Source of the DNA: Bradymonadia bacterium
GTDB taxonomy: Bacteria; Myxococcota_A; Bradymonadia; REDH01
Assembly: GCA_047629415.1 (NCBI GenBank)
Contig: JBLHWZ010000001.1
Span: 3,808-67,807, forward strand
Direction of reading: 5' to 3'
DNA: 64,000 nucleotides
Shown: piece after piece, positions 1-64,000 of the stretch
How positions within the stretch are numbered: position 1 is the stretch's first letter
Layout: every line of letters begins with the position of its first letter
Program-made: the position numbers and the translations under genes
Notes under the pieces: generated by a model
Databases searched by the model: none
The model's input: only the letters and a program-made list of their open reading frames with translations
What the model was told of the DNA's origin: nothing

Positions 1-489
1 AGGGACCAGCTGATTCAGCACGCCGACGCCCAAACGCTGCTTGCGCTCTTCACGCTTCGCTCATTCCTCTCCAAGCAACCAGCGACGCGGCAGCGCAAAC
101 GCCCGCTACATGTGATCGCGGAAATCCTCGATCCGGAGAACAAGGAACACGCCTCTGCGGCCGGTGCCGACGAGGTCGTGGAGACCACGCGCTTCGGTTT
201 CGATCTCATCGCCCACGCCGCCGTTGTACCAGGCTCCGGCAGGGTCATGAGTCGCGTGGTTGCCGCGGAATCGGAGAGCCTCTACATCGAGATGAACCCG
301 CTCACCGAGCCGACACCCTTTGGAAAGGTCGCGCACGACATCCGCGAGCTGCATCACGTCCTCGTCATGGGCATTCGCGAGCATGACACGAAGCGGGTGA
401 TCCTGAACCCCGAGGACGAACTCATCGTCACGCCCGAGGACGAACTCGTCTACCTCGGCAGCCTGCCCGAGTTCGGCCACTTGCCATGA
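1..489 (+). CDS. Partial (5'-truncated by the window edge) RCK/TrkA-C-like regulatory domain protein, possibly the C-terminus of a CASTOR/POLLUX-type or K+ channel protein
   Basis: The frame is open from nt 1 with no stop until 489. The motif HVIAEILDPENKEH is typical of the region flanking TrkA-C/RCK domains. The track ORF 112..489 is the in-frame tail. Confidence 0.55.
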   Translation, partial: RDQLIQHADAQTLLALFTLRSFLSKQPATRQRKRPLHVIAEILDPENKEHASAAGADEVVETTRFGFDLIAHAAVVPGSGRVMSRVVAAESESLYIEMNPLTEPTPFGKVAHDIRELHHVLVMGIREHDTKRVILNPEDELIVTPEDELVYLGSLPEFGHLP

Positions 490-1292
490 TCGTCGACGCC
501 TGGATTCAGCATCCCACGGACGTCTTCCGATCGCAGAAGATGTTCTCCCGCCTGTTGAGTTGGCAGGGAATGACCGAGTTCCCTCCGGTCTCGCACGAGA
601 TGACGGACGGCCTCATGAACGCCGCCGGCATCGATCGTGCGCTGGCCTCGGCTTGGTGGGGCCCCGAAGGGCCGCTCATCAGTAACGACGACGTCGCCGC
701 GCTCGTTGCCCACAACCCTGAGCGCTACGTCGGCATCGCGTCCGTCGATATTTCGCACCCTATGGACGGCGTAAGAGAGCTTCGCCGCGCGGTTCATCAG
801 CTCGGCTTCAAGGGCCTGCGACTGCTTCCATGGCTCTGGAATCTGCCACCAGACGATCGGCGCTACTACCCGCTCTACGCCGAGTGCATCGAACTCGACA
901 TCCCGTTCTGCCTCCAGATTGGCCACACCGGCCCGCTCTGTTCATCGGAGCCAGGCCGGCCGATCCCCTATCTTGAGAACGTCGCGCTCGAGTTCCCCGA
1001 ACTACGAATTGTCGCGGGACACCTTGGGTTTCCCTGGGTCAGCGAGGTCATCTCGCTCGCGCTGCGATTCCCGAATGTCTACATCGACACCTCCGCCTAC
1101 AAGCCGAAGCGCTTCCCTCCGGAGTTCGTCACGTTCATGACCGGCGTCGGGCGGAAGAAGGTGATGTACGGCTCCAACTTCCCCATGATCACTCCCTTCG
1201 AGTGCCTCGAAGGTGTCGACGAGCTCGGCTTCGACGAAGAGTCGAAGGCCCTCTACCTCGGCGGTACCGCGGCGCGCGTCTTCAAGCTCTAG
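486..1292 (+). CDS. Amidohydrolase-2 family (TIM-barrel metal-dependent hydrolase, PF04909-like)
   Basis: 268-aa ORF with an amidohydrolase_2-like layout (LLPWLW, IVAGHLGFPW, YIDTSA, KVMYGSNFP). Its ATG overlaps the upstream stop in an ATGA 4-nt overlap. Confidence 0.8.
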   Translation: MIVDAWIQHPTDVFRSQKMFSRLLSWQGMTEFPPVSHEMTDGLMNAAGIDRALASAWWGPEGPLISNDDVAALVAHNPERYVGIASVDISHPMDGVRELRRAVHQLGFKGLRLLPWLWNLPPDDRRYYPLYAECIELDIPFCLQIGHTGPLCSSEPGRPIPYLENVALEFPELRIVAGHLGFPWVSEVISLALRFPNVYIDTSAYKPKRFPPEFVTFMTGVGRKKVMYGSNFPMITPFECLEGVDELGFDEESKALYLGGTAARVFKL

Positions 1293-1297
1293 CACCG

Positions 1298-2023
1298 ATG
1301 GTCATTCAGCCCCGGTCGGACACGCTCCGGCTCTTCAAGCAGCACGACCACGCACTCACATGCGGCGAGATGGCGCGGTTTTGGCGGGGATTCGAGCGCC
1401 AGGAATCGCTCGAATTCGAAGCGATGCTCGCGATCGCGATGCATGATTGTGGCTGGATCGATGACGACGAGCAGGTACGTCTGGATCCCAAGACAAGCTG
1501 GCCCTACGACTTCGTTCGCATGCCAATCCCTCAGCGCAGCGCCGTCTATCGGCGAGCGATCGAGGAGGCCGAACGAGTCAGTGACTATGCTGGCTTGCTC
1601 GTCAGCGTGCACTTCTCTGGCTTCGCCGTCTCATTAGACACCGAATTCGCGGCAGCAGAGGCGGAGCGGCAGGAGCGACTTCGGGCCGCGCTCGGCGATC
1701 GCGCCGAACAGAGTGAGCGAGACTACTTCGCACTAAAGACCCTCGACCTGCTCTCACTCGCAGCCTGCCTGACTCCACCCGGTTCCGACGAGAACCACCA
1801 TCCGCGCTGGCTCACCCGCCAGGTCGACATCGGTGGCGTCTCGGTGGAGCTCCGATGGGAAGCCGAAAACCGACTTGAGCTAAGCCACTCGCCGCTGCGT
1901 CAGCCCGTGATGATTCGGCTCCCTTACCGCGAGATAGTGCGTCGTAAGTATGCGTCGCAGGACGAGCTCGCGGACGCTTGGGCAAACGCTGAGAGTGGTG
2001 TGGCCGAGGTGACGATCGGCTAG
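1298..2023 (+). CDS. Conserved hypothetical protein (possibly DUF3891-like); start taken at the internal ATG 1298
   Basis: Track ORF 1202..2023. The first 32 codons overlap the upstream gene, so the ATG at 1298 (MVIQPRS) directly after the upstream stop is the likely start. The motif AIAMHDCGW was read by eye. Confidence 0.55.
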   Translation: MVIQPRSDTLRLFKQHDHALTCGEMARFWRGFERQESLEFEAMLAIAMHDCGWIDDDEQVRLDPKTSWPYDFVRMPIPQRSAVYRRAIEEAERVSDYAGLLVSVHFSGFAVSLDTEFAAAEAERQERLRAALGDRAEQSERDYFALKTLDLLSLAACLTPPGSDENHHPRWLTRQVDIGGVSVELRWEAENRLELSHSPLRQPVMIRLPYREIVRRKYASQDELADAWANAESGVAEVTIG

Positions 2024-2052
2024 CCGCTGCGGTGAGTAGCGGCTAGCCGATC
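2014..2052. terminator. Perfect 15-bp inverted repeat with a 9-nt loop (GATCGGCTAGCCGCT-gcggtgagt-AGCGGCTAGCCGATC) between convergent genes; candidate bidirectional terminator hairpin with no U-tract
   Basis: Read directly from the sequence. The left arm overlaps the stop of the 1298..2023 CDS and the right arm ends 9 nt before the stop of the minus-strand 2061..3995 CDS. Confidence 0.5.
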
Positions 2053-2060
2053 TGCGATCG

Positions 2061-3995
2061 CTACTCCACCACCAACGACTCAGCGCCGTCGACCAAGGCC
2101 CCACCGGACACGATCGCCCGCGCGCTGCCGACAACGACGACCCGTTGCAACCGCAACTCGCCACCCCGCACTTCGGCGGCGACCTCGGGCGAATCGAGCA
2201 CAGAGTCGTGCACTTCAAACTCGCCATCACGCAACTCAATCGTACCACCGACGTAGCTAGAGCCTAGCTCGCTAGGGCCCGATCGACCTCCGCTGATCGA
2301 AATCGCCGGGTCTTCACCAACCGTGAGCTCCAGGTCAGTTCCGTAAAACGTACCGAGCACGTCGAGACCTGAACCTACAACGACCAGCGCTGTGCGGACC
2401 CAGGTGCCCTGCCCGCTCAACGTCACGCCGTCATTGGCTTCGAACATCACGTCTTCGGTATCAAAGGTTGAGCCCGTCACCACCGCTGCTGGACCAGCGG
2501 CAAGCACGCTGCACTGACGAAGAGCGACGCTGCTGGCGTTGCTAACTTCCAGCGCGGCGGTCTCTGAGATCGCCCTCAACTCGGAGTTCTCGAAGGTGAT
2601 ATCTGCACCATTCGCAGCCAGAAGGAGCGTCGGTACAGCTGAGACAACTTGGCTGAGCACAGCGGTCCCAAGCTCTTCTGCCGACACCAGCGGGCCAGTG
2701 ATGTTGCTCACGCGCAGACCGCTGATGGTGGCCTCCCCATGGGCGTCGACCTGTAAGGCTGGGCCCTCGACCGCCTCAACCGTGGCGCCGCGCACATCCA
2801 GCGTGGCGACCCCGATCGAGCGCAGCGCGCCACGGACTTCCGTCGCGAATGTGTCTGGTACGGCGAGCCCTTCGATGTAGACATCTTCGACGTCCACGCG
2901 ACCTCCACTGGAAACCAGTGCTCCGCTTTGCGTGTCCCAGATCCCTAGAAGCGTGCCGGTCACGGACGCCGCCCCGGAGAAGGCCTGCACGCCGACGCCG
3001 GGCGCGCTCGGGTCCTCATTCTCGGTGACGCTCGCGATCGCGACGTTGGTAAACTCAATGCTCGCGCCCGCGCCGATCGCGACCAGGCCAATGTCACGGA
3101 CTCGCTGGATCGTCACGTCCTCAAGCGTCGCAGAGCTGTCGGCGCTGACCTGAATCCCGCGGCCAAACGAGTCGTCCTCGAACGAGGGCAACATGTCATG
3201 AACCCAGACACTAGCGAGGTTTGCGCTGGCACCTCCAGCAACACGGATCCCAATTCTTCGAGCGGCGCGCACTTCGACGTTTCTCAACTCGACCTCTGCT
3301 CCGCCAGCGATCCAGACCCCGATGGCGTTGCCACTCACCGCCAAGTCGTGGATCTCAGCGAGGCCAATCGTGGCGTTCAGTGCACCCACTTCGGTCGACG
3401 GTGCTTCGGACCGAATCAGCGTCTGAGCGGCACACACGCCAACGAGAGTGAGGCCGGAGACGTCAAACTGCCCCACGTACTCCCCGGCCGCGAGAGCCAG
3501 CAAATCGCCCGGCGCAGCCTCCAAAATCTTCGCCGACAGCTCGCCCGGCTCGACGCGCCAGATGGTCGCGTCCGTCGCGAAGATCTCCCGAATCTGATTG
3601 TCAGAATACGGGTCGCAGCTTGAAACCCGAGCGCAGCCTTGTGCGAGGACTGGGAACTCACCTGCAGGGCATTCGGAAGGAGGCCGGTCTGGGACGCAGC
3701 CTCCCGCATCCGTCGCGGTCCATCCGTTTGGACAGTCCTGTGGCGGGATGTCGGGGGCCATCGGCAAACACCGGCCGCCGTTCACGAAGTGCATCTCGTT
3801 GCTCACTCCTGGGCAATCTTCACTTCCGATCGGTCCGTCGGGCCCAAGGATTTCTGGGACCTCACTCCAGTCCGCCGTGTCCTCCACACCAACATCCGTA
3901 GTCGATTCAAGGGGCCCTTCCCCGCACGCCGGCGTCGCGGCAGCCACAGTGAGCAGCGCGGCACCGAGCCCGCGGTAGTTTAGTAGGATGTGCAA
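2061..3995 (-). CDS. Secreted lipoprotein with right-handed parallel beta-helix (pectin-lyase-fold) repeats
   Basis: The N-terminus LLTVAAATPACGEG looks like a lipobox. A Cys-rich N-terminal region is followed by a long Gly/Val/Ala/Ser/Thr-rich run of beta-strand repeats (GVWIAGGAEVELRNVEV...) typical of beta-helix proteins. Confidence 0.7.
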   Translation of the reverse strand: MHILLNYRGLGAALLTVAAATPACGEGPLESTTDVGVEDTADWSEVPEILGPDGPIGSEDCPGVSNEMHFVNGGRCLPMAPDIPPQDCPNGWTATDAGGCVPDRPPSECPAGEFPVLAQGCARVSSCDPYSDNQIREIFATDATIWRVEPGELSAKILEAAPGDLLALAAGEYVGQFDVSGLTLVGVCAAQTLIRSEAPSTEVGALNATIGLAEIHDLAVSGNAIGVWIAGGAEVELRNVEVRAARRIGIRVAGGASANLASVWVHDMLPSFEDDSFGRGIQVSADSSATLEDVTIQRVRDIGLVAIGAGASIEFTNVAIASVTENEDPSAPGVGVQAFSGAASVTGTLLGIWDTQSGALVSSGGRVDVEDVYIEGLAVPDTFATEVRGALRSIGVATLDVRGATVEAVEGPALQVDAHGEATISGLRVSNITGPLVSAEELGTAVLSQVVSAVPTLLLAANGADITFENSELRAISETAALEVSNASSVALRQCSVLAAGPAAVVTGSTFDTEDVMFEANDGVTLSGQGTWVRTALVVVGSGLDVLGTFYGTDLELTVGEDPAISISGGRSGPSELGSSYVGGTIELRDGEFEVHDSVLDSPEVAAEVRGGELRLQRVVVVGSARAIVSGGALVDGAESLVVE

Positions 3996-6352
3996 CGGAC
4001 TCCCTCCGGATGTCGCGCGCAGACATTACGACCACCGAGATGCCAACGCACCGACGTCCCATGTGGCTCTGCCTCATAACCCTCGTCGTCGCTGAATCCA
4101 CCAATCAGCGCGAATGAATCGAATGTAGTGCCTGTCGACCACCCACACATGACACCCTGCGGCGATCGTAAACACGCGTCGTCGCGGCCGTCTCTGTTGA
4201 GGTCAACGAGTGAGAGAGCCCCGGTGTAGGCCTCGAACTGGGTCCATCCGGCGGAGTCGGCGAGTTGATCGCGGAAGCCCCAAAACCGAGGTTTTACGAA
4301 CGCCCCTTCGGCAGTTCCGAGCGCACAGACCAAACCGAGTGCGCCTCGACCGCAGACGTCGTCGAGCCCGTCGCCATCGATGTCTCCATAGCGAATCGTG
4401 GCCCCATACATGTCGGCGCTCCACCCGAGTTCGTCGTTGAACTCTGTCTGAAGAAGGTCGCGCTGCCTGCCCCATCCACCATCCTCGTTGGGAGCCGAGC
4501 AGGAGATCCCGGCGGCGGATCGCGCGCACAGATGTGGGCGGCCTGTTTCGTGGCCAAGGAAGGGCCAGCCGAGCGTCTGGAAGTAGGAGAATTCAAACCA
4601 GAAGTCGCCGGTTTCATCCCCGAAATAGGGGTCCTGACTGAGCAACGCGACGCCGTCGAAGCCTGCCTCAGACGCGGGTGCGCAGAGCATACCGAGAAAG
4701 CCTCGGCCACAGATATCGAGGGCGCCATCAGCGTTGAAGTCGACCAAGGTGACGGTGGCGTCACGAGCCAGGGAACTCCAGCCTGCGGCGTTCGAGTATT
4801 CCGAGTTTAGGACTGACGGAGCGCTCCAACCTTCCTCTGTCCGCGATGCGCAGCTGAGTCCTTCGCTCGCGCGCACACAGACCGTGGTCTCGCCCTCAAT
4901 GCCGCCGAGCTGGAACGATCGTTGGCCGGACCCGCCCAGAAACTCGTCGGAGAAGAGCGTGCTCTGTGTTTCTCCGCCCAACCCGAGCGTCCAGCGCTGT
5001 GAGGCGAGCGGTCCACCGTCTTCACTCCCTTGGCAGACTCCGACGGTCGGCTCAGCGCCAGATGTGAGGCAGCCGGTGTGATCGCCGATTCGTAGCTGCC
5101 CGTTGCTCATGAAGTGGAGCCTCCCGTCGCACTCCCCGGCCCCAAGAACCCCGCTCTGAACGCCAAGACATCCGAGCGAGTTTCGCATCGAGAAGCCGTC
5201 CAGTCTCCACGTGTCTGCGCTCCCGCAGAGACCCATCGACGCGCCGTCTTCGGTCGCAGAGAGGCAGGCGCCACCTGACTGAAGTCGTCCTTCGAAGCTC
5301 TCAAGACGCTGGATGGGATACTGGCGGCGGGACCACTCCCAGAAGGCAACGCCCGACTCGCGTTCGCACAGGCCTTCTTCCTCCTGGGCGGCGCCACAGT
5401 AGGCGAGCATCGCTTCCCATTTGGCGTCCAAGTCGGACGGATGCACGTTAAGCGGATCAGCGTCCATATTGTAGGTTCGATGCTCCCGATAGGCGGTGAT
5501 CCCGGCCTCGGTTAGGGCCGCTAGCGTGACACGGGCGGCCGCGATGTGATCATCGTTGTCGTGACCGTACACACCAGTCGGCTCCAGGGTGTGGACCTGC
5601 TCGACGTCCATCTCCCGAAGGTCCTGCGCAAGTGCTCGCGCGAGGTCCGTCTGCGCGATATTCACGGAGGGTGAGGAGACGCTCGGTAGTGATTCCACCT
5701 CGCCTTCAACCAGCTGCAGCAGCGCTGGGGCGCAGTCGGGAGCCCTCAGGAAGACCAACGAGACCGGGATCGGCGAGTCGAGCCAACAAATATGGGCCGG
5801 CATACCGAGGTCGTAGTCCTGGCAGGTCCAGTCCGTCTCGTCGCTCTCTGAGCCGAGCGCCATCAAGCTGTAGGCGGAGCGGAGCCCTAGCTCTCGAAGG
5901 GCAGGGTCGCGTGTTCCGCAGGCGTCTCCGGCGGTGAGTATCACGGTGCGCACCGCGCGACCGTGGCGCAGCGCTTCGAGAATGTCGGGATTCATGAAGA
6001 GCAGGTCGTCGTCCGGATGCGCTCCGACGAACACCTCAACGGGCGTACCGCGCGGCGGACGACCCGCGATCAGCTCGATCTGGCCTACGTCCGCATCCGA
6101 TGTATCCACCGCCGCATCGGCGTCGACCGGGACGTCTTCGCGTGTGTCACTGGTGGAGTCTGCGGCATCAGCGGCGTCTTCGGAGGCATCCCCGAGCGTG
6201 TCGGCCGCAGCGTCCGAACGAGTGTCGGAAACAACGTCTGAAGGGGCATCCAAGATGTCGGCGGCACGGACATCGGCTGGGGACTCGGGCGGCTCAGAGG
6301 TCGAGCCACACGCGGCCAAAAAAACGAGGAACGGGGCGACGGTCTTGCGCAT
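3980..6352 (-). CDS. Lipoprotein with an N-terminal PIG-L/LmbE-family deacetylase domain, then Cys-containing beta-rich repeats and FG-GAP/VCBS-like calcium-binding repeats
   Basis: Signal/lipobox FLVFLAACGS. A D/S/A-rich linker follows. LmbE-like motifs are present: HPDDDLLFM, LTAGDA, HDNDDHIAA. The C-terminal half repeats DxNxDGxxDxCGRG (DFNADGALDICGRG, DIDGDGLDDVCGRG, DLNRDGRDDACLR). Confidence 0.75.
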   Translation of the reverse strand: MRKTVAPFLVFLAACGSTSEPPESPADVRAADILDAPSDVVSDTRSDAAADTLGDASEDAADAADSTSDTREDVPVDADAAVDTSDADVGQIELIAGRPPRGTPVEVFVGAHPDDDLLFMNPDILEALRHGRAVRTVILTAGDACGTRDPALRELGLRSAYSLMALGSESDETDWTCQDYDLGMPAHICWLDSPIPVSLVFLRAPDCAPALLQLVEGEVESLPSVSSPSVNIAQTDLARALAQDLREMDVEQVHTLEPTGVYGHDNDDHIAAARVTLAALTEAGITAYREHRTYNMDADPLNVHPSDLDAKWEAMLAYCGAAQEEEGLCERESGVAFWEWSRRQYPIQRLESFEGRLQSGGACLSATEDGASMGLCGSADTWRLDGFSMRNSLGCLGVQSGVLGAGECDGRLHFMSNGQLRIGDHTGCLTSGAEPTVGVCQGSEDGGPLASQRWTLGLGGETQSTLFSDEFLGGSGQRSFQLGGIEGETTVCVRASEGLSCASRTEEGWSAPSVLNSEYSNAAGWSSLARDATVTLVDFNADGALDICGRGFLGMLCAPASEAGFDGVALLSQDPYFGDETGDFWFEFSYFQTLGWPFLGHETGRPHLCARSAAGISCSAPNEDGGWGRQRDLLQTEFNDELGWSADMYGATIRYGDIDGDGLDDVCGRGALGLVCALGTAEGAFVKPRFWGFRDQLADSAGWTQFEAYTGALSLVDLNRDGRDDACLRSPQGVMCGWSTGTTFDSFALIGGFSDDEGYEAEPHGTSVRWHLGGRNVCARHPEGVRCTSY

Positions 6353-6404
6353 AAAGGCATCCTACCGCGCCCCGTTCATGGCTCCAAAGTTGTAGGGCGC
6401 GAAA

Positions 6405-8498
6405 TTACTCCGCGCGCTCGAGCGTAACTTCGCGAAGCGCCTCGGTGACCAGGACCTGAAGCAACGAGTTGCGCTCCTGCGCCTCGACCAACTCGCCGGT
6501 CAATCGGTCGAGGGTTTCGTCCTGCTCGGCCAGGCGCCCGACGAGCGTGGTTCGGAGCTCAGCGTTGGTCTCCGAGTCACCCAACGTCCGGATGCTCTGA
6601 CGGAGCTCATTGGTCCGGTTCTGAACATCAGTCTGGGTGCGCCGCGCGTTCTGCATCTGCGTCTCGTTTGCCGCAATCTCCTCGAGCATCTCGACGATCG
6701 GCTCGAGAGTCGCTGCGATGTCGGGGCGCGCGTCCGGTCGAGAAATGTAGGCCGCGAACAGCTGCTTGGCGCGTGGGTCGAAGACGTTGATACTCGAGTT
6801 GACACGGCTACGCTGATTGACGGTGAAGGTCGTGTACTCGCCACTCTCAAGCTCAAACGGGATCAGGTAGTAACTGGCCTCGGTCTGCACTTCGTCGCTG
6901 TCGTAGTTGCCCTCAAGTAGCTCCCACCCACCATAGCGTGCGACCTTGAAGTACGCCGTCTGCGCATCGGCCAGAGCGGAGCGAACCTCAAAGGTGACAC
7001 CCTGAATCTGCTCGACCTCGGTGTGAATCGTGCCGTCGATGATGCGCACTAACGACACCTCTCCGGACTCGCTCGAGGCCCGCTGCGAGACCGTCACACG
7101 GTTCTCGAGCGCGTAGGGGATGACGGCGCTCTGGTCCGGCGCGATGAGTGGCGTGATCCCCTGGCCGACGAAAGTCGAGCCGCTGTAGATCGCGATCGGC
7201 GCACGCTGCACCGGGTACTCGGTGGAGTTGTCGATCAGCAGCGCGCGGTACGGGTGCTGATGGCTGGCCGGAGCCGAGTCTGGCTGAAAGATCAGCGCGT
7301 CTTCGCCCGCGATCTGCGAGTTCATCAACGTCACCATCGTGCTGGTCTGATCGGGCAACGTCACGCGGCCGGGCACGTCGAAGCGAACGACGGCGCCCAC
7401 ATCCTCAACGGTGGCGTTCACGCCACCCATCGACTCCTGCATGTCGCCCGCGGAGATGCCTTCGGGGGCGTAACGGTCTTGTTCGTCGCCCCACCTTTCG
7501 TCAGCGAGCGCGTCCCTGTAGAGCCGAGTGGCCACCTCCTCGGTCATCATCGGTGCCATCGGCGGAGCGGGCGCTGGCATGCTGCCGGCTCGCGAGCGTT
7601 GATTGGTGGCGACGACCGGCGTGGGCGGAGCGAGGTTCGCGATGTTCGGAACGCCATACCCGCTCATATCGGGCCGCTCGACGAAGATCGGCGAGTGCAG
7701 GTTGTAGCGGAACGAGATCGGGGAGCCCGCGGTGAGGCTCAGCTGCACATCGTTCCAATCCACGCCGCTGGTGTTGTCGATCACGGCCCAGCCTTGCAGA
7801 AAGAGCTCGTCATCATCGACCACCACGCGGTAGGCGGGCTTCCAAATCGGCATCTCAACAACGTAGGCCATGACAACGTCGTGGCTGCCCGACTGGCTGA
7901 AGCGCACCGTCACATCTGTGGGCTTCCAGTCGCCGTCAGCGAGGCTGTGGTCGAGCGAGCGACGCAGTCCGGTCGAGAGCGAAGGACTCTGGAGGTCGAC
8001 GTCATCAATCTCGGAGATCGCGATGGGCACCATCTCATCGCGCAGCGTTAGGATGGTGACATGCGGCTCCTCGTCGATGGTCTCAACGCCGACCACACGA
8101 CCACGGGTTCTGTCGGGGCCGACCTTGACGACTACCTCTGCCCCACGGAACGAGTGCAGAATCGCAACCAGACCGCCGGCGTTGCGGAGCTCGGGCGGAA
8201 GATCAGAGAGCCGATCGGAGGCGGATTCGTCGATGGGGAGCGACACACTCGCCGCGCCATTGGAACCCCGATCAACCACGACCAAGGTCGCCAGAATGTC
8301 GTTAATCTGATCGGCGCGGATCGGCATCACCAGCTCGTCGCCAGACACTCGGCCTGCGCGTTCGAGGTAGGCGACGCCTGACTGATAGAGCACCACACGC
8401 GTGACTGCCAAGTCCTCAGGAGCTTGCTGGCGTGCACCGCAAGCGCCGATGAGAGGAAGAGCGAGAAGGAGCGCGCCGAGGCGCATGGACTGAAACAT
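6405..8498 (-). CDS. DUF4139/DUF4140-family (TIGR02231-like) secreted protein with a C-terminal coiled-coil
   Basis: Signal peptide MRLGALLLALPLIGACGA. The N-terminal VTRVVLYQSGVAYLER matches the DUF4140 start pattern. A large central beta-rich region (697 aa) follows. The C-terminus is Gln/Glu/Leu-rich and helical. Confidence 0.7.
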   Translation of the reverse strand: MFQSMRLGALLLALPLIGACGARQQAPEDLAVTRVVLYQSGVAYLERAGRVSGDELVMPIRADQINDILATLVVVDRGSNGAASVSLPIDESASDRLSDLPPELRNAGGLVAILHSFRGAEVVVKVGPDRTRGRVVGVETIDEEPHVTILTLRDEMVPIAISEIDDVDLQSPSLSTGLRRSLDHSLADGDWKPTDVTVRFSQSGSHDVVMAYVVEMPIWKPAYRVVVDDDELFLQGWAVIDNTSGVDWNDVQLSLTAGSPISFRYNLHSPIFVERPDMSGYGVPNIANLAPPTPVVATNQRSRAGSMPAPAPPMAPMMTEEVATRLYRDALADERWGDEQDRYAPEGISAGDMQESMGGVNATVEDVGAVVRFDVPGRVTLPDQTSTMVTLMNSQIAGEDALIFQPDSAPASHQHPYRALLIDNSTEYPVQRAPIAIYSGSTFVGQGITPLIAPDQSAVIPYALENRVTVSQRASSESGEVSLVRIIDGTIHTEVEQIQGVTFEVRSALADAQTAYFKVARYGGWELLEGNYDSDEVQTEASYYLIPFELESGEYTTFTVNQRSRVNSSINVFDPRAKQLFAAYISRPDARPDIAATLEPIVEMLEEIAANETQMQNARRTQTDVQNRTNELRQSIRTLGDSETNAELRTTLVGRLAEQDETLDRLTGELVEAQERNSLLQVLVTEALREVTLERAE

Positions 8499-8713
8499 CA
8501 GCAGCTGGGATCAAAGGGACGGGTCGTGACTGAAACGCGACCCTCTGAGATTCGGTCTACCGCGATTTGGCGAGGTTGCGAATCAGTGAGAGTCGCGAGG
8601 TCATTCCGGTCGCGAATAATGCGTCTACCGAGCGCAACTTTGGCTTGGCGAATATTCAATCTTTAGCTAAACCGCCCCGCACTCTTCCCTTGGCGCAATG
8701 GGTCCCCCCGCCA

Positions 8714-9955
8714 ATGTTGAAATCGAAACACGAAGTTGTCCGCCCGGCCTTGGCTGGATCGGATTGGTGGTGCCGCCCCGGCCTCCGCTACATTGACGAC
8801 CGCCTGGTCTTCGCCGGCCACGACGTCGAAGCTCTCACCAAGGCCAACGGCGGCATGGTCATGGCGTACGATGGCCAACGCATCCGCGAGCGGATCAGCT
8901 CGGTTCGGGCTTCGTTTGAGAAGGCAGGGGGATCGTCTCAGATGTACTTCGCGCTCAAATCGAACCGCTTTCGCCCGGTCGTCGACGCCATCCGCGCTCA
9001 TGGTGGCTGCGGCATCGATGCATGCTCGCCGCGTGAGCTCGCGCTCGCGCTCGACGCGGGCTTCTCTCCACGAGAGATCTCGTTCACCGGCTCCGCGCTC
9101 AGCGAGCAAGATGTCGACGCGATCGTCGGCCACGACGTCACGATCAACGTCAACTCGATCAGCACAATTCACAAGATTGGGCACCGCGGGACCCGCAGGC
9201 CGATCGGCCTGCGTATCAACCCGCAGATCGGGATCGGCGCTACGAGCAGTCTCGTCTATGCCGGTGAGACTCCGACCAAGTTCGGCATCTACCCCGAGCG
9301 AATCCCCGAAGCCATGCGGCTTGCGAAGTCCTACGGCTTGGAAATCGAGGGTGTGCACATGCACGTCGGCAGCGGCTGGATGGCCGACGGCATGCCAACC
9401 TTCATGCGCGCACTCGAACGTATGCTCGCCATCGCCGAACCGCTCGGAGCTCTGCGGTACGTCAACGTCGGCGGAGGCATCGGCGTCACGCACAGCGCGA
9501 GGTGCCGGCCGGTTGACCTAGACGCATACGCCGCCGGAGTTACCGCTGCAGTGCGCTCCCGATTCGGTGGCGCGACAGTCTGCTGTGAGCCTGGCGACTA
9601 CCTCGTCAACGATTCTGCCTTACTCGGAGCTACCGTCGCAGAGGTCGAAGAGAAAGGCGGAGCCTTGTTCGTCGGCCTCAACGTCGGCTTCAACTCGAAC
9701 CCTCAAGCGGCCCACTATGGCTTCGTCCCAGAGGTCGTGCACACGACCCGCGGACCCGCCGGGCCCAATGACCGCAAACACGCAGTGACGGGCAATATCA
9801 ACGAGGTCGTCGACATGTTCAACGCGGGCGCTCGCCTGCCGGATGTCCATGAAGGCGATGTGTTGGCAGTGCTCAGCGCAGGCGGCTACGGCAGCTCCAT
9901 GGCCAGTGACCACTGCATGCGTGAGCGCGCAGCTGAGGTCATGATCAGGGCCTAG
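8714..9955 (+). CDS. PLP-dependent fold-III decarboxylase (Orn/DAP/Arg decarboxylase family, diaminopimelate decarboxylase-like)
   Basis: The internal ATG 8714 (MLKSKHEVV) is preferred over the track start 8567. The sequence includes YFALKSN (PLP lysine motif region), CSPRELALAL, HVGSG, GGGIGV, CEPGDYLV and LSAGGYGSSMAS, which are classic alanine-racemase-fold decarboxylase motifs. Confidence 0.85.
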   Translation: MLKSKHEVVRPALAGSDWWCRPGLRYIDDRLVFAGHDVEALTKANGGMVMAYDGQRIRERISSVRASFEKAGGSSQMYFALKSNRFRPVVDAIRAHGGCGIDACSPRELALALDAGFSPREISFTGSALSEQDVDAIVGHDVTINVNSISTIHKIGHRGTRRPIGLRINPQIGIGATSSLVYAGETPTKFGIYPERIPEAMRLAKSYGLEIEGVHMHVGSGWMADGMPTFMRALERMLAIAEPLGALRYVNVGGGIGVTHSARCRPVDLDAYAAGVTAAVRSRFGGATVCCEPGDYLVNDSALLGATVAEVEEKGGALFVGLNVGFNSNPQAAHYGFVPEVVHTTRGPAGPNDRKHAVTGNINEVVDMFNAGARLPDVHEGDVLAVLSAGGYGSSMASDHCMRERAAEVMIRA

Positions 9956-9975
9956 GACGCGCGCTACCCTCGCCG

Positions 9976-11370
9976 CTAGTTGCCTGCTTTCGCGCGATGC
10001 TCGTGCAAAGAGACGACTTGGAGGCTCGGTTGGGGTTCCGGCTGACGTTGTGCCTTCTGCGCGGCACGACGCCTCAGCGGCGAGCCGCCCTTCGCTTTCA
10101 TAGGCAGCAGAACGGCGATCATGACGCCCATATAGGGAACCATCGGCATGCGGTAGCGCGAGAGGGTTCCGAGGTTCGTGGTCGTCAGCCCGACAGCGAC
10201 CGAAAAGAGCGCGACGTAGACCAGGCAAAACATCAGGGGTGGGGAGCCACGGATTAGCCCCACCAACCGAAACCTCCGCCGTTGCACGATGAAGAGCACA
10301 GCGAAGAGAAGCAATGTGGTCTCCAACGCGTTCGCAGCCGCGATCGGGCTGCGAGCCTCGATCAAGAGAGGCCGGAACATCGCGGTGAACATCGCGATCG
10401 GGGCGGCCGCTACCTGGCCCGCGATGCCGGAGCCAACGGTGAGGCTATAGCCAGAGCCGCCAGCGGCCGTGCTGCCGATCTCCTGAAGGTGCTCGGCCTC
10501 ACCAGCGAAGTTCTCAAGAGCGTAGCGCGGGAAGAGCCGACCCAAACCCAGGACGCCAGTCACCATCACCACAAAGACAATCGATGTACGGAGAATGAGA
10601 ACTATCGGGCCCAGACCACTCACACGATTCGCGCGACGCTCATGCGATTGTGAACTCCAGTAGCTCCACACTCCGAAGCCGACGAGCATCGGGAAGAGAA
10701 TGTAGGCTTTGACCAGCGCCACTGGGATCGCGGCGAAGACCATCACGGTCAGGCCAATACCCCGCTTCTTCTTGTGAAATGCTTGGTAGTAGCCCCAAAC
10801 CACCCACCCGGCCGTCATCCAGATGACCCCCTCTTTCGTCAGGCAACCGGACCACAGCGCGACCGACGGCACCGCCATCAATCCGATCGCGATTCTCTGA
10901 CGGTATCGAGCAGGGAAGACCTCGCGAAACACGAGGTAGAGCGCGCCCTTACTGAGGAATGAGAACGCGCCCACGAAGAGGTTGATCCCGTAGATTGTCG
11001 CGCCAAAAGCCACCTGATGGAACGCGACGAACATGAACACCGTTTGCGTCGGTGCGTGGTTCCCCGGTGGAACGAACGGCAGGCGCTCCGAGAATGGAAC
11101 GAGAGCGTGGTGCAGATACGGGAGCACCCACGCAGCAGGGTCCTGCCGAATGACGGCCGACGCGCCCTGAGCGTGCTTGACGTACGACGTCATGTCGCCA
11201 TCGCCGTAGTAGAAATAGGTCAGCAGGACGTTCAGCAAGCCGAACATCACGTGCATCGCCCAGCCGAGGTAGATCGACGGCCTCTCACTCGGTGTCACAC
11301 GTTGCGAGATCGCGACCGAGAACGACACGCCGAGCAGCAACGCAACAATGCTGGCAATCACATCCGCCAT
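9976..11370 (-). CDS. Polytopic integral membrane protein (about 12 predicted TM helices; GT-C/O-antigen-polymerase-like or DUF2029-like guess)
   Basis: 464-aa ORF with many hydrophobic segments and short loops. No soluble domain was recognised. Confidence 0.65.
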   Translation of the reverse strand: MADVIASIVALLLGVSFSVAISQRVTPSERPSIYLGWAMHVMFGLLNVLLTYFYYGDGDMTSYVKHAQGASAVIRQDPAAWVLPYLHHALVPFSERLPFVPPGNHAPTQTVFMFVAFHQVAFGATIYGINLFVGAFSFLSKGALYLVFREVFPARYRQRIAIGLMAVPSVALWSGCLTKEGVIWMTAGWVVWGYYQAFHKKKRGIGLTVMVFAAIPVALVKAYILFPMLVGFGVWSYWSSQSHERRANRVSGLGPIVLILRTSIVFVVMVTGVLGLGRLFPRYALENFAGEAEHLQEIGSTAAGGSGYSLTVGSGIAGQVAAAPIAMFTAMFRPLLIEARSPIAAANALETTLLLFAVLFIVQRRRFRLVGLIRGSPPLMFCLVYVALFSVAVGLTTTNLGTLSRYRMPMVPYMGVMIAVLLPMKAKGGSPLRRRAAQKAQRQPEPQPSLQVVSLHEHRAKAGN

Positions 11371-11413
11371 GCCGGCCTCCTATCCCATCCCATTCTGTGA
11401 CGCCACATTGGGC

Positions 11414-12535
11414 TCAGACATTTGCTAGCAATGACATGTAGAGCGACTCCCACTCGTCGACCATACGATGCTTCCCGTACGTTCGTTCAACGTGGATTCG
11501 GCCGGCATCACCGAGCGCACGCCGCTCTGTATTGGTGAGGCCCATCATCGCGCTCATCGCGCCGAGTAGGTCGTCGTGCCCTGAGGTGCGCGCAAGAATC
11601 CCCTCCGCGGGGCTCGGGATAATCTCCGGTACACCGCCCACGTTCGTTGCTACTGCTGGTAAGCGCGACGCGAGCGCCTCGATAAGACCGTTGGGAGATG
11701 CCTCATATAGCGAGGGCAGAACGAACGCGTCGGCAGCCGCCATCAGGCGCGGCACGTCGCGACGAAGGCCCAGCAGCTGAACGGTGCCGTCTGCCAGTTC
11801 ATCGGGCACCATCGCGAGGATCTCCTCGTGCACATCGAAGAAGCCGCCGGCTGAGACCAGCCTAACGTTCGGGTGGGCCCGCCGCAGAGAGCGAAACGCC
11901 TTCACGAGCGTGGGGTAGTTTTTCTCTGCTCTCAGGTGGCCAACCACCAGCCACATGAAGTCATCGTCAGCGAGGCCAAGCTCCGCACGCACCTCTGCGC
12001 GAGCCGTATGATTCTCGTCGTAGAGACTCATATCAAGGCCGTTGCGGATCACTCGGACTTGTTCGGACAGAACCAGGCCGCGGGCCACAGCGTCATCCGC
12101 GATCGTCTGAGAGTTGAACACAATGAGATCTCCGAGCCGGCGAGTGAGCCGCAGCTGCCACTCACGCTTCGGGTTCGCCAGAATCGGCGTACGAATCGAA
12201 GAGACGATGATCGGCACGCGGGCCGCACGCCCCGCGATACGACCGATCGTGTTAGCAGCGACCAAAAACGTTGAGAGCACATCGGGGCGGTGCCGGCGCA
12301 GCTCTCGGATCATTCGAGCTATACCGCGCGGATCTGGAATGCCTCGCTGCATGCCGAGCAGAGTCACCGGGATTTCGGCCTGCTCGAGCGGCTCGACGAA
12401 GTCATTGCCCTCAAGAAGCGTGAGAATATTGGGAACCCAGCCGCGCTGCTTAAGCCCGATCGCAAGACGAACGAGTTGTGTTTCGGCGCCGCCACCCGAG
12501 AGCGAATTGGCACAGAAAGTGATTTTCCGCGTCAT
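11414..12535 (-). CDS. Glycosyltransferase family 4 (GT-B, RfaG/WcaL-like)
   Basis: The C-terminal GT4 signature EASPNGLIEALASRLPAVATNVGGVPEII is present with an N-terminal Rossmann half. The start is taken at MTRKITFCA (track ORF 11414..12568). Confidence 0.85.
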   Translation of the reverse strand: MTRKITFCANSLSGGGAETQLVRLAIGLKQRGWVPNILTLLEGNDFVEPLEQAEIPVTLLGMQRGIPDPRGIARMIRELRRHRPDVLSTFLVAANTIGRIAGRAARVPIIVSSIRTPILANPKREWQLRLTRRLGDLIVFNSQTIADDAVARGLVLSEQVRVIRNGLDMSLYDENHTARAEVRAELGLADDDFMWLVVGHLRAEKNYPTLVKAFRSLRRAHPNVRLVSAGGFFDVHEEILAMVPDELADGTVQLLGLRRDVPRLMAAADAFVLPSLYEASPNGLIEALASRLPAVATNVGGVPEIIPSPAEGILARTSGHDDLLGAMSAMMGLTNTERRALGDAGRIHVERTYGKHRMVDEWESLYMSLLANV

Positions 12536-12681
12536 GTGGAGACCTCTAACAAAGACAGGAGTCACCAATCGAGGTGGCGAGTCGAGAAGCGAGGCCGAGA
12601 CTCGGCTGTCGTGCTCAACCTTGGACGATGCTCAGCGACGGCGCGCGACGGTGCTCAGCTCTACTGATCAGGGAAAGGGCC

Positions 12682-13602
12682 TCAGCTCTTAACAGGCACT
12701 GCCTTGAGGAAAGCGTTACCGTCTTTGACGACGACATCAAAGTCGACTCGCGCGCAATCGTGCTTGGCGCGGGTCTTCGCACGCTGCTTCTCCAGGCTGC
12801 GCTTGACCGCCTCGTAGCTAAGATTGTCGACGTTGTGATTGAGCTTCTGCTTCTCGGAGACGAAGCGTTCATAAACCTCACGATCAACGTCACGGGATGT
12901 CGCGGCACGCTCTGAAGGTGCCTGTCCTGGCGCGACTCCGGTGGCGACCCCAGCCTTCACTCGCCGTCGCATCTCCTTGAGCATCTCCGCCTTCTTCGTG
13001 ACGTCGTCGACGGTCATCCCACGGATGTCCGGCGCCGGCTTGGCGGCCGCTTCGGGAGGCCTTGGCGGCTCAGGCAACAGCTCGACTTCAGCGATGGCAC
13101 CTGGTTTTGTGCCTCCCTCTAGGGCGCTCATGAAGTCCATGGCAGCGTTGGCTACCTCGGCTTTGCGCTTGGCTTTCCGGGTTTCTGTTGCGGCGTCTGC
13201 CGCGTCGGCGCCTTTGGCGTTACGAACCATGTTAATCGCTAGGTGATCGGCCGGTGCGAGGCCGTTTGCGTCGAGCTTGGCTTTGCGCTTCTCGGCCCTG
13301 CCGACTTGCGTGCGGTGCTTGCCCTCTTCCATGTCGCGCATCGAACGCTGCCAGTAGGCCTTCTGGCTGTTGTAGCGCTGGATCAAGGAGTTGGCTCGGA
13401 ACTTCCCCTGAGCGCGCCTGATCTTCGCACGCTGGAGTTGGTAAACCATGCGAACCACGTCCTTCTGAACTTGGTGTGGCGGGACCTTCTCGATTCCGAT
13501 GAAGTACTGTTCATAGAGCGCCCGCAGACGTTCCATGCGTTTTTCGAGCTGAACTAGAAGTACTTCCAGCTCCTCTTCATCCATCTCTTGTTGCGCGGCC
13601 AT
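12682..13602 (-). CDS. Conserved hypothetical Lys/Arg/Glu-rich protein (coiled-coil N-terminus, Ala/Lys-rich centre, conserved C-terminal domain)
   Basis: 306-aa ORF with a strongly charged composition. It resembles myxobacterial-type conserved hypotheticals, but no family was confidently recognised. Confidence 0.55.
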   Translation of the reverse strand: MAAQQEMDEEELEVLLVQLEKRMERLRALYEQYFIGIEKVPPHQVQKDVVRMVYQLQRAKIRRAQGKFRANSLIQRYNSQKAYWQRSMRDMEEGKHRTQVGRAEKRKAKLDANGLAPADHLAINMVRNAKGADAADAATETRKAKRKAEVANAAMDFMSALEGGTKPGAIAEVELLPEPPRPPEAAAKPAPDIRGMTVDDVTKKAEMLKEMRRRVKAGVATGVAPGQAPSERAATSRDVDREVYERFVSEKQKLNHNVDNLSYEAVKRSLEKQRAKTRAKHDCARVDFDVVVKDGNAFLKAVPVKS

Positions 13603-13774
13603 TCGTTCCTGCGTTGAGAAGCGGGCACGTGCATTGTAGACGACCGAGGCTGGCTCGCAAGGAACCCAGCGGAATCCTGCATGTTCTCAGCGCGCCTGCG
13701 CCGCCGGGAGAGTCAGTTCTGCTGAGAGAGCCAGTCCACGACTGCCCTCCGCGACCTGCTCGCCAGCGATCCTA

Positions 13775-14788
13775 TTGAGCCGCTCATCCACCAACCCGGT
13801 CCGCGTTTTACTCGGGCTCGCAGCACTTTCGGTACTAGCGGGACTGGTGGGCACGTTCGTGGGTAGCACGCCCATGGCCCCAGCTCGCGTTTGGGCTGGA
13901 CTCACAGGAGCAGACCCCGCCGCGACCGCCATCGTGCGCGGCGTGCGCCTACCAATGGTCATCTTGGCAGGACTTGTTGGCGCCCTGCTCTCCGGCTCAG
14001 GAGCGGCCGTACAAGGGCTGCTCAGAAACCCCCTCGCCGATCCCTACCTGCTGGGAATAAGCGGAGGCGCAGCGGTCGGCGTTGCCCTCACGGTAGTCAC
14101 GGGCACGGACACCGCCGCTCTCATGACCATCGCTGCCTTCCTCGGATCGATCGTCGCGGTCGCGCTCATCTACGCAGTCGCAGGCTCGGTTTCCTCCCAG
14201 CGATCCGGCGACGCCACGACCACGCTCCTGCTCACGGGCGTCGTCTTCAACGCGATGGCCGGGGCAGCGATCCTCGTGATGCACGCCCTGCTCGCCCCCG
14301 AACGATCGCACTCACTCCTGCTCTGGATGATGGGCTCGCTGGACTCTAGCAGCTCGCTCGCCCCGATCATGACCGCCGCCGCGCTGGTCATCGGGGCGGC
14401 TGTGTTGATCCCGGCCGGTCACTCCATGAATGCGCTCGGGCTGGGCGAGGAACAGGCGCGCGCCGTCGGCATCGATCCCGATCGACTTCGACGGACGGTG
14501 TTCCTGACCACCTCACTGATGGTCGGGACCGCGGTCGCGTTCAGCGGCCTCATCGGATTCGTCGGCCTACTCGTGCCGCACCTCGTCCGTATCCGCTGGG
14601 GAGGAGACTACCGGATCCTGATCCCGGCGAGCATGTTGGGCGGAGCGGGGTTCCTGATCCTTGCGGATGTCCTGGCCCGGGCAGCGTTTCACGTGGCCGA
14701 TAGCGTACTCCCCGTCGGCGCCGTCACGGCCTTGATCGGCGCGCCCACGTTCATCTGGTTGCTCCGCTTCTCGCTGAGGCGCTCATGA
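13775..14788 (+). CDS. FecCD-family ABC transporter permease (iron-siderophore/cobalamin/heme type)
   Basis: About 9-10 TM helices and the FecCD motif region LTGVVFNAMAGAAILV. Its stop overlaps the downstream ATPase start. Confidence 0.85.
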   Translation: MSRSSTNPVRVLLGLAALSVLAGLVGTFVGSTPMAPARVWAGLTGADPAATAIVRGVRLPMVILAGLVGALLSGSGAAVQGLLRNPLADPYLLGISGGAAVGVALTVVTGTDTAALMTIAAFLGSIVAVALIYAVAGSVSSQRSGDATTTLLLTGVVFNAMAGAAILVMHALLAPERSHSLLLWMMGSLDSSSSLAPIMTAAALVIGAAVLIPAGHSMNALGLGEEQARAVGIDPDRLRRTVFLTTSLMVGTAVAFSGLIGFVGLLVPHLVRIRWGGDYRILIPASMLGGAGFLILADVLARAAFHVADSVLPVGAVTALIGAPTFIWLLRFSLRRS

Positions 14789-15546
14789 GTGTTCAGGTAA
14801 AAGTCGCGACGGTCCAGCACGGCGGAAAGCCGGCATTGAACAGGGTCTCGATCACCTTCGAGCCGGGATCGCTCACGGCGATCATCGGGCCAAACGGGGC
14901 CGGAAAGTCGACGCTGCTTCGCGCTTGCGCAGGGCTGCTCCCGCTGAGCGATGGGAGCGTGACGCTTGCGGGCCGCTGCCTTGCAGAGATCCGCCCAGCC
15001 GACGTCGCGAAGCTGATCTCGATGATGTCCCAGCGCATAGAGTCCCCGCAGCTTTCGGTGCTCGACGTCATCCTGCTCGGACGCTCGGCGTACCTTGGAC
15101 GATTCGGTCAGGCCGGTAAGACAGACCGAGAGGCGGCTATTGAGGCGGCGGCCGAAGTCGGCGTGGCGGGGCTCGCAGACCGAGAATTCCCCTCACTCTC
15201 CGGGGGCGAGCGCCAACGGGTTCTCTTCGCGATGCAGACCCTGCAAGCAGCGCCCGTCGCACTCTTTGACGAGCCCAATAGCGCACAGGACTTCGACGGC
15301 ACCCGGTTGATGCTCGGTGTGCTTAGGCGCCGAACGGCGAACGGAGACTGCGTCATCGCCGCGGTTCACGACTTGAATCTCGCGCTCCGAGGCTTTGACC
15401 GAGTGATTTGCCTCGCAGACGGCGAGGTAGTCGCTGACGGCGAGCCCGAGGCGACCGTGGCATCGACCGAGGTCAATGCTGCGTTCTCAGGAGCTCTTCG
15501 GATCGAGCAAGCGGAGAACGGGATCGTGGTCTTGCCACGGATTTGA
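14785..15546 (+). CDS. ABC transporter ATP-binding protein (FecE/FhuC/BtuD-like)
   Basis: Walker A GPNGAGKST, signature LSGGERQRV and Walker B ALFDEP. It overlaps the permease by 4 nt. Confidence 0.9.
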   Translation: MSVQVKVATVQHGGKPALNRVSITFEPGSLTAIIGPNGAGKSTLLRACAGLLPLSDGSVTLAGRCLAEIRPADVAKLISMMSQRIESPQLSVLDVILLGRSAYLGRFGQAGKTDREAAIEAAAEVGVAGLADREFPSLSGGERQRVLFAMQTLQAAPVALFDEPNSAQDFDGTRLMLGVLRRRTANGDCVIAAVHDLNLALRGFDRVICLADGEVVADGEPEATVASTEVNAAFSGALRIEQAENGIVVLPRI

Positions 15547-15966
15547 GACAACGCGAGCGGTGGCTCTGAAGGCGACGGCAGAGCGCAGCCCGAGAAATCT
15601 GGGGCGTCGCAGGAGCCCGACAGGGTTCGAGACTCAGCTCAACTTCGTTCCGGTACCGTTGCGCTCGTCACTCCTCATTTTCTACGACGGTTGTACGTGA
15701 ATACCGGAGCGAGGAGACCGAAGTGAGCAGCGGAGTGGTCGGACTTGGTGCGATAATTTGCGACATGGCAGCACTTGCCCCTACATTGCGTACATCCTCG
15801 TACCCAACAGAGACGTTATGGACCGCGAACATATCAAGCACCTCATCGACAGTCTGGAGACGCTCAAGCGTGTGAGCCGCAAGGCGCAGCTGACGCCCGG
15901 CGACCCGCACAGCCACACGCCGCCGGTCGGCTGGTGGATCCGCGAGCATCAGGACGAAGACCTGAG

Positions 15967-17004
15967 CTAGGGTTCGGGCGCCGTTTCAAAGACGCGAGCG
16001 ACGACCGCATCCGCGTCCTTCAATCGGCTCCATTCCTGGCTCTCCAGCAAGTCGTGTACGGCCTCACGGTCATCCAATTCGGCGAGGCTCCGCAGCCAGA
16101 CTTCGGCGACCTCGGCGTCCAGATCGGCGCGTCGGAGGTAGCTCACTGCTTCCTTAGCCCGGCCCATTTGCGCGGTGGAGAGGCCAAGGATCCTCCAGAC
16201 TTCTGCGAGAACTCGCTTGGGCACATGCGGCTCGGTGCGAATCTGGTGACAGTAGCGGGCCGCCTCGTGCCAGTTCCCTGTCGCAAACGCAGATCGTGCC
16301 TCGCCGAGCAGCTCCTTCGAGAACTTGCTCTGGCCGCGGATCGGGCCTGACGCGCGGTCGCCCTTCAGCGCTTGGAAGTTCATCCATGCGACGACCGCCC
16401 CGAGCACGATCGCAAATCGGGAGAATCCAACCGACAGCGCGTATCCGATGAGGCCGAGCGCCAGGGCGATCCCCACAGAGTGCGTGATGCGCTCGGCTTT
16501 CAGCGGCGTCATGAAGCGAAGCAGTCCCAGCCGGAACAGGCGTCCGCCATCAAGCGGCCAGATCGGCAACACGTTGATCAACGTCCAGAATACGTTGACG
16601 TAGATCATGAAATCTAAGCCCAGGATGACCACCGGCGAGGAGAGGTAGGCCTCAACCGAGAAGCGCACGAGCGCCCAGCGGACGCCCCAGAACGTCAGTC
16701 CCAGCAACATGCCTGCGGCGGGACCCGCGATCAGAATCATCGCGTCTTCAGCGTCCGAGTCGGCACGCTCATGAGCGCAGGAGCCGCCCCAAATCTCGAG
16801 ACGAACGGAGGGGTTCAGCCGATAGCGTTTGGCGAACATCGCGTGCCCAAACTCGTGCACCAGTAAGCTGATCGTCAGCACCATGAACCACAGAACGCCA
16901 ACCTCGGGGCCGCTCTGCAGGCCGTTCCAGGCCACGATGATCAGGTACCAAAAGCTGATGGTGATGGGCACGCCTGCGAGCGAGCCGACGGGTAGTCCGT
17001 TCAT
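15967..17004 (-). CDS. M50-family membrane metalloprotease (site-2 protease-like) fused to a C-terminal TPR region
   Basis: HEFGHAMFAKRY (HExxH) sits in a TM helix, with a later LDGG-containing region and a C-terminal TPR-like helical tail. The start is set at MNGLPVG (complement start codon ending at 17004). The longer track ORF to 17700 runs antisense through the next gene's Ala-codon repeat. Confidence 0.75.
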   Translation of the reverse strand: MNGLPVGSLAGVPITISFWYLIIVAWNGLQSGPEVGVLWFMVLTISLLVHEFGHAMFAKRYRLNPSVRLEIWGGSCAHERADSDAEDAMILIAGPAAGMLLGLTFWGVRWALVRFSVEAYLSSPVVILGLDFMIYVNVFWTLINVLPIWPLDGGRLFRLGLLRFMTPLKAERITHSVGIALALGLIGYALSVGFSRFAIVLGAVVAWMNFQALKGDRASGPIRGQSKFSKELLGEARSAFATGNWHEAARYCHQIRTEPHVPKRVLAEVWRILGLSTAQMGRAKEAVSYLRRADLDAEVAEVWLRSLAELDDREAVHDLLESQEWSRLKDADAVVARVFETAPEP

Positions 17005-17148
17005 GCCGAGTCGCTTACTACGGCGAACGGTGCGTCGACAACCGCTCGCCGGGCACCTCATCGCTCGTAGCCTCCTGATTTCAGCATTGTTCCACCGAAT
17101 GCCGACTCCAAACTTGCTCGCTCTGGGTACCAATGCCACAAGAGATTC

Positions 17149-18321
17149 ATGAGAATTTTGCTTACGATCGTGCTCTGTCTCCCCGCGTCGGCGATGGCCC
17201 AATCCGGAGAGCCGGAGGCTCCCCCTGAAACCCAACCGGCCGAGGCTGCCGAGGAGGCAGAAGCCGGCGCGGACGACGCAGAAGCCAGCGCGGATGAGAC
17301 CGAAGAGGAAGGCGGCAGCAACCTCGAGACGGTTCTGGACGAGATTCAGGATGAGCAAGACGCAGAGGCAGCTACAGCAGCCGCAGCAGCCGCAGCAGCA
17401 GCCGCAGCGGATGCCGCTCGAGCAGCAGAAGAGGTCGCGCCCATCGTGATCCGTCCGGCCAATCTCCACGAGCCCGTCGCCGTATCCGAGCGACGGCCCC
17501 CACAGGACGTCATCGTCATCCATGAAGAAGAGGAGGGATGGGATCCTGAGGTAGAGATCTGGAGTGGTCTCTACGTGCAGGAGGGCATCGATGCCGGCTT
17601 CTTCCTCGGACTCTCGTTCGCGGTGGTCGAACAGGGCCCGCAGACGCGCTCCGAGTATGTCATCGCCGATCACTACGCACGGCGGGCCGTCTGGAACCAC
17701 CTCGACCTGAGCTTCGGCGTCAACCCGGGTAACGGCCTCGACGAGACCACCCTGGTGCTCGGTATTCGCGGCACCCGAACGGAGGTTGAGACCGGCGGTG
17801 GAGCGGAGAGCGGGACGTCAGAGATCTTCTTCGGACCCGCGCGATTCGAGCGCTCTCTCGCGATGGAACGTGAAGCGGACATCACCGTTTCGCTCGTTGA
17901 GGGCTACGCCGATCGGCGTTTCGCGATCCGTGAGGGTGCCTCGGTTCACGTTCTCGCCGACGTCGGTGCCGCGGGCTTCAACCACATCCAGTACACTCCT
18001 CTGAACGGTGTGGACCACTTCTTCAATGGCGTGCGAGCGCTCTCGCTCGACGTGACGATCGCGCCGGAGTTCACGCTCGGTGAGTCGGGCAGTAACTTCC
18101 GCTATATCGCCGGCCTCGCTGGAGACATCGCGATCGGCGCCCGAGATGGCGGCCTCCTCACCGTGCATTCTGACCTCAAAGCGGAGAGCGGAGTTGGTGG
18201 CGACATCACCGAGTGGGTGTCCTGGAGTGCCTTGATCGGGTATCGCGGAGCGGTGGACAGTCGTCGCGATAACCGCAGCGGCTGGTACTCCAACGTTCTC
18301 CTTCGCGGCCGAATCCCTTGA
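17149..18321 (+). CDS. Secreted hypothetical protein with an acidic low-complexity N-terminal region (E/A/D-rich, poly-Ala run) and a beta-rich C-terminal domain
   Basis: Signal peptide MRILLTIVLCLPASAMA. A GCA/GCC codon repeat encodes AAAAAAAAAAADAARAAEE. Confidence 0.6.
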   Translation: MRILLTIVLCLPASAMAQSGEPEAPPETQPAEAAEEAEAGADDAEASADETEEEGGSNLETVLDEIQDEQDAEAATAAAAAAAAAAADAARAAEEVAPIVIRPANLHEPVAVSERRPPQDVIVIHEEEEGWDPEVEIWSGLYVQEGIDAGFFLGLSFAVVEQGPQTRSEYVIADHYARRAVWNHLDLSFGVNPGNGLDETTLVLGIRGTRTEVETGGGAESGTSEIFFGPARFERSLAMEREADITVSLVEGYADRRFAIREGASVHVLADVGAAGFNHIQYTPLNGVDHFFNGVRALSLDVTIAPEFTLGESGSNFRYIAGLAGDIAIGARDGGLLTVHSDLKAESGVGGDITEWVSWSALIGYRGAVDSRRDNRSGWYSNVLLRGRIP

Positions 18322-18487
18322 ACGCCCGACACGCCGGCAAACGACGATCGAGCGGCGCGATTGCGCTCGTTCTCGTCATCGCATGGATCGTCCTCTTTAC
18401 AGTGTACGACCGCGCCTCCTACTCGTTGCTCGTGGCGATCGCGTGGTTCGCGGTCATCGCTCTCCGTCCCCCGCCCACCAAACGCCA

Positions 18488-19654
18488 ATGAGCGCGCTTC
18501 TTCGCAACGCCATCACGGCGGCTGTCCTCCTCTCGATCACGTTGCTCCCCTCGATGGAGGGCTTCGCTCAAGGCCAGGAACCGGTCCACGGACTCACCGA
18601 CGAGCCGAGCGAGCCGGTTGAACTATCGGAGTTCAACCCAGACTTCCACGATGCGCCCTACTTTGAAACATGGGACTTCTGGATGTGGTCGGAGGATGGC
18701 ACCGTCATGCTCCTGCAGTTCCTCTCCTCCAGCTTCGGCTTCGGGATCGAGAAACAGGGCTCCGGCAGACTGATCGTCATCAGCCCCGAAGCAATAAATA
18801 TCGGCGACGACCCGGACGGCGTGAGCTTCGCTGACCGAGGATGGTCCTGGGACGATGGGTGGAGTTGGGCAGAGGTTCCGCTCGACATCACCTGGCGAGA
18901 CTCCTTCTTGCGCGGCGACGGCGAGACCTTCGAATTCTACCTCCGAGGCCGCAACCGCACGACCTACATGGAAGCGACGATGACCTTGGTCGACCCGCTC
19001 TATCGGCCCGGCGACGGACGACTTGAGTACGGATGGGACCGCCACTTCTTCTACGAGCAAATCGCGATCCCGCGCTTCACGTTCGAAGGTCGATTGAACC
19101 GCAAGGACCACCGCGACGACGAAGACAGCTGGGAAGACGTCAGCGGCGTCGGATACGGCGAACACACGCTGACCAACAACTTCCCCTTCGACATCGCCCA
19201 GCGCTTCATTGGGTTTCGGGCGCTCCGAGATGACGGTCTGACCATCATCGCTGACGGCCTCACGACCCCGCAGGAATTCGGCGGCCGAGGGATCAACTGG
19301 GGTGTCGTGAGCCTTGGAGGGCAGCCGCTCATCGAGTCCGCTGAGGTGACCATCGTTCCGCTCAACGAGACGCCATTCGTGGGCGCCGGAAACGAATACA
19401 GCGTGCCCGGCGGGCTGCAGATTCAAATGCAAGACGGCGCCAACTGGGCCCGCGTGAACGTCTACAACGGCGAACTGGTCAGCGCGACGAGCCCCTTCGC
19501 CCGCGTCGGCACCTTCCTACGCGCCATGCTCGGCGCAATAATGGCGCCCTTCGACTTCGAGTCGACCGCCGAATACGAAGCGTGGGTGCATGTTGATGGC
19601 GAAACCGCGTACGTCTCCGGCCGCGGCTGGATGACGACGAACTTCACCGAATGA
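18488..19654 (+). CDS. Secreted hypothetical protein
   Basis: The start is taken at ATG 18488 (MSALLRNAITAAVLLSITLLPSMEGFAQG signal peptide) inside track ORF 18383..19654. It is Trp/Asp-rich and lies in an operon-like arrangement with its neighbours. Confidence 0.6.
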   Translation: MSALLRNAITAAVLLSITLLPSMEGFAQGQEPVHGLTDEPSEPVELSEFNPDFHDAPYFETWDFWMWSEDGTVMLLQFLSSSFGFGIEKQGSGRLIVISPEAINIGDDPDGVSFADRGWSWDDGWSWAEVPLDITWRDSFLRGDGETFEFYLRGRNRTTYMEATMTLVDPLYRPGDGRLEYGWDRHFFYEQIAIPRFTFEGRLNRKDHRDDEDSWEDVSGVGYGEHTLTNNFPFDIAQRFIGFRALRDDGLTIIADGLTTPQEFGGRGINWGVVSLGGQPLIESAEVTIVPLNETPFVGAGNEYSVPGGLQIQMQDGANWARVNVYNGELVSATSPFARVGTFLRAMLGAIMAPFDFESTAEYEAWVHVDGETAYVSGRGWMTTNFTE

Positions 19655-20574
19655 TCCCGCGCACTGCTCACTTCGTCTGCTTGGGCCAGGACCTCTCCTG
19701 GGCCCACGCTCTCTCGATTCACTCGGCGCTCGCACGCGGCGGATTCGATCGTGCCCTGCTTCATCACAGTCAGGACCTCGCTCGCTCGGCGGGATACGCG
19801 GCGCTCGATGGGCTCGTAGGTTTTGAGGCGATTCGCCTTGAGGCGCTCGTCGCCGATGAGGCACCCGAAGCGCGCGCACTTCGTCAGGTCCTCACGGAGT
19901 TAGACCGGACGAGCGCGCGTGAGGACGTCGTGCGCGCGGCGTTGCTTTGGCAGCACGGCGGCGTGTTCTTGAGCTTAGATACGGTCGCCGTCAGTTCCTT
20001 CGACGATGTGTTCGCGAGGAACGAATTCTTCTGCGGGGAGTCCGCAACGACCCGGCCTTCTTCGAATTCGAAACGATCGTTCGTAGCGGCGGCGGTCCGG
20101 AAACGGCTCGGCCGGGCACTGGAACGAGCTCCGAGAGCGGCGTCACGAGCGGCGGAATTTTGGCCTAAGGTCGCAAGTCCAGCGGTGATGGGCGCTCCTG
20201 CGCAAGACCCCTTCGTCGGACGACTTCTAGCGGCGATGGCACACGCGCACGTCGAGGAACGCAGAAAGCCAGGAGCCCTCGGCTCGGACATCCTGGAGTC
20301 CGTGCTGAACAAGTCACGAACCGGAACTGTGCTCTATCCCAGCACCGTCTTCGATCCATGCGGGGGACCGCGAGCCTCGTGGTGGTTCCACGACCCTTCT
20401 CCCACCACGCTGAGCGCGCTGAAGAGCAGAGAAACACTGACTCTTCGTTGGCACCAGGAGATCGCTCCGAGGCAGATCGTCGCTATCATCGACGCGGAAG
20501 CACTCTCCAAGCTGAAGATCGGACACCTTTTTTCGGCCCTCGCGGCCGACCTAAAGGCCGCGCAGACTCCCTAG
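19651..20574 (+). CDS. Glycosyltransferase with a DXD-containing sugar-binding region (GT32/Gly_transf_sug-like)
   Basis: HFVCLG ... RAALLWQHGGVFLSLDTV resembles the GT32 region pattern (LLyxyGGiYlDtD). It has a 4-nt ATGA overlap with the upstream gene. Confidence 0.55.
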   Translation: MIPRTAHFVCLGQDLSWAHALSIHSALARGGFDRALLHHSQDLARSAGYAALDGLVGFEAIRLEALVADEAPEARALRQVLTELDRTSAREDVVRAALLWQHGGVFLSLDTVAVSSFDDVFARNEFFCGESATTRPSSNSKRSFVAAAVRKRLGRALERAPRAASRAAEFWPKVASPAVMGAPAQDPFVGRLLAAMAHAHVEERRKPGALGSDILESVLNKSRTGTVLYPSTVFDPCGGPRASWWFHDPSPTTLSALKSRETLTLRWHQEIAPRQIVAIIDAEALSKLKIGHLFSALAADLKAAQTP

Positions 20575-20649
20575 AGCAGGTGCTCTCCTTGGTATCGTAG
20601 CGAAGATTACATACACTGCCGGGGCGATCGTCCCGCCCCAAGGCCTGCC

Positions 20650-23286
20650 ATGCGTCCATTCCTATTCCTTCTTGCCGCTCTTCCATTTGTTGCCTGCGGC
20701 ACAGACATCCGCAACCCCAATCCAGTCGATGCAGACGAAGATGGCGTCGTGGACTCGACTCCCGATGACTGCGAGCGGTCGACGATCTTCCCCGATGCGG
20801 ACCTCGACGGGCTCGGTGCGGACGCTGGAGCGTTGCAAGCCTGTGAACAGTTCGACGGCTGGGTCGCGGTCGGCGGCGACTGCGATGATCTGGACGCGGC
20901 GATTGGTGCTGGATTCACCTACTACGCCGACGTGGATGGCGACGGAACAGGAGATCCAGCAACCCCGATGATTGCGTGTGTTGCTCCCGACGGATTCGTC
21001 GACAACGCCAACGATACCTACCCCGCCTGTGACGGCGAACTCGACGCTTGTGGTGTTTGCGATGGGCCAGGTGCCTCCACATGGTACGCGGACGTTGATG
21101 GAGATGGCGTCGGGGACGAGCGCAGCAGTGTGCTCGCGTGCGAGGCGCCCGACGGATTCGTCGCCGAGTTCGGCGATATACTCGTCGAGTGTGAAACCGA
21201 CGAATTCGATTGCGCAGGCGTCTGCGGCGGTTCGGCCGAAAACGATGAATGTGGTGTCTGCGAGGGTCCCGGAGCAGCGACTTGGTATGTGGACACCGAT
21301 GGCGATGGGATTGGCGTCGATGAGGGCGCAGTCTCTCAGTGCGACCGGCCCGAAGGCGCCGTCGACATCAGTGGTGATCCCGAGCCGGAGTGTGCGACCA
21401 ACGACACGGATACGTGCGGCCTCTGTGCCGGACCCGGCCTGATCATGTTCTTCGCCGACGCGGATGGCGACGGTCTTGGAGACCGCTTCAGCACGGCGGC
21501 TGGCTGCGAAGCGCCGATCGGCCACGTCGAAAACAACACCGATCCCGAGCCCCTCTGCGCGACCAACGACTCCGATGAGTGCGGAATCTGCGCAGGCCCT
21601 GGCCCCCTGACCGTCTACGCCGACGTAGATGGAGACGGAGTCGGCGATGAGCGCGCGGCCATCGCCGCCTGCGACCTCTCACCCGGGTTCACCCTTGAGT
21701 TTGGCGACCCCCAGCCGGAATGTGCGACCGACGACACTGACGAATGCGGAGTCTGCGCGGGTGGCAACGCCACGATGGACTGCGTCGGTGTTTGCGACGG
21801 AGCCGCAGTGCTTGATGGCTGCAGTGCTTGCACCGGCGGGACCTCGGGCAACGAGCCATCTACCCTCGACACCGATCGCGACGGCATCCCTGATGCTTGT
21901 GACCTCTGCGAGGGCGCAGAGTCTGATCGCTTCGTCATCCAGTGGAACGAGGTTTCCCCGTTCGCGGGTGCAGGCGGCCCCTACACGTTCCAGGTCACAC
22001 TCTACTCAAACGGTGAATTCCGATACCAGTACTGGGACCTCGGCACCTACGAGGCGAGCGCCACGGTGGGCTACCAGTCTCAGGCGGGTGAGGACTTCAC
22101 CGAGCTCGGGTTTGGCTCACGCTTCCCGACCGACCACCCAGTGGTGCACTTCCGAGGTCTCGACGATGGTGGGGTCGCGGTCGAATACACGCCGCCAATG
22201 TCGTGGCTGAACATCGCGGATTCGGGCACTCGTCACCCGATGCCGGACGACGGCACCGTGATCGTCGAAATCGGCTTCGACTTCGTGTTCTTCGGCCAGA
22301 CGTACACTGAGGCGATCGTGAATTCGAACGGGTTCATCTCGTTCACCGAGCCGATCCCTGGCTACTCGAACACCAACCTCCCGAATGTCGCTGCCGGCGC
22401 CCTGCTCTCTCCGCTCTGGGACGACCTCAACCCCACCCGCGGCGGCGATCTCTACACGATGTTTGTGCCGCGCGGCTGCGCGCTGGACTGCGCTGGCCAA
22501 GCCGGCGGCGTCGCGTTCACCGACACCTGCGGCGATTGCACCGGCGGTGACACCGGCATCGCCCCGAACTCCAACACCGATTGTTTCGGTGTCTGTCATG
22601 GAGAGGCCGAGCTGGACATCTGCGGGGTCTGCGTCGGCGGAACAACGGGCGTTGACCCGTCGGACCCGCTCGATTGCCCGATGGGCGTCGATCTCATGAT
22701 CGACCAGGACTACCTCGCATCGACAATGTCGATTGAGTACCTGGAAGTCCCCGAAGGCAGCTGCCTGATCGCCGAAGGCTGCGTCCGTGGCTCCGGTAAC
22801 CGGAAGCTACTCCGCTTCGGAACTCGAATTGGAAACATCGGCAACATGGACCTCTCGATCGGTGTTCCGCCGTCTCGTGGCGAGAGCACCGATATATGGA
22901 CCTGGGACAACTGTCACGGCCATCACCACTACGCTGACTACGCTGCCTACGACCTCTTCGACGTAGCCAACGATGAGCTGATCCCGATCGGCTCCAAGAC
23001 CGGCTTCTGCGTCATGGATATCGGCGTCTATGACACGAGCATCACCACCGAGTGCAACGGCTACAATTGCGGCAATCAGGGCATCTCCGCCGGCTGCCAA
23101 GACACCTACGGCCCAAGCCTTCAGTGCCAGTGGATCGACGTCACTGACATCATCGACGGCACCTACGATGTCATCGTCACGACCAACCCTGTCGGGAACA
23201 TCGAAGAGCTGAACTACGACAACAACTCGAACCAGGTTCGAGTTGAGATTACAGGCGACGACGTCGCCGTAGTCGACGCGGACTAA
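20650..23286 (+). CDS. Large lipoprotein: about 7 MopE-type putative metal-binding repeats, a central beta-rich (NIDO-like?) domain and a C-terminal lysyl oxidase catalytic domain
   Basis: Lipobox LAALPFVACG. A module of about 80 aa repeats: YADVDGDGxGD ... C.AP.GFV ... DECGVCxGPGA.TWY. The C-terminus matches lysyl oxidase closely: WTWDNCHGHHHYADYAAYDL (Cu-site His), KTGFCVMD (LTQ Lys) and QGISAGCQDTYGPSLQCQWIDVTDIIDGTYDVIVTTNP...NYDNNSNQVRVEI. Confidence 0.85.
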   Translation: MRPFLFLLAALPFVACGTDIRNPNPVDADEDGVVDSTPDDCERSTIFPDADLDGLGADAGALQACEQFDGWVAVGGDCDDLDAAIGAGFTYYADVDGDGTGDPATPMIACVAPDGFVDNANDTYPACDGELDACGVCDGPGASTWYADVDGDGVGDERSSVLACEAPDGFVAEFGDILVECETDEFDCAGVCGGSAENDECGVCEGPGAATWYVDTDGDGIGVDEGAVSQCDRPEGAVDISGDPEPECATNDTDTCGLCAGPGLIMFFADADGDGLGDRFSTAAGCEAPIGHVENNTDPEPLCATNDSDECGICAGPGPLTVYADVDGDGVGDERAAIAACDLSPGFTLEFGDPQPECATDDTDECGVCAGGNATMDCVGVCDGAAVLDGCSACTGGTSGNEPSTLDTDRDGIPDACDLCEGAESDRFVIQWNEVSPFAGAGGPYTFQVTLYSNGEFRYQYWDLGTYEASATVGYQSQAGEDFTELGFGSRFPTDHPVVHFRGLDDGGVAVEYTPPMSWLNIADSGTRHPMPDDGTVIVEIGFDFVFFGQTYTEAIVNSNGFISFTEPIPGYSNTNLPNVAAGALLSPLWDDLNPTRGGDLYTMFVPRGCALDCAGQAGGVAFTDTCGDCTGGDTGIAPNSNTDCFGVCHGEAELDICGVCVGGTTGVDPSDPLDCPMGVDLMIDQDYLASTMSIEYLEVPEGSCLIAEGCVRGSGNRKLLRFGTRIGNIGNMDLSIGVPPSRGESTDIWTWDNCHGHHHYADYAAYDLFDVANDELIPIGSKTGFCVMDIGVYDTSITTECNGYNCGNQGISAGCQDTYGPSLQCQWIDVTDIIDGTYDVIVTTNPVGNIEELNYDNNSNQVRVEITGDDVAVVDAD

Positions 23287-23435
23287 AGTCGACCTCGCGG
23301 TAGTCGACCTCGCGGTAGTCGACGCTCGGTAGTCGACGTCGTGCTAGTCGACGCTGCCGTAGTCCACGTCGTGCTAGTCCACGTCGTGCTAGTCCACGTC
23401 GTGCTAGTCCACGTCGTGCTAGTCCACGAAGCGCA
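23287..23435. repeat. 15-bp direct tandem repeat array, about 9 full and 1 partial copies (consensus AGTCCACGTCGTGCT, variants AGTCGACCTCGCGGT)
   Basis: Read from the sequence. It starts immediately after the TAA of the lysyl-oxidase fusion gene, and a related unit GTAGTCGACGCGGAC sits in the last codons. The units are contiguous with no spacers. Confidence 0.9.
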
Positions 23436-23676
23436 AAGACCGGGGGACTGCGGACCGAGCATTCGCCGTAGGCAGGTCCGTTGCGCAGGTGCGATTCAGC
23501 TGCACTTCGTTCCGCCTCCGTTGTGCCTGCGCTACTCTCCGCCTTGGGCTCATAATGCCCTCACGGTCTGTCGATTCGGGTTTCGGCGGAGTGCCCGACG
23601 CGTCGACCGGAGTCGTCACTCTACGCCGCAACGACCCATCCACGCAGCTCCTAGCCTACGCCCCCAAACCTCGCGC

Positions 23677-24399
23677 CTACAGCCCTAAAGTCGCGTGCGG
23701 AATCCAGCTCTGCGCTTCGTCACGATAAGGCGCGACGAGCTGCCGATTGGTGTCTGGTACCGCCTTACCGTCTGTCTCTTCTGCCTCACCGCCGAGCGAC
23801 CGGAGGGCGTCGAAACCCTCGAAGTTGCGCCAGTTCGAGAGCGACTCGCGGTCGAACTCGAAGTTGGTGACGAGGTCACCAATGGCACCAAACTCGGGGA
23901 GGTCGGGTAGCTCCATCGGGACGAGATTCCTCCCTAGGGCTGCGAAGAACACGCGACGGACCCAGTGGTACTCCTCAGCAGAGAAGGCCTGGGCGTTAAG
24001 CGCAGCTACTTGCTCGACCTTGGCGGCTCGCATTGCTTCGCTGAACTCGACGAAGGTGCTGATGAGTTCGTCGCGTGTGAGCTCTCCACGGTCCTGAAGA
24101 AGCGCAAGCCGCTCTCGCAGTGTGGCCTGCTCGCTGCGAGCGCTTACGATGGCGCGTTGAACCGAGACGTACCGACTCACCTGAGTTTCGCTAAGCAGCC
24201 CATCTTCAGGCGCCGCAAATGCCGTCTGATTATCGAGGCCCTCGTCGAGCGATCGGACCTCCCGAATGTTCTCGACACCTGATCCCCAATCCGAAGCGAC
24301 CGCTTCGATCGGTTTCCAGACGAGCAGGTAGCCTGCCACGCAGACGACCACCGCAAAGAGAAAGACGAAGATTGAGCAGCCGAAGAAGAGTTTTCTCAT
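23677..24399 (-). CDS. Membrane-anchored hypothetical protein (N-terminal TM helix, periplasmic helical domain)
   Basis: MRKLFFGCSIFVFLFAVVVCVAGYLLVW is a TM/signal anchor. No motif was recognised. Confidence 0.55.
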   Translation of the reverse strand: MRKLFFGCSIFVFLFAVVVCVAGYLLVWKPIEAVASDWGSGVENIREVRSLDEGLDNQTAFAAPEDGLLSETQVSRYVSVQRAIVSARSEQATLRERLALLQDRGELTRDELISTFVEFSEAMRAAKVEQVAALNAQAFSAEEYHWVRRVFFAALGRNLVPMELPDLPEFGAIGDLVTNFEFDRESLSNWRNFEGFDALRSLGGEAEETDGKAVPDTNRQLVAPYRDEAQSWIPHATLGL

Positions 24400-25058
24400 C
24401 GGTTCGAAAGTGCAGCGTTAAAGGAGTGAATTGCGGCTGATATATCACGCGCACCAAGGATCGCCCGAATTGCTGCCACTCCGTCGGCACCGGCTTCGAT
24501 GCAGCTACGCGCGTTTTCGACGGTGATTCCCCCGATCGCGACAATAGGGATCGTCGCGAGTGACGGCTGCGCGCGGAGGTCTTGGAGGACATCAGTACCG
24601 CGGGGAGCCGACGCGTTCGCCTTCGTAGGGCGAGCGTCGAAGATCGCGCCCACACCTAGGTAGTCGACGCCAGCAGACACCAGGGCATTGGCTGCCTCTA
24701 CATCGCCAGCTGAGCCCCCGAGAAGGAGGTCGGGAAACGCGTTGCGGACGTCCGACGCCGCGGTGTCGCTCGGTCCAACATGAACTCCATGGGCTCCCGC
24801 CTCGATGGCGAGCTCCGGGTCGTCATTCACAATGCAGAGAGCGCCCGCGCGCTCACAGATGTCCGCAATCAAGCGAGCTGTTGCTAGCTTCTCGGCGCGG
24901 CTGCGATCGCGTTTGTCACGGTACTGCACAACCTTTACGCCGGCCTGCACCGCGACCCCAACGGCGGCAGCATAGTGCTCAGGCCTTGTGAGGCTGTCCG
25001 GCGTGATCGCGTAAAGGCGAATGGCTCTACGCAGAACCTCAGCTTCCGGGCGACTCAT
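24396..25058 (-). CDS. thiE: Thiamine-phosphate synthase
   Basis: RLYAITPD ... VQYRDK ... GAHGVHVG ... IVAIGGI are ThiE motifs. The start is set at MSRPEAEV so that it abuts the upstream lipA stop (track ORF 24396..25133). Confidence 0.8.
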   Translation of the reverse strand: MSRPEAEVLRRAIRLYAITPDSLTRPEHYAAAVGVAVQAGVKVVQYRDKRDRSRAEKLATARLIADICERAGALCIVNDDPELAIEAGAHGVHVGPSDTAASDVRNAFPDLLLGGSAGDVEAANALVSAGVDYLGVGAIFDARPTKANASAPRGTDVLQDLRAQPSLATIPIVAIGGITVENARSCIEAGADGVAAIRAILGARDISAAIHSFNAALSNR

Positions 25059-25059
25059 A

Positions 25060-26058
25060 CTAGCGTGCTGCTCGCGCCGCTGCTGCCTGTTTGTCTGCGC
25101 GATACGAGGAGCGAACGAGCGGCCCCGCCTCAACGTGAGTGAGACCTAGGCGCCGCCCCTCAGCGGCGAACTCAGCAAACTCGTCAGGGTGGACCCAGCG
25201 CGTGACGGGGAGGTGGTTCTCACTGGGCCGCATGTACTGACCGAGCGAGAGGATCTCGACTCCTGCGTCAGCGAGGTGCGCCATCGTCTCAAACACTTCC
25301 GCGTTCGTCTCACCAACTCCGAGCATCATACCGGTCTTGGTGACCGCACCTAGGGAGCGGGCGTAGCGCAAGACGTCGAGTGAACGCTCGTACCTGGCCT
25401 GTGGCCGCACCAGAGCATGCAGAGACTCAACCGTCTCGATGTTGTGGGCGAAGACGTCGGGCTTGGCCTCGATGACAGAAGCGATGCAGTCGTGGTCGCC
25501 CTTGAAGTCTCCGGTCAGGACTTCGAGTTCCGTTTGCGGTGCGAGGCGTTTGATCTTGCGGATGGTCTGCGCCCAGATGAACGCGCCACCGTCGGGCAGA
25601 TCGTCGCGGTCGACGCTCGTGATGACTGCGTAGCGCAAATCAAGTCGAGCCAATGACTCTGCGATTCGTCTGGGCTCGTCGAAGTCGACAGCGCCTGGCC
25701 TTCCGGTAATCACATCGCAGAATCCGCACGACCGAGTGCAAATATTGCCGAGGATCATGAAGGTGAGCGACTTGTTCGACCAGCACTCACCAATGTTCGG
25801 GCACGACGCGCTCTGACAAACGGTGTGCAGTCCCTCTTTTTCGACCAAGTCCCGGAGTTCAAAGAAGCTCTTGTTCAGCGAGAGCCTGACTTTGAGCCAC
25901 TCAGGTCGTCGCCCGGCGGGGGAGTCTTCTTTTGTCGGGCGTGCCATGCCCGAACGTCGCTCGGAGCGGAGAGGCTCGGTTCTCGGATAGGTCTGAGGCA
26001 TGAGGGCACGGGGGTTGAAGGACATGGGTGCCGTAGGTGGCGCCCCGAAGAGCGTCAA
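25060..26058 (-). CDS. lipA: Lipoyl synthase
   Basis: Radical-SAM cluster CTRSCGFC and the auxiliary cluster CPNIGECW, with RPEWLKVRL near the N-terminus. The true start is probably an internal Met, so the N-terminal coordinate is uncertain. Confidence 0.9.
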   Translation of the reverse strand: MTLFGAPPTAPMSFNPRALMPQTYPRTEPLRSERRSGMARPTKEDSPAGRRPEWLKVRLSLNKSFFELRDLVEKEGLHTVCQSASCPNIGECWSNKSLTFMILGNICTRSCGFCDVITGRPGAVDFDEPRRIAESLARLDLRYAVITSVDRDDLPDGGAFIWAQTIRKIKRLAPQTELEVLTGDFKGDHDCIASVIEAKPDVFAHNIETVESLHALVRPQARYERSLDVLRYARSLGAVTKTGMMLGVGETNAEVFETMAHLADAGVEILSLGQYMRPSENHLPVTRWVHPDEFAEFAAEGRRLGLTHVEAGPLVRSSYRADKQAAAARAAR

Positions 26059-26193
26059 GGGCTCGTAGAGGCCACCCTCCGGTTAGAATCACCGGAGTCG
26101 ACGCGTGCTCGGGACCAACAGCGTTCAAGGGAGGAGGACGATCGAAGTGGCTGCGGTATAACCGGACCGAACGCACCATCGAGACGCACGCCC

Positions 26194-26988
26194 ATGGCCC
26201 TCTTCGACAATCTACCCCAGCTATACAAAGACGAGCGCGACGACCGTGAGCTTGTCTCGTTCATTACGCTACGCCGCGCCGTTGGGTTCTTGGGCATCGG
26301 ATTTCCGATCTTGCTGATCCTCGGTGGTTTCGTGTTTTCGCCCTGCCTCTCTGAGGAGACCGTCGGTGCCTGCACTCGCGTACTGCCCACGCTCAGCGAG
26401 TATTACGCCAGCGGTGCTCGAGACATCTTCGTCGGTGTTCTCTGCGTGATCGGCTTCTTCTTCTTCGCCTATCGCGGTCACTCGCCCGAGGATGACATCG
26501 CCGGCGACCTAGCCTGCTTCTTCGCGCTTGGCGTCGCGCTTTTCCCGACGACCAGTCAGCATATGGTCATTGAGAAGATTCACGGAGCATCCGCGCTCGG
26601 CATGTTCCTGGTTCTCTTCTACTTTTCTGCCTGCCTATTCACCCTCACGAAAGACAGCCCCCGCGAGAAGGCGTGGCAACGAGTCCGCCGTGCGCTCGGC
26701 CAGATGGGCCGCAGGACCGCGCTCTTCATCGCGCGGAAGCCACCTACGAACGACCCGACCGATCATCGAAGTCCACGCAAGAGGAAGCGCGACGACGTGT
26801 ACCTGATCTGCGGCGGCGTCATCTTAGCCTGCGTGCTTCTCTGCTTGCTCTCGTTCGCCATCGGGGTTCGCACATCGCCGAGGTACGGAAGGTACAACCC
26901 TGTTTTGATTCTCGAGGCGGTCGCTTTGATCGCCTTTGGGTTCTCCTGGCTCGTGAAGGGAGAGGTCTTCCTGGTCGACAAGGACTAG
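26194..26988 (+). CDS. Hypothetical integral membrane protein (about 6 TM)
   Basis: The start is taken at ATG 26194 (MALFDNL), because the upstream part of track ORF 25825..26988 is antisense to lipA. Confidence 0.55.
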   Translation: MALFDNLPQLYKDERDDRELVSFITLRRAVGFLGIGFPILLILGGFVFSPCLSEETVGACTRVLPTLSEYYASGARDIFVGVLCVIGFFFFAYRGHSPEDDIAGDLACFFALGVALFPTTSQHMVIEKIHGASALGMFLVLFYFSACLFTLTKDSPREKAWQRVRRALGQMGRRTALFIARKPPTNDPTDHRSPRKRKRDDVYLICGGVILACVLLCLLSFAIGVRTSPRYGRYNPVLILEAVALIAFGFSWLVKGEVFLVDKD

Positions 26989-27094
26989 GAATCCTCGAGC
27001 GACGCAGGTGCGAGCGGCCCCCACACATCTTGCGCGGTTTGATAGACAGCACCGCCAGGGATAGAGTGGAGTCACTCAAACTGAAGAGTCTCCC

Positions 27095-28549
27095 GTGCGC
27101 TACGTTTCCGCTCTATTCGTCTTCACACTCGTCGCTAGTCCTGCGAGCGCGTCGGTCCTGCTTGAGGTACAAGCAGACCCGGAGCTTCGGGCGACAACCT
27201 ATATTCCGCTGGTGATCGATCAGCTGGAGTCTCGAGGGGAGTTCGTGCTGGAGCCGGACGATGAGACCGCGGCGTGGAACTCGGCGATCATGTTGGCACC
27301 GGAGACTCAGGTAGACGCTGAGTTCATAGCGTTTCACGATGCCATCCCGGCAGGACGCGACCAGTTCTTCGAGAACGAGTTTGAAGCGGCCATCGAGTTG
27401 CTGGCACCTGGCCTTGTACTCGTCACGGATGCGCCCGAACTGCTCGCGTTCCACCCGGATCTGGCGCCCGGATTCTTCGACGGGATGCTCACTCTAGTTC
27501 GGTCATACGACGCGTTGGGGATGTCCGAGACTTCGAACGACGCAGTCGCTCGCGTCACTCAGTTGATGTGGGCCGCCGAGCCCGACGAAGATGTCTATCC
27601 CCCTGGGTTTGTCCAAGCCTATCGCCGCCAGCAGGGCCTAATGCCGACGCGTTCTCTCGATGTCTCCTGGCGCGGGGAGGGTTGCAGACTCCGCGTGAAC
27701 GGGTTCGTCGTCTCACAGACCTCAGGCACTGATATTCGCTTGCCGGAAGGCGACCACTTTCTGACGCTCGAATGCGCTGACCGGCGCTCGCAGGTTGTCA
27801 GATTGCAGTCGGATCGAGCCGAAGCACGCTTCGATCTCGATTTTGACTCGGCGGTCTCGTTCGATCGAGGACGCGCCGTGGTGCGACCGCAGAATTCGAG
27901 CCCATACACGCTTCGCCGAATCGGCCAACAAGCAGCGCACCTACTTCGCGAAGACGCCGCCTACATGGTCTGGCTGGTCGAGCCGTCCACCGCGGACGCC
28001 ACCGGCTGGCTTGAGCTAAGCCGAGTCGACTCCGCCGGCGAGTTCCGAGCTGTGCGAATCGTCATTGGAGACATCAACACCGAGGCACGCCTCTACTCGG
28101 CCGTGGAGTACTTAGTGACCGGCCAGACCTCTGGCGGGGTCGCTGTCTGGCACCCCGTAAATGGGTGGACCGAACCCATCGGCATCCGCGTAATGGAGCA
28201 ATCGCGCTCGGCGGCTCCGTGGGTCTTCGGTGGACTGGCGGTCGCCGCCGCTGCGACCGGCATCATTTTTGAGCTCCGCACCTCAGAGTCAGTTGGCGAT
28301 ATCGAAGATTGCGTCGATCAGGTTCCCGAGGGCTGTGCTGCCGAGTCATTGCCCCAACTGCGCAGTGATGCGCGCATGAGCCGGTCCATCGCGAACACTC
28401 TCTGGATTACGACGGGGACGATGGCTACAGCTGCTTTGATCTCCGCGATCGTCGCGAAGCCACCACGCGATCAAAACGCTGCCGCGCCGCGGCTCATGCT
28501 CCACCCGCTGCGCGCAGGCGCCGGCGCTACCTTGACCTGGACCCGATGA
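27095..28549 (+). CDS. Secreted hypothetical protein with a C-terminal TM anchor
   Basis: GTG start with signal peptide MRYVSALFVFTLVASPASA. A C-terminal hydrophobic helix follows WITTGTMATAALISAIVA. Confidence 0.55.
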   Translation: MRYVSALFVFTLVASPASASVLLEVQADPELRATTYIPLVIDQLESRGEFVLEPDDETAAWNSAIMLAPETQVDAEFIAFHDAIPAGRDQFFENEFEAAIELLAPGLVLVTDAPELLAFHPDLAPGFFDGMLTLVRSYDALGMSETSNDAVARVTQLMWAAEPDEDVYPPGFVQAYRRQQGLMPTRSLDVSWRGEGCRLRVNGFVVSQTSGTDIRLPEGDHFLTLECADRRSQVVRLQSDRAEARFDLDFDSAVSFDRGRAVVRPQNSSPYTLRRIGQQAAHLLREDAAYMVWLVEPSTADATGWLELSRVDSAGEFRAVRIVIGDINTEARLYSAVEYLVTGQTSGGVAVWHPVNGWTEPIGIRVMEQSRSAAPWVFGGLAVAAAATGIIFELRTSESVGDIEDCVDQVPEGCAAESLPQLRSDARMSRSIANTLWITTGTMATAALISAIVAKPPRDQNAAAPRLMLHPLRAGAGATLTWTR

Positions 28550-29952
28550 AGATTGCACCCGCACTTGCTGCCGCCCTCGCCCTCTCTTGGGCAGCGATTG
28601 GCTGTTCCCCGGACCGCGATGAGGATGACGCCGCCTTCGCCATCCCTGGCATAGGCGGCGACAATGGTGACGGACAAGGCGACGATACGTGCGATCTCCC
28701 GTGCCTCTTTGGTTCCGTGTGTATCGAGGGCGAGTGCGTACTGCCCTGCGATCCCACCTGCGACGACGGCGATACCTGTGTGCTCGGCTTCTGCATCGAG
28801 GGAGAGTTTGAAGACGGCCCCGATTTCGATGAGCCGTGTGCACCGGCGTGCGCACTAGACGAGGTCTGCTTTGGCGGGGAGTGTGAGCCCGCAGAGTGTG
28901 ATCCTGGATGCGCACCAAATCAGATTTGCACCCGCACCGGTGCCTGTCAGGACCGCGACGCGTGCGCTGATGATCGCGAGTGCACCGACGGGGCCTGCAT
29001 CGGCGGGTCCTGTGTGCCTGCGATCGATCCCGCGACGTGGGAGCCGATCGGCCCTACTTCCTACGTGTACTACGTGGAGCTTCCGCCAGCGGTGGGCCCG
29101 GACGCTTGCTGCTTTGACATCAACGGCGACGGCGAAATCGACAACGCGATCGCTACGCTCTCGACCGTACTCGCGGTCGTCGGAATCACCGACATCGAAG
29201 GCGACTGGTTCGGGGCGATCGAAGACGACAAAATCGGCTACGCCTTTGCCTTCGACGGACTCGACGGCGAGGTCAGCGACATCGACCTTGGGGTGATTCG
29301 GGTCCACAACGACCGCAACCGCGACGACTGGCCCGACCAAGAGTGGGAAGAGCGTGCGGACGGCGAAGGCGTCTTCGAGATCGACCGCGCCGGCATCACC
29401 CGCTTTGGTCCGGAGACGCGCTTCCCTCGGGCCTCCGTTCGCTTCGGAGAGCTCTCAGCCGGCGTCAGCGAGTTCGTGATGGCGTTCCCAGCTGACGCGC
29501 TACTCGCGACGTCACGAGAGCCCGTCTACTACCGCATCCAGGACGCCCGCATCGACGGCGACTTGCGGATCGATGGAGACGAAATCTGGGCCGGCGACTT
29601 CGAAGACGAAGCGGGCGTCGCCATCGGCGGCGCGATCTCGGCTGAGGACTGGGTCGACACCCTCAACTTGGCCGCGCTGGGCTGCGACTGTCTCGGATTC
29701 GGCGCGGGAGAGAGACTCTTCTCACTGGAGCGTGACGAAGGCGACCTCATCATCTTCTGCGACGAGGACGTCGACTTGGATGATTGCGAACAGGAGGAGA
29801 ACAGCTGCGCCAACCTGCCCCTCGTGTGCCAAGCGCTGCCAACGCTCAGCCGCTTTGGCCCGTGGGACGTCGATTTGGACGGTGACGGCTTGGGAGATGC
29901 CGCCAGTATTGGCCTTCGGATGTGGTTAGCCCCGGCTGAGATCGTGGAGTAG
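28546..29952 (+). CDS. Lipoprotein with myxobacterial-type Cys-rich repeats (CxxGxC) and an Asp-rich beta domain
   Basis: Lipobox LSWAAIGCS. Repeats such as CIEGECVLPCDPTCDDGDTCVLGFC are present. It has a 4-nt overlap with the upstream gene. Confidence 0.6.
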   Translation: MKIAPALAAALALSWAAIGCSPDRDEDDAAFAIPGIGGDNGDGQGDDTCDLPCLFGSVCIEGECVLPCDPTCDDGDTCVLGFCIEGEFEDGPDFDEPCAPACALDEVCFGGECEPAECDPGCAPNQICTRTGACQDRDACADDRECTDGACIGGSCVPAIDPATWEPIGPTSYVYYVELPPAVGPDACCFDINGDGEIDNAIATLSTVLAVVGITDIEGDWFGAIEDDKIGYAFAFDGLDGEVSDIDLGVIRVHNDRNRDDWPDQEWEERADGEGVFEIDRAGITRFGPETRFPRASVRFGELSAGVSEFVMAFPADALLATSREPVYYRIQDARIDGDLRIDGDEIWAGDFEDEAGVAIGGAISAEDWVDTLNLAALGCDCLGFGAGERLFSLERDEGDLIIFCDEDVDLDDCEQEENSCANLPLVCQALPTLSRFGPWDVDLDGDGLGDAASIGLRMWLAPAEIVE

Positions 29953-30339
29953 GCCCAGCTTACTCGGCCCCAACTTCGACCGCGCGCATCGAGAACCTGC
30001 GATGAAGGAACGTGACCGGAAACTCGCCCAACGCGCACGCATCCGAGACGAGTTCGGGCCGCTCTACGATGAAGTCTCTCAAATCCTCTTCGATGTGGAT
30101 TCGGTCGGGATCAACTTCGAACACAACACAGTCTAGTACGAGCCCGAGGTCGACACCCTCCTCCCTCGTCTCGGCCTCTGTCGCTCGGCCGACGAGGTTC
30201 GAGTTGGCATTCGTGAGGAGTTCGTCCGCTGGTTTTGCCCCGCCGATATCGGGTCCCAGAGTTCTTACGATGAAGCCGCCAAAAGCGTTTGGCGGGCTTG
30301 GGCCAAGCAGCGGACTCGCGAACACGACCGTTGAGACGC

Positions 30340-31254
30340 TCAGCCGGTCTGACGTGACCTAAAGAAGAACGGGCCCAAGAACACGAGCATCGTCCAGGGT
30401 TTTGAAAGTGAGCGCTCTGCGATCGCGCACCCCCCGCCTTCAGCGGAGTCCGCCGAGTCTGCGGAGTCTGCGGAGTCCGCCGAGTCTCCGGAGTCCCAAG
30501 CATCAGGTCCGCCCGCATCCGTGACATCTCCGGCGTCCGCCTCAAACGCATCCCCGGTGTCTCTGCCGGTTCCGCAGACTTCGGGGCTGCGGGTACCCGG
30601 TCCTGCCGGATACAGCGGCGTGACCGAGAAGCAGCCATTATCGACGGACTTTTGCCCAAACATCTGCGGGCGGCCGCACTCGGCCGGAAGGAGAACCGTC
30701 GCGTCCCCCCGGTGACTTCGGTTCGACACATAGTGCACCCACCACCCCACCGGCTCCCCGACCGCGATGGGTTCGAGCACAGTGAACTGGCCGCCAGTGT
30801 CATAACAATCCCACGTCTGCATCTCGTCCCAGCAACCGCTGGACCACTCTTGCGGGTAGGACTCGAGCGCTGGCGCAAGATCGACACCGCCGAGTTGACC
30901 GACTTCGTCGACGATAGTGATGGAACCCGAGAACTCGAAGAACTCGCCAGCTCTCTGGCCAAACAGTCGAACGTCCACTGTGTGCGTTCCTAGTGGGACT
31001 CCCTGGAGCGAGATGGATTGCCACAGGGCCTCCGGCGCCTGAGCCTCTACTCCATCGATGAGGACGTCTCTGTCCCAGCCGAAGGACGGCACGAGCCAGA
31101 GCACGCCGTCGACCGGCACGGTCCCACCGTCGAGACTCGGATGCGACCAAACGACCTGCGGCTCCGCTGGTGCGCACATCGCGAAAGCCCTCTCGACCGG
31201 AAGAACGAGCGCCAATAACGAGAGCACGAGCCCCAATCCAGTTGCATCTTTCAT
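30340..31254 (-). CDS. Secreted hypothetical protein with a (SAD)n low-complexity stretch and a possible MYXO-CTERM-like C-terminal sorting tail
   Basis: The start is taken at MKDATGLGLVLSLLALVLPVERAFA (signal peptide). The C-terminus is GDSADSADSADSADSAEGGGCAIAE...WTMLVFLGPFFFRSRQTG, i.e. GC followed by a hydrophobic stretch and then basic residues. Confidence 0.55.
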   Translation of the reverse strand: MKDATGLGLVLSLLALVLPVERAFAMCAPAEPQVVWSHPSLDGGTVPVDGVLWLVPSFGWDRDVLIDGVEAQAPEALWQSISLQGVPLGTHTVDVRLFGQRAGEFFEFSGSITIVDEVGQLGGVDLAPALESYPQEWSSGCWDEMQTWDCYDTGGQFTVLEPIAVGEPVGWWVHYVSNRSHRGDATVLLPAECGRPQMFGQKSVDNGCFSVTPLYPAGPGTRSPEVCGTGRDTGDAFEADAGDVTDAGGPDAWDSGDSADSADSADSADSAEGGGCAIAERSLSKPWTMLVFLGPFFFRSRQTG

Positions 31255-31685
31255 GGGCCAGAGGCTAGCGGCGCCGAGAAAGAGCGGCAACTTGGGATCC
31301 ACATCGCCCGAGAGAATCCGTATTCTCGGAGAATACTCAGGCGGCGTGTCGAGATTGGATTGCCCGATGTTTGCGACGGACATTTCGTTCGTGTCCAGGA
31401 GTGAGTCGGCAGCTCGAGCGGGTCCCTGGAAGGACGAGTGACGAAGACACGGGCGGAGTGAACAAGCAAACTGGGCAAGCCGATGAAGGACGCCGCCTCA
31501 CCCCACCGTCGGCAGCGGCCTCGAGGCCTTGACCCGGCCTCGCCGAGGGACCTGAGCGACCTGGCCCCTACCACCTACGCAACGGGCCGCGCTCCAAGGT
31601 AGTCCGCGCGTTGTTCACAATCTCTCCGCCCGTCCCTTTCCTGCGGGCGATGGACCATTGCAACCGCGTCGCCTATCCAGCTGGC

Positions 31686-32186
31686 ATGGGAACATTCGAT
31701 CACGTTCATATCTACTCCGCCGACGTCGCCAACACGATCGAGTTCTATCGAGGCGTGCTCGGTGCCCAGCCGATCGGAGACCTCGGAAACTCTGCAGGGG
31801 GGAAAAACCACCTCTATATTCTGGGTGGGCAGTACCTCGCGATCAGTGAGTTCCCCGCGGGCATGGAGGCAAAGCCGCCAGCCGCTGCGCTCGATGGAGC
31901 CCTCGATGTGGGCTTCGGTATGAGCCACTTTGGGTTCAACGTGGTCAATCTTGAGACGACGCTAGCCCGCGCCATCGACGCGGGATGCGAGGCACACAGC
32001 GCACCAAAAACCAGCGGGCCTCTCAAGTACGCTTACGTCACCGGTCCCGACGGCGTGGTCATCGAGTTCACCGAGTACGTCCTGCCGATGCACCTACGGC
32101 CGGCCGGCGCGGCTCTGCAAGTGTTCAACGCTGCGGTCCACGTCATGAAACGCGTCATCGGACGGGCGCTGATCGCTGCGGCATGA
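31686..32186 (+). CDS. VOC-family (glyoxalase/bleomycin-resistance/dioxygenase fold) protein
   Basis: FDHVHIYSADVANTIEFYRGVLG ... MSHFGFNVVNLETTLARAIDAG ... VVIEFTEY. The start could instead be 31611 or 31650. Confidence 0.65.
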   Translation: MGTFDHVHIYSADVANTIEFYRGVLGAQPIGDLGNSAGGKNHLYILGGQYLAISEFPAGMEAKPPAAALDGALDVGFGMSHFGFNVVNLETTLARAIDAGCEAHSAPKTSGPLKYAYVTGPDGVVIEFTEYVLPMHLRPAGAALQVFNAAVHVMKRVIGRALIAAA

Positions 32187-32440
32187 CGGACGATTCGGCC
32201 TCAAAGGCTCGAAGCGCGCATTCTGCGCTAGCCCAGAGCCAGCGACGGCGGCTCCCCGTCGCGCGCGACACGACTCAGGAACTTCGCTCTACGCTACCGT
32301 CGGCTCGCGTGCGCGAGTTCGTGCGGTTTACTGAGGGCAAGCTCGCCGAGGACCTCGCTTGAGCGCATTGTAGGATGGCATCACATCGCAAGGCCGTGCG
32401 AGAGATGCCTTACCGGAGCCCCAACCTTCATCCACGGCCG

Positions 32441-33757
32441 CTACGCCAGCATCAACGCGGGCGTTTCCATGTAGCGAGCGAAGCGAATCAGGAACTTCGC
32501 TCCGACAGCGCCGTCCACAGCTCGGTGATCGCAGGTCAGCGTGACGCTCATGCGCAGGCCGACGGTGAGCTCGTCATTCGGTCCGACGACCGGAATCTTC
32601 TTCGTCGCGCCGACCGCGAGGATGCCTGCTGCGGGCGGATTCAGGACCGCGGTGAAGTGGTCGATTCCAAACATGCCGAGGTTCGAGATCGAGAAGGTCG
32701 AGCCCATGAACTCGTTGGGCTGGAGCTTCTTGTCCCGCGCACGGCGAGCGAGGTCTTTCGCTTCTACCGCGATGTGCGTGAGCGACTTGGCCTCTGCTTG
32801 GCGCACGATCGGCGTGATCAGGCCGCCTTCGAGGGCGACAGCCATTCCGATGTCGGCCGTTCCGTAGAGGCGAATCGAGTCGCCCTCATAGGCGCTGTTC
32901 ATCTCTGGAACGTCGATGAGCGCTTTCGCGCACGCCTTGATGATGAAGTCGTTCACCGAGACTTTCACGCCGGTCTCGTCTTCGGCGAGGGCAGCGTTGA
33001 TCTCTTTGCGGGTCGCCATGACACGGTCCATGGCGATCTCGCGGGTCAGCATGAAGGCCGGAGCCTGCCATGCCTGTCCGAGGTTTCGGGCGATGGCCTT
33101 CCGCATTTGCGAGAGGGGCACGACTGTCGATTCCTTCGGCGAGCCGAGAGTCGGCAGCGAGAACCTCGGCGCGCTGGCCGCCGCTGGAGCTACCGGCTGA
33201 GCAGCCGGAACGAAGCTCTCGACGTCTCGCTTTACAACGCGGCCTTGAGGGCCTGAGCCGGCGATATCCCCTACATCGATGCCCTTCTCTTGGGCGAGCT
33301 TTCGCGCCAGTGGCGAGGCGAGGACACGTCCATCTCCTCGGCCGACCGGAGCCGGTTTCGCTGGTGCAGCGGATGCCGCCGGGGCGGTTGGCGTAGGAGG
33401 TGCGGACGCGGGTGCAGAAGCTTCGGGCGCGGGTGACGACGTGGGCGCAGGTGCGGAGGCGGCAGCTGGCGCTGCGGCCTTGGCCTCGAGCTCTGCGAGC
33501 AGTTCGCTGATGTCCTCTCCCTCCTCACCGACGATGCCCATTGCGACGCCGATCGGCACTCCCGAGCCAGCGGGGATCAGGATCTTGAGCAGGACTCCGT
33601 CGAAGAACGACTCCATCTCCATGGTGGCCTTATCGGTCTCCACCTCGGCGATCGGCTCGCCCGTTTCGACTGCGTCGCCCTCATTCTTGAGCCACGCCAC
33701 CAGCATGCCCTCTTCCATGGTGGGGCTGAGCTGAATCATCTCGATGACTTCTGCCAT
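32441..33757 (-). CDS. pdhC: Pyruvate dehydrogenase complex dihydrolipoamide acetyltransferase (E2)
   Basis: Lipoyl domain with ETDKATME. Ala/Pro-rich linkers follow. The catalytic C-terminus has DHRAVDGA. The start is set at MAEVIEM (complement start codon ending at 33757) rather than track 33952. Confidence 0.9.
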   Translation of the reverse strand: MAEVIEMIQLSPTMEEGMLVAWLKNEGDAVETGEPIAEVETDKATMEMESFFDGVLLKILIPAGSGVPIGVAMGIVGEEGEDISELLAELEAKAAAPAAASAPAPTSSPAPEASAPASAPPTPTAPAASAAPAKPAPVGRGDGRVLASPLARKLAQEKGIDVGDIAGSGPQGRVVKRDVESFVPAAQPVAPAAASAPRFSLPTLGSPKESTVVPLSQMRKAIARNLGQAWQAPAFMLTREIAMDRVMATRKEINAALAEDETGVKVSVNDFIIKACAKALIDVPEMNSAYEGDSIRLYGTADIGMAVALEGGLITPIVRQAEAKSLTHIAVEAKDLARRARDKKLQPNEFMGSTFSISNLGMFGIDHFTAVLNPPAAGILAVGATKKIPVVGPNDELTVGLRMSVTLTCDHRAVDGAVGAKFLIRFARYMETPALMLA

Positions 33758-33776
33758 AATCTTCGGTCTGCGTGGG

Positions 33777-34757
33777 TCAGCTGTAGGTGACGCGTCGAAT
33801 CGCTTCTTTAATGCGTTCGGGCGTGGGCAATACGATTTTCTCGAGCGGAGGCGAGTACGGCATCGGCACGTCCAAGTTGTGCACGCGGAGGACGGGCGCG
33901 TCGAGATAGTCGAAGCATTCGCGCTGGATTCGGTCGGCGATTTCCGCGCCAACGCCGTTGTACTTCCAGCCCTCTTCCACGATCACGACCCGGTTGGTCT
34001 TCTTTACCGACTCGAAGATAAGTTCGTCGTCGAGCGGGCGCAGCGTGCGTGGATCGATCAGCTCGATGTCGACGCCCAATTCCTCGACTAGCCCATCAAC
34101 CGAGTCCATGAGCTGGCGCATCTGGCGCGACCAAGCGATGACGGTGATGTCCTTACCGGCGCGCTTCACCTCGCCCTTGCCCATTGGGATGAGGTATTCG
34201 CCTTCGGGCACCTCCCCCTTCGACGAGTAGAGCGCTTCGTGCTCCACAAAGACGACCGGGTCGTTGTCGCGAATGGCGGTCTTCAACATGCCCTTCGCGT
34301 CATAGGGCGTCGCGGGCATCATGACCTTGAGGCCAGGAATATGCGTGTACTGTGATTCCAGCGACTGGGAGTGCTGAGCGGCCAGTGCACCGCCAGCTCC
34401 GCCAGCCCCGCGCAGCACCATCGGCACATTGAGCGCGCCGGCCGTCATCGCGTGAGCCTTCGCTGCGGTGTTGATCATGCCGTCCAACGCGAGGATCGCG
34501 AAGTTGAACGTCATGACCTCGATGATCGGTCGGCAGCCAGCCATTGCGGCACCGATTCCAAGGTTGACGAACCCGAGCTCGGCGATGGGCGCGTCGATCA
34601 CGCGCTCCTCTCCGAATCGGTCGAGCATACCAGCGGAGACTTTGTAGGCCCCGTTGTACTCCGCCACCTCTTCTCCCATCAGGAAGATGTCCGGATCAAG
34701 ATCCATCTCCTCGATCATCGCCTGGTTCAGGGCATCTCTAAAGAGCGTCACAGCCAT
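33777..34757 (-). CDS. pdhB: Pyruvate dehydrogenase E1 component beta subunit
   Basis: Transketolase-like pyrimidine-binding and C-terminal domains (MAVTLFRDALNQAMIEEM...). It is adjacent to the E1 alpha and E2 genes. Confidence 0.9.
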   Translation of the reverse strand: MAVTLFRDALNQAMIEEMDLDPDIFLMGEEVAEYNGAYKVSAGMLDRFGEERVIDAPIAELGFVNLGIGAAMAGCRPIIEVMTFNFAILALDGMINTAAKAHAMTAGALNVPMVLRGAGGAGGALAAQHSQSLESQYTHIPGLKVMMPATPYDAKGMLKTAIRDNDPVVFVEHEALYSSKGEVPEGEYLIPMGKGEVKRAGKDITVIAWSRQMRQLMDSVDGLVEELGVDIELIDPRTLRPLDDELIFESVKKTNRVVIVEEGWKYNGVGAEIADRIQRECFDYLDAPVLRVHNLDVPMPYSPPLEKIVLPTPERIKEAIRRVTYS

Positions 34758-34759
34758 CG

Positions 34760-35764
34760 CTAGCTCACCGGTGTGGAGTAGACGTATTTGTAGATGAGTT
34801 CCTCATCCGGCCAAGGCGCAGCCTCAGCCTTCTTCAGGACTTCCTTCATTTCGGCCTTGATGCCCTTGTCCATCTCCTTCAACTCGTCCTCAGTGGCGTA
34901 TCCCTTCTCATGAAGGAAGGTCGCGAGCTTCGGGATCGGGTCCTGCGCCTTCTCTTCCGCGAGGTCGTCTTTCGTCCGGTACTTTCCGGGGTCCGACATC
35001 GAGTGGCCGCGGAAGCGTGAGCAGCGGACTTCTAGGAAGAAGGGCCTGCTCGTCTCGCGCACGGTCTCGACGGCGCTCCGCATCGCGTCATGCGTGGCGA
35101 GAACGTCCATGCCGTCAACCACGGCATTGTCGAAGTTGTACGTATTCGACATCTCGTTGGCCGGCAGAATCGAGGAAACTCGCTCAAGCGCCGTTCCCAT
35201 GCCGAACTTATTGTTCTCAAGGACGAAGACGATCGGGATGTCCCAAACAGACGCCATATTGAACGCTTCGTGGATGGCTCCCTGCTGGAGGGCTCCATCG
35301 CCGAAGAACGCCATCGTGACGCCGCCGGTCTTTCGGTACTTCTGGCCGAAAGCGATGCCGGTCGCGAGTGGGACCTGCTGTCCGACAAGCCCCCACCCGC
35401 CCCAGAACCCCTTCTCGATGTCGAAGAGGTGCATCGATCCGCCAACGCCGTGAACGTTGCCTGAAGCCCGACCAAAGAGCTCGTCCATCGCAGACTGCGC
35501 GGGAATTCCCATAGCCAGCGCTTGCGCGTGGATACGGTACGCCGAGATCATGATGTCGTTCTTCGACCGATCGAGGGCGCGCGCCGCTGCGGTGCTGAGC
35601 GCTTCTTGGCCGATGTAGAGGTGGCAGAACCCGTAGATCTTACCCATGCCATAGGCGCGGGCAGCGTGTTCTTCGAACCGCCGCTGAACGAGCATGTCGC
35701 GATACATCGCGACGAGTTCGTCTTTCGGCAGCTCAGCTGCGGGAGTGAACGCGGGGGTAGTCAT
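34760..35764 (-). CDS. pdhA: Pyruvate dehydrogenase E1 component alpha subunit (TPP-dependent)
   Basis: TPP-binding motif GDGALQQGAIHEAFNMASVW...ENNKFGMGT. It lies immediately upstream of pdhB. Confidence 0.9.
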   Translation of the reverse strand: MTTPAFTPAAELPKDELVAMYRDMLVQRRFEEHAARAYGMGKIYGFCHLYIGQEALSTAAARALDRSKNDIMISAYRIHAQALAMGIPAQSAMDELFGRASGNVHGVGGSMHLFDIEKGFWGGWGLVGQQVPLATGIAFGQKYRKTGGVTMAFFGDGALQQGAIHEAFNMASVWDIPIVFVLENNKFGMGTALERVSSILPANEMSNTYNFDNAVVDGMDVLATHDAMRSAVETVRETSRPFFLEVRCSRFRGHSMSDPGKYRTKDDLAEEKAQDPIPKLATFLHEKGYATEDELKEMDKGIKAEMKEVLKKAEAAPWPDEELIYKYVYSTPVS

Positions 35765-35934
35765 CGCGCAAGGGATGGGAGGGAGAGAAGCCGCCGCAGA
35801 GTGGTCATCGGGGCCCGGAAGATCAAGCCCAGCGCGCTCCGCGCCGCGTTAGAAGCCCCGGCGACCGACCGCGCCGCACTCGCAGGCCACCTCAACAGTT
35901 GATCGAAGAGGCCAATGACACGCGCCCAGATCTG

Positions 35935-36300
35935 CTAGGCCTGCTCTCGCTCGATCCTCAGCCCCACCCACTCCGGGTCGCCAGGCACACCGGTCGCGTA
36001 CTTGCGAATCGCCAGCCGAACCCGCTCGACTGAGAGCTCTTTCAGAACGCGGGCGCAGATCTCCTCGGCAAGCGTCTCAATCAAATGAACGCTGGGACCA
36101 TCAACCACATCGACAATGATCTGAGCGATGTCTCGGTAGTCGACCGTTCGGCCAAGCGCGTCCGTGGTCCCGGCAGACTGGGCCGGGACATCGACCTCTG
36201 CATCGAAGGCGAACCGGCGCCCCTCGGCCCGCTCCTCTTCGTACACGCCGTGGCGTCCGCGAATCTCAAGATTGTGCACTGCGATTGTGTCGTAGGTCAT
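35935..36300 (-). CDS. folB: 7,8-dihydroneopterin aldolase
   Basis: 121 aa. The start is set at MTYDTIAVHNLEIRGRHGVYEEER (FolB N-terminal pattern); the upstream extension of the track ORF is probably non-coding. The core VDYRDIAQ and the C-terminal region fit FolB. Confidence 0.75.
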   Translation of the reverse strand: MTYDTIAVHNLEIRGRHGVYEEERAEGRRFAFDAEVDVPAQSAGTTDALGRTVDYRDIAQIIVDVVDGPSVHLIETLAEEICARVLKELSVERVRLAIRKYATGVPGDPEWVGLRIEREQA

Positions 36301-36484
36301 GGAGCGCCGCGTAGCACACGGCGCCGTCGGAGGGCCAGACGGTTTGTCTGGCACGGACCACATGCTTTGGCAGCGACGGGCAATCCGGTCACTTGGGTTG
36401 TCGCAGAGAGAGTTGCGGCGCGTTCCGAAACCCATCGGCCGCCCTGGCATCGCAACGGAGCGCCCAACCATACACCGTCTCCCA

Positions 36485-36787
36485 ATGAACTACCGAAAAG
36501 CCAGTTCTCTGCTGGGCATCTGCACCCTCTCATTCCACCTAATCGCCTGTTCTGAGACAACCACGGAGTCGCTCGAAGAGTCGCTCGAAGAGCCCGACAC
36601 GGGCGCCGACATCGCGACTGGCGTAACGGATGCGGTGACCGTCGGGGTCGACACGGCGCCCGCTCCAGACCTCGGTAACGTGGCTGGCTCGTCGGATGCT
36701 TCCGACTCTGGCTCCGCCGACACGAGCGTCTGCTCGCAAGCACTGCCCCGAGTCGAAGAACCCTGGGCCCTGCCACGGGCGATATGA
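36485..36787 (+). CDS. Lipoprotein signal peptide plus D/S/T-rich linker; probably the frame-shifted 5' part of the downstream DUF3179 gene
   Basis: MNYRKASSLLGICTLSFHLIACSETT is a lipobox. It ends at TGA 36785-36787, which overlaps the ATG (36784) of the next ORF in another frame. Confidence 0.4.
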   Translation: MNYRKASSLLGICTLSFHLIACSETTTESLEESLEEPDTGADIATGVTDAVTVGVDTAPAPDLGNVAGSSDASDSGSADTSVCSQALPRVEEPWALPRAI

Positions 36788-37764
36788 TTCTGCGCGATAC
36801 GCTGACCGATTCCTTGTGGAACGCGCGCGGCGAATCGTTCGCCGCGCCGTGCGAGGGAGTCACCCTGACGAAGCTCCCGTCTCACAATGCGTTCTGGTTT
36901 TCTTGGAGCATCAGCCGAGAAGGACACCCAGTCTGGAATCGCGACGAAGCAAACTCCGCCGGCGCCATTCAAGCTGACGCAGCGGGCGACTGTTTGGTTC
37001 CATGCAACGAAATCCGCTCCGGCGGTCCGCCACCTGATGGTATCCCCGCGCTCGACGTCGACGGCCGATGGAATCGCCCGACGGCGGCTGTGATGGTCGC
37101 GCCGGAAGACCCATCCGCTGAGTATGTCCGCGATGACGACCTGGTCCTTGGCCTAGCGATCGACGGCGAAGCGCAGGCGTTCCCACACAGCATCCTGTGG
37201 TGGCATGAAATCCAGGTGGCACGAGTCGGCGGCCGTGAGGTCAACGTGACGTTCTGCCCACTGACCGGATCTGGGATGATCATCGACGGCGTGCAAGGTG
37301 GTGAGCCTTGGTATGCGTACGTCAGCGGGCGCCTCTTCAGCTCGAACCTGACCATGTTCGAGCGAGATATCGAAGACCCGATATTCTGGAATCAGATGTT
37401 GTTGCAAGGCGTGTCGGGCCCCCGCGCCGGCGAGCAGCTCGAGATTCTCCCGGTCACCGAGACGACCTGGGCACGCTGGCTCGAGATGTACCCGCAGACC
37501 ACGGTCACGAGCGACGAGACGGGCTACAGCCGCAACTACCAGAGCTATCCCTACGGCGACTACCGCTCGGACGATGCGGATACGTTCGCCGGCACTAATC
37601 CCCAGCCAGTAGATACCTACGAGAACAAGGACATGGTGCTGAGCGTTCAGGGCTCAAACATCAGCAAAGCCTATGCCTTCGACGAGATGGAGACCTTTGG
37701 CCAGCGTGTGGCTGTCAATGATGATTTTGATGGTACCCCCCATGGTGATCTTCTAGGACGCTGA
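36784..37764 (+). CDS. DUF3179-family protein (secreted, domain of unknown function)
   Basis: GIPALDVDGRW ... ILWWHEIQ ... VTFCPLTGSG ... LFSSNLTMFERDIEDPIFWNQ fits the DUF3179 pattern read by eye. This frame has no signal peptide of its own. Confidence 0.65.
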   Translation: MILRDTLTDSLWNARGESFAAPCEGVTLTKLPSHNAFWFSWSISREGHPVWNRDEANSAGAIQADAAGDCLVPCNEIRSGGPPPDGIPALDVDGRWNRPTAAVMVAPEDPSAEYVRDDDLVLGLAIDGEAQAFPHSILWWHEIQVARVGGREVNVTFCPLTGSGMIIDGVQGGEPWYAYVSGRLFSSNLTMFERDIEDPIFWNQMLLQGVSGPRAGEQLEILPVTETTWARWLEMYPQTTVTSDETGYSRNYQSYPYGDYRSDDADTFAGTNPQPVDTYENKDMVLSVQGSNISKAYAFDEMETFGQRVAVNDDFDGTPHGDLLGR

Positions 37765-37823
37765 ACACTCCGCCGCCGTCCCGTTCAGCCGCGAAGTCGG
37801 TAGCGAGACTCTCGAGTTCGAGG

Positions 37824-38441
37824 GTGCGAGCGCACCGTGACGGTCGCACAATGACAATTCGTCGAGCACTTCAAGTCCTCGTGAGTGCCCTTGCGGCATT
37901 CGCGTTTGCCCCCGGCTCAGCCCGCGCCATCTCAGGCTTCGCTCCCGAAGCGCAGTCGGCTTGGGTCGAGTTCGGGTGGTCCAGTTGGTCCGCAGACTCC
38001 CAATACGCGGGCCCCTTTAGTCCCGGTGAACTCAGCTACGACGGTGGCGCTTCACTCGGAGATCGGGTGCCTATCTCAATCGACGAGGATGGGGGGATAT
38101 TCGCAAGTACGTCGTTATATCTATCTATACGAGTGACGCAAGTCGAGCGGTTCAGCGACGGCGCGTACTTCCCCATTCAGCAGACATCAGTCTTGGAGTT
38201 GCCCTCGACCCGCACCACAACGGCGGGTACCCGGGACGTCTTCGCTTGGATGGCATACGAGATCTCGGAGACCGAGCGCGTCGGCGTTTCTTTGCTTGGG
38301 CATGTGAAGATTCCTACCACCCAAACCTCCTTCGAAAGCCTGACGGTGCCGCTGTCTGAGGGACAGGCGGACGTGGCGGTCGAACAACAAACGACGTTTG
38401 CGCCGACTCCGCAGCTGCACATCTCTGGACGCTTGCTGTAG
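37824..38441 (+). CDS. Secreted hypothetical protein, N-terminal part of an outer-membrane beta-barrel-like protein; ends at an in-frame TAG
   Basis: GTG start. A signal peptide (TIRRALQVLVSALAAFAFAPGSARA) is reached via the internal ATG 37851. Beta-rich segments follow. Confidence 0.55.
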   Translation: MRAHRDGRTMTIRRALQVLVSALAAFAFAPGSARAISGFAPEAQSAWVEFGWSSWSADSQYAGPFSPGELSYDGGASLGDRVPISIDEDGGIFASTSLYLSIRVTQVERFSDGAYFPIQQTSVLELPSTRTTTAGTRDVFAWMAYEISETERVGVSLLGHVKIPTTQTSFESLTVPLSEGQADVAVEQQTTFAPTPQLHISGRLL

Positions 38442-38811
38442 CGCTACCGATTCCAGGTACAAGAGGAGGTTGGCGGTTCGACCGCGACGATCAAGCCGGG
38501 TAACGAGACGGAGATCGGTATCGAGTTTACTGGGGCCCCACAACGGGATCTCTGGCTGCGTACGACATACAACGGACTCTTCGCCCAAACGTCAGAAGAC
38601 CGCACGGTATCGGAGTTCATCGGGCCGAAGGAGCGCCGGCAGCTGCACACGGCTGAGTTTGGCGCCTATGTGAACTTCGGGCGCTGGATCCACGAGAAGG
38701 CAGACGGCATCGCCCTCGACGCTTGGTATCGGCATCCTCTCGGCGGCGTAGACTACCTCCGCGGGGGTTCGGTAGGCCTCGGATTGGCCTATGGGTTCAA
38801 CTGGGGCGACT
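38442..38811 (+). other. In-frame continuation (about 123 codons, no ATG, no stop) of the preceding CDS after its TAG; reads as the C-terminal strands of the same protein
   Basis: Translated by eye: RYRFQVQEEVGGSTATIKPGNETEIGIEFTGAPQRDLWLRTTYNGLFAQTSEDRTVSEFIGPKERRQLHTAEFGAYVNFGRWIHEKADGIALDAWYRHPLGGVDYLRGGSVGLGLAYGFNWGD*. Coordinates are within about 1 nt. Confidence 0.45.
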
Positions 38812-38881
38812 GAGTGCTTCTACGAGCCTCCAATGGCGGCTGGCGCGTTGTCCGCCGCAGCCAATGTGGTAGAGTACGCCG

Positions 38882-39475
38882 ATGTCTCACCCTGAACACA
38901 ACTCGACCCCCGACCGCGTCAAACTTCCGTTCACCTTCGACCCCGAGCGGTTGCTGGCGGAAGTTCAGGCCATGTCTCTCAGAGACTTCGTTCATTACGA
39001 TGTCGTGCCGTTGCGATCGCCGGCCCACTTCGTTGATCCGACCGTCCCGGCGCCTCCTCCAGCCGCGGACTTCGCTGACGGAAGCTGGACTCAGTGGAAA
39101 GACGCGCCCGGCCTCGAACGATCGCCGCACCTGCAGGAGGTCCTCGCCGCGTTCAACGCGAACACAGCGGTGAACCTGGTCCGGGTGCTTCGACTAGAAG
39201 CAGGTGGAGTGATCGCCGAACACACCGATCCAACACTTGGTCTGCACATTGAGCGTTCGATGGTGCGACTCACCGTTCCGATCGTTCGTGGGCCAGCCTG
39301 CACTTTCTGGCTCAACGACATCCCGGTACCGATGCTGCCAGGCGAATGCTGGTACCTGCGCCTTACCGATCCTCACAAAGTGCACAACAACGGGACGGCG
39401 GAGAGAATGAGCCTGACGATCGATGTGGTCCCGAACCCTTGGCTACAAGAGCTCATCCAGTCCGCAGCGCTCTAG
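38882..39475 (+). CDS. Aspartyl/asparaginyl beta-hydroxylase-family cupin (AspH/LpxO-like, Fe/2OG-type)
   Basis: LRLEAGGVIAEHTD ... TFWLNDIPVPMLPGECWYL ... HKVHNNGTAERMSL resembles the Asp_Arg_Hydrox domain (PF05118). Confidence 0.65.
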   Translation: MSHPEHNSTPDRVKLPFTFDPERLLAEVQAMSLRDFVHYDVVPLRSPAHFVDPTVPAPPPAADFADGSWTQWKDAPGLERSPHLQEVLAAFNANTAVNLVRVLRLEAGGVIAEHTDPTLGLHIERSMVRLTVPIVRGPACTFWLNDIPVPMLPGECWYLRLTDPHKVHNNGTAERMSLTIDVVPNPWLQELIQSAAL

Positions 39476-39552
39476 AAGACCGCAGGCGCCAGGCGGCTGT
39501 GTTGACTGCGTGCTGGCGTTGCCTCGTGCTCCTCTCGTGTTAGAAGACGCTC

Positions 39553-40626
39553 ATGACCTTGCTCGACCAACTCCGCCCGCCCGAAACGAAGGCCCGCGCA
39601 TCCGTCGCCCGCCTCTCGAAGGCTTGGTACGTCGCCTGCTTCTCCCACGAACTCCGCGCCAAGCCAGTGGCGCGTACGATTCTCGGGATACCACTCGCCG
39701 TTTATCGGAAGTCAGATGGTTCACCCGCCGCCGTGCTGGATCGATGCGCGCACCGCAACGCTCCGCTGAGTGAAGGCCAGGTAAAGGGGGATTGCGTCGA
39801 GTGCCCTTATCATGGGTGGCAGTTCAACTCGGACGGCGACTGCACCACAGTTCCCGGCTTGATGTCAGAAGAGGCATCGCGCGGCAGGCGGGTGAGCGCG
39901 TATCCAGCTCTCGAGCGCGACGGTTTTGTTTGGATTTGGACCGACGCGGACGAGCCGCCCGATCGCGAGCCGTTTGCGTTCCCGCTCGCAGATGCAGACG
40001 GCTACACGACCGTCCGCCGTATGGTGGAGGCCGAGGGCACCATGCACTCAGTCATCGAAAACGCGCTGGACGTTCCACACACCGCATTCCTCCACAAAGG
40101 CCTCTTTCGAGGTGTTTCCGAACCCAACGAGATTGAGGTGGTCATCCGCCGAGAGACCGACAGGGTCGAGGCGGAGTACATCGGAGAGCCGCGGCCAGAG
40201 GGAGTCATCGGCAGGTTCCTTTCACCATCCGGCGGGCTCGTCGTTCATTTCGACCGGTTCATTCTCCCGTCGATTCTGCAGGTTGAGTATTCGATTGGTG
40301 ACGAGAATCATGTGCTCGTGACTGGCGCTTGTACACCGGTCAATGACTTCCACACGCGGATGTATGCGGATGTGAAGGTCCGGTCTCGCGTTCCCGGGTG
40401 GCTCGTTAAGCTGGCGACGCCACTCGGCGTGAAGGTGTTCCAGCAGGACGCCGAAATGCTCGCGCTACAGACGGAGAACATTCGGAGATTCGGCGGGGAG
40501 CAGTTCGAGTCCACCGAGATAGACGTGCTTGGCGGACATATTTGGAAGCTGCTGAGGCAGGCCGAGCGCGGAGTAGAGGCGGAGCACGCCGAGTACGCTG
40601 AGAAGCGGTTCAAACTGCGCGCCTGA
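39553..40626 (+). CDS. Rieske [2Fe-2S] non-heme iron oxygenase, VanA/PaO-like (vanillate O-demethylase oxygenase-subunit family architecture)
   Basis: N-terminal KAWYVACFSHEL (compare VanA NAWYVAC). Rieske motif CAHRNAPLSEGQVKGDCVECPYHGWQF. Length about 357 aa with a C-terminal catalytic domain (DVPHTAFLHKG). Confidence 0.8.
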   Translation: MTLLDQLRPPETKARASVARLSKAWYVACFSHELRAKPVARTILGIPLAVYRKSDGSPAAVLDRCAHRNAPLSEGQVKGDCVECPYHGWQFNSDGDCTTVPGLMSEEASRGRRVSAYPALERDGFVWIWTDADEPPDREPFAFPLADADGYTTVRRMVEAEGTMHSVIENALDVPHTAFLHKGLFRGVSEPNEIEVVIRRETDRVEAEYIGEPRPEGVIGRFLSPSGGLVVHFDRFILPSILQVEYSIGDENHVLVTGACTPVNDFHTRMYADVKVRSRVPGWLVKLATPLGVKVFQQDAEMLALQTENIRRFGGEQFESTEIDVLGGHIWKLLRQAERGVEAEHAEYAEKRFKLRA

Positions 40627-40637
40627 CCGCGCACACC

Positions 40638-41471
40638 TTGAAGAATCCTATGCCCTACTCTGCCACGGCTAGCGTCTACGAACTCAACGGAGACGTTGCG
40701 ACTCCACAGGAGCCAGCGCGAAGCGGTTGGGATCCGCGTCTCGTTAACGGGAGTTCCACCTCTGCGCTGCTGGCCGCCGTGCTCGAGCGCGACCTTGCGC
40801 GCGAGGGTCACGCCCCCGCTCGGTTCATCGTCGATATGTTGCGGCCTATTCCGTTCGCCGATGCACGAGTAGAATCAGTCGTCACCCGGATGGGAGGGCG
40901 CCTTGCGCTCGGTGATGTGTCGATGTTTGTCGGAGACAAACTCGTCGCGCGGGCTTCGGGCATGTACTTGGCGCAGAACGAAGGCGACGAGTTCGCGACC
41001 CCGAACGCAACGCCTACCTCAGCCGATCAGCTGCGAAACGGGGTGCTGCTCCCGGACTTTGGGAGCGCCAGGGAACAGCCGCCGTTCCAGCATTTCTGCG
41101 ACATTCGATGGGCGACCGAGTTCGAGGCGACCGCTCCTGTCGTATGGTTTCGGCCACCGCCGGCCTTGATCGGTGGCCTACCGCCGTCCGACACGGTTCG
41201 TGCCGTCGCAGTGGCTGACTTGCTCGCTGGTCTCACCGTCACACACCAGATACGCAGCGGTTTTCCTCACGCGGCAGCGATCAACGCTGATCAACACATC
41301 GTCTTCGCCGGAGCGCCCGTAGGTGAGTGGTTCGCGCTGCGTATGGAGAGGGTCGCAGCTTCGCAAGGAGCGGGTTTTGCGTCAGCGGACGTCCTCGATT
41401 CTAGGGGACTGCGTGGCCGAGTGACACACACACGGGTCGGAAATCGGCCGCAGGCGAGGTCGCCAAGGTAA
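40638..41471 (+). CDS. Thioesterase-like (double hot-dog / acyl-CoA thioesterase II-like) protein, tentative
   Basis: 277-aa ORF located between the Rieske and CCD genes. A fold-level resemblance was recognised by eye with low certainty. Confidence 0.45.
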   Translation: MKNPMPYSATASVYELNGDVATPQEPARSGWDPRLVNGSSTSALLAAVLERDLAREGHAPARFIVDMLRPIPFADARVESVVTRMGGRLALGDVSMFVGDKLVARASGMYLAQNEGDEFATPNATPTSADQLRNGVLLPDFGSAREQPPFQHFCDIRWATEFEATAPVVWFRPPPALIGGLPPSDTVRAVAVADLLAGLTVTHQIRSGFPHAAAINADQHIVFAGAPVGEWFALRMERVAASQGAGFASADVLDSRGLRGRVTHTRVGNRPQARSPR

Positions 41472-41522
41472 AACGGACTCCGCGACCAAGACAGTGTGCC
41501 CTGTTCCAGATAGACTGGGCCA

Positions 41523-42965
41523 ATGAACATGCATCTCAACCCGTATCTCGCTGGTCCCTACGCCCCCATCGATGCAGAGCGCGGGCCCGTTACGCTCAAC
41601 GCGATCGAAGGTGAGATCCCCCGCGATCTTAACGGGATCTACGTGCGCAACGGTCCGAACCCCAAACATGAGGCGGAGGGTCAATACCACTGGTTCGACG
41701 GTGACGGCATGCTGCATTCGGTGCTCTTTGAGGACGGCACTGCGACCTATCGTAACCGCTGGATTCAGACCTCCCACATGGCTCGCGAGACCGAGGCTGG
41801 ACGAGCGCTCTGGCGCGGTTTGCTCGAGTCCGCTGCAAGGAACCCGAGGGACTCACCTTACAAGCTCACCGCGAATACGGACGTACTGAGTTGGAACGGG
41901 AAGCTCTACTGCCTCTGGTACATCTCGGGTACGCCCTACGCAGTCGACCTCGAGACATTAGAGACGTTTGGCGAAGAGACCTTTGCGCATGAAGGACTCC
42001 GCACGACGGCACACGCCAAGGTCTGCAGCGAAACCGGGGAGCTCATCTTCTTCGACTACGGCTTCCGCGCCCCTTTTATGCGCTGCGGCGTCGTGGGAAC
42101 TGACGGAGTGGTTAGCAACCTCGCCTCGATCGATCTCGGCGGGCCCCGCCTTCCGCACGATCTCGCGATAACGCGAAACCACACAATCCTCATGGATCTA
42201 CCGGTTCTCCCAGACCCTGAGGCCCTAAAGCGGGGGCGTTGGCGAACCAGCTTCGCCTCCGAAGTGCCTGCCCGGTTCGGCGTGATGCCTCGGCACGGCC
42301 GGGGAAGCGATATTCGCTGGTTCGAGGCAGCTCCCTGCTACGTCTACCATGTCATCAACGCGTGGGAGGATGGCAACACGATCGTCATGACTGGTTGCCG
42401 CTGCCCGGACCCGATCCAAGCGCCACGCGAGCGCGATGGAAAGCTCGGTCAGATGATGGCGAACCTACGAGTCACGGCGAGTTTGCATCGTTGGACCTTC
42501 GACCTGGACACCGGCGAGTGCCGCGAAGAGCAGCTCGACGACCGCAATGCAGAGTTTCCGAGCGTCGATCTCCGAACCGTCGGCCAAGCGAACAGGCACG
42601 GTTTCACAATGGCGCTCGACATCGACTCGACCCTGCGGTTCTCCGGTATCGTGAAGTATGATCTGCACACCGCCTCGGCCACCGAATGGAGCGTCGGCGA
42701 GGGGCGCTTCGCGAGCGAGGCCCCTTTTGCCCCTCGCGACGGCAGCGAGAGCGATGACGATGGGTATCTGGTCTCGCTCGTCAGGGACGCCAACTCCGGC
42801 GGCTCTGAGTTGGTGATACTCGACGCCGCGGACCTCCAGCAGGTCTGCAGACTCAGCGTGCCGTTCGACGTGCCTAACGGATTCCACGCAACTTGGGCCG
42901 ACTCGGATGAGCTGGCCAAAGCCCGAACCGCCTCATCCTCGAATCTGCTCACTCATCGGGGTTAG
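41523..42965 (+). CDS. Carotenoid-cleavage-dioxygenase family enzyme (RPE65 family; carotenoid/stilbene/isoeugenol oxygenase-like)
   Basis: The N-terminal NPYLAGPYAPIDAE...LNAIEGEIPRDLNGIYVRNGPNP...HWFDGDGMLH is the canonical CCD start. It is about 480 aa with conserved His positions. Confidence 0.9.
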   Translation: MNMHLNPYLAGPYAPIDAERGPVTLNAIEGEIPRDLNGIYVRNGPNPKHEAEGQYHWFDGDGMLHSVLFEDGTATYRNRWIQTSHMARETEAGRALWRGLLESAARNPRDSPYKLTANTDVLSWNGKLYCLWYISGTPYAVDLETLETFGEETFAHEGLRTTAHAKVCSETGELIFFDYGFRAPFMRCGVVGTDGVVSNLASIDLGGPRLPHDLAITRNHTILMDLPVLPDPEALKRGRWRTSFASEVPARFGVMPRHGRGSDIRWFEAAPCYVYHVINAWEDGNTIVMTGCRCPDPIQAPRERDGKLGQMMANLRVTASLHRWTFDLDTGECREEQLDDRNAEFPSVDLRTVGQANRHGFTMALDIDSTLRFSGIVKYDLHTASATEWSVGEGRFASEAPFAPRDGSESDDDGYLVSLVRDANSGGSELVILDAADLQQVCRLSVPFDVPNGFHATWADSDELAKARTASSSNLLTHRG

Positions 42966-43018
42966 GTCGATGTTTAGCTGACCGTGAGACCCTCACGTCC
43001 CAAGTTGGGCGCTGGGCC

Positions 43019-45730
43019 TTACGGTCCCGGTACGATCCTGGCCGTCACACGCAGAGCCGATCCGTCCGCCCCGAGAGCGGGCAGCCGTACGGTCATCGTC
43101 GTCCCCTTGCCGACCGCGCTGGCAGCGTCCAGCGTGCCACCAGCATTTTCAATCGCACTCTGAGAGATCGACAAGCCGACGCCCATGCCCTGACCCTCCC
43201 CCGTGGTTGTGTAAAAGGGAGTGAACACTCGGACGAGATCTTCACGAGAGATTCCACAGCCGCTGTCGACGACGCGGATAATAAGCTCTGCCCCGAAAAC
43301 CGCGCTGCGCACGAAGACCTTGTCTCCAGCAACGCTGGCGTCGATCGCGTTCTGAATCAGGTTTCGGAAGGCCTGCTGAATCTCATCGGATAGGGTTCGC
43401 ACATAAACGTGGGGCGCACCCAACTCGAGTTCGACGTCGATCTCCTCTGTCTCCCCGCGGGAAGAGACGAGCTTGGCCAAGTCGGCCAATGTCTCGTCGA
43501 TAGGCACGAGGGAGGCGGTGTTGGGGAACCCCTCGCGGGAGTAACGATGCAAGATGTCTACGACGCCTTGGATCCGCAGAACACCGGAGTCGGTGGCCTT
43601 CTGGAGGCGGTGCATGCGGTCCGCGGCCTTCTGCAGCTTCTTGGCACGCTCTTCGGTGGAAAGCTGTTCGTCTTCGATGATTGTCATCGCCTTGGCGATC
43701 GTCTCGGCGACAAGCTGCGCGGTGCTTCGGATGTAGGTGAGCGGGTTGTGAATCTCGTGAGCGAGTCCGGCACTGACTTGCTCCAAACTCCGCTTTTGCG
43801 CTCGAATAATCGTGCGAACCTGACGACCTCGTTTGATCAGTTCGTTTCGGACGACGGTGCGGAGCTCCTTTGGAGAGAAGGGCTTCGCCATGTAGACATC
43901 AGCGCCCTTTCCGTAGGCCGTCTCCCGGTGCTCGACCTCGTTGCGACCGGTAAGCATCACGATCGGCGTCTCGGCGATCGTAGCGTCATTTCGAATCGCC
44001 TCGATCATCTGCACGCCGTTCATTACCGGCATCATATAGTCGGTAACGATCAGATCGGGCTTCTCACGCCGCGCGAGCTCCAGACCCATAGCACCGTCGG
44101 TGGCAGTGTAGACCGCGTGCTCCTCGTTGAGGAGTTGGGTGACGAATCGAATGATCTCGACGGTGTCCTCGACGATGAGCACCTTGGTGGGCTTGCCCTC
44201 GTCGTCTCGATTGCTGAGAACCCGCCGCTCCGTCGCTTCGTCGAGGCCGTAGAGGCGGTAGTCCTCAAGTTCGGTCAACGATTTCGACCACTCCGCTGCT
44301 CCACCATCCTCTTCTCGTCGGACTTGGTTGGAATCCGTGGGGTTACACTGGCGGCGCTCGATCGCATCAGGAGCGAAGTGTTCGGTGCCGCGAACGAGTC
44401 TGACAGTGAACGTGGTGCCCACTCCTTCCTCGCTCTCCACATCGATCGTGCCATTGTGAAGGTCGACGATCTCCTTCGCCAGGGCGAGTCCGATCCCGGT
44501 GCCGCCGAAGTTCCTCGACGCAGACTGGTCGGCTTGAGTGAAGCGCTCAAAGATCGACGGCAGGTAGTCTTCAGCAATGCCGATTCCGTTGTCTGTGACC
44601 CGAATCTCGACGCAATCTGGCTGCGTCACACAGCTGAGCCCCACCGTACCGCCTTCGGAAGTGAATTTGAGCGCGTTTGCCAAGAGGTTCACCAAGACAC
44701 GCTCCAGCATGTCCTCATCCGCGTAGAGGTCTGACGGAGGCGGCTGCGCGTCAATCGTCAGGTCGATGTCCTTCCGGGACGCCATCGACTCGGTCCGCGT
44801 GACGAGGTCCTCTAGGACGGTGACCGGGTTCACGATTCCGAGGCGAAGCCTCAGGTGACTCTCCTCGAGCTTTGCGAGGTCGAGCAGGTCAGTGATGAGC
44901 TTGAGAAGACGAACCGCATTACGCCACATGCCGTCGACATAGGATCGCAGCTCAGCGGGCAGATGAGCCTCGCCGTCGCGCAACTCCTGGAGCGGAGACA
45001 TCACGAGCGTCAGCGGAGTCCGCAGTTCGTGGGTGATGTTATTGAAGAACTGGGTTTTCACTCGGTCGGCGTCGCGCAGTTTTACGTTCGCGACCTCTAG
45101 CCTGTCTCGAGCTGACGCCAGTTCGCCATAGGCCTCATAAAGCTTCCGCGCGGCCGAGTCGCTCTCCGTCTCCAGTCGCGCGCGATTGCGCTGCGCGTAG
45201 ACGGCCACGAAGGTTGTCGTGAGGATGTACCCAACGTGAGAAATCGCCGCCGCCGAGTTGATCTTCCAAGCCCCAACGAACAGGGGCGCGAAGTAAGGCC
45301 CGAGCGCCGCTGCATAGAAGAGCGCAAGTGTGCGGCCTGACCACCGGAAGAGTAGAGCAACGGAGATCATGACGAACATGAGCCCGACGAAGTATTCCGA
45401 CTCGAAGCCTCCGTCGAAGGCGACCAGCGTCGTCATTGCCCATGCGACCGCGAGCCCGAGCCCGACACTCACAGCGACGTCGTGAGGCCGGAGCCATGCC
45501 GGCGGCTTTCGAGAGACCAAAAGCACGAGCGCACCGATGACAAAGAGCGACACTCGCACGGCGATAGTCACACCGATCGCATCAGCGATAAGGACCCGAT
45601 CCAGCGCCCAGTAGAACGGCTCCAACACGACGACGGTTAAGGCCGCGACCGGAATTAGGCGCCAGTTCCGAGCGCGGGCGGCCTCGGCCGGGGCAATTGG
45701 GAGTGCGCGGACGCTGTCGGTGCTGCTCAA
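43019..45730 (-). CDS. Hybrid sensor histidine kinase: TM sensor region, HisKA/HATPase, REC receiver, then a second HisKA/HATPase
   Basis: About 8 N-terminal TM helices. First H-box HELRTPLT with G-boxes. Receiver KVLIVEDTVEII...DLIVTDYMMPVMNG...K. Second H-box AGLAHEIHNPLTYI and a C-terminal ATPase domain. Confidence 0.9.
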   Translation of the reverse strand: MSSTDSVRALPIAPAEAARARNWRLIPVAALTVVVLEPFYWALDRVLIADAIGVTIAVRVSLFVIGALVLLVSRKPPAWLRPHDVAVSVGLGLAVAWAMTTLVAFDGGFESEYFVGLMFVMISVALLFRWSGRTLALFYAAALGPYFAPLFVGAWKINSAAAISHVGYILTTTFVAVYAQRNRARLETESDSAARKLYEAYGELASARDRLEVANVKLRDADRVKTQFFNNITHELRTPLTLVMSPLQELRDGEAHLPAELRSYVDGMWRNAVRLLKLITDLLDLAKLEESHLRLRLGIVNPVTVLEDLVTRTESMASRKDIDLTIDAQPPPSDLYADEDMLERVLVNLLANALKFTSEGGTVGLSCVTQPDCVEIRVTDNGIGIAEDYLPSIFERFTQADQSASRNFGGTGIGLALAKEIVDLHNGTIDVESEEGVGTTFTVRLVRGTEHFAPDAIERRQCNPTDSNQVRREEDGGAAEWSKSLTELEDYRLYGLDEATERRVLSNRDDEGKPTKVLIVEDTVEIIRFVTQLLNEEHAVYTATDGAMGLELARREKPDLIVTDYMMPVMNGVQMIEAIRNDATIAETPIVMLTGRNEVEHRETAYGKGADVYMAKPFSPKELRTVVRNELIKRGRQVRTIIRAQKRSLEQVSAGLAHEIHNPLTYIRSTAQLVAETIAKAMTIIEDEQLSTEERAKKLQKAADRMHRLQKATDSGVLRIQGVVDILHRYSREGFPNTASLVPIDETLADLAKLVSSRGETEEIDVELELGAPHVYVRTLSDEIQQAFRNLIQNAIDASVAGDKVFVRSAVFGAELIIRVVDSGCGISREDLVRVFTPFYTTTGEGQGMGVGLSISQSAIENAGGTLDAASAVGKGTTMTVRLPALGADGSALRVTARIVPGP

Positions 45731-46581
45731 TCGATCGGCGAGTTACGGTAGGTGAGCCGCAAGAGGTCGAATACGCCGGTCTTGAAACCATACTGTGCTG
45801 CTCCGAGGAATCCCTCGTAGCGGGCGTATGTGCTGGCGTCGGTCAACGTCGTTGCCTCAGTTTGCTTGGCTCTGAGGCGCCGACGCCATTCGCGGCACGT
45901 ACGCTCATAGTCGGCGCGATCGTTGCGGAGGCAAACCAACTCTAGCACGCTCTCGGCCGCAGTGGCGAGTTGCGAGAGGCGGGGCAGGTCGGACTCCGGA
46001 AAGATGAGCGCGACGGCACCAGTGACGTATCCGCCCTTGGCGTAGACGCTGGTCTGCAACGAGAGCTGACCGTTGGGCTTGAGCATCGCCGCGCATTTTT
46101 TAAAAAAGTGCTCGTACTTCATCACCCGTGTGCCGGCGTCGTCCTCGGGGCGAACGAAGTGCTCGATGGCACCGACCGAGATGAGCGAGTCGTAGAGTTC
46201 GTCAGGCTCGTGCTCCTCCCATGACTCCAGCCGGACGTCGGCGGAGCGCGGTCCATGCTCTTTGCAGTAGGCGAGCTGTGCCTTGCTGAGCGTGAGGCCA
46301 ACGGTGTTGGTGATTCCCTGTTCATGCAGGCGCCGCAGATTGGCTCCCCAGCCGCACCCAATATCGAGCACGCGCGACCCGGGGACCGCGCCTGACTCAC
46401 GAATATGGTGATCGATCTTGTTAAGCTGCGCTTGCTCGAACGAATCCGTCTCCGCCAGGTAGAGCGCCGACGAGTAGGTCATCGACTCATCGAGCCACAG
46501 ACCAAAGAACTGATTGTCCGTATCGTAGTGAGCCTGAATCGCTTTCGGGCTAGCGCCGGATGTACTTAGTGAATCGGTCAT
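45727..46581 (-). CDS. Cyclopropane-fatty-acyl-phospholipid synthase family SAM-dependent methyltransferase (CMAS, PF02353-like)
   Basis: QAHYDTDNQFFGLWLDESMTYSSALY with SAM motif VLDIGCGWGANLRRL. The start is set at the internal Met (MTDSLST), giving a 4-nt overlap with the upstream gene. Confidence 0.85.
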   Translation of the reverse strand: MTDSLSTSGASPKAIQAHYDTDNQFFGLWLDESMTYSSALYLAETDSFEQAQLNKIDHHIRESGAVPGSRVLDIGCGWGANLRRLHEQGITNTVGLTLSKAQLAYCKEHGPRSADVRLESWEEHEPDELYDSLISVGAIEHFVRPEDDAGTRVMKYEHFFKKCAAMLKPNGQLSLQTSVYAKGGYVTGAVALIFPESDLPRLSQLATAAESVLELVCLRNDRADYERTCREWRRRLRAKQTEATTLTDASTYARYEGFLGAAQYGFKTGVFDLLRLTYRNSPID

Positions 46582-48035
46582 TTTGCCCTTCGAGCCTCGA
46601 GGAAGTGCCAACTATCGCTGCTGTCACTTATCAGTTTGATAGAGTTCGCATCCGCTGTCTCTGGAAAGAGAGCCCTAACGTCCTCCTCCGAGCGGTAGAG
46701 GAGCCTCCAGTCCAGGACGAACTCCGGGACCCAGTGTACATCCGGGCGCCGAGCGGCGTTCCCGAAGAGCACGCGCCCGCCTGGTTCGACGAGTCGAAAA
46801 CATGTCTCGGCAACCTGCCGCGCGACAGGCTCAGTGAGGTAGTCGAAGAAGCCAGCCGAATAGATGAAATGCTGCTCGCCGAACTCATCAACAAGCCGCG
46901 GATCGGAGACCAATTGCTTGAACGAGGTGAATAAACAGCTGACTCGAATCCGATCGCGACACCTCCAGCCAGCGCGAGTTACGCGCTCATTGGCGTGGGA
47001 GAGCGCACGGTCGTCCTGGTCGATGAGCGTCCAGTGGATTTCGCGAGTTCCGTCATAGGTCGACAGAAACTCTTCGACCTCAGTCGCCGGACCTGACGCC
47101 AAGCACGCGATACGCAACGGCTCGGGACCGAGGGGAGCGTCTCGGATAACCCGGCCGAGGTGCTCCAAGAGCAACTGCTTGCGCGAGATCACTGTCGCTG
47201 CGAGCCTCTCCTCGCGTCCCAACTGGTGCATGATACGCCCGAATATTGAGTCCCCCCGGCGGGTCTCCTCGTACATGTAGCGCATCATCACGAAGTCCCC
47301 AGGGTAGCCGAACGGCTTCGTGTACGCCCGCCACCAAAGCGGCGCATCACTGAGCAGCGGCGTCACCAACAGTTCAGTCAGTCGCTTGGCCGCGTGGAAC
47401 GTCGCTCGGTCACGATCGAGCGTCAGGGATGCTTCGTTTGCCGCGAGCCGCAGCCGTCGCCACTCACCACGCATTTCCTCTTCGGCCTTCCTCTCCGCAA
47501 CCTCCAAGCTATCCAGGGCCAACGTGCCCTCGATACTCCCAAGCTCTTCCTCTCGACGATCGAGCAGGTCCTTCCAGTGGGCAAGAAACATCGCCACTTG
47601 CGAGACGATCTCTCGGTATTCGCGCGGAACCAGATCGTATTTCTTAGTTCCTTGCGCCAACGCCTTCTCAAACGCGAAGCTGTCGTGAACTGTGGCCAAA
47701 CGCGGGATATCGATGAAGTCGTCCAAGATCGTCATCGCGACCTTAGAGCGCGACGTCGGGTCTTCGACTCGGACGATACGCCCCCGACCCGAGAACGCCT
47801 CGATCGTGTCGAAGCTCATCGAGACCGCATGCTCTGTTCCTACCTTCGGCAGATCGGAATCTGGAGATGGAAAGTACGAGAGTCCGTTCATGCTGACGTC
47901 GTAGAGGCTGACCGCCTGCCCACCAACAAAGACCGACGGCTTCGCCGATCCCATCAGCGTGCGGGACTGGTAACGCTCTGACCGAAAATGAATGGACCGA
48001 CCCACCCCACCACTAAGTTCTTCGTACTCGCTCAT
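46578..48035 (-). CDS. PilZ-like N-terminal domain fused to a class I SAM-dependent methyltransferase domain
   Basis: N-terminal RSIHFRSERYQSR ... DVSMNGLSYF (PilZ RxxxR / DxSxxG pattern). The C-terminal half carries the Rossmann methyltransferase motif LRIACLASGPATE ... DYLTEP ... VEPGGRVLFG. Confidence 0.7.
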   Translation of the reverse strand: MSEYEELSGGVGRSIHFRSERYQSRTLMGSAKPSVFVGGQAVSLYDVSMNGLSYFPSPDSDLPKVGTEHAVSMSFDTIEAFSGRGRIVRVEDPTSRSKVAMTILDDFIDIPRLATVHDSFAFEKALAQGTKKYDLVPREYREIVSQVAMFLAHWKDLLDRREEELGSIEGTLALDSLEVAERKAEEEMRGEWRRLRLAANEASLTLDRDRATFHAAKRLTELLVTPLLSDAPLWWRAYTKPFGYPGDFVMMRYMYEETRRGDSIFGRIMHQLGREERLAATVISRKQLLLEHLGRVIRDAPLGPEPLRIACLASGPATEVEEFLSTYDGTREIHWTLIDQDDRALSHANERVTRAGWRCRDRIRVSCLFTSFKQLVSDPRLVDEFGEQHFIYSAGFFDYLTEPVARQVAETCFRLVEPGGRVLFGNAARRPDVHWVPEFVLDWRLLYRSEEDVRALFPETADANSIKLISDSSDSWHFLEARRAK

Positions 48036-48359
48036 CTACCTCACAAGTGAATGCCTAGCCCTACAAGTTACACCCACTCTTATCCGGGTGTAAACCAAGA
48101 CTTTGAGCCGACTCTCGCCAGACCAGCGAAAACCCTAACTCCCGACGCAATGCGGAAGCAGTTCGCTAATCTCGAACTAATGCGCACAAAACACCTCGCA
48201 ACTCCGGCCCTCACTATTGCTAACGGAGGCGACAACGCTACGAGAGAGAGCAGCGACACGAGCCTAAACCATCGTGGTCACACTCCGCGGCTTGCTGCTG
48301 CTGACCCCTCGTCCAGGCGAATCGAAGACACTATTGGGCATAGGCGCTAGGTTGGTTGC

Positions 48360-49556
48360 ATGCGCTCACGACAAAAAATCACCGACGCCTTCATCTATGG
48401 CGGCATTCGCACGCCTCGCGGAAAGTCGCGACCCGAAGGGGCGCTCCACTCCGTCCGCCCCTCCCGATTGGCAGCCTACGTCCTCCAATATCTGGTCGCA
48501 GAGCACAGCAGGTCCGAGATCGACGATATCCTTCTAGGTTGCTCAACGGCTAGCGGGGAGCAGGGCGCAGACATCGCGCGAATCGCTGCTCTGATGGCGG
48601 GTCTCATCGAAGCTCCAGGCGCGACCATCAGCCGCTTCTGCACTTCCGGCCTAGACGCCGTCGCGCTAGCGGCTGCCAAGGTCGCGTCCGGCGCCGCGTC
48701 GCTCACGATCGCAGGTGGCGTGGAGTCTACCTCACGGGTCCCGATGTTCGCGGACGGCGGCGACTGGTTCGCGGACACGGAGGTCGCGTCGGAGACTGGA
48801 TTTGTGCACATGGGAGTCTCGGCAGACCTCCTCGCGACGCTCGCGGGTTTGGAACGGGGGGCGCTAGACGCCTACGCCCAGCGCTCGCATCAACGTGCCG
48901 CCGAGGCACGCGACGGCGCGATGTTCAAATCGTTACGGCCTGTTGAACTCGCTGACGTCGCGTTCGCTCAGGACGAGCTTATCCGGGATGGAATCTCGCT
49001 CTCTAAGCTGGCGTCCCTGACGCCTGCGTTTGATAATGTCGGGGGGGATAACATCGTGCGTTCGCGGTACCCTGAAATCGGAGAGGTTCGACGGCTTCAC
49101 ACCGTCGGCACATCACCGTCCCTAGCGGACGGCGCCTGCGCGCTTTACGTCGGGGACGAAGAGGGCGGCGCAAAACTCGGCGCTGTACCTCGAGCCCGAA
49201 TCGTTGGGTCCGCGACACATGCGGTGGAGCCGGTCCTCATGCTCACAGGAAACGTCGAGTGCACACGAAAAGCTCTGCGGAGCGCCGGTATGGAGCTCGG
49301 TGACATCGACGTGTTCGAGGTCAACGAGTCGTTCGCCGCCGTGCCTCTGCACTATAGCCGCGAGCTCTGCATCGATGAGAGCGACCTCAATGTCTTTGGT
49401 GGTGCGATCGCGATGGGGCATGCACTTGGAGCGACCGGTGCAATGCTGGTCCTCACCGCCCTGGATGTACTTGAGCAACGCGACGCGAACACCGCCGTGG
49501 TATCGATTTGCGGCGGAGCTGGCGTCGCAACGACGCTGGTCCTCGAACGTGTATGA
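48360..49556 (+). CDS. Acetyl-CoA C-acyltransferase (thiolase family)
   Basis: Active-site Cys region RFCTSGLDAV and C-terminal NESFAAV...GGAIAMGHALGATGA...CGGAGVA. Confidence 0.9.
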   Translation: MRSRQKITDAFIYGGIRTPRGKSRPEGALHSVRPSRLAAYVLQYLVAEHSRSEIDDILLGCSTASGEQGADIARIAALMAGLIEAPGATISRFCTSGLDAVALAAAKVASGAASLTIAGGVESTSRVPMFADGGDWFADTEVASETGFVHMGVSADLLATLAGLERGALDAYAQRSHQRAAEARDGAMFKSLRPVELADVAFAQDELIRDGISLSKLASLTPAFDNVGGDNIVRSRYPEIGEVRRLHTVGTSPSLADGACALYVGDEEGGAKLGAVPRARIVGSATHAVEPVLMLTGNVECTRKALRSAGMELGDIDVFEVNESFAAVPLHYSRELCIDESDLNVFGGAIAMGHALGATGAMLVLTALDVLEQRDANTAVVSICGGAGVATTLVLERV

Positions 49557-49772
49557 TGACGACCAAGGCTGCTCTGCCGCTGGGCAACTCCATGAGTCAT
49601 GGTGGGCGCAGAGGCTTCAGTTCGAGGCCGGCAGACGAGACGACGGGAGGACAGTCGCGCCGCTCCCGCGCGAACCCAAATCCAGTCCCCCTTCCTTCCC
49701 CTCAAACTCCGAGCGGCCATGTACACAATATGGACGAGGCGTGTAGGCTCGCCGCATCATGAGCTGGGTCGC

Positions 49773-51929
49773 ATGAACTACTTCTCCACTTGTCTCGCAC
49801 TCGCCTCACTCGTCGCTCTCTCAGCGTGCACCAGCGACCGTCCGCCCGGGAACCCGGGAGTCGATACGGAGCCGAGCGCTGACACGATCGACGCAGGCCC
49901 CGACTTGGTTGTGGCGGACACTGACGTCGCCCCCGACAGTTCCGATGTCGGGCCTGACACTGCCCTGGACACCCCCGACTCCGAGCAGGACGTTCGGCTC
50001 GACATAGCGCCGGAAACTGGAGAAACAGGAGTTCCCGACCCCCGCGAGACCGGAGAAGACTGCCGAGACTCAGAGGACTGCGAGAGCGGCCTCTGCATCG
50101 TGGTAGCCGCGGGACGCAGCGTCTGTTCGAACGAGTGTGACGCTGGCTGCCAAGCGGGCTGGACCTGCTTGGGCGCGATCTGCCAATGCGGGGCAGGCGA
50201 AGAGATCTGCGATGGGCTAGACAACGACTGTGACGCGCACGTCGACGAAGGCGGCGCCGAGTTAATCGGGTGCCCAGCCGGAGGCGTCTGCGACGCGGGT
50301 GTTTGCGGCTGCCCTTCCGACGAACTGATCTGCGACGACGGCTGCTTTGATTCCATGACCAGCAACGAACATTGTGGTGGGTGCGACCAAGCATGCTCGC
50401 CCGGCGACCTCTGCATAGATGGCTACTGTCCCTGCCTCTCCGGTGACGAAACGCGCTGTGATTCTCTGTGTACGGATCTCACGAGCGACGTGGACAACTG
50501 CGGGGGCTGCGGTGTCTCTTGCGGATTCGGCGTCTGCGACGAAGGCGCGTGCATCTGTGGCGAACCTGAGACGAGCTGTGAGAGCGGCTGCGCCGACGTC
50601 GCAACCGATTGGCAAAACTGCGGCGCCTGCGGGACCGTTTGCGGCGACGATCAGGTCTGCGTGGCGGGCGCGTGTGAATGCGGCTGCCCCGATGCCAGTT
50701 GCGCAGACGGAGCGTGCCTTCCGCTCGGATTTGGGAACTCACTGACCCTCGAGTTCGAGTTCAACGGGGCAGCCCTCCGAACCGACATCGTCTTCAATAT
50801 CGACACCACCGGGTCGATGGGCCCGTCGATCGAGATCCTGGATCGTGACTTCGATGACGGCATCCTTCTGGCATCACGCGACGCTTTTGAGGACCCCGCA
50901 TTCGCGCTCACCTCGTTCGCCGATTTCCCATGTGTATGGAACGGATCCGGCGGTAGCGGGCGAGACGTCCCCATGCGACTGGAGCAGCGAATAACTGCGT
51001 ACCCGAGCCAGTTAGTCGCGGCGCTAGGTAGGCTGCGTGCTGCCGGCGGACGCGATATCCCGGAGACAGGAATCGAGGCGCTCTATCAGATCGCGACCGG
51101 CGTCGGATCTGATGAGTGCCGCCCAGGTATCGTCGCTCCGTTCGATCCGCGCGTGGGGAGAATCGAGGGCGTAGCCGACGGGGTGGCCGGGGGAGTCGGC
51201 TTCCGCGAGGGCGCCCAACCGATCGTATTCCATCTCACCGACGCCCCCAGCCACGCGCGCGAGGATGAGCAATATAAGTTCGGTGCCACCGAGCCTGAAG
51301 CGATCGCCGCCCTCCAAGAAGCGGGCATTCGTGTCGTCGGTCTCTTCACCATCGACGATGCTCTGGAAGACCTCGAGGCCTTCATCGCAGAGACTGGAGC
51401 GGCAGCCCCGACTTGCGCATGGGATGCTGCAAGACACTTCGACTGCTCGCCCGGTGAGTGCTGCACATGGCTCGGACGCTCGGGCACCGAACCGGACTCG
51501 ACCGGCCGATGCCCTCTTGGCTACTACGTGCGCCGCGGCTTCTTGAACGAAGACGACCTCACGGATGTCGCGTCAGACGCTTATCGCGTGCTGACCCAAC
51601 ACGTAGGCCGTGATGTGGTCATCCGTGCCGTGTCTAACCGAGAGGCTGCGGACCCCGCCTTTGACACGCGCTGCCTGATAGAAGAGCTCCGCATCGTCGA
51701 AACGGCTTCGAGCGGCGAGTGTCGACCCGAAACGATAACGGTGGACGTCGACGCAGATGGTGTGACGGAAGCAGCAACCGGTGTGACGGCGGCAACCACA
51801 GTGAGGGTTGAAGTCGACGTGAACAACACGTGCGCAAACGATGCAGGCGCCTACCCCGTGCACTTCGAACTCACAGGCACCGACGGGGTGCTCCTGGGCG
51901 AAGAGTCGGTCGCGTTCTTCGTACGCTAG
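49773..51929 (+). CDS. Lipoprotein with Cys-rich repeats (CxDGxDNDCD, myxobacterial Cys-rich repeat type) and a C-terminal vWA-like domain
   Basis: The start is set at ATG 49773 (MNYFSTCLALASLVALSACTSD lipobox). Repeats like ICDGLDNDCDAHVDEGG are present. IVFNIDTTGSMGP is a MIDAS-like motif. Confidence 0.65.
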   Translation: MNYFSTCLALASLVALSACTSDRPPGNPGVDTEPSADTIDAGPDLVVADTDVAPDSSDVGPDTALDTPDSEQDVRLDIAPETGETGVPDPRETGEDCRDSEDCESGLCIVVAAGRSVCSNECDAGCQAGWTCLGAICQCGAGEEICDGLDNDCDAHVDEGGAELIGCPAGGVCDAGVCGCPSDELICDDGCFDSMTSNEHCGGCDQACSPGDLCIDGYCPCLSGDETRCDSLCTDLTSDVDNCGGCGVSCGFGVCDEGACICGEPETSCESGCADVATDWQNCGACGTVCGDDQVCVAGACECGCPDASCADGACLPLGFGNSLTLEFEFNGAALRTDIVFNIDTTGSMGPSIEILDRDFDDGILLASRDAFEDPAFALTSFADFPCVWNGSGGSGRDVPMRLEQRITAYPSQLVAALGRLRAAGGRDIPETGIEALYQIATGVGSDECRPGIVAPFDPRVGRIEGVADGVAGGVGFREGAQPIVFHLTDAPSHAREDEQYKFGATEPEAIAALQEAGIRVVGLFTIDDALEDLEAFIAETGAAAPTCAWDAARHFDCSPGECCTWLGRSGTEPDSTGRCPLGYYVRRGFLNEDDLTDVASDAYRVLTQHVGRDVVIRAVSNREAADPAFDTRCLIEELRIVETASSGECRPETITVDVDADGVTEAATGVTAATTVRVEVDVNNTCANDAGAYPVHFELTGTDGVLLGEESVAFFVR

Positions 51930-52004
51930 CCGCACGAACGGATGAGTCCGCCCAGAACGCTGAGCGCCTGGGCGTATCCGCTCCCCCGCTGGGCCTTCTC
52001 GACC

Positions 52005-53327
52005 CTAGTCGCCCGGAATCTGGCGGATCGCGCGAATCGCAGTCGGGTTACCGGTCAGCGTTCGTGCTTCCTCGATCAGGCCCTGAATCTGCGCGTCGCT
52101 CAGCGCCTTATCGATCCCGACCACCTCGTACGCGATGCCGTACTTCTCGAAGTCGCGGTGCGACGACGTGATGTTGTTTGCGCCAGCGTGGTAAATCGCG
52201 TCGTCGACAGCCTTCTTGGTGCCTCGCTCACAGCTGTGAACGACGGTCAGGTAGCTACCGATTCCCTCGTCGCCGCCAATCCCAATCTCCTGCTTGCCCC
52301 CAAAAACGCAGTTGCGCAGACGGCCGGTGCGACTCAAAAGACGTGTCGTCGCTGCGACGTGCGTCGCGATCCGTGGCTGCGCTTCAAGAGTTGCAGCGCC
52401 GATATGGGGCGTCCCAAAGATTCGAGGGTGATCGCCGTACGGGTTCTGCCAGGGATCCTCTGAATCCTTTGGCTCAACCGGGTAAACGTCGACCATCGCC
52501 TCTCCGACGTGTCCCTCATCTACAGCGCGACAGAGGTCGACCGGATCCAGAATGTTGCCCCGCGCGAGGTTCACAAAGATCTTCGGGCTCGCGTAGTCTT
52601 TGTCGCCGAGCGCCTTGAAGTGCTCATACTTGAGGACGCCGTCGTTCGAGCGACCCTTGTAGTCGAACGCCGAGACGTGGGCGGTGACGACATCAGAGAG
52701 CCGGAAGAGCTCCTCGATCGAGTCCACTGACTTCCAGCCCATCGTCTCGCCGACTTCACGGGAGAGATCACGGTTGTCGAAGAAGACGACCTTCATGCCA
52801 AGCTGCACCGACTCTTGGGCGACCTGCTTGCCAATATTGCCGAGGCCGAAGATGCCGACGGTTTTACCGCGGACTTCAAATCGGCCACTCTGGGTCTTGT
52901 ACCACTCATTGTTATTGGTCTCGCGTACCGCCTCGAAGATCCGGCGGCTCATGCAGATCATGGTGCCCAAGAAGAGCTCAACAACCGACCGCCCATTGGA
53001 GATCGGATCGTTGGTCACGAGCACGCCACGATCTGCGCATGCCTGCTTGTCGACGCTGTCGTCGCCAATGCAGCAGAGGTTGACCGAGAATAGTTGGGGA
53101 GCTGCATCGAGCACTCGCGCCGTCACGGGGACGCGCGAGCGCTTGTAGAGAAGCTCGTAAGGGGCCGACTTGAGAAGCTCGATGAGCTGATCCTCGTCCG
53201 GCGTTTCGGCCGGACGGAATGGCTCGATGCCGATCGACCGGAGATGGTCGTCAAGCGTCGGGTCAGGGTTCTCAAGGACGAGTGCGCGCGTAAATTGCCC
53301 GCGGCCGATTCGGAGATGCTGAGTCAC
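52005..53327 (-). CDS. D-isomer-specific 2-hydroxyacid dehydrogenase, D-3-phosphoglycerate dehydrogenase-like
   Basis: NAD-binding GIFGLGNIGKQVA ... catalytic RGNILD ... HIGAAT. About 440 aa, suggesting an extra regulatory domain. Confidence 0.85.
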   Translation of the reverse strand: MTQHLRIGRGQFTRALVLENPDPTLDDHLRSIGIEPFRPAETPDEDQLIELLKSAPYELLYKRSRVPVTARVLDAAPQLFSVNLCCIGDDSVDKQACADRGVLVTNDPISNGRSVVELFLGTMICMSRRIFEAVRETNNNEWYKTQSGRFEVRGKTVGIFGLGNIGKQVAQESVQLGMKVVFFDNRDLSREVGETMGWKSVDSIEELFRLSDVVTAHVSAFDYKGRSNDGVLKYEHFKALGDKDYASPKIFVNLARGNILDPVDLCRAVDEGHVGEAMVDVYPVEPKDSEDPWQNPYGDHPRIFGTPHIGAATLEAQPRIATHVAATTRLLSRTGRLRNCVFGGKQEIGIGGDEGIGSYLTVVHSCERGTKKAVDDAIYHAGANNITSSHRDFEKYGIAYEVVGIDKALSDAQIQGLIEEARTLTGNPTAIRAIRQIPGD

Positions 53328-53400
53328 AGCGTTCGTAGTTGGGGTTCAAAAACGAAGAACGCCGCCGGTAATTCTGGCGGCGTGTTCAGGCAAATACTGC

Positions 53401-53565
53401 CTATCCTTCTGCCTCTTCACCGGCGTCAACTTCCGGCTTCACGAAGCGATAGAGTAGTTCCGATACAACATCGACCTGCGTGCGGCCGTTCTTGTCGCAG
53501 TACTCCTTCAAGAAGTCGTGCGCTTCGGTGCTGATCCAGACTGGCTTTTTTCCGTCGTTGCTCAT
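53401..53565 (-). CDS. Small (54 aa) hypothetical protein, paralog of the adjacent ORF; possible ribbon-helix-helix fold
   Basis: Not in the ORF track (under 60 aa). Translated by eye: MSNDGKKPVWISTEAHDFLKEYCDKNGRTQVDVVSELLYRFVKPEVDAGEEAEG. It shares the KKPVW-x3-AH-x2-LK-x-Y ... VDV-x-S-x-L pattern with 53585..53899. Confidence 0.4.
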   Translation of the reverse strand: MSNDGKKPVWISTEAHDFLKEYCDKNGRTQVDVVSELLYRFVKPEVDAGEEAEG

Positions 53566-53584
53566 GATGGGCTCCTAGTGTGGA

Positions 53585-53899
53585 TCAGACGATCCAGATG
53601 CCGCCGACAAAGCGGACGTTCTTGTCGTTCGGGTCAGGCATGGGCTTGCGAGGCTTGCGCTTCGCCGGCGTGATCGGACGCGGCTTAAGGGCCGGCTTCG
53701 TCGACACTGGCTCTACTTCGATCGGCGCGGGAGCGGGAGCTTCCGGTTCGGTCAGCCCGGCGTCGGGGCTCAGGTCGTTGAGGCGCGAAAGCACCAAGCG
53801 CGAAGCCACGTCCACCATGGAGGACTTGGTCATCTTCGCGTATCGCTTGAGGATCGCGTGTGCGTCCTCATCTACCCATACCGGCTTCTTGGTTGCCAT
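53585..53899 (-). CDS. Small (104 aa) hypothetical protein with an RHH-like N-terminus and a Pro/Lys-rich C-terminal tail
   Basis: The start is set at MATKKPVWVDEDAHAILKRYAKMTKSSMVDVASRLVLSRL. The tail PEAPAPAPIEVEPVSTKPALKPRPITPAKRKPRKP is basic and Pro-rich. Confidence 0.5.
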   Translation of the reverse strand: MATKKPVWVDEDAHAILKRYAKMTKSSMVDVASRLVLSRLNDLSPDAGLTEPEAPAPAPIEVEPVSTKPALKPRPITPAKRKPRKPMPDPNDKNVRFVGGIWIV

Positions 53900-54004
53900 C
53901 GTCGATCTCGCTATTGCGGGAATCCTGCGCGTACTGCGCGGGGCCGCCCACGTAGCGCAGCAAGTTAAGCGGTGCAAGTGATCAGCGGTGATTGAACTCC
54001 AGCA

Positions 54005-55837
54005 CTAGCCGCCGAAAGCAGCCAACGCCGCGATTCTGCCAAACGCGCTGCCCGGAACGTCGACCCGCACGATCGCCTCGTTGTGGTCGATCTCCCATTC
54101 GGCAGAGGAAAAAGCGCCGTGTAAGCCCGCCGCCATCAATGCGAACGTGTAGTGCTCGACCACGCTCGACCACTGTGACGAAAAGTCCTCGGCTTCCTCA
54201 CGGTTCTCGAAGACGAATCGTCCTTCGAATTTCGGCTGGCGACCTAACGAGAGCGCCGCCACCAGTTGCTGTGGAGCAGCTGTGCCAGAGCGCATGCCAT
54301 CGACTCGGAACGATCGGAAACCACTGAATGTCCACAACACCGCCGGACCGCGACGGCCGGTTCCGGCGAGGTCACCAGCCTCCAGCAAGCCGCGCATCCA
54401 AGGCGCATCGTCGCGGATTGGGGGCTCGCCATCCGCGCTGTTGCGTCGGCCGTTTCCGCGAGCATCACGCCACTCCTCAAGTGCTTCGTCACGGCGGGCT
54501 TCTGCCTGCGGCAACAGCTCCTCGCGTTGTGCGTCCCATGCGACGATCGCGCGATTTGTCTCCCGAGTTCGATCCCGTTGACGTTCGTTGCATCGAGTTC
54601 GGCCAACTCCGCGTCGGTCGTCACAACCGGGAGCGTCGTATTCTTCAGGGCGCTCGCCAACCAACCCCAACTCCACGAGGAGCTCATCGAGAGTCGGCGG
54701 CGGTCCCAGCACGGTCGAAATTGTGTTGGCCTCGTCCGCGAGGCCGCGAGCGCTCGGCGCCCCGCGCAGGAGATCATCCATCAGATCGGGTTGCGCGTAA
54801 ATCAGCAGGCGGTCCATCGGTACCAAGAAGCGACGCTGAAACGAGGTGCCCGCTCCCGGGGTTCCAAGGTACCGCCCATCACTCCGCTCCTCCCAGTTGA
54901 CGCCGCTCGGGAACCCGCGCCGGAGCTCCGACATCAGATATCCGGGGTCGAGGTGATGAACCGCTGCAACAAACGTGCGCTGGCTGTTGGAGATGTCCGT
55001 CGAGGCGAGCAACATCGTGTCGACATCGTCGATCAGGTTGATCCCCGTGTTCTCGGTCAAGTGCTGCGTATCGCCAAGCGCTCCGAAGATAGCTTCGACT
55101 TGATCGCGATACGGAGAGCGGCGGATTCGATCGTTCCTAATGATTGCCACCGAAGCGGCTCCCTCAGGGCCCCACATGCCAACGTCCGTCGCAACAGGGT
55201 TTACTGTGCCTTCTGGATACCGCTGCGTAGGGGGCAATGACGCCGGATCGACCGGTTCTTCCGGCGCTGGTGCTGCCGGCTCACTCGTTTCGGCTGGCTC
55301 ACTGGGTTCTACCGGCTCGCGACGCTCGCGAGGCCGCCGAAGTCGATCACCCGGACGGCGCGCCGGTTCGGTCCCAGCATCCGTCGGAGGCTCGTCGGTA
55401 CCGTCGTCTCCCACCTCGGGCTCTACCTGAGGCTCCACTCGCTCGGGCTCCACTTGAGGCTCGACGGGCTCGACGGGCTCGACGGGCTCGACGGGCTCGA
55501 CGGGCTCGACGGGTTCCGTCTCAAACTCAGTCATTTCCTGAGCGAGCGCCTCCATCTCTTCTTGAGTGAGTTCGGATTCGACGTACTCTTCTGGAGGCTC
55601 GTCGGATGGCTCCGCCCAACCGATCTGTGCCATCAGCGCGACACCAGCAGACTCCTGCACGTCGATGTCTACCGACACCTCAGGCGCTCTCACGGTGTAA
55701 GCGATCACCACCACCATCGAATGGAGAATCGCGGAAGCGACGAGGCACATCACCAGCCCCCGCTCGAGCAGGAGCCGGTTCTTCGAGATCGCCTCGACCT
55801 CGGTCGAGCCTGGTTCTTTTGTGCTTACTTCGTTCAT
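54005..55837 (-). CDS. Membrane-anchored hypothetical protein with a (PVE)n / Pro-Glu-rich repeat linker and a large C-terminal domain
   Basis: TM helix LVMCLVASAILHSMVVVIAYTV. The segment PVEPVEPVEPVEPVEPVEPQVEPERVEPQVEPEV is encoded by a 9-bp tandem repeat. The start at MNEVSTK is a guess. Confidence 0.55.
   Translation of the reverse strand: MNEVSTKEPGSTEVEAISKNRLLLERGLVMCLVASAILHSMVVVIAYTVRAPEVSVDIDVQESAGVALMAQIGWAEPSDEPPEEYVESELTQEEMEALAQEMTEFETEPVEPVEPVEPVEPVEPVEPQVEPERVEPQVEPEVGDDGTDEPPTDAGTEPARRPGDRLRRPRERREPVEPSEPAETSEPAAPAPEEPVDPASLPPTQRYPEGTVNPVATDVGMWGPEGAASVAIIRNDRIRRSPYRDQVEAIFGALGDTQHLTENTGINLIDDVDTMLLASTDISNSQRTFVAAVHHLDPGYLMSELRRGFPSGVNWEERSDGRYLGTPGAGTSFQRRFLVPMDRLLIYAQPDLMDDLLRGAPSARGLADEANTISTVLGPPPTLDELLVELGLVGERPEEYDAPGCDDRRGVGRTRCNERQRDRTRETNRAIVAWDAQREELLPQAEARRDEALEEWRDARGNGRRNSADGEPPIRDDAPWMRGLLEAGDLAGTGRRGPAVLWTFSGFRSFRVDGMRSGTAAPQQLVAALSLGRQPKFEGRFVFENREEAEDFSSQWSSVVEHYTFALMAAGLHGAFSSAEWEIDHNEAIVRVDVPGSAFGRIAALAAFGG
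55459..55513. repeat. 9-bp tandem repeat (GGGCTCGAC x6) inside the 54005..55837 CDS, encoding the PVE repeat on the minus strand
   Basis: Read directly; coordinates are within a few nt. Confidence 0.8.
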
Positions 55838-55970
55838 GCGTCGGTCGGGGACTGTTGCCTTGCACGCTGAGTCTTGCAACGCAACGCGAAACGCATCGGT
55901 CTGACGACCACGCCTCCAATCGATTCACCGACGCGAGCGACGCCACCCCTTAAGCGACGCCAAAAACCGA

Positions 55971-57911
55971 TTGCGCTCTTCGGCGGATGCACTAACCGAC
56001 TCGGTAATGCGAGGAAAAGTTCACGGAAATTTGCAGTCGCTTAAGTCGAGCCAGCGCAAAGCGTTGGAGAAGCTCGGCGAGAGGCGGCTTCGGCAGGATG
56101 TACCTGTGACTCCCGAGTTTGCGGGACAGATGTCACGGTTGTCCCGAGACCTTAACAAGTCGATCGGCGCGCTCGTTGATCGCCGTGGGAAAGTGACGGC
56201 TGTCGTGCTCGGCGACCACCGGCGACTCTTTCTGCCGGACCTTGGCCGCCAGCGCGCCGGCGGTTCACGGTTTCGAGGTCTGCGGCTGATACGCACACAC
56301 CTCGCCGGCGACCTCCTCTCGCACGACGACCTCACCGACCTGTCGAAACTCAATCTCGACATGGTGCTCTCGCTCCACGTCGAAAAGTCGGGGCTCCCGG
56401 GCAAGGTAGCCTGGGCGCACCTCATCCCAGACAACCCCGCTCGGGACATCTGGCGGACCGAAGAGCTCGACCACGTTAACCACGTGAACTTCTCGTTCGA
56501 CGAGTTCATCTCCGAGCTTGAAAACGAGTTCGAGGCCAAGCGTGACGTAGCCGTCGAGACGGCAAAAGACAGCGCGATCATCGTCTATGTGCGAACGCGC
56601 GACGACTGGATGCACAAGCAGAACCTCGCCGAGCTCCACGAGCTGTGCCGGACTGCCGAAGTCGCCGTCGCCGAGGAGTACGTTCAGTCCCGCATGGAGT
56701 TGGACCCGCGGACAGCGGTCGGCAGCGGTGCACTCGAGGACATCGAACTACGCTGCCTCCAGCTCGGCGCGGATATCCTCGTCTTTGGACAGGACCTGAC
56801 GCCCGCGCAGATGCGGACGATCACCAACCGAACGCAGCTTCGAGTCATCGATCGTACCCAGCTAATCCTCGATATCTTCGCGCAACGCGCGCAGTCGAGC
56901 GTCGGTAAACTGCAGGTGGAGCTCGCGCAGCTGAAGTACCAACTCCCGCGCCTGACTGGCAAAGGCACCGCGATGAGTCGCCTGGCTGGCGGCATCGGTG
57001 GACGCGGCCCCGGCGAGACCAAACTCGAGGTAGACCGGCGACGGGCCCGCGACCGCATCACCGCCCTGGAGCGCGGCATCAATAAGTTGAGCGCAACCCG
57101 CTCGCTGCGACGCAAGAATCGACGCGACAGTCGAATCCCAACCATCGCGATCGTTGGCTATACAAACGCCGGAAAGTCGACGCTCCTAAACACGCTGACG
57201 AATTCGACCGTGCTCAGCGAGGACAAGCTCTTTGCGACGCTGGATCCCACGACACGCCGGCTCCGATTCCCAGAAGAGCGTGAGGTGATTCTGACCGATA
57301 CGGTCGGCTTCATTCGCGACCTCCCTGAAGAGCTGAAAGTCTCGTTCCGAGCAACACTCGAGGAACTCGACGAGGCCAACCTTCTGCTCCACATCGTTGA
57401 CGGATCGGACGACGGTCACGACGAACACATCCGCTCTACCCACGCTCTCCTCGACGAGCTTGGCCACGACGAGACGCCACGCATGCTCGTCTTCAACAAG
57501 ACCGACAGGCTGAGCGCTGAGGAGAGGGCCAATCTAGAGACGGGCAACCCACACTCCGTGATGATCTCCGCGCTGACTCGAGCTGGCTCACGGAAGTTGC
57601 TCGAGGAAATCGACCGCTGGCTGATCGCATACGGACGGAGCGACGTCGTCCCTCACGGGTTCAGTGCCGACGAGAACGACGCCGACGAGAACGACGACGA
57701 CGAGAACGACGCCGACGAGAACGACGACGACGAGAACGACGACGACCAGAACGACGACGACGAGAACGACGACGACGAGAACGACGACGACCAGAACGAC
57801 GACGACGAGAACGACGCCGACGAGAACGACGACGACGAGAACGACGACGACGAGAACGGCAATCTTGCCGAAGGCGAGCCGGCGAGATCGAGCCGGGTGG
57901 ACCCACTTTAG
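55971..57911 (+). CDS. hflX: GTPase HflX with an N-terminal extension of about 200 aa and a C-terminal (DENDD)n polyacidic tail
   Basis: HflX N-domain (LTPAQMRTITNRTQLRVIDRTQLILDIFAQRA...GKLQVELAQLKYQLPRL). G-domain: G1 GYTNAGKST, TLDPTTRRL, DTVGF, NKTD. The tail is DENDADENDDDENDADENDDDENDDDQNDDDEN... Confidence 0.85.
   Translation: MRSSADALTDSVMRGKVHGNLQSLKSSQRKALEKLGERRLRQDVPVTPEFAGQMSRLSRDLNKSIGALVDRRGKVTAVVLGDHRRLFLPDLGRQRAGGSRFRGLRLIRTHLAGDLLSHDDLTDLSKLNLDMVLSLHVEKSGLPGKVAWAHLIPDNPARDIWRTEELDHVNHVNFSFDEFISELENEFEAKRDVAVETAKDSAIIVYVRTRDDWMHKQNLAELHELCRTAEVAVAEEYVQSRMELDPRTAVGSGALEDIELRCLQLGADILVFGQDLTPAQMRTITNRTQLRVIDRTQLILDIFAQRAQSSVGKLQVELAQLKYQLPRLTGKGTAMSRLAGGIGGRGPGETKLEVDRRRARDRITALERGINKLSATRSLRRKNRRDSRIPTIAIVGYTNAGKSTLLNTLTNSTVLSEDKLFATLDPTTRRLRFPEEREVILTDTVGFIRDLPEELKVSFRATLEELDEANLLLHIVDGSDDGHDEHIRSTHALLDELGHDETPRMLVFNKTDRLSAEERANLETGNPHSVMISALTRAGSRKLLEEIDRWLIAYGRSDVVPHGFSADENDADENDDDENDADENDDDENDDDQNDDDENDDDENDDDQNDDDENDADENDDDENDDDENGNLAEGEPARSSRVDPL
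57667..57858. repeat. 15/18-bp tandem codon repeat (GACGAGAACGACGMC, about 13 units) encoding the acidic tail of HflX
   Basis: Read directly from the sequence. Confidence 0.85.
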
Positions 57912-58267
57912 CCTAAGAGTTCGAGCCGGGGGACACGCCCCCAGGAACTCCCAAGCCGAGTCTTCCAGAGACCCTTCTTGTGAGCTACGGCGTCCTCGAC
58001 GTCACGGCCACCCAAGATGGCGAGCAGTTCGACATCGCGGACGGAGCGGAAGTTGAAGTCTCGATTCCGGCCCCCGCCAACCCGGAGCCCGAGACGTAGC
58101 TCGAGACCGTTCCATTGTGGTCCTTCGACGAAGAGAAGGGCATCTAGGTTCAGGAAGGAAGCACCACCTACAACGAGGACACCCACTCGTGGGAGGCATC
58201 CCTCCCGCACCTCTCGGCTTGGAACGTCGACGTTACCCTCACGGACCGCACGTGTGTTCGTGGTCAG

Positions 58268-59185
58268 GTGCTCGATGCCGACGGTAACGCAGTGGCAGCT
58301 GCCAGCGTACAGATGACCGCGGGCGATCTCTCAGCTGGCTACCGAGACACCACCCACACGGCAGAGGACGGATCGTTCTGCTTGGTTGCGAGGCAAGGCG
58401 CGACCGTGTCGTTCACGGCTACTACGCTGGACGACAGCGGCGAAGAGCTGACGGCTGAGCTCACCGGTGCCGTAGCCGGCAACGAGGAGTACTCGGGAGC
58501 CCTCAATCCTGTCATGTGCAGCGCCTCCAGCTGTGCGGACATCGGAACGATTCAGTTCGCCAACGACGGTCCGACGGTGGGCGAAGCGGTAAACTGCTCG
58601 GCGCAGTGCAAAGGTGGCGAGGGATACTGCGGCAGCGTGCCCTGCTACCCTAGCTACTGCACCGGCGGGGAGGGCGGCTGCACGTTCGGATTCGTTGACG
58701 CTTGCGGCGACGACCCGATTGCGTCGTGCGTGGGTACCGGAACGTATACGGAATTCGCCGTCTCTCTCTACCAGGATTCGTACACGGACTCGTTCTGCGG
58801 TTTCTGTGACCCTGTCGGATCGGAGTCGCCGGCGCTCTGCGTTCCGGTGACCTGCAACGAGGGCCAGATCGAAGTTGATGGAGCATGCGCCCAGACAGCA
58901 GCCAACGGCATGCAATTCACGTTGGAGTGGCTCCGAGAGGGGCATGATCTCGACATCAATCTCAAGACGCTCAGCGGCTCAATCGTAAACTACAACACGA
59001 ATTCGATTGCGGGTTGCACCCTCGACGTCGACGACACTGACGGCGGAAGCGAGATCGGTGCCGCTGTCGAGAACGTCAACTATCAAACCGCCGCCGATGG
59101 CTTCGAGAACGGTACCTACGAAGTGTGGGGCCACAACTACTCCGCAGCCAGCGGTGACGCTCCCTACACGCTCGGCGTGTACTGA
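58268..59185 (+). CDS. Secreted-type hypothetical protein fragment: carboxypeptidase-regulatory-like start, Cys-rich middle and a C-terminal domain of unknown family (copy 1); ends at an in-frame TGA
   Basis: GTG start with no signal peptide. VRGQVLDADGNAVAAASVQ...DGSF resembles a CarboxypepD_reg-like motif that is normally internal. Domain copy 1: MQFTLEWLREGHDLDINLKTLSG...CTLDVDDTDGGSEIGAAVENVNYQ. Confidence 0.5.
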   Translation: MLDADGNAVAAASVQMTAGDLSAGYRDTTHTAEDGSFCLVARQGATVSFTATTLDDSGEELTAELTGAVAGNEEYSGALNPVMCSASSCADIGTIQFANDGPTVGEAVNCSAQCKGGEGYCGSVPCYPSYCTGGEGGCTFGFVDACGDDPIASCVGTGTYTEFAVSLYQDSYTDSFCGFCDPVGSESPALCVPVTCNEGQIEVDGACAQTAANGMQFTLEWLREGHDLDINLKTLSGSIVNYNTNSIAGCTLDVDDTDGGSEIGAAVENVNYQTAADGFENGTYEVWGHNYSAASGDAPYTLGVY

Positions 59186-59779
59186 GACGAGCGACTAATC
59201 GACACCTTCGATGAGACCGCACCCTCGACCGAGCCATACCTCGGCAAGTGTCACTCTATCACCTTCACCGACGGCCGTTGCTCCGCCGTTGCGGATTGCG
59301 TACCCCCCGTTTTGGCCTGCGACCCGGAGTGCAGCGCCGGCCAGACCTCGGTTGAAGGCGTGTGTGTGCGGAACCCGGAAGAGGGAATGCGCTTTACGCT
59401 CGATTGGGCGACTGCTGCCGACCTCGACATGTACGTCACCACTCTCTCGGGTACCGACTTCAGCTACGTCACGACAACCGGCGCCGGATGCGCACTCGAC
59501 GTCGACGACACTGACGGTGGTACGGCCGAAGCTCCCGCTGTCGAGAACATCAATTGTGATGCGGATGTCGAAGGCTTCTTGCCCGAGACCTACACGTGGC
59601 AGGTAATCCCCGATAGCGGCGTAGGACGATTCTCGATCGAGCTCTTCTGCAACGAGGCAGCCGCTGGCGCTCAGACGGGAGAGATCACCGAGGTGGTCCG
59701 AGAAAGCGAGACGTGGACGGTTTGCTACCAGGGCGAAGCCGGCTGCGTCGAAGGCGCCTGCCCGGAGCAGGACGCCTGA
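59186..59779 (+). other. In-frame continuation after the TGA at 59183-59185, open with no stop through track ORF 59312..59779 (TTG start); contains paralogous domain copy 2
   Basis: Translated by eye: DERLIDTFDETAPSTEPYLGKCHSITFTDGRCSAVADCVPPVLACDPECSAGQTSVEGVCVRNPEEGMRFTLDWATAADLDMYVTTLSG...CALDVDDTDGGTAEAPAVENINCD... It is in the same frame as 58268..59185. Confidence 0.45.
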
Positions 59780-59997
59780 GCGCGGCCCAAACGACGCGCC
59801 CCAATCGCCGGCCCTCCCGTCTGGGAGGGCCGGCTGCGTTTTTGGCAGGACGAGCCTCATCCAGTCCACTGGAGAGCGGCTCCCGGAGGGCACGTTCTGA
59901 CAATCTCAGACGCGGCGATGGCTCACCGGGGCCGCCTCTGCCATTGACAATAGGGGCCGAAACTCCCAATTCGCCCTGCCTCGTTCCCGCTGTGCCC

Positions 59998-62900
59998 ATG
60001 TCGGTCGACCTTCAACAAGATCGCGCCCTGCGCGCTTCTCGCTACCCCATTGATGACCTCGTCAAAGCGGTCAAGAAGGAGGGATACAGCAGGATTGTCG
60101 GCGCTCGAGGCGGGTTCCTCCCGGTCGTCATCGCAGACCTCGTCAAACGACTCGGTCGGCCAACGATCGTCGTGGTGCCCGACGCGTCGGAGTCCCGCGT
60201 CTTCTACGACGCGCTCAGCACGGCGACGACACTAGGAGCGGAGCGTGTAAGCTTCCTGCCTCCCCCGGAAATCTCGCCCTACGCCGGCGTCTCGCCAGAC
60301 CGTCAAACCACGCTCGCCCGGGTCAATGCGCTTACCCGCATTCCGAAGCTTGGCGCCGGCGAGGTGATGGTGACCTCCGCGCTCGGTTGGGCGCGACGCT
60401 CCGCGCCGGCAGCCGCCCTCGAAGCCTGCTCGGTCTCGCTCTCGATCGACGATGAGGAGGTCGACACTGCCAAGCTCGCGGCGACCCTGGTCGCCGGTGG
60501 ATACAGTGGCGTCGGGCTCGTCGAAGACCCAGGCACGTTCAGCGTTCGCGGCGACATCGTCGACATCTTCCCCGCCGGAGCAGAGTTCCCTTATCGGGTG
60601 GAGCTCTACGGGGACATGGTCGAGTCGATCCGTCGCTTCGACCCCGAAACTCAGCGCGGAGTGGATGACGCAGACCGCGTCGACGCTGGGCCAGCCGTCG
60701 AAACGCTGCTCACCGCTGACTCCCTCGCCTCGCTGCGTGAGCGTCTGGGTGCCCTGGCCGAATCGATGAGTGTGCCCTCCAGCAGGGTGGGCGCGGTACT
60801 TCGCGATCTGCGGGCCGGCGTGCGATTCTTTGGTATCGAGTCGCTGCTTCCTGCGTTCCACGACTCCCTCCAGAGCGTTGGGGAACGACTGCCAGAGAAC
60901 GCGCTGGTCGTCGTTCTTGAGCCCGGCGAGTGTGAAGCACAGGTCTCGAAGTGGCTCGAAGCTCGCTATGACGAACACGAGCGCGAGGTCGGACACGGCG
61001 AGCTGCACTTCGCGATCGACGAGTGGATGATCCCGGAGGCCGATTTTGCGGCGAGCCTCAGCCCTGAGGGCGCGGTCCGTGTCGACGCATCGAGCCTATT
61101 GATGGCTGGTGAAGAGGGCATTCACTTCCCCTCGCTAGACAACGCCGACCTCGTCCGCGTTCGCAAAGAGCGGGCGGGAGGAGACGGCGCTGTGCACGCG
61201 ATCCTCGACGTGATGGAGGAGTGGCGCGAGCTCTATGGACGCATCGTGTTTACCTGCGGCAGCCGCGCCACCGTCGACCGCGTCGCCGCCCTGATTCGCA
61301 CCTATGGCGCGGAAGCCAAAGTGCGGAGCAAGATGCCCTCACTCGATACCCCCGTCTCGCCCCCCTGCGTGGAGTACGAGGTAGCGTTGGGCGATCTTCG
61401 AGACGGGTTTCGCTCTCCAGCGCTCGGCGTTGCGGTCATCTCAGATCGCGAGCTGCTAGGCCGAGCGGCAAGACGCTCCGGGCGAGCCGCAGCGCAGGAA
61501 GTCGCGACCCTCTCGTCATTCAAGGAGCTGCAGCCGAACGATCTGATCGTACACATCGACTTCGGAGTCGGCCGCTACCTCGGCCTTGAGCGAATGGACG
61601 TCGGCGGGGTCGGGAATGACTTCTTGGCGCTTCAATACGGCGGCGGCGACAAGCTCTACCTGCCTGTCTACCGATTGGACCGCGTGCAGAAGTACGCGGG
61701 TTCCAACTCCTTCCAGCGGCTAGACAAGCTAGGCGGGACCGCTTGGGAGCGCACCAAAGATAAGGTCAAGAGCCAGCTCGCAGACATCGCCCAGGAGTTG
61801 CTCCGGCTGCAGGCCGTCCGCGCCGCCGAGGAAGGCTTCCGGTATAGCGAGCCAGACGAGTTCTATGCCGAGTTCGAGGCGGCGTTCCCGTACGAGGAGA
61901 CCCCGCACCAGGCCAGCGCGATCACGGACGTGCTCAACGACATGATCTCGGACAAGCCGATGGACCGACTCCTCTGTGGAGACGTTGGTTTCGGCAAGAC
62001 CGAGGTCGCGATTCGGGCAGCGTACAAAGCCATTCTTGACGGCAAACAGGTCGCCGTTCTCGTACCGACGACAGTCCTCGCAGAGCAGCACGGCAAATCA
62101 TTCCAGGGTCGACTCCGTCACACGGCGGCCAACGTCGCAGTGCTCTCCCGATTCCGCAGCAGCGCGGAAGCAAAGAAGATCGTGGAGCAAGTAGCCGAGG
62201 GCAAGATCGATATCGTGATAGGCACGCACCGGCTGCTCTCAAAGGACATGAAGTTCAAGGACTTGGGAGTCCTCATCGTCGACGAGGAGCAACGCTTCGG
62301 CGTCACGCACAAGGAGAAGATCAAGAAGCTGAAGTCGAGCATCGACGTGCTCACGCTCTCCGCGACACCGATCCCACGGACGCTCGAGATGGCGATGCTC
62401 GGGATCCGCGATCTCTCTGTGATCCTGACGCCGCCACCTGGCCGGCTCGCAGTCCGAACCCACATCGCGAAGTTCCAGGACAACGTTCTGAAGGATGCGA
62501 TCGAACATGAACTCCAACGCGGCGGCCAAGCGTTCTTCGTGCACAACCGAGTCGAGACCATTCACGCGGTCGCGACGGAGTTAAGGCGGATCGCGCCGGA
62601 GGCCCGCATCGGCGTCGGGCACGCTCAGATGAAGGACTCCGAGCTTGAGAAGGTCATGCTCCAGTTCCTGAATCACGACATCGACATCCTCGTCTCGACG
62701 ACGATCATCGAGTCCGGCATCGACATCGCGTCGGCGAATACGATGTTCATCAACCACGCCGACAAGTTCGGACTTGGTCAGCTGCACCAGCTGCGCGGAC
62801 GGATCGGCCGATCCAACCAGCGCGCGTACTGCTACCTCCTGGTGAAGGAGCCCAAGCGGCTCTCGGTTGACGGCAAGCGCCGGCTTGAAGTGCTGCAGCA

Positions 62901-63522
62901 ACACACCGAACTCGGCTCCGGCATCCAGATCGCCCAACACGACCTCGATATGCGCGGCGCCGGCAACATCCTAGGGAGCGGCCAGTCCGGCCATATCGAA
63001 GCGGTCGGATTCGAGCTCTACTCCGAGCTGCTCAACGAGGCGGTGCAGGAGCTGCGTGGATTGGCAAAGGAAGAGACTGTTCAGCCGGACGTGAAGGTTC
63101 CAGTGGCGGCCTATCTGCCCGAGGAATACGTCAAGGACGTCAGCCAGCGGTTGCTCTTCTACAAGCGCTACTCGATGGCGCAGAACGAGGAGGAACTCTT
63201 CGACGTGCACGGCGAGCTTCAGGAGCGATATGGGCGCGCGCCTCAACCAGTTGATTCGCTCCGCGACATCGTTCGCCTGAAACTGGAAATGAAGGCGATC
63301 GGAGCCAAGAGACTCGAGGCCGGACCCAACGGAGTTGTCGTTGAGCTCACAGAGAACACCCCGTTGGACCCTGATAAAGTGATCGCGCTGATTCAGTCAT
63401 CCAAGGGCGAATACGAGTTCCGACCACAGATGACCTTGGTGCGCCGCTTGAATGGGGTGCAGGGGACCGATATCCTCGCCGCAGCGCTTCGGGTCTCCCG
63501 TGAGGTATCTTCTTGTGCGTAA
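59998..63522 (+). CDS. mfd: Transcription-repair coupling factor
   Basis: The start is set at ATG 59998 (MSVDLQQ) inside track ORF 59713..63522. UvrB-homology N-terminal region. SF2 helicase motifs: LLCGDVGFGKTEVA, DEEQRFGV, LSATPIPRT, QLHQLRGRIGRS. The C-terminal TRG/CarD-like region is present. 1174 aa. Confidence 0.95.
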   Translation: MSVDLQQDRALRASRYPIDDLVKAVKKEGYSRIVGARGGFLPVVIADLVKRLGRPTIVVVPDASESRVFYDALSTATTLGAERVSFLPPPEISPYAGVSPDRQTTLARVNALTRIPKLGAGEVMVTSALGWARRSAPAAALEACSVSLSIDDEEVDTAKLAATLVAGGYSGVGLVEDPGTFSVRGDIVDIFPAGAEFPYRVELYGDMVESIRRFDPETQRGVDDADRVDAGPAVETLLTADSLASLRERLGALAESMSVPSSRVGAVLRDLRAGVRFFGIESLLPAFHDSLQSVGERLPENALVVVLEPGECEAQVSKWLEARYDEHEREVGHGELHFAIDEWMIPEADFAASLSPEGAVRVDASSLLMAGEEGIHFPSLDNADLVRVRKERAGGDGAVHAILDVMEEWRELYGRIVFTCGSRATVDRVAALIRTYGAEAKVRSKMPSLDTPVSPPCVEYEVALGDLRDGFRSPALGVAVISDRELLGRAARRSGRAAAQEVATLSSFKELQPNDLIVHIDFGVGRYLGLERMDVGGVGNDFLALQYGGGDKLYLPVYRLDRVQKYAGSNSFQRLDKLGGTAWERTKDKVKSQLADIAQELLRLQAVRAAEEGFRYSEPDEFYAEFEAAFPYEETPHQASAITDVLNDMISDKPMDRLLCGDVGFGKTEVAIRAAYKAILDGKQVAVLVPTTVLAEQHGKSFQGRLRHTAANVAVLSRFRSSAEAKKIVEQVAEGKIDIVIGTHRLLSKDMKFKDLGVLIVDEEQRFGVTHKEKIKKLKSSIDVLTLSATPIPRTLEMAMLGIRDLSVILTPPPGRLAVRTHIAKFQDNVLKDAIEHELQRGGQAFFVHNRVETIHAVATELRRIAPEARIGVGHAQMKDSELEKVMLQFLNHDIDILVSTTIIESGIDIASANTMFINHADKFGLGQLHQLRGRIGRSNQRAYCYLLVKEPKRLSVDGKRRLEVLQQHTELGSGIQIAQHDLDMRGAGNILGSGQSGHIEAVGFELYSELLNEAVQELRGLAKEETVQPDVKVPVAAYLPEEYVKDVSQRLLFYKRYSMAQNEEELFDVHGELQERYGRAPQPVDSLRDIVRLKLEMKAIGAKRLEAGPNGVVVELTENTPLDPDKVIALIQSSKGEYEFRPQMTLVRRLNGVQGTDILAAALRVSREVSSCA

Positions 63523-64000
63523 TCCCCTTTTCTACATCGCCTGCCTGCCGCTAATTGCGTGCAAGCCAGATCCCCTTCCTGGCGAACCGAACGCACCGCA
63601 GCTGGTGACCGCTGGCGAGATTGCGCGGAACGAAGGATCCGATCCGCCGTTGCTGATGATCGGTGACCGGCCGTTGACGATGAACGAGTTCGATCGGCGC
63701 TCGCAATTGATGTCTCCTACGGCTCAGCTCCGCCTTGCCACCGCCCAGAACAGCCAGAAGCTGCTCGAGATGATCGTCTGGGCCGAGCTCGTGGCTATTG
63801 AAGCGACGCGGCTGGAACTCGTCGGCGGATTGGACGAACAGGTACTTGTGAACGACGCCCACGCGCAGGGTCGACTGGAAGCGATGGCCGCCATCTCGGT
63901 TAACCGAGGCGCCATCACCGTCGACGAAGTACGAGCGCTCTACGATGCGACTGCTGACACTATCCAGCGAGCAGAAGAGCGGCGCGTCTATACGATTGTT
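63515..64000 (+). CDS. Partial (3'-truncated by the window edge) lipoprotein, SurA-N/PpiD-like periplasmic chaperone or peptidyl-prolyl isomerase
   Basis: The GTG at 63515 overlaps the mfd stop. VRNPLFYIACLPLIACKPDP is a lipobox. NEFDRRSQLMSPTAQLRLATAQNSQKLLEMIVWAELVAIEA resembles a SurA N-terminal chaperone domain. The frame is open to the window end. It is not in the ORF track because it has no stop. Confidence 0.55.
   Translation, partial: MRNPLFYIACLPLIACKPDPLPGEPNAPQLVTAGEIARNEGSDPPLLMIGDRPLTMNEFDRRSQLMSPTAQLRLATAQNSQKLLEMIVWAELVAIEATRLELVGGLDEQVLVNDAHAQGRLEAMAAISVNRGAITVDEVRALYDATADTIQRAEERRVYTIV

What the first reader, a model, noticed from the sequence alone, without database searches (positions are those of the whole stretch)
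57950..59779. Gene with two paralogous about 90-aa domains split by a single in-frame TGA, preceded by frame-broken upstream remnants
ORFs 58268..59185 and 59312..59779 are in the same frame and separated only by TGA 59183-59185, with 42 open codons between them. Both carry a related domain (M[QR]FTL[EDW]W ... LSG ... C[TA]LDVDDTDGG ... AVEN[VI]N) that I cannot place in a known family. Upstream (57950-58267), three short stretches in different frames each read like protein (VSYGVLDVTATQDGEQFDIADG... / PLWSFDEEKGI / VQEGSTTYNEDTHSWEASLPHLSAWNVDVTLTDRTCVRGQ...). There is no signal peptide even though the carboxypeptidase-regulatory-like motif is normally internal. This is either a decaying pseudogene, local sequencing errors, or a recoding event.
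Basis: seen in the sequence. Interest (0 to 1): 0.55.

Follow-up and report, generated by a model that had tools for sequence, protein, structure and literature searches.

The report
Decaying surface-protein pseudogene between hflX and mfd
This stretch is the dead remnant of one secreted multi-domain protein gene, missing its front end and cut by four stop codons in a single reading frame; it is ordinary gene decay, not recoding.

Summary
The core observation holds. ORFs 58268..59185 and 59312..59779 share a frame, are separated only by TGA 59183-85, and carry paralogous modules (47% identity over 89 aa, E 2e-24). The "frame-broken upstream remnants" claim is wrong: everything from about 57881 to 59779 is one frame. 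That frame is interrupted by four in-frame stops (TAA 57914, TAG 58097, TAG 58145, TGA 59183) and no frameshift.

One tblastn alignment to intact 577-583 aa homologues runs across the two TAGs (E 2e-33). TAG 58145 replaces a Trp that is invariant in 168 of 168 homologues. The first ~190-225 residues of the family (signal peptide and first CarboxypepD_reg domain) are absent. In their place sits a 15-nt x 12.7 tandem repeat that extends HflX.

A second assembly reproduces all four stops. A sister Bradymonadia lineage (dS about 1.15) has, at the same hflX-mfd position, a differently broken copy with an internal deletion, a TGA and an 8-nt frameshift; that copy is seen in four assemblies. A more distant relative has nothing there.

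The shared C-terminal module has dN/dS 0.19, so decay is recent and independent in the two lineages. All three stop codons terminate normal genes in the window, and there is no SECIS-like fold. Verdict: a recent pseudogene of low interest, currently annotated in NCBI as two hypothetical proteins.

The parts
57881..59779 (+). Pseudogene remnant. It is one reading frame, homologous to residues ~190-365 of intact 577-583 aa family members, followed by lineage-specific C-terminal modules. It lacks a start codon, a signal peptide and the first CarboxypepD_reg domain.
   Evidence: Three-frame translation. tblastn of P0001 residues 188-362 matches 57902-58438, E 2e-33, and nothing in the 64-kb window matches residues 1-187. 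Codon-position GC is uniform in every piece, GC3 0.71-0.80.
57914..57916 (+). In-frame TAA, the first of four stops, at a variable family position.
   Evidence: also present in the independent assembly L009.
58097..58099 (+). In-frame TAG in the variable linker before the PLWSFDEE motif.
   Evidence: present in L009.
58145..58147 (+). In-frame TAG replacing an invariant Trp (PLWSFDEEKGI-W-VQE). The inferred change is TGG to TAG.
   Evidence: The aligned column is W in 168 of 168 homologues; present in L009.
58010..58222 (+). FAM171-N-like segment of the family, spanning both TAG codons.
   Evidence: Pfam PF10577 E 0.0015, below gathering. The same family is precomputed on the homologues.
58256..58423 (+). 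CarboxypepD_reg-like domain (the family's second one). The GTG 'start' of the 305-aa ORF (58268) lies inside it.
   Evidence: Pfam PF13620 E 6.3e-6, 26.9 bits, below the 32.3 cut-off; alignment to homologues.
58829..59311 (+). Module A: a short Cys-knot plus a beta-sandwich (MQFTLEW...LDVDDTDGG...). It is cut by the TGA before its last strands.
   Evidence: By the AF2 model of paralogue A', the TGA-equivalent residue (C112) is followed by three more confident strands.
59183..59185 (+). In-frame TGA at a variable position inside module A. The aligned residue is Cys/TGC in paralogue A', Trp/TGG in the sister lineage, and V, R or T in distant homologues.
   Evidence: present in L009.
59315..59779 (+). 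Module A', paralogue of A, ending at the gene's own TGA stop. The TTG 'start' at 59312 lies inside the Cys-knot.
   Evidence: BLASTP A vs A' E 2e-24. AF2 model pLDDT 84, pTM 0.80, all-beta. Orthologous piece in L010 is 63-68% aa identical, dN/dS 0.19.
59807..59844 (+). Intrinsic terminator: a 12-bp GC-rich stem plus a T run, downstream of the remnant. None lies between hflX and the remnant.
57668..57858 (+). Tandem repeat, 15 nt x 12.7 copies, exactly at the junction between the conserved end of hflX and the 5' edge of the remnant. It is read as a (DENDD)n tail of HflX, whose ORF then ends at TAG 57909-11 inside remnant sequence.
   Evidence: Flank homology with L010 stops at 57656. The HflX proteins of L010 and L004 lack the tail.
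55971..57911 (+). hflX (GTPase), upstream neighbour.
   Evidence: Pfam GTP-bdg_N/M and MMR_HSR1 on the L010 orthologue.
59998..63522 (+). mfd (transcription-repair coupling factor), downstream neighbour.

Best explanation
The region is a recently inactivated pseudogene of a single gene. That gene encoded a secreted or lipoprotein-type multi-domain protein with this layout: signal peptide, CarboxypepD_reg, FAM171-N-like, CarboxypepD_reg, a Cys-rich stretch, then two Cys-knot/beta-sandwich modules.

Shown here: in this Bradymonadia MAG the gene has no 5' third. It therefore lacks a promoter-proximal start, a signal peptide and the first domain. The point where homology begins is occupied by a 15-nt tandem repeat that now forms an acidic tail on HflX. 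The remaining 1.9 kb keeps one frame but carries four nonsense codons.

Inferred: no functional product is made, and the region is at most co-transcribed passively behind hflX up to the retained terminator.

The same ancestral gene sat between hflX and mfd in a sister lineage. There it is decaying by different lesions: an internal deletion, a TGA and an 8-nt frameshift. The two ORFs annotated in NCBI as hypothetical proteins are gene-caller artefacts of the largest stop-free pieces.
For: 1. One frame with four in-frame stops and no frameshift.
2. A single tblastn HSP to intact homologues crosses the TAGs, E 2e-33. Residues 1-187 of the family are absent from the whole window.
3. TAG 58145 sits at a Trp that is invariant in 168 of 168 homologues.
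4. The putative starts, GTG 58268 and TTG 59312, fall inside a CarboxypepD_reg domain and a Cys-knot respectively.
5. The TGA falls inside the beta-sandwich, with three confident strands still to come in the paralogue's model.
6. The independent Logan contig L009 is identical over 5,151 nt apart from one mismatch elsewhere (at 60591), and it carries all four stops.
7. The syntenic locus in a relative with ~80% nt identity (L010) carries a differently broken copy. That copy is reproduced in L011, L012 and L013 at 99.7-99.8% identity.
8. In the more distant L004, hflX and mfd are 73 nt apart with no gene between them.
9. An exhaustive search of 1.84 billion representatives finds no intact orthologue. 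It finds only the window's own fragments and the L010 fragment.
10. Standard genetic code: among 34 long ORFs, 17 end in TAG, 12 in TGA and 5 in TAA.
11. Timing is consistent with recent decay. For module A', dS is 1.15 and dN/dS 0.19, against 0.04 for hflX and mfd. Four stops imply about 0.03-0.10 neutral substitutions per site. Coding-type GC3 is still intact.
Against: - Four of four point lesions are nonsense and none is a frameshift. That is somewhat unusual for neutral decay, where indels are normally common.
- dN/dS of 0.19 for module A' shows that it was under purifying selection for most of the divergence, so its present non-function is inferred, not measured.
- The 155-aa A' ORF is intact in the window.
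- Whether L009 derives from the same reads as the window is unknown.
- The 5' truncation abuts a tandem repeat where one assembly broke (L009 starts at 57829). Some assembly collapse at that point cannot be fully excluded.
Confidence: 0.88

Rival explanations
1. The pieces are genuine separate small genes, as annotated in NCBI (ACJAYU_000058 of 305 aa and ACJAYU_000059 of 155 aa). On this reading, at least the C-terminal module A' is still expressed as a stand-alone protein.
For: Both ORFs are called by gene finders and deposited as proteins. Module A' shows dN/dS 0.19 against the sister lineage. An ATG at 59387 opens the beta-sandwich (MRFTLDW) in both lineages.
Against: - The starts lie inside domains, and the purine run before ATG 59387 is simply the conserved codons for EEG.
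- There is no signal peptide for Cys-rich modules that, in homologues, sit in proteins with a signal peptide or lipobox.
- The 305-aa ORF ends in mid-fold.
- In the sister lineage the same module is split by an 8-nt frameshift just after MRFILDWATAADL, in three independent assemblies.
- There is no promoter-like site or terminator between the pieces.
Confidence: 0.06
2. The stops are sequencing or assembly errors in an intact gene.
For: The source is a MAG. The 5' edge of the remnant abuts a 191-nt tandem repeat at which another assembly broke.
Against: - All four stops are base substitutions, not the indels typical of read errors.
- They are identical in the separately assembled Logan contig L009.
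- The rest of the 64-kb window is made of long uninterrupted ORFs.
- The sister lineage is also broken at the same locus, in four assemblies.
- Base errors cannot explain the missing ~200 N-terminal residues.
Confidence: 0.04
3. Programmed recoding produces a continuous protein: selenocysteine at TGA 59183, pyrrolysine or readthrough at the TAGs.
For: The TGA aligns with Cys (TGC) in the paralogous module A', and counting it as Cys would give module A the same four-Cys tail pattern. All lesions preserve the frame.
Against: - The aligned residue is Trp in the sister lineage and V, R or T in distant homologues, so it is not a conserved Cys.
- The 80 nt after the TGA fold no better than shuffles (z -1.65, 11 of 200 shuffles as good).
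- No tRNA gene and no Rfam family is found in the window.
- TAG is the commonest terminator of long ORFs here, including hflX, and TAA is also in frame.
- One TAG replaces an invariant Trp.
- Even if read through, the product would lack a start codon and a signal peptide.
Confidence: 0.02

Closest known systems
Uncharacterised bacterial CarboxypepD_reg / FAM171-N-like secreted proteins (e.g. P0001 of 577 aa, P0002 of 583 aa, and NCBI MAG Myxococcota 'hypothetical protein ACI9MR_001867' = P0003)
   Same: 38-47% identity over ~150-240 residues in the closest members. This covers the LESFGVLDVT...PLWSFDEExGxW...LPHLSxWN segment and the following CarboxypepD_reg domain.
   Different: The window copy lacks the signal peptide or lipobox, the acidic linker and the first CarboxypepD_reg domain. 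It carries four in-frame stops. Its C-terminal half (Cys-rich stretch plus two Cys-knot/beta-sandwich modules) differs from that of P0001 and P0002.
Ordinary bacterial pseudogenes (nonsense- and deletion-inactivated genes undergoing neutral decay)
   Same: It shows homology to intact genes across the stops, loss of the 5' end, lineage-specific lesions at a syntenic locus, and complete absence in a more distant relative.
   Different: All point lesions here are nonsense and none is a frameshift. The shared part still shows dN/dS 0.19, so inactivation is recent.
TerD-type and PPC-type calcium-binding beta-sandwich domains (PDB 2qng SAV2460; TerD 3ibz and 2kxt; C-terminal domains of the KP-43 and Tk-SP subtilases, 1wmd and 3afg)
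   Same: The AF2 model of module A' is an all-beta sandwich. The best Foldseek matches are 2qng, 3ibz and 2kxt (TM 0.49-0.56, E 4e-3 to 2e-2). A profile of the module weakly hits subtilase C-terminal domains (E 1.6e-3). It has an Asp-rich loop (LDVDDTDGG).
   Different: No match reaches significance (no Foldseek match at E <= 0.001). No Pfam family is matched, apart from a weak PPC hit in one homologue. The preceding Cys-knot and C-terminal Cys pairs are not part of TerD or PPC. This is a resemblance only.
Bacterial selenoprotein genes (in-frame TGA plus a downstream SECIS hairpin)
   Same: An in-frame TGA aligns with Cys in a paralogous domain.
   Different: There is no SECIS-like structure and the Cys is not conserved. 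Three further in-frame TAA/TAG stops exist, and there is no start codon.

Membership tests
CarboxypepD_reg / FAM171-N-like secreted protein family (homologues P0001-P0032, P0036-P0180) | Significant sequence homology over the FAM171-N-like segment and the second CarboxypepD_reg domain | tested here: met
   tblastn E 2e-33 to P0001. phmmer E 1e-30 to 1e-12 to more than 140 proteins. Pfam PF13620 E 6e-6 and PF10577 E 1.5e-3, both below gathering.
CarboxypepD_reg / FAM171-N-like secreted protein family (homologues P0001-P0032, P0036-P0180) | N-terminal signal peptide or lipobox and the first CarboxypepD_reg domain | tested here: not met
   Homology starts at family residue ~190. Nothing in the window matches residues 1-187, and hflX plus a tandem repeat lies immediately upstream.
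CarboxypepD_reg / FAM171-N-like secreted protein family (homologues P0001-P0032, P0036-P0180) | Uninterrupted ORF with the invariant Trp of PLWSFDEExGxW | tested here: not met
   W in 168 of 168 homologues; TAG in the window.
Pseudogene (operational definition) | Homology to intact genes continues across disabling lesions | tested here: met
   N-terminal part; across the TGA, against paralogue A' and distant homologues.
Pseudogene (operational definition) | Lesions are real, i.e. reproduced independently of one assembly | tested here: inconclusive
   L009 (Logan assembly of SRR28417388) carries all four stops. Whether it comes from the same reads as the window is unknown, and no read pile-up is available.
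Pseudogene (operational definition) | Orthologous locus in relatives shows an intact gene, independent decay, or absence | tested here: met
   The sister lineage L010-L013 has different lesions. L004 has no gene there. No intact orthologue was found.
Pseudogene (operational definition) | Relaxed selection (dN/dS approaching 1) | tested here: not met
   dN/dS is 0.19 for module A', against 0.04 for hflX and mfd. It is elevated but far from 1, which is compatible only with recent inactivation.
Selenoprotein gene | TGA aligned with a conserved Cys in homologues | tested here: not met
   Cys in paralogue A' only. Trp in the sister lineage; V, R or T in P0082, P0175 and P0149.
Selenoprotein gene | SECIS hairpin directly downstream of the TGA | tested here: not met
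   MFE -19.3 kcal/mol, z -1.65, 11 of 200 shuffles as good; no Rfam hit.
Selenoprotein gene | selA, selB, selC and selD present in the genome | not testable with these tools
   Only 64 kb is available; no tRNA gene in the window.
Pyrrolysine or TAG-reassigned decoding | TAG avoided as a terminator, or used as a sense codon in many genes | tested here: not met
   TAG terminates 17 of 34 long ORFs, including hflX. No other gene in the window is interrupted.
TerD / PPC-like beta-sandwich domain (modules A and A') | Significant fold or profile match | tested here: inconclusive

The most novel reading that the evidence does not exclude
The same surface-protein gene was lost recently and independently in two Bradymonadia lineages. 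This would reflect selection rather than drift, for example shedding an exposed adhesin or receptor-like protein after a lifestyle shift; the sister lineage's contigs come from several very large assemblies that may be host-derived. Alternatively, the intact C-terminal beta-sandwich ORF (59387-59779) may be retained as a small cytoplasmic protein. Neither reading is excluded by the data. dN/dS of 0.19 shows the module was constrained until shortly before both inactivations.
Probability: 0.12. Interest if true: 0.35.

Novelty: new member of a known kind. Interest (0 to 1): 0.12.

Why it matters
The main value is for annotation. Two NCBI 'hypothetical proteins' (MFT6395316.1 and MFT6395317.1), plus a 39-aa ORF call present in the protein collection (P0132, called on the Logan contig L009), are fragments of one dead gene and should be merged and flagged as a pseudogene.

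The case also shows that same-frame ORFs separated by a TGA need not mean recoding. It documents a poorly described family of secreted proteins (CarboxypepD_reg plus FAM171-N-like) with a recurrent, unclassified Cys-knot/beta-sandwich module. It also gives an example of parallel recent decay at a conserved hflX-mfd junction. None of this would surprise a specialist.

Tried and rejected
- **Alternative genetic code.** Rejected: all three stop codons terminate long ORFs in the window, and other same-frame adjacent ORF pairs (e.g. 19597-20574 with 20575-23286) are separate genes with their own signal peptide.
- **Selenocysteine.** Rejected: no SECIS-like fold, no conserved Cys, no tRNA or Rfam hit.
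- **Search for an intact orthologue.**
  - A genome-contig scan with the Mfd N-terminus gave a best hit of 55% identity with no gene at the locus.
  - Two metagenome-contig scans, with the Mfd N-terminus and with the module A' alignment, found nothing.
  - The exhaustive representative search found only fragments.
  - A word-index search with module A gave one weak hit.
- **Contexts of the best homologues, P0001 and P0002.** These are unrelated loci, not orthologues.
- **A 12-nt insertion as the origin of TAG 58097.** Dropped: the linker length is within the family range.
- **Literature search** for the assembly and run accessions: nothing.

Full report
**1. What is in the sequence**

They are separated only by TGA 59183-85 and 42 open codons.

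The three "upstream remnants" are not in different frames, however. They lie in the same frame as the two ORFs and are separated by TAG 58097-99 and TAG 58145-47. Homology to relatives continues a little further upstream, across a fourth in-frame stop at TAA 57914-16.

So about 57881-59779 is one reading frame with four nonsense codons and no frameshift. GC at the three codon positions is uniform and coding-like in every piece. This includes the 42 codons between the TGA and the next ORF "start" (GC3 0.71-0.80, against 0.76-0.78 in hflX and mfd).

The two C-terminal modules are true paralogues: 47% identity over 89 aa, E 2e-24.

**2. What gene it was**

A search with the conceptual translation found uncharacterised proteins of 490-870 aa. 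They have a signal peptide or lipobox, a first CarboxypepD_reg domain, a FAM171-N-like segment and a second CarboxypepD_reg domain.

- tblastn of P0001 gives one HSP, residues 188-362 against window 57902-58438, E 2e-33. It runs straight across both TAG codons.
- Nothing in the 64-kb window matches residues 1-187 of the family.
- In an alignment of 168 homologues, TAG 58145 falls on a column that is Trp in all 168 (motif PLWSFDEExGxW). It is therefore most simply a TGG-to-TAG change. The other two N-terminal stops fall at variable positions.
- The GTG "start" of the 305-aa ORF lies inside the second CarboxypepD_reg domain (Pfam E 6e-6).
- The TTG "start" of the 155-aa ORF lies inside a Cys-knot that precedes the second beta-sandwich.

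**3. The repeated module**

The module consists of a short Cys-knot (C..C..G..C..GVCV) followed by about 110 residues (LRFTLxW..DLDxxV....LDxDDTxGG..ENV..GxYxYxV). It recurs in other secreted proteins (P0082, P0175, P0149 with two copies, P0004-6).

- It matches no Pfam or NCBIfam model.
- An AlphaFold2 model of module A' is a confident all-beta sandwich (pLDDT 84, pTM 0.80).
- The best PDB fold matches are SAV2460 and TerD (TM about 0.5-0.56, E 4e-3 and above). A profile weakly hits the C-terminal jelly-roll domains of the KP-43 and Tk-SP subtilases.
- These are resemblances only, not membership.

The residue equivalent to the TGA is C112 of the A' model, at the end of one strand, with three more confident strands after it. 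TGA 59183 therefore truncates a fold rather than separating two domains. The aligned residue is Cys in A', Trp in the sister lineage, and V, R or T in distant homologues, so it is not a conserved Cys.

**4. Context and relatives**

The window comes from a MAG named Bradymonadia bacterium. NCBI annotates the two ORFs as hypothetical proteins ACJAYU_000058 and ACJAYU_000059. The upstream neighbour is hflX and the downstream neighbour is mfd.

- **Independent assembly.** Logan contig L009 (window 57829-62979) differs at one base, 60591, and has all four stops.
- **Distant relative.** The nearest genome in the GTDB set, L004 (a Myxococcales MAG with 55% Mfd identity), has hflX and mfd only 73 nt apart.
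- **Sister lineage.** L010 (GCA_024449875.1) aligns to the window flanks at about 80% nt identity, exactly up to 57656 and from 59912 onward.
  - Between hflX and mfd it has 1,146 nt instead of 2,255 nt.
  - This stretch holds a piece that hits the family's first CarboxypepD_reg domain across an in-frame TGA.
  - That piece is joined to module A', which is split by an 8-nt deletion frameshift.
  - The same broken arrangement occurs at 99.7-99.8% identity in three more assemblies, L011-L013.
- **No intact orthologue.** None was found in 1.84 billion representative proteins or in JGI metagenomes.

**5. Timing**

Nei-Gojobori estimates between the window and L010 are as follows.

| Region | dS | dN | dN/dS |
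|---|---|---|---|
| mfd | 1.22 | 0.049 | 0.04 |
| hflX | 1.14 | 0.047 | 0.04 |
| module A' | 1.15 | 0.22 | 0.19 |

Had the gene died in the common ancestor, dN would approach dS. The gene was therefore constrained for most of the divergence and was inactivated recently and separately in each lineage.

Only 2-7% of possible substitutions in this sequence create a stop. Four stops thus imply roughly 0.03-0.10 neutral substitutions per site, about 5-18% of the per-lineage dS. That is the same order as the dN/dS excess.

The absence of any frameshift among the lesions is mildly unusual and is noted as unexplained.

**6. The 5' edge**

Homology to the family begins immediately after a 15-nt x 12.7-copy tandem repeat at 57668-57858. 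Flank homology to L010 ends at 57656, just before that repeat.

The repeat is read in the hflX frame as a (DENDD)n tail. HflX then runs 17 more codons into out-of-frame remnant sequence before TAG 57909-11. The HflX proteins of L010 and L004 have no such tail.

No terminator or promoter-like site lies between hflX and the remnant. A strong terminator follows the remnant at 59807-59844.

The inference is that a deletion or rearrangement removed the gene's 5' third together with the original hflX 3' end. Because L009 broke inside the repeat, a partial assembly collapse there cannot be excluded.

**7. Rivals**

- **Recoding.** All three stop codons terminate long ORFs here: 17 TAG, 12 TGA and 5 TAA among 34. 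The sequence after the TGA folds no better than shuffles (z -1.65). No tRNA gene or Rfam family is present. Any read-through product would still lack a start codon and a signal peptide.
- **Sequencing error.** The lesions are substitutions, reproduced in L009, in a window otherwise made of long intact ORFs.
- **Separate functional small genes.** The starts are mid-domain, there is no export signal for Cys-rich modules, one ORF ends in mid-fold, and the sister lineage has a frameshift in the same module. Some weight is kept for this rival because A' is intact here and was recently constrained.

**8. Verdict**

This is a real feature with an ordinary explanation: a recently inactivated, 5'-truncated pseudogene of an uncharacterised secreted-protein family. 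The same gene is decaying in parallel in a sister lineage. Interest is low. The practical outcome is a corrected annotation and a description of an unclassified beta-sandwich module.

Noticed in passing
window 57668-57858 (hflX 3' end): A 15-nt tandem repeat (CGACGAGAACGACGA x 12.7, 94% matches) gives HflX an acidic (DENDD)n C-terminal tail. With the 17 following codons, this extends HflX by about 85 residues. The tail is absent from the orthologues in L010 and L004. The Logan assembly L009 breaks inside the repeat.
   Followed up: partly
L010 7421-8566; L011, L012, L013: The sister-lineage contigs come from three NCBI assemblies whose contig numbering runs into the millions (GCA_024449875.1, GCA_024449815.1, GCA_024449685.1), plus a Logan run (ERR11547895). 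This suggests a bacterium carried in large, possibly host-derived, assemblies. The organism or host was not identified, and a literature search found nothing.
   Followed up: partly
window 20575-23286 (+): A 903-aa predicted lipoprotein (MRPFLFLLAALPFVACG...). It has many repeats of a Cys-containing 'YADVDGDGxGD...C..PDGFV...C...D.CG.C.GPG' unit and a large C-terminal domain. It follows, in the same frame and directly after a TAG, a separate 325-aa ORF.
   Followed up: no
window 54005-55924 (-): The gene divergent from hflX encodes a 639-aa protein with a (VEP)n / PEVEP-type acidic proline-rich repeat. It is syntenic with a 682-aa orthologue in L004 and a 610-aa one in L010, and has no Pfam domain on record.
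   Followed up: no
window 60591: This is the single difference between the window and Logan contig L009 over 5,151 nt (T in the window, C in L009). It lies inside mfd and is probably a population polymorphism.
   Followed up: no
window 58500-58830: A Cys-rich stretch (CSASSC...CSAQCKGGEGYCGSVPCYPSYCTGGEGGCTFGFVDACGDDPIASC...FCGFCDP...) lies between the CarboxypepD_reg domain and module A. It has no family match and is absent from the closest homologues, P0001 and P0002.
   Followed up: no
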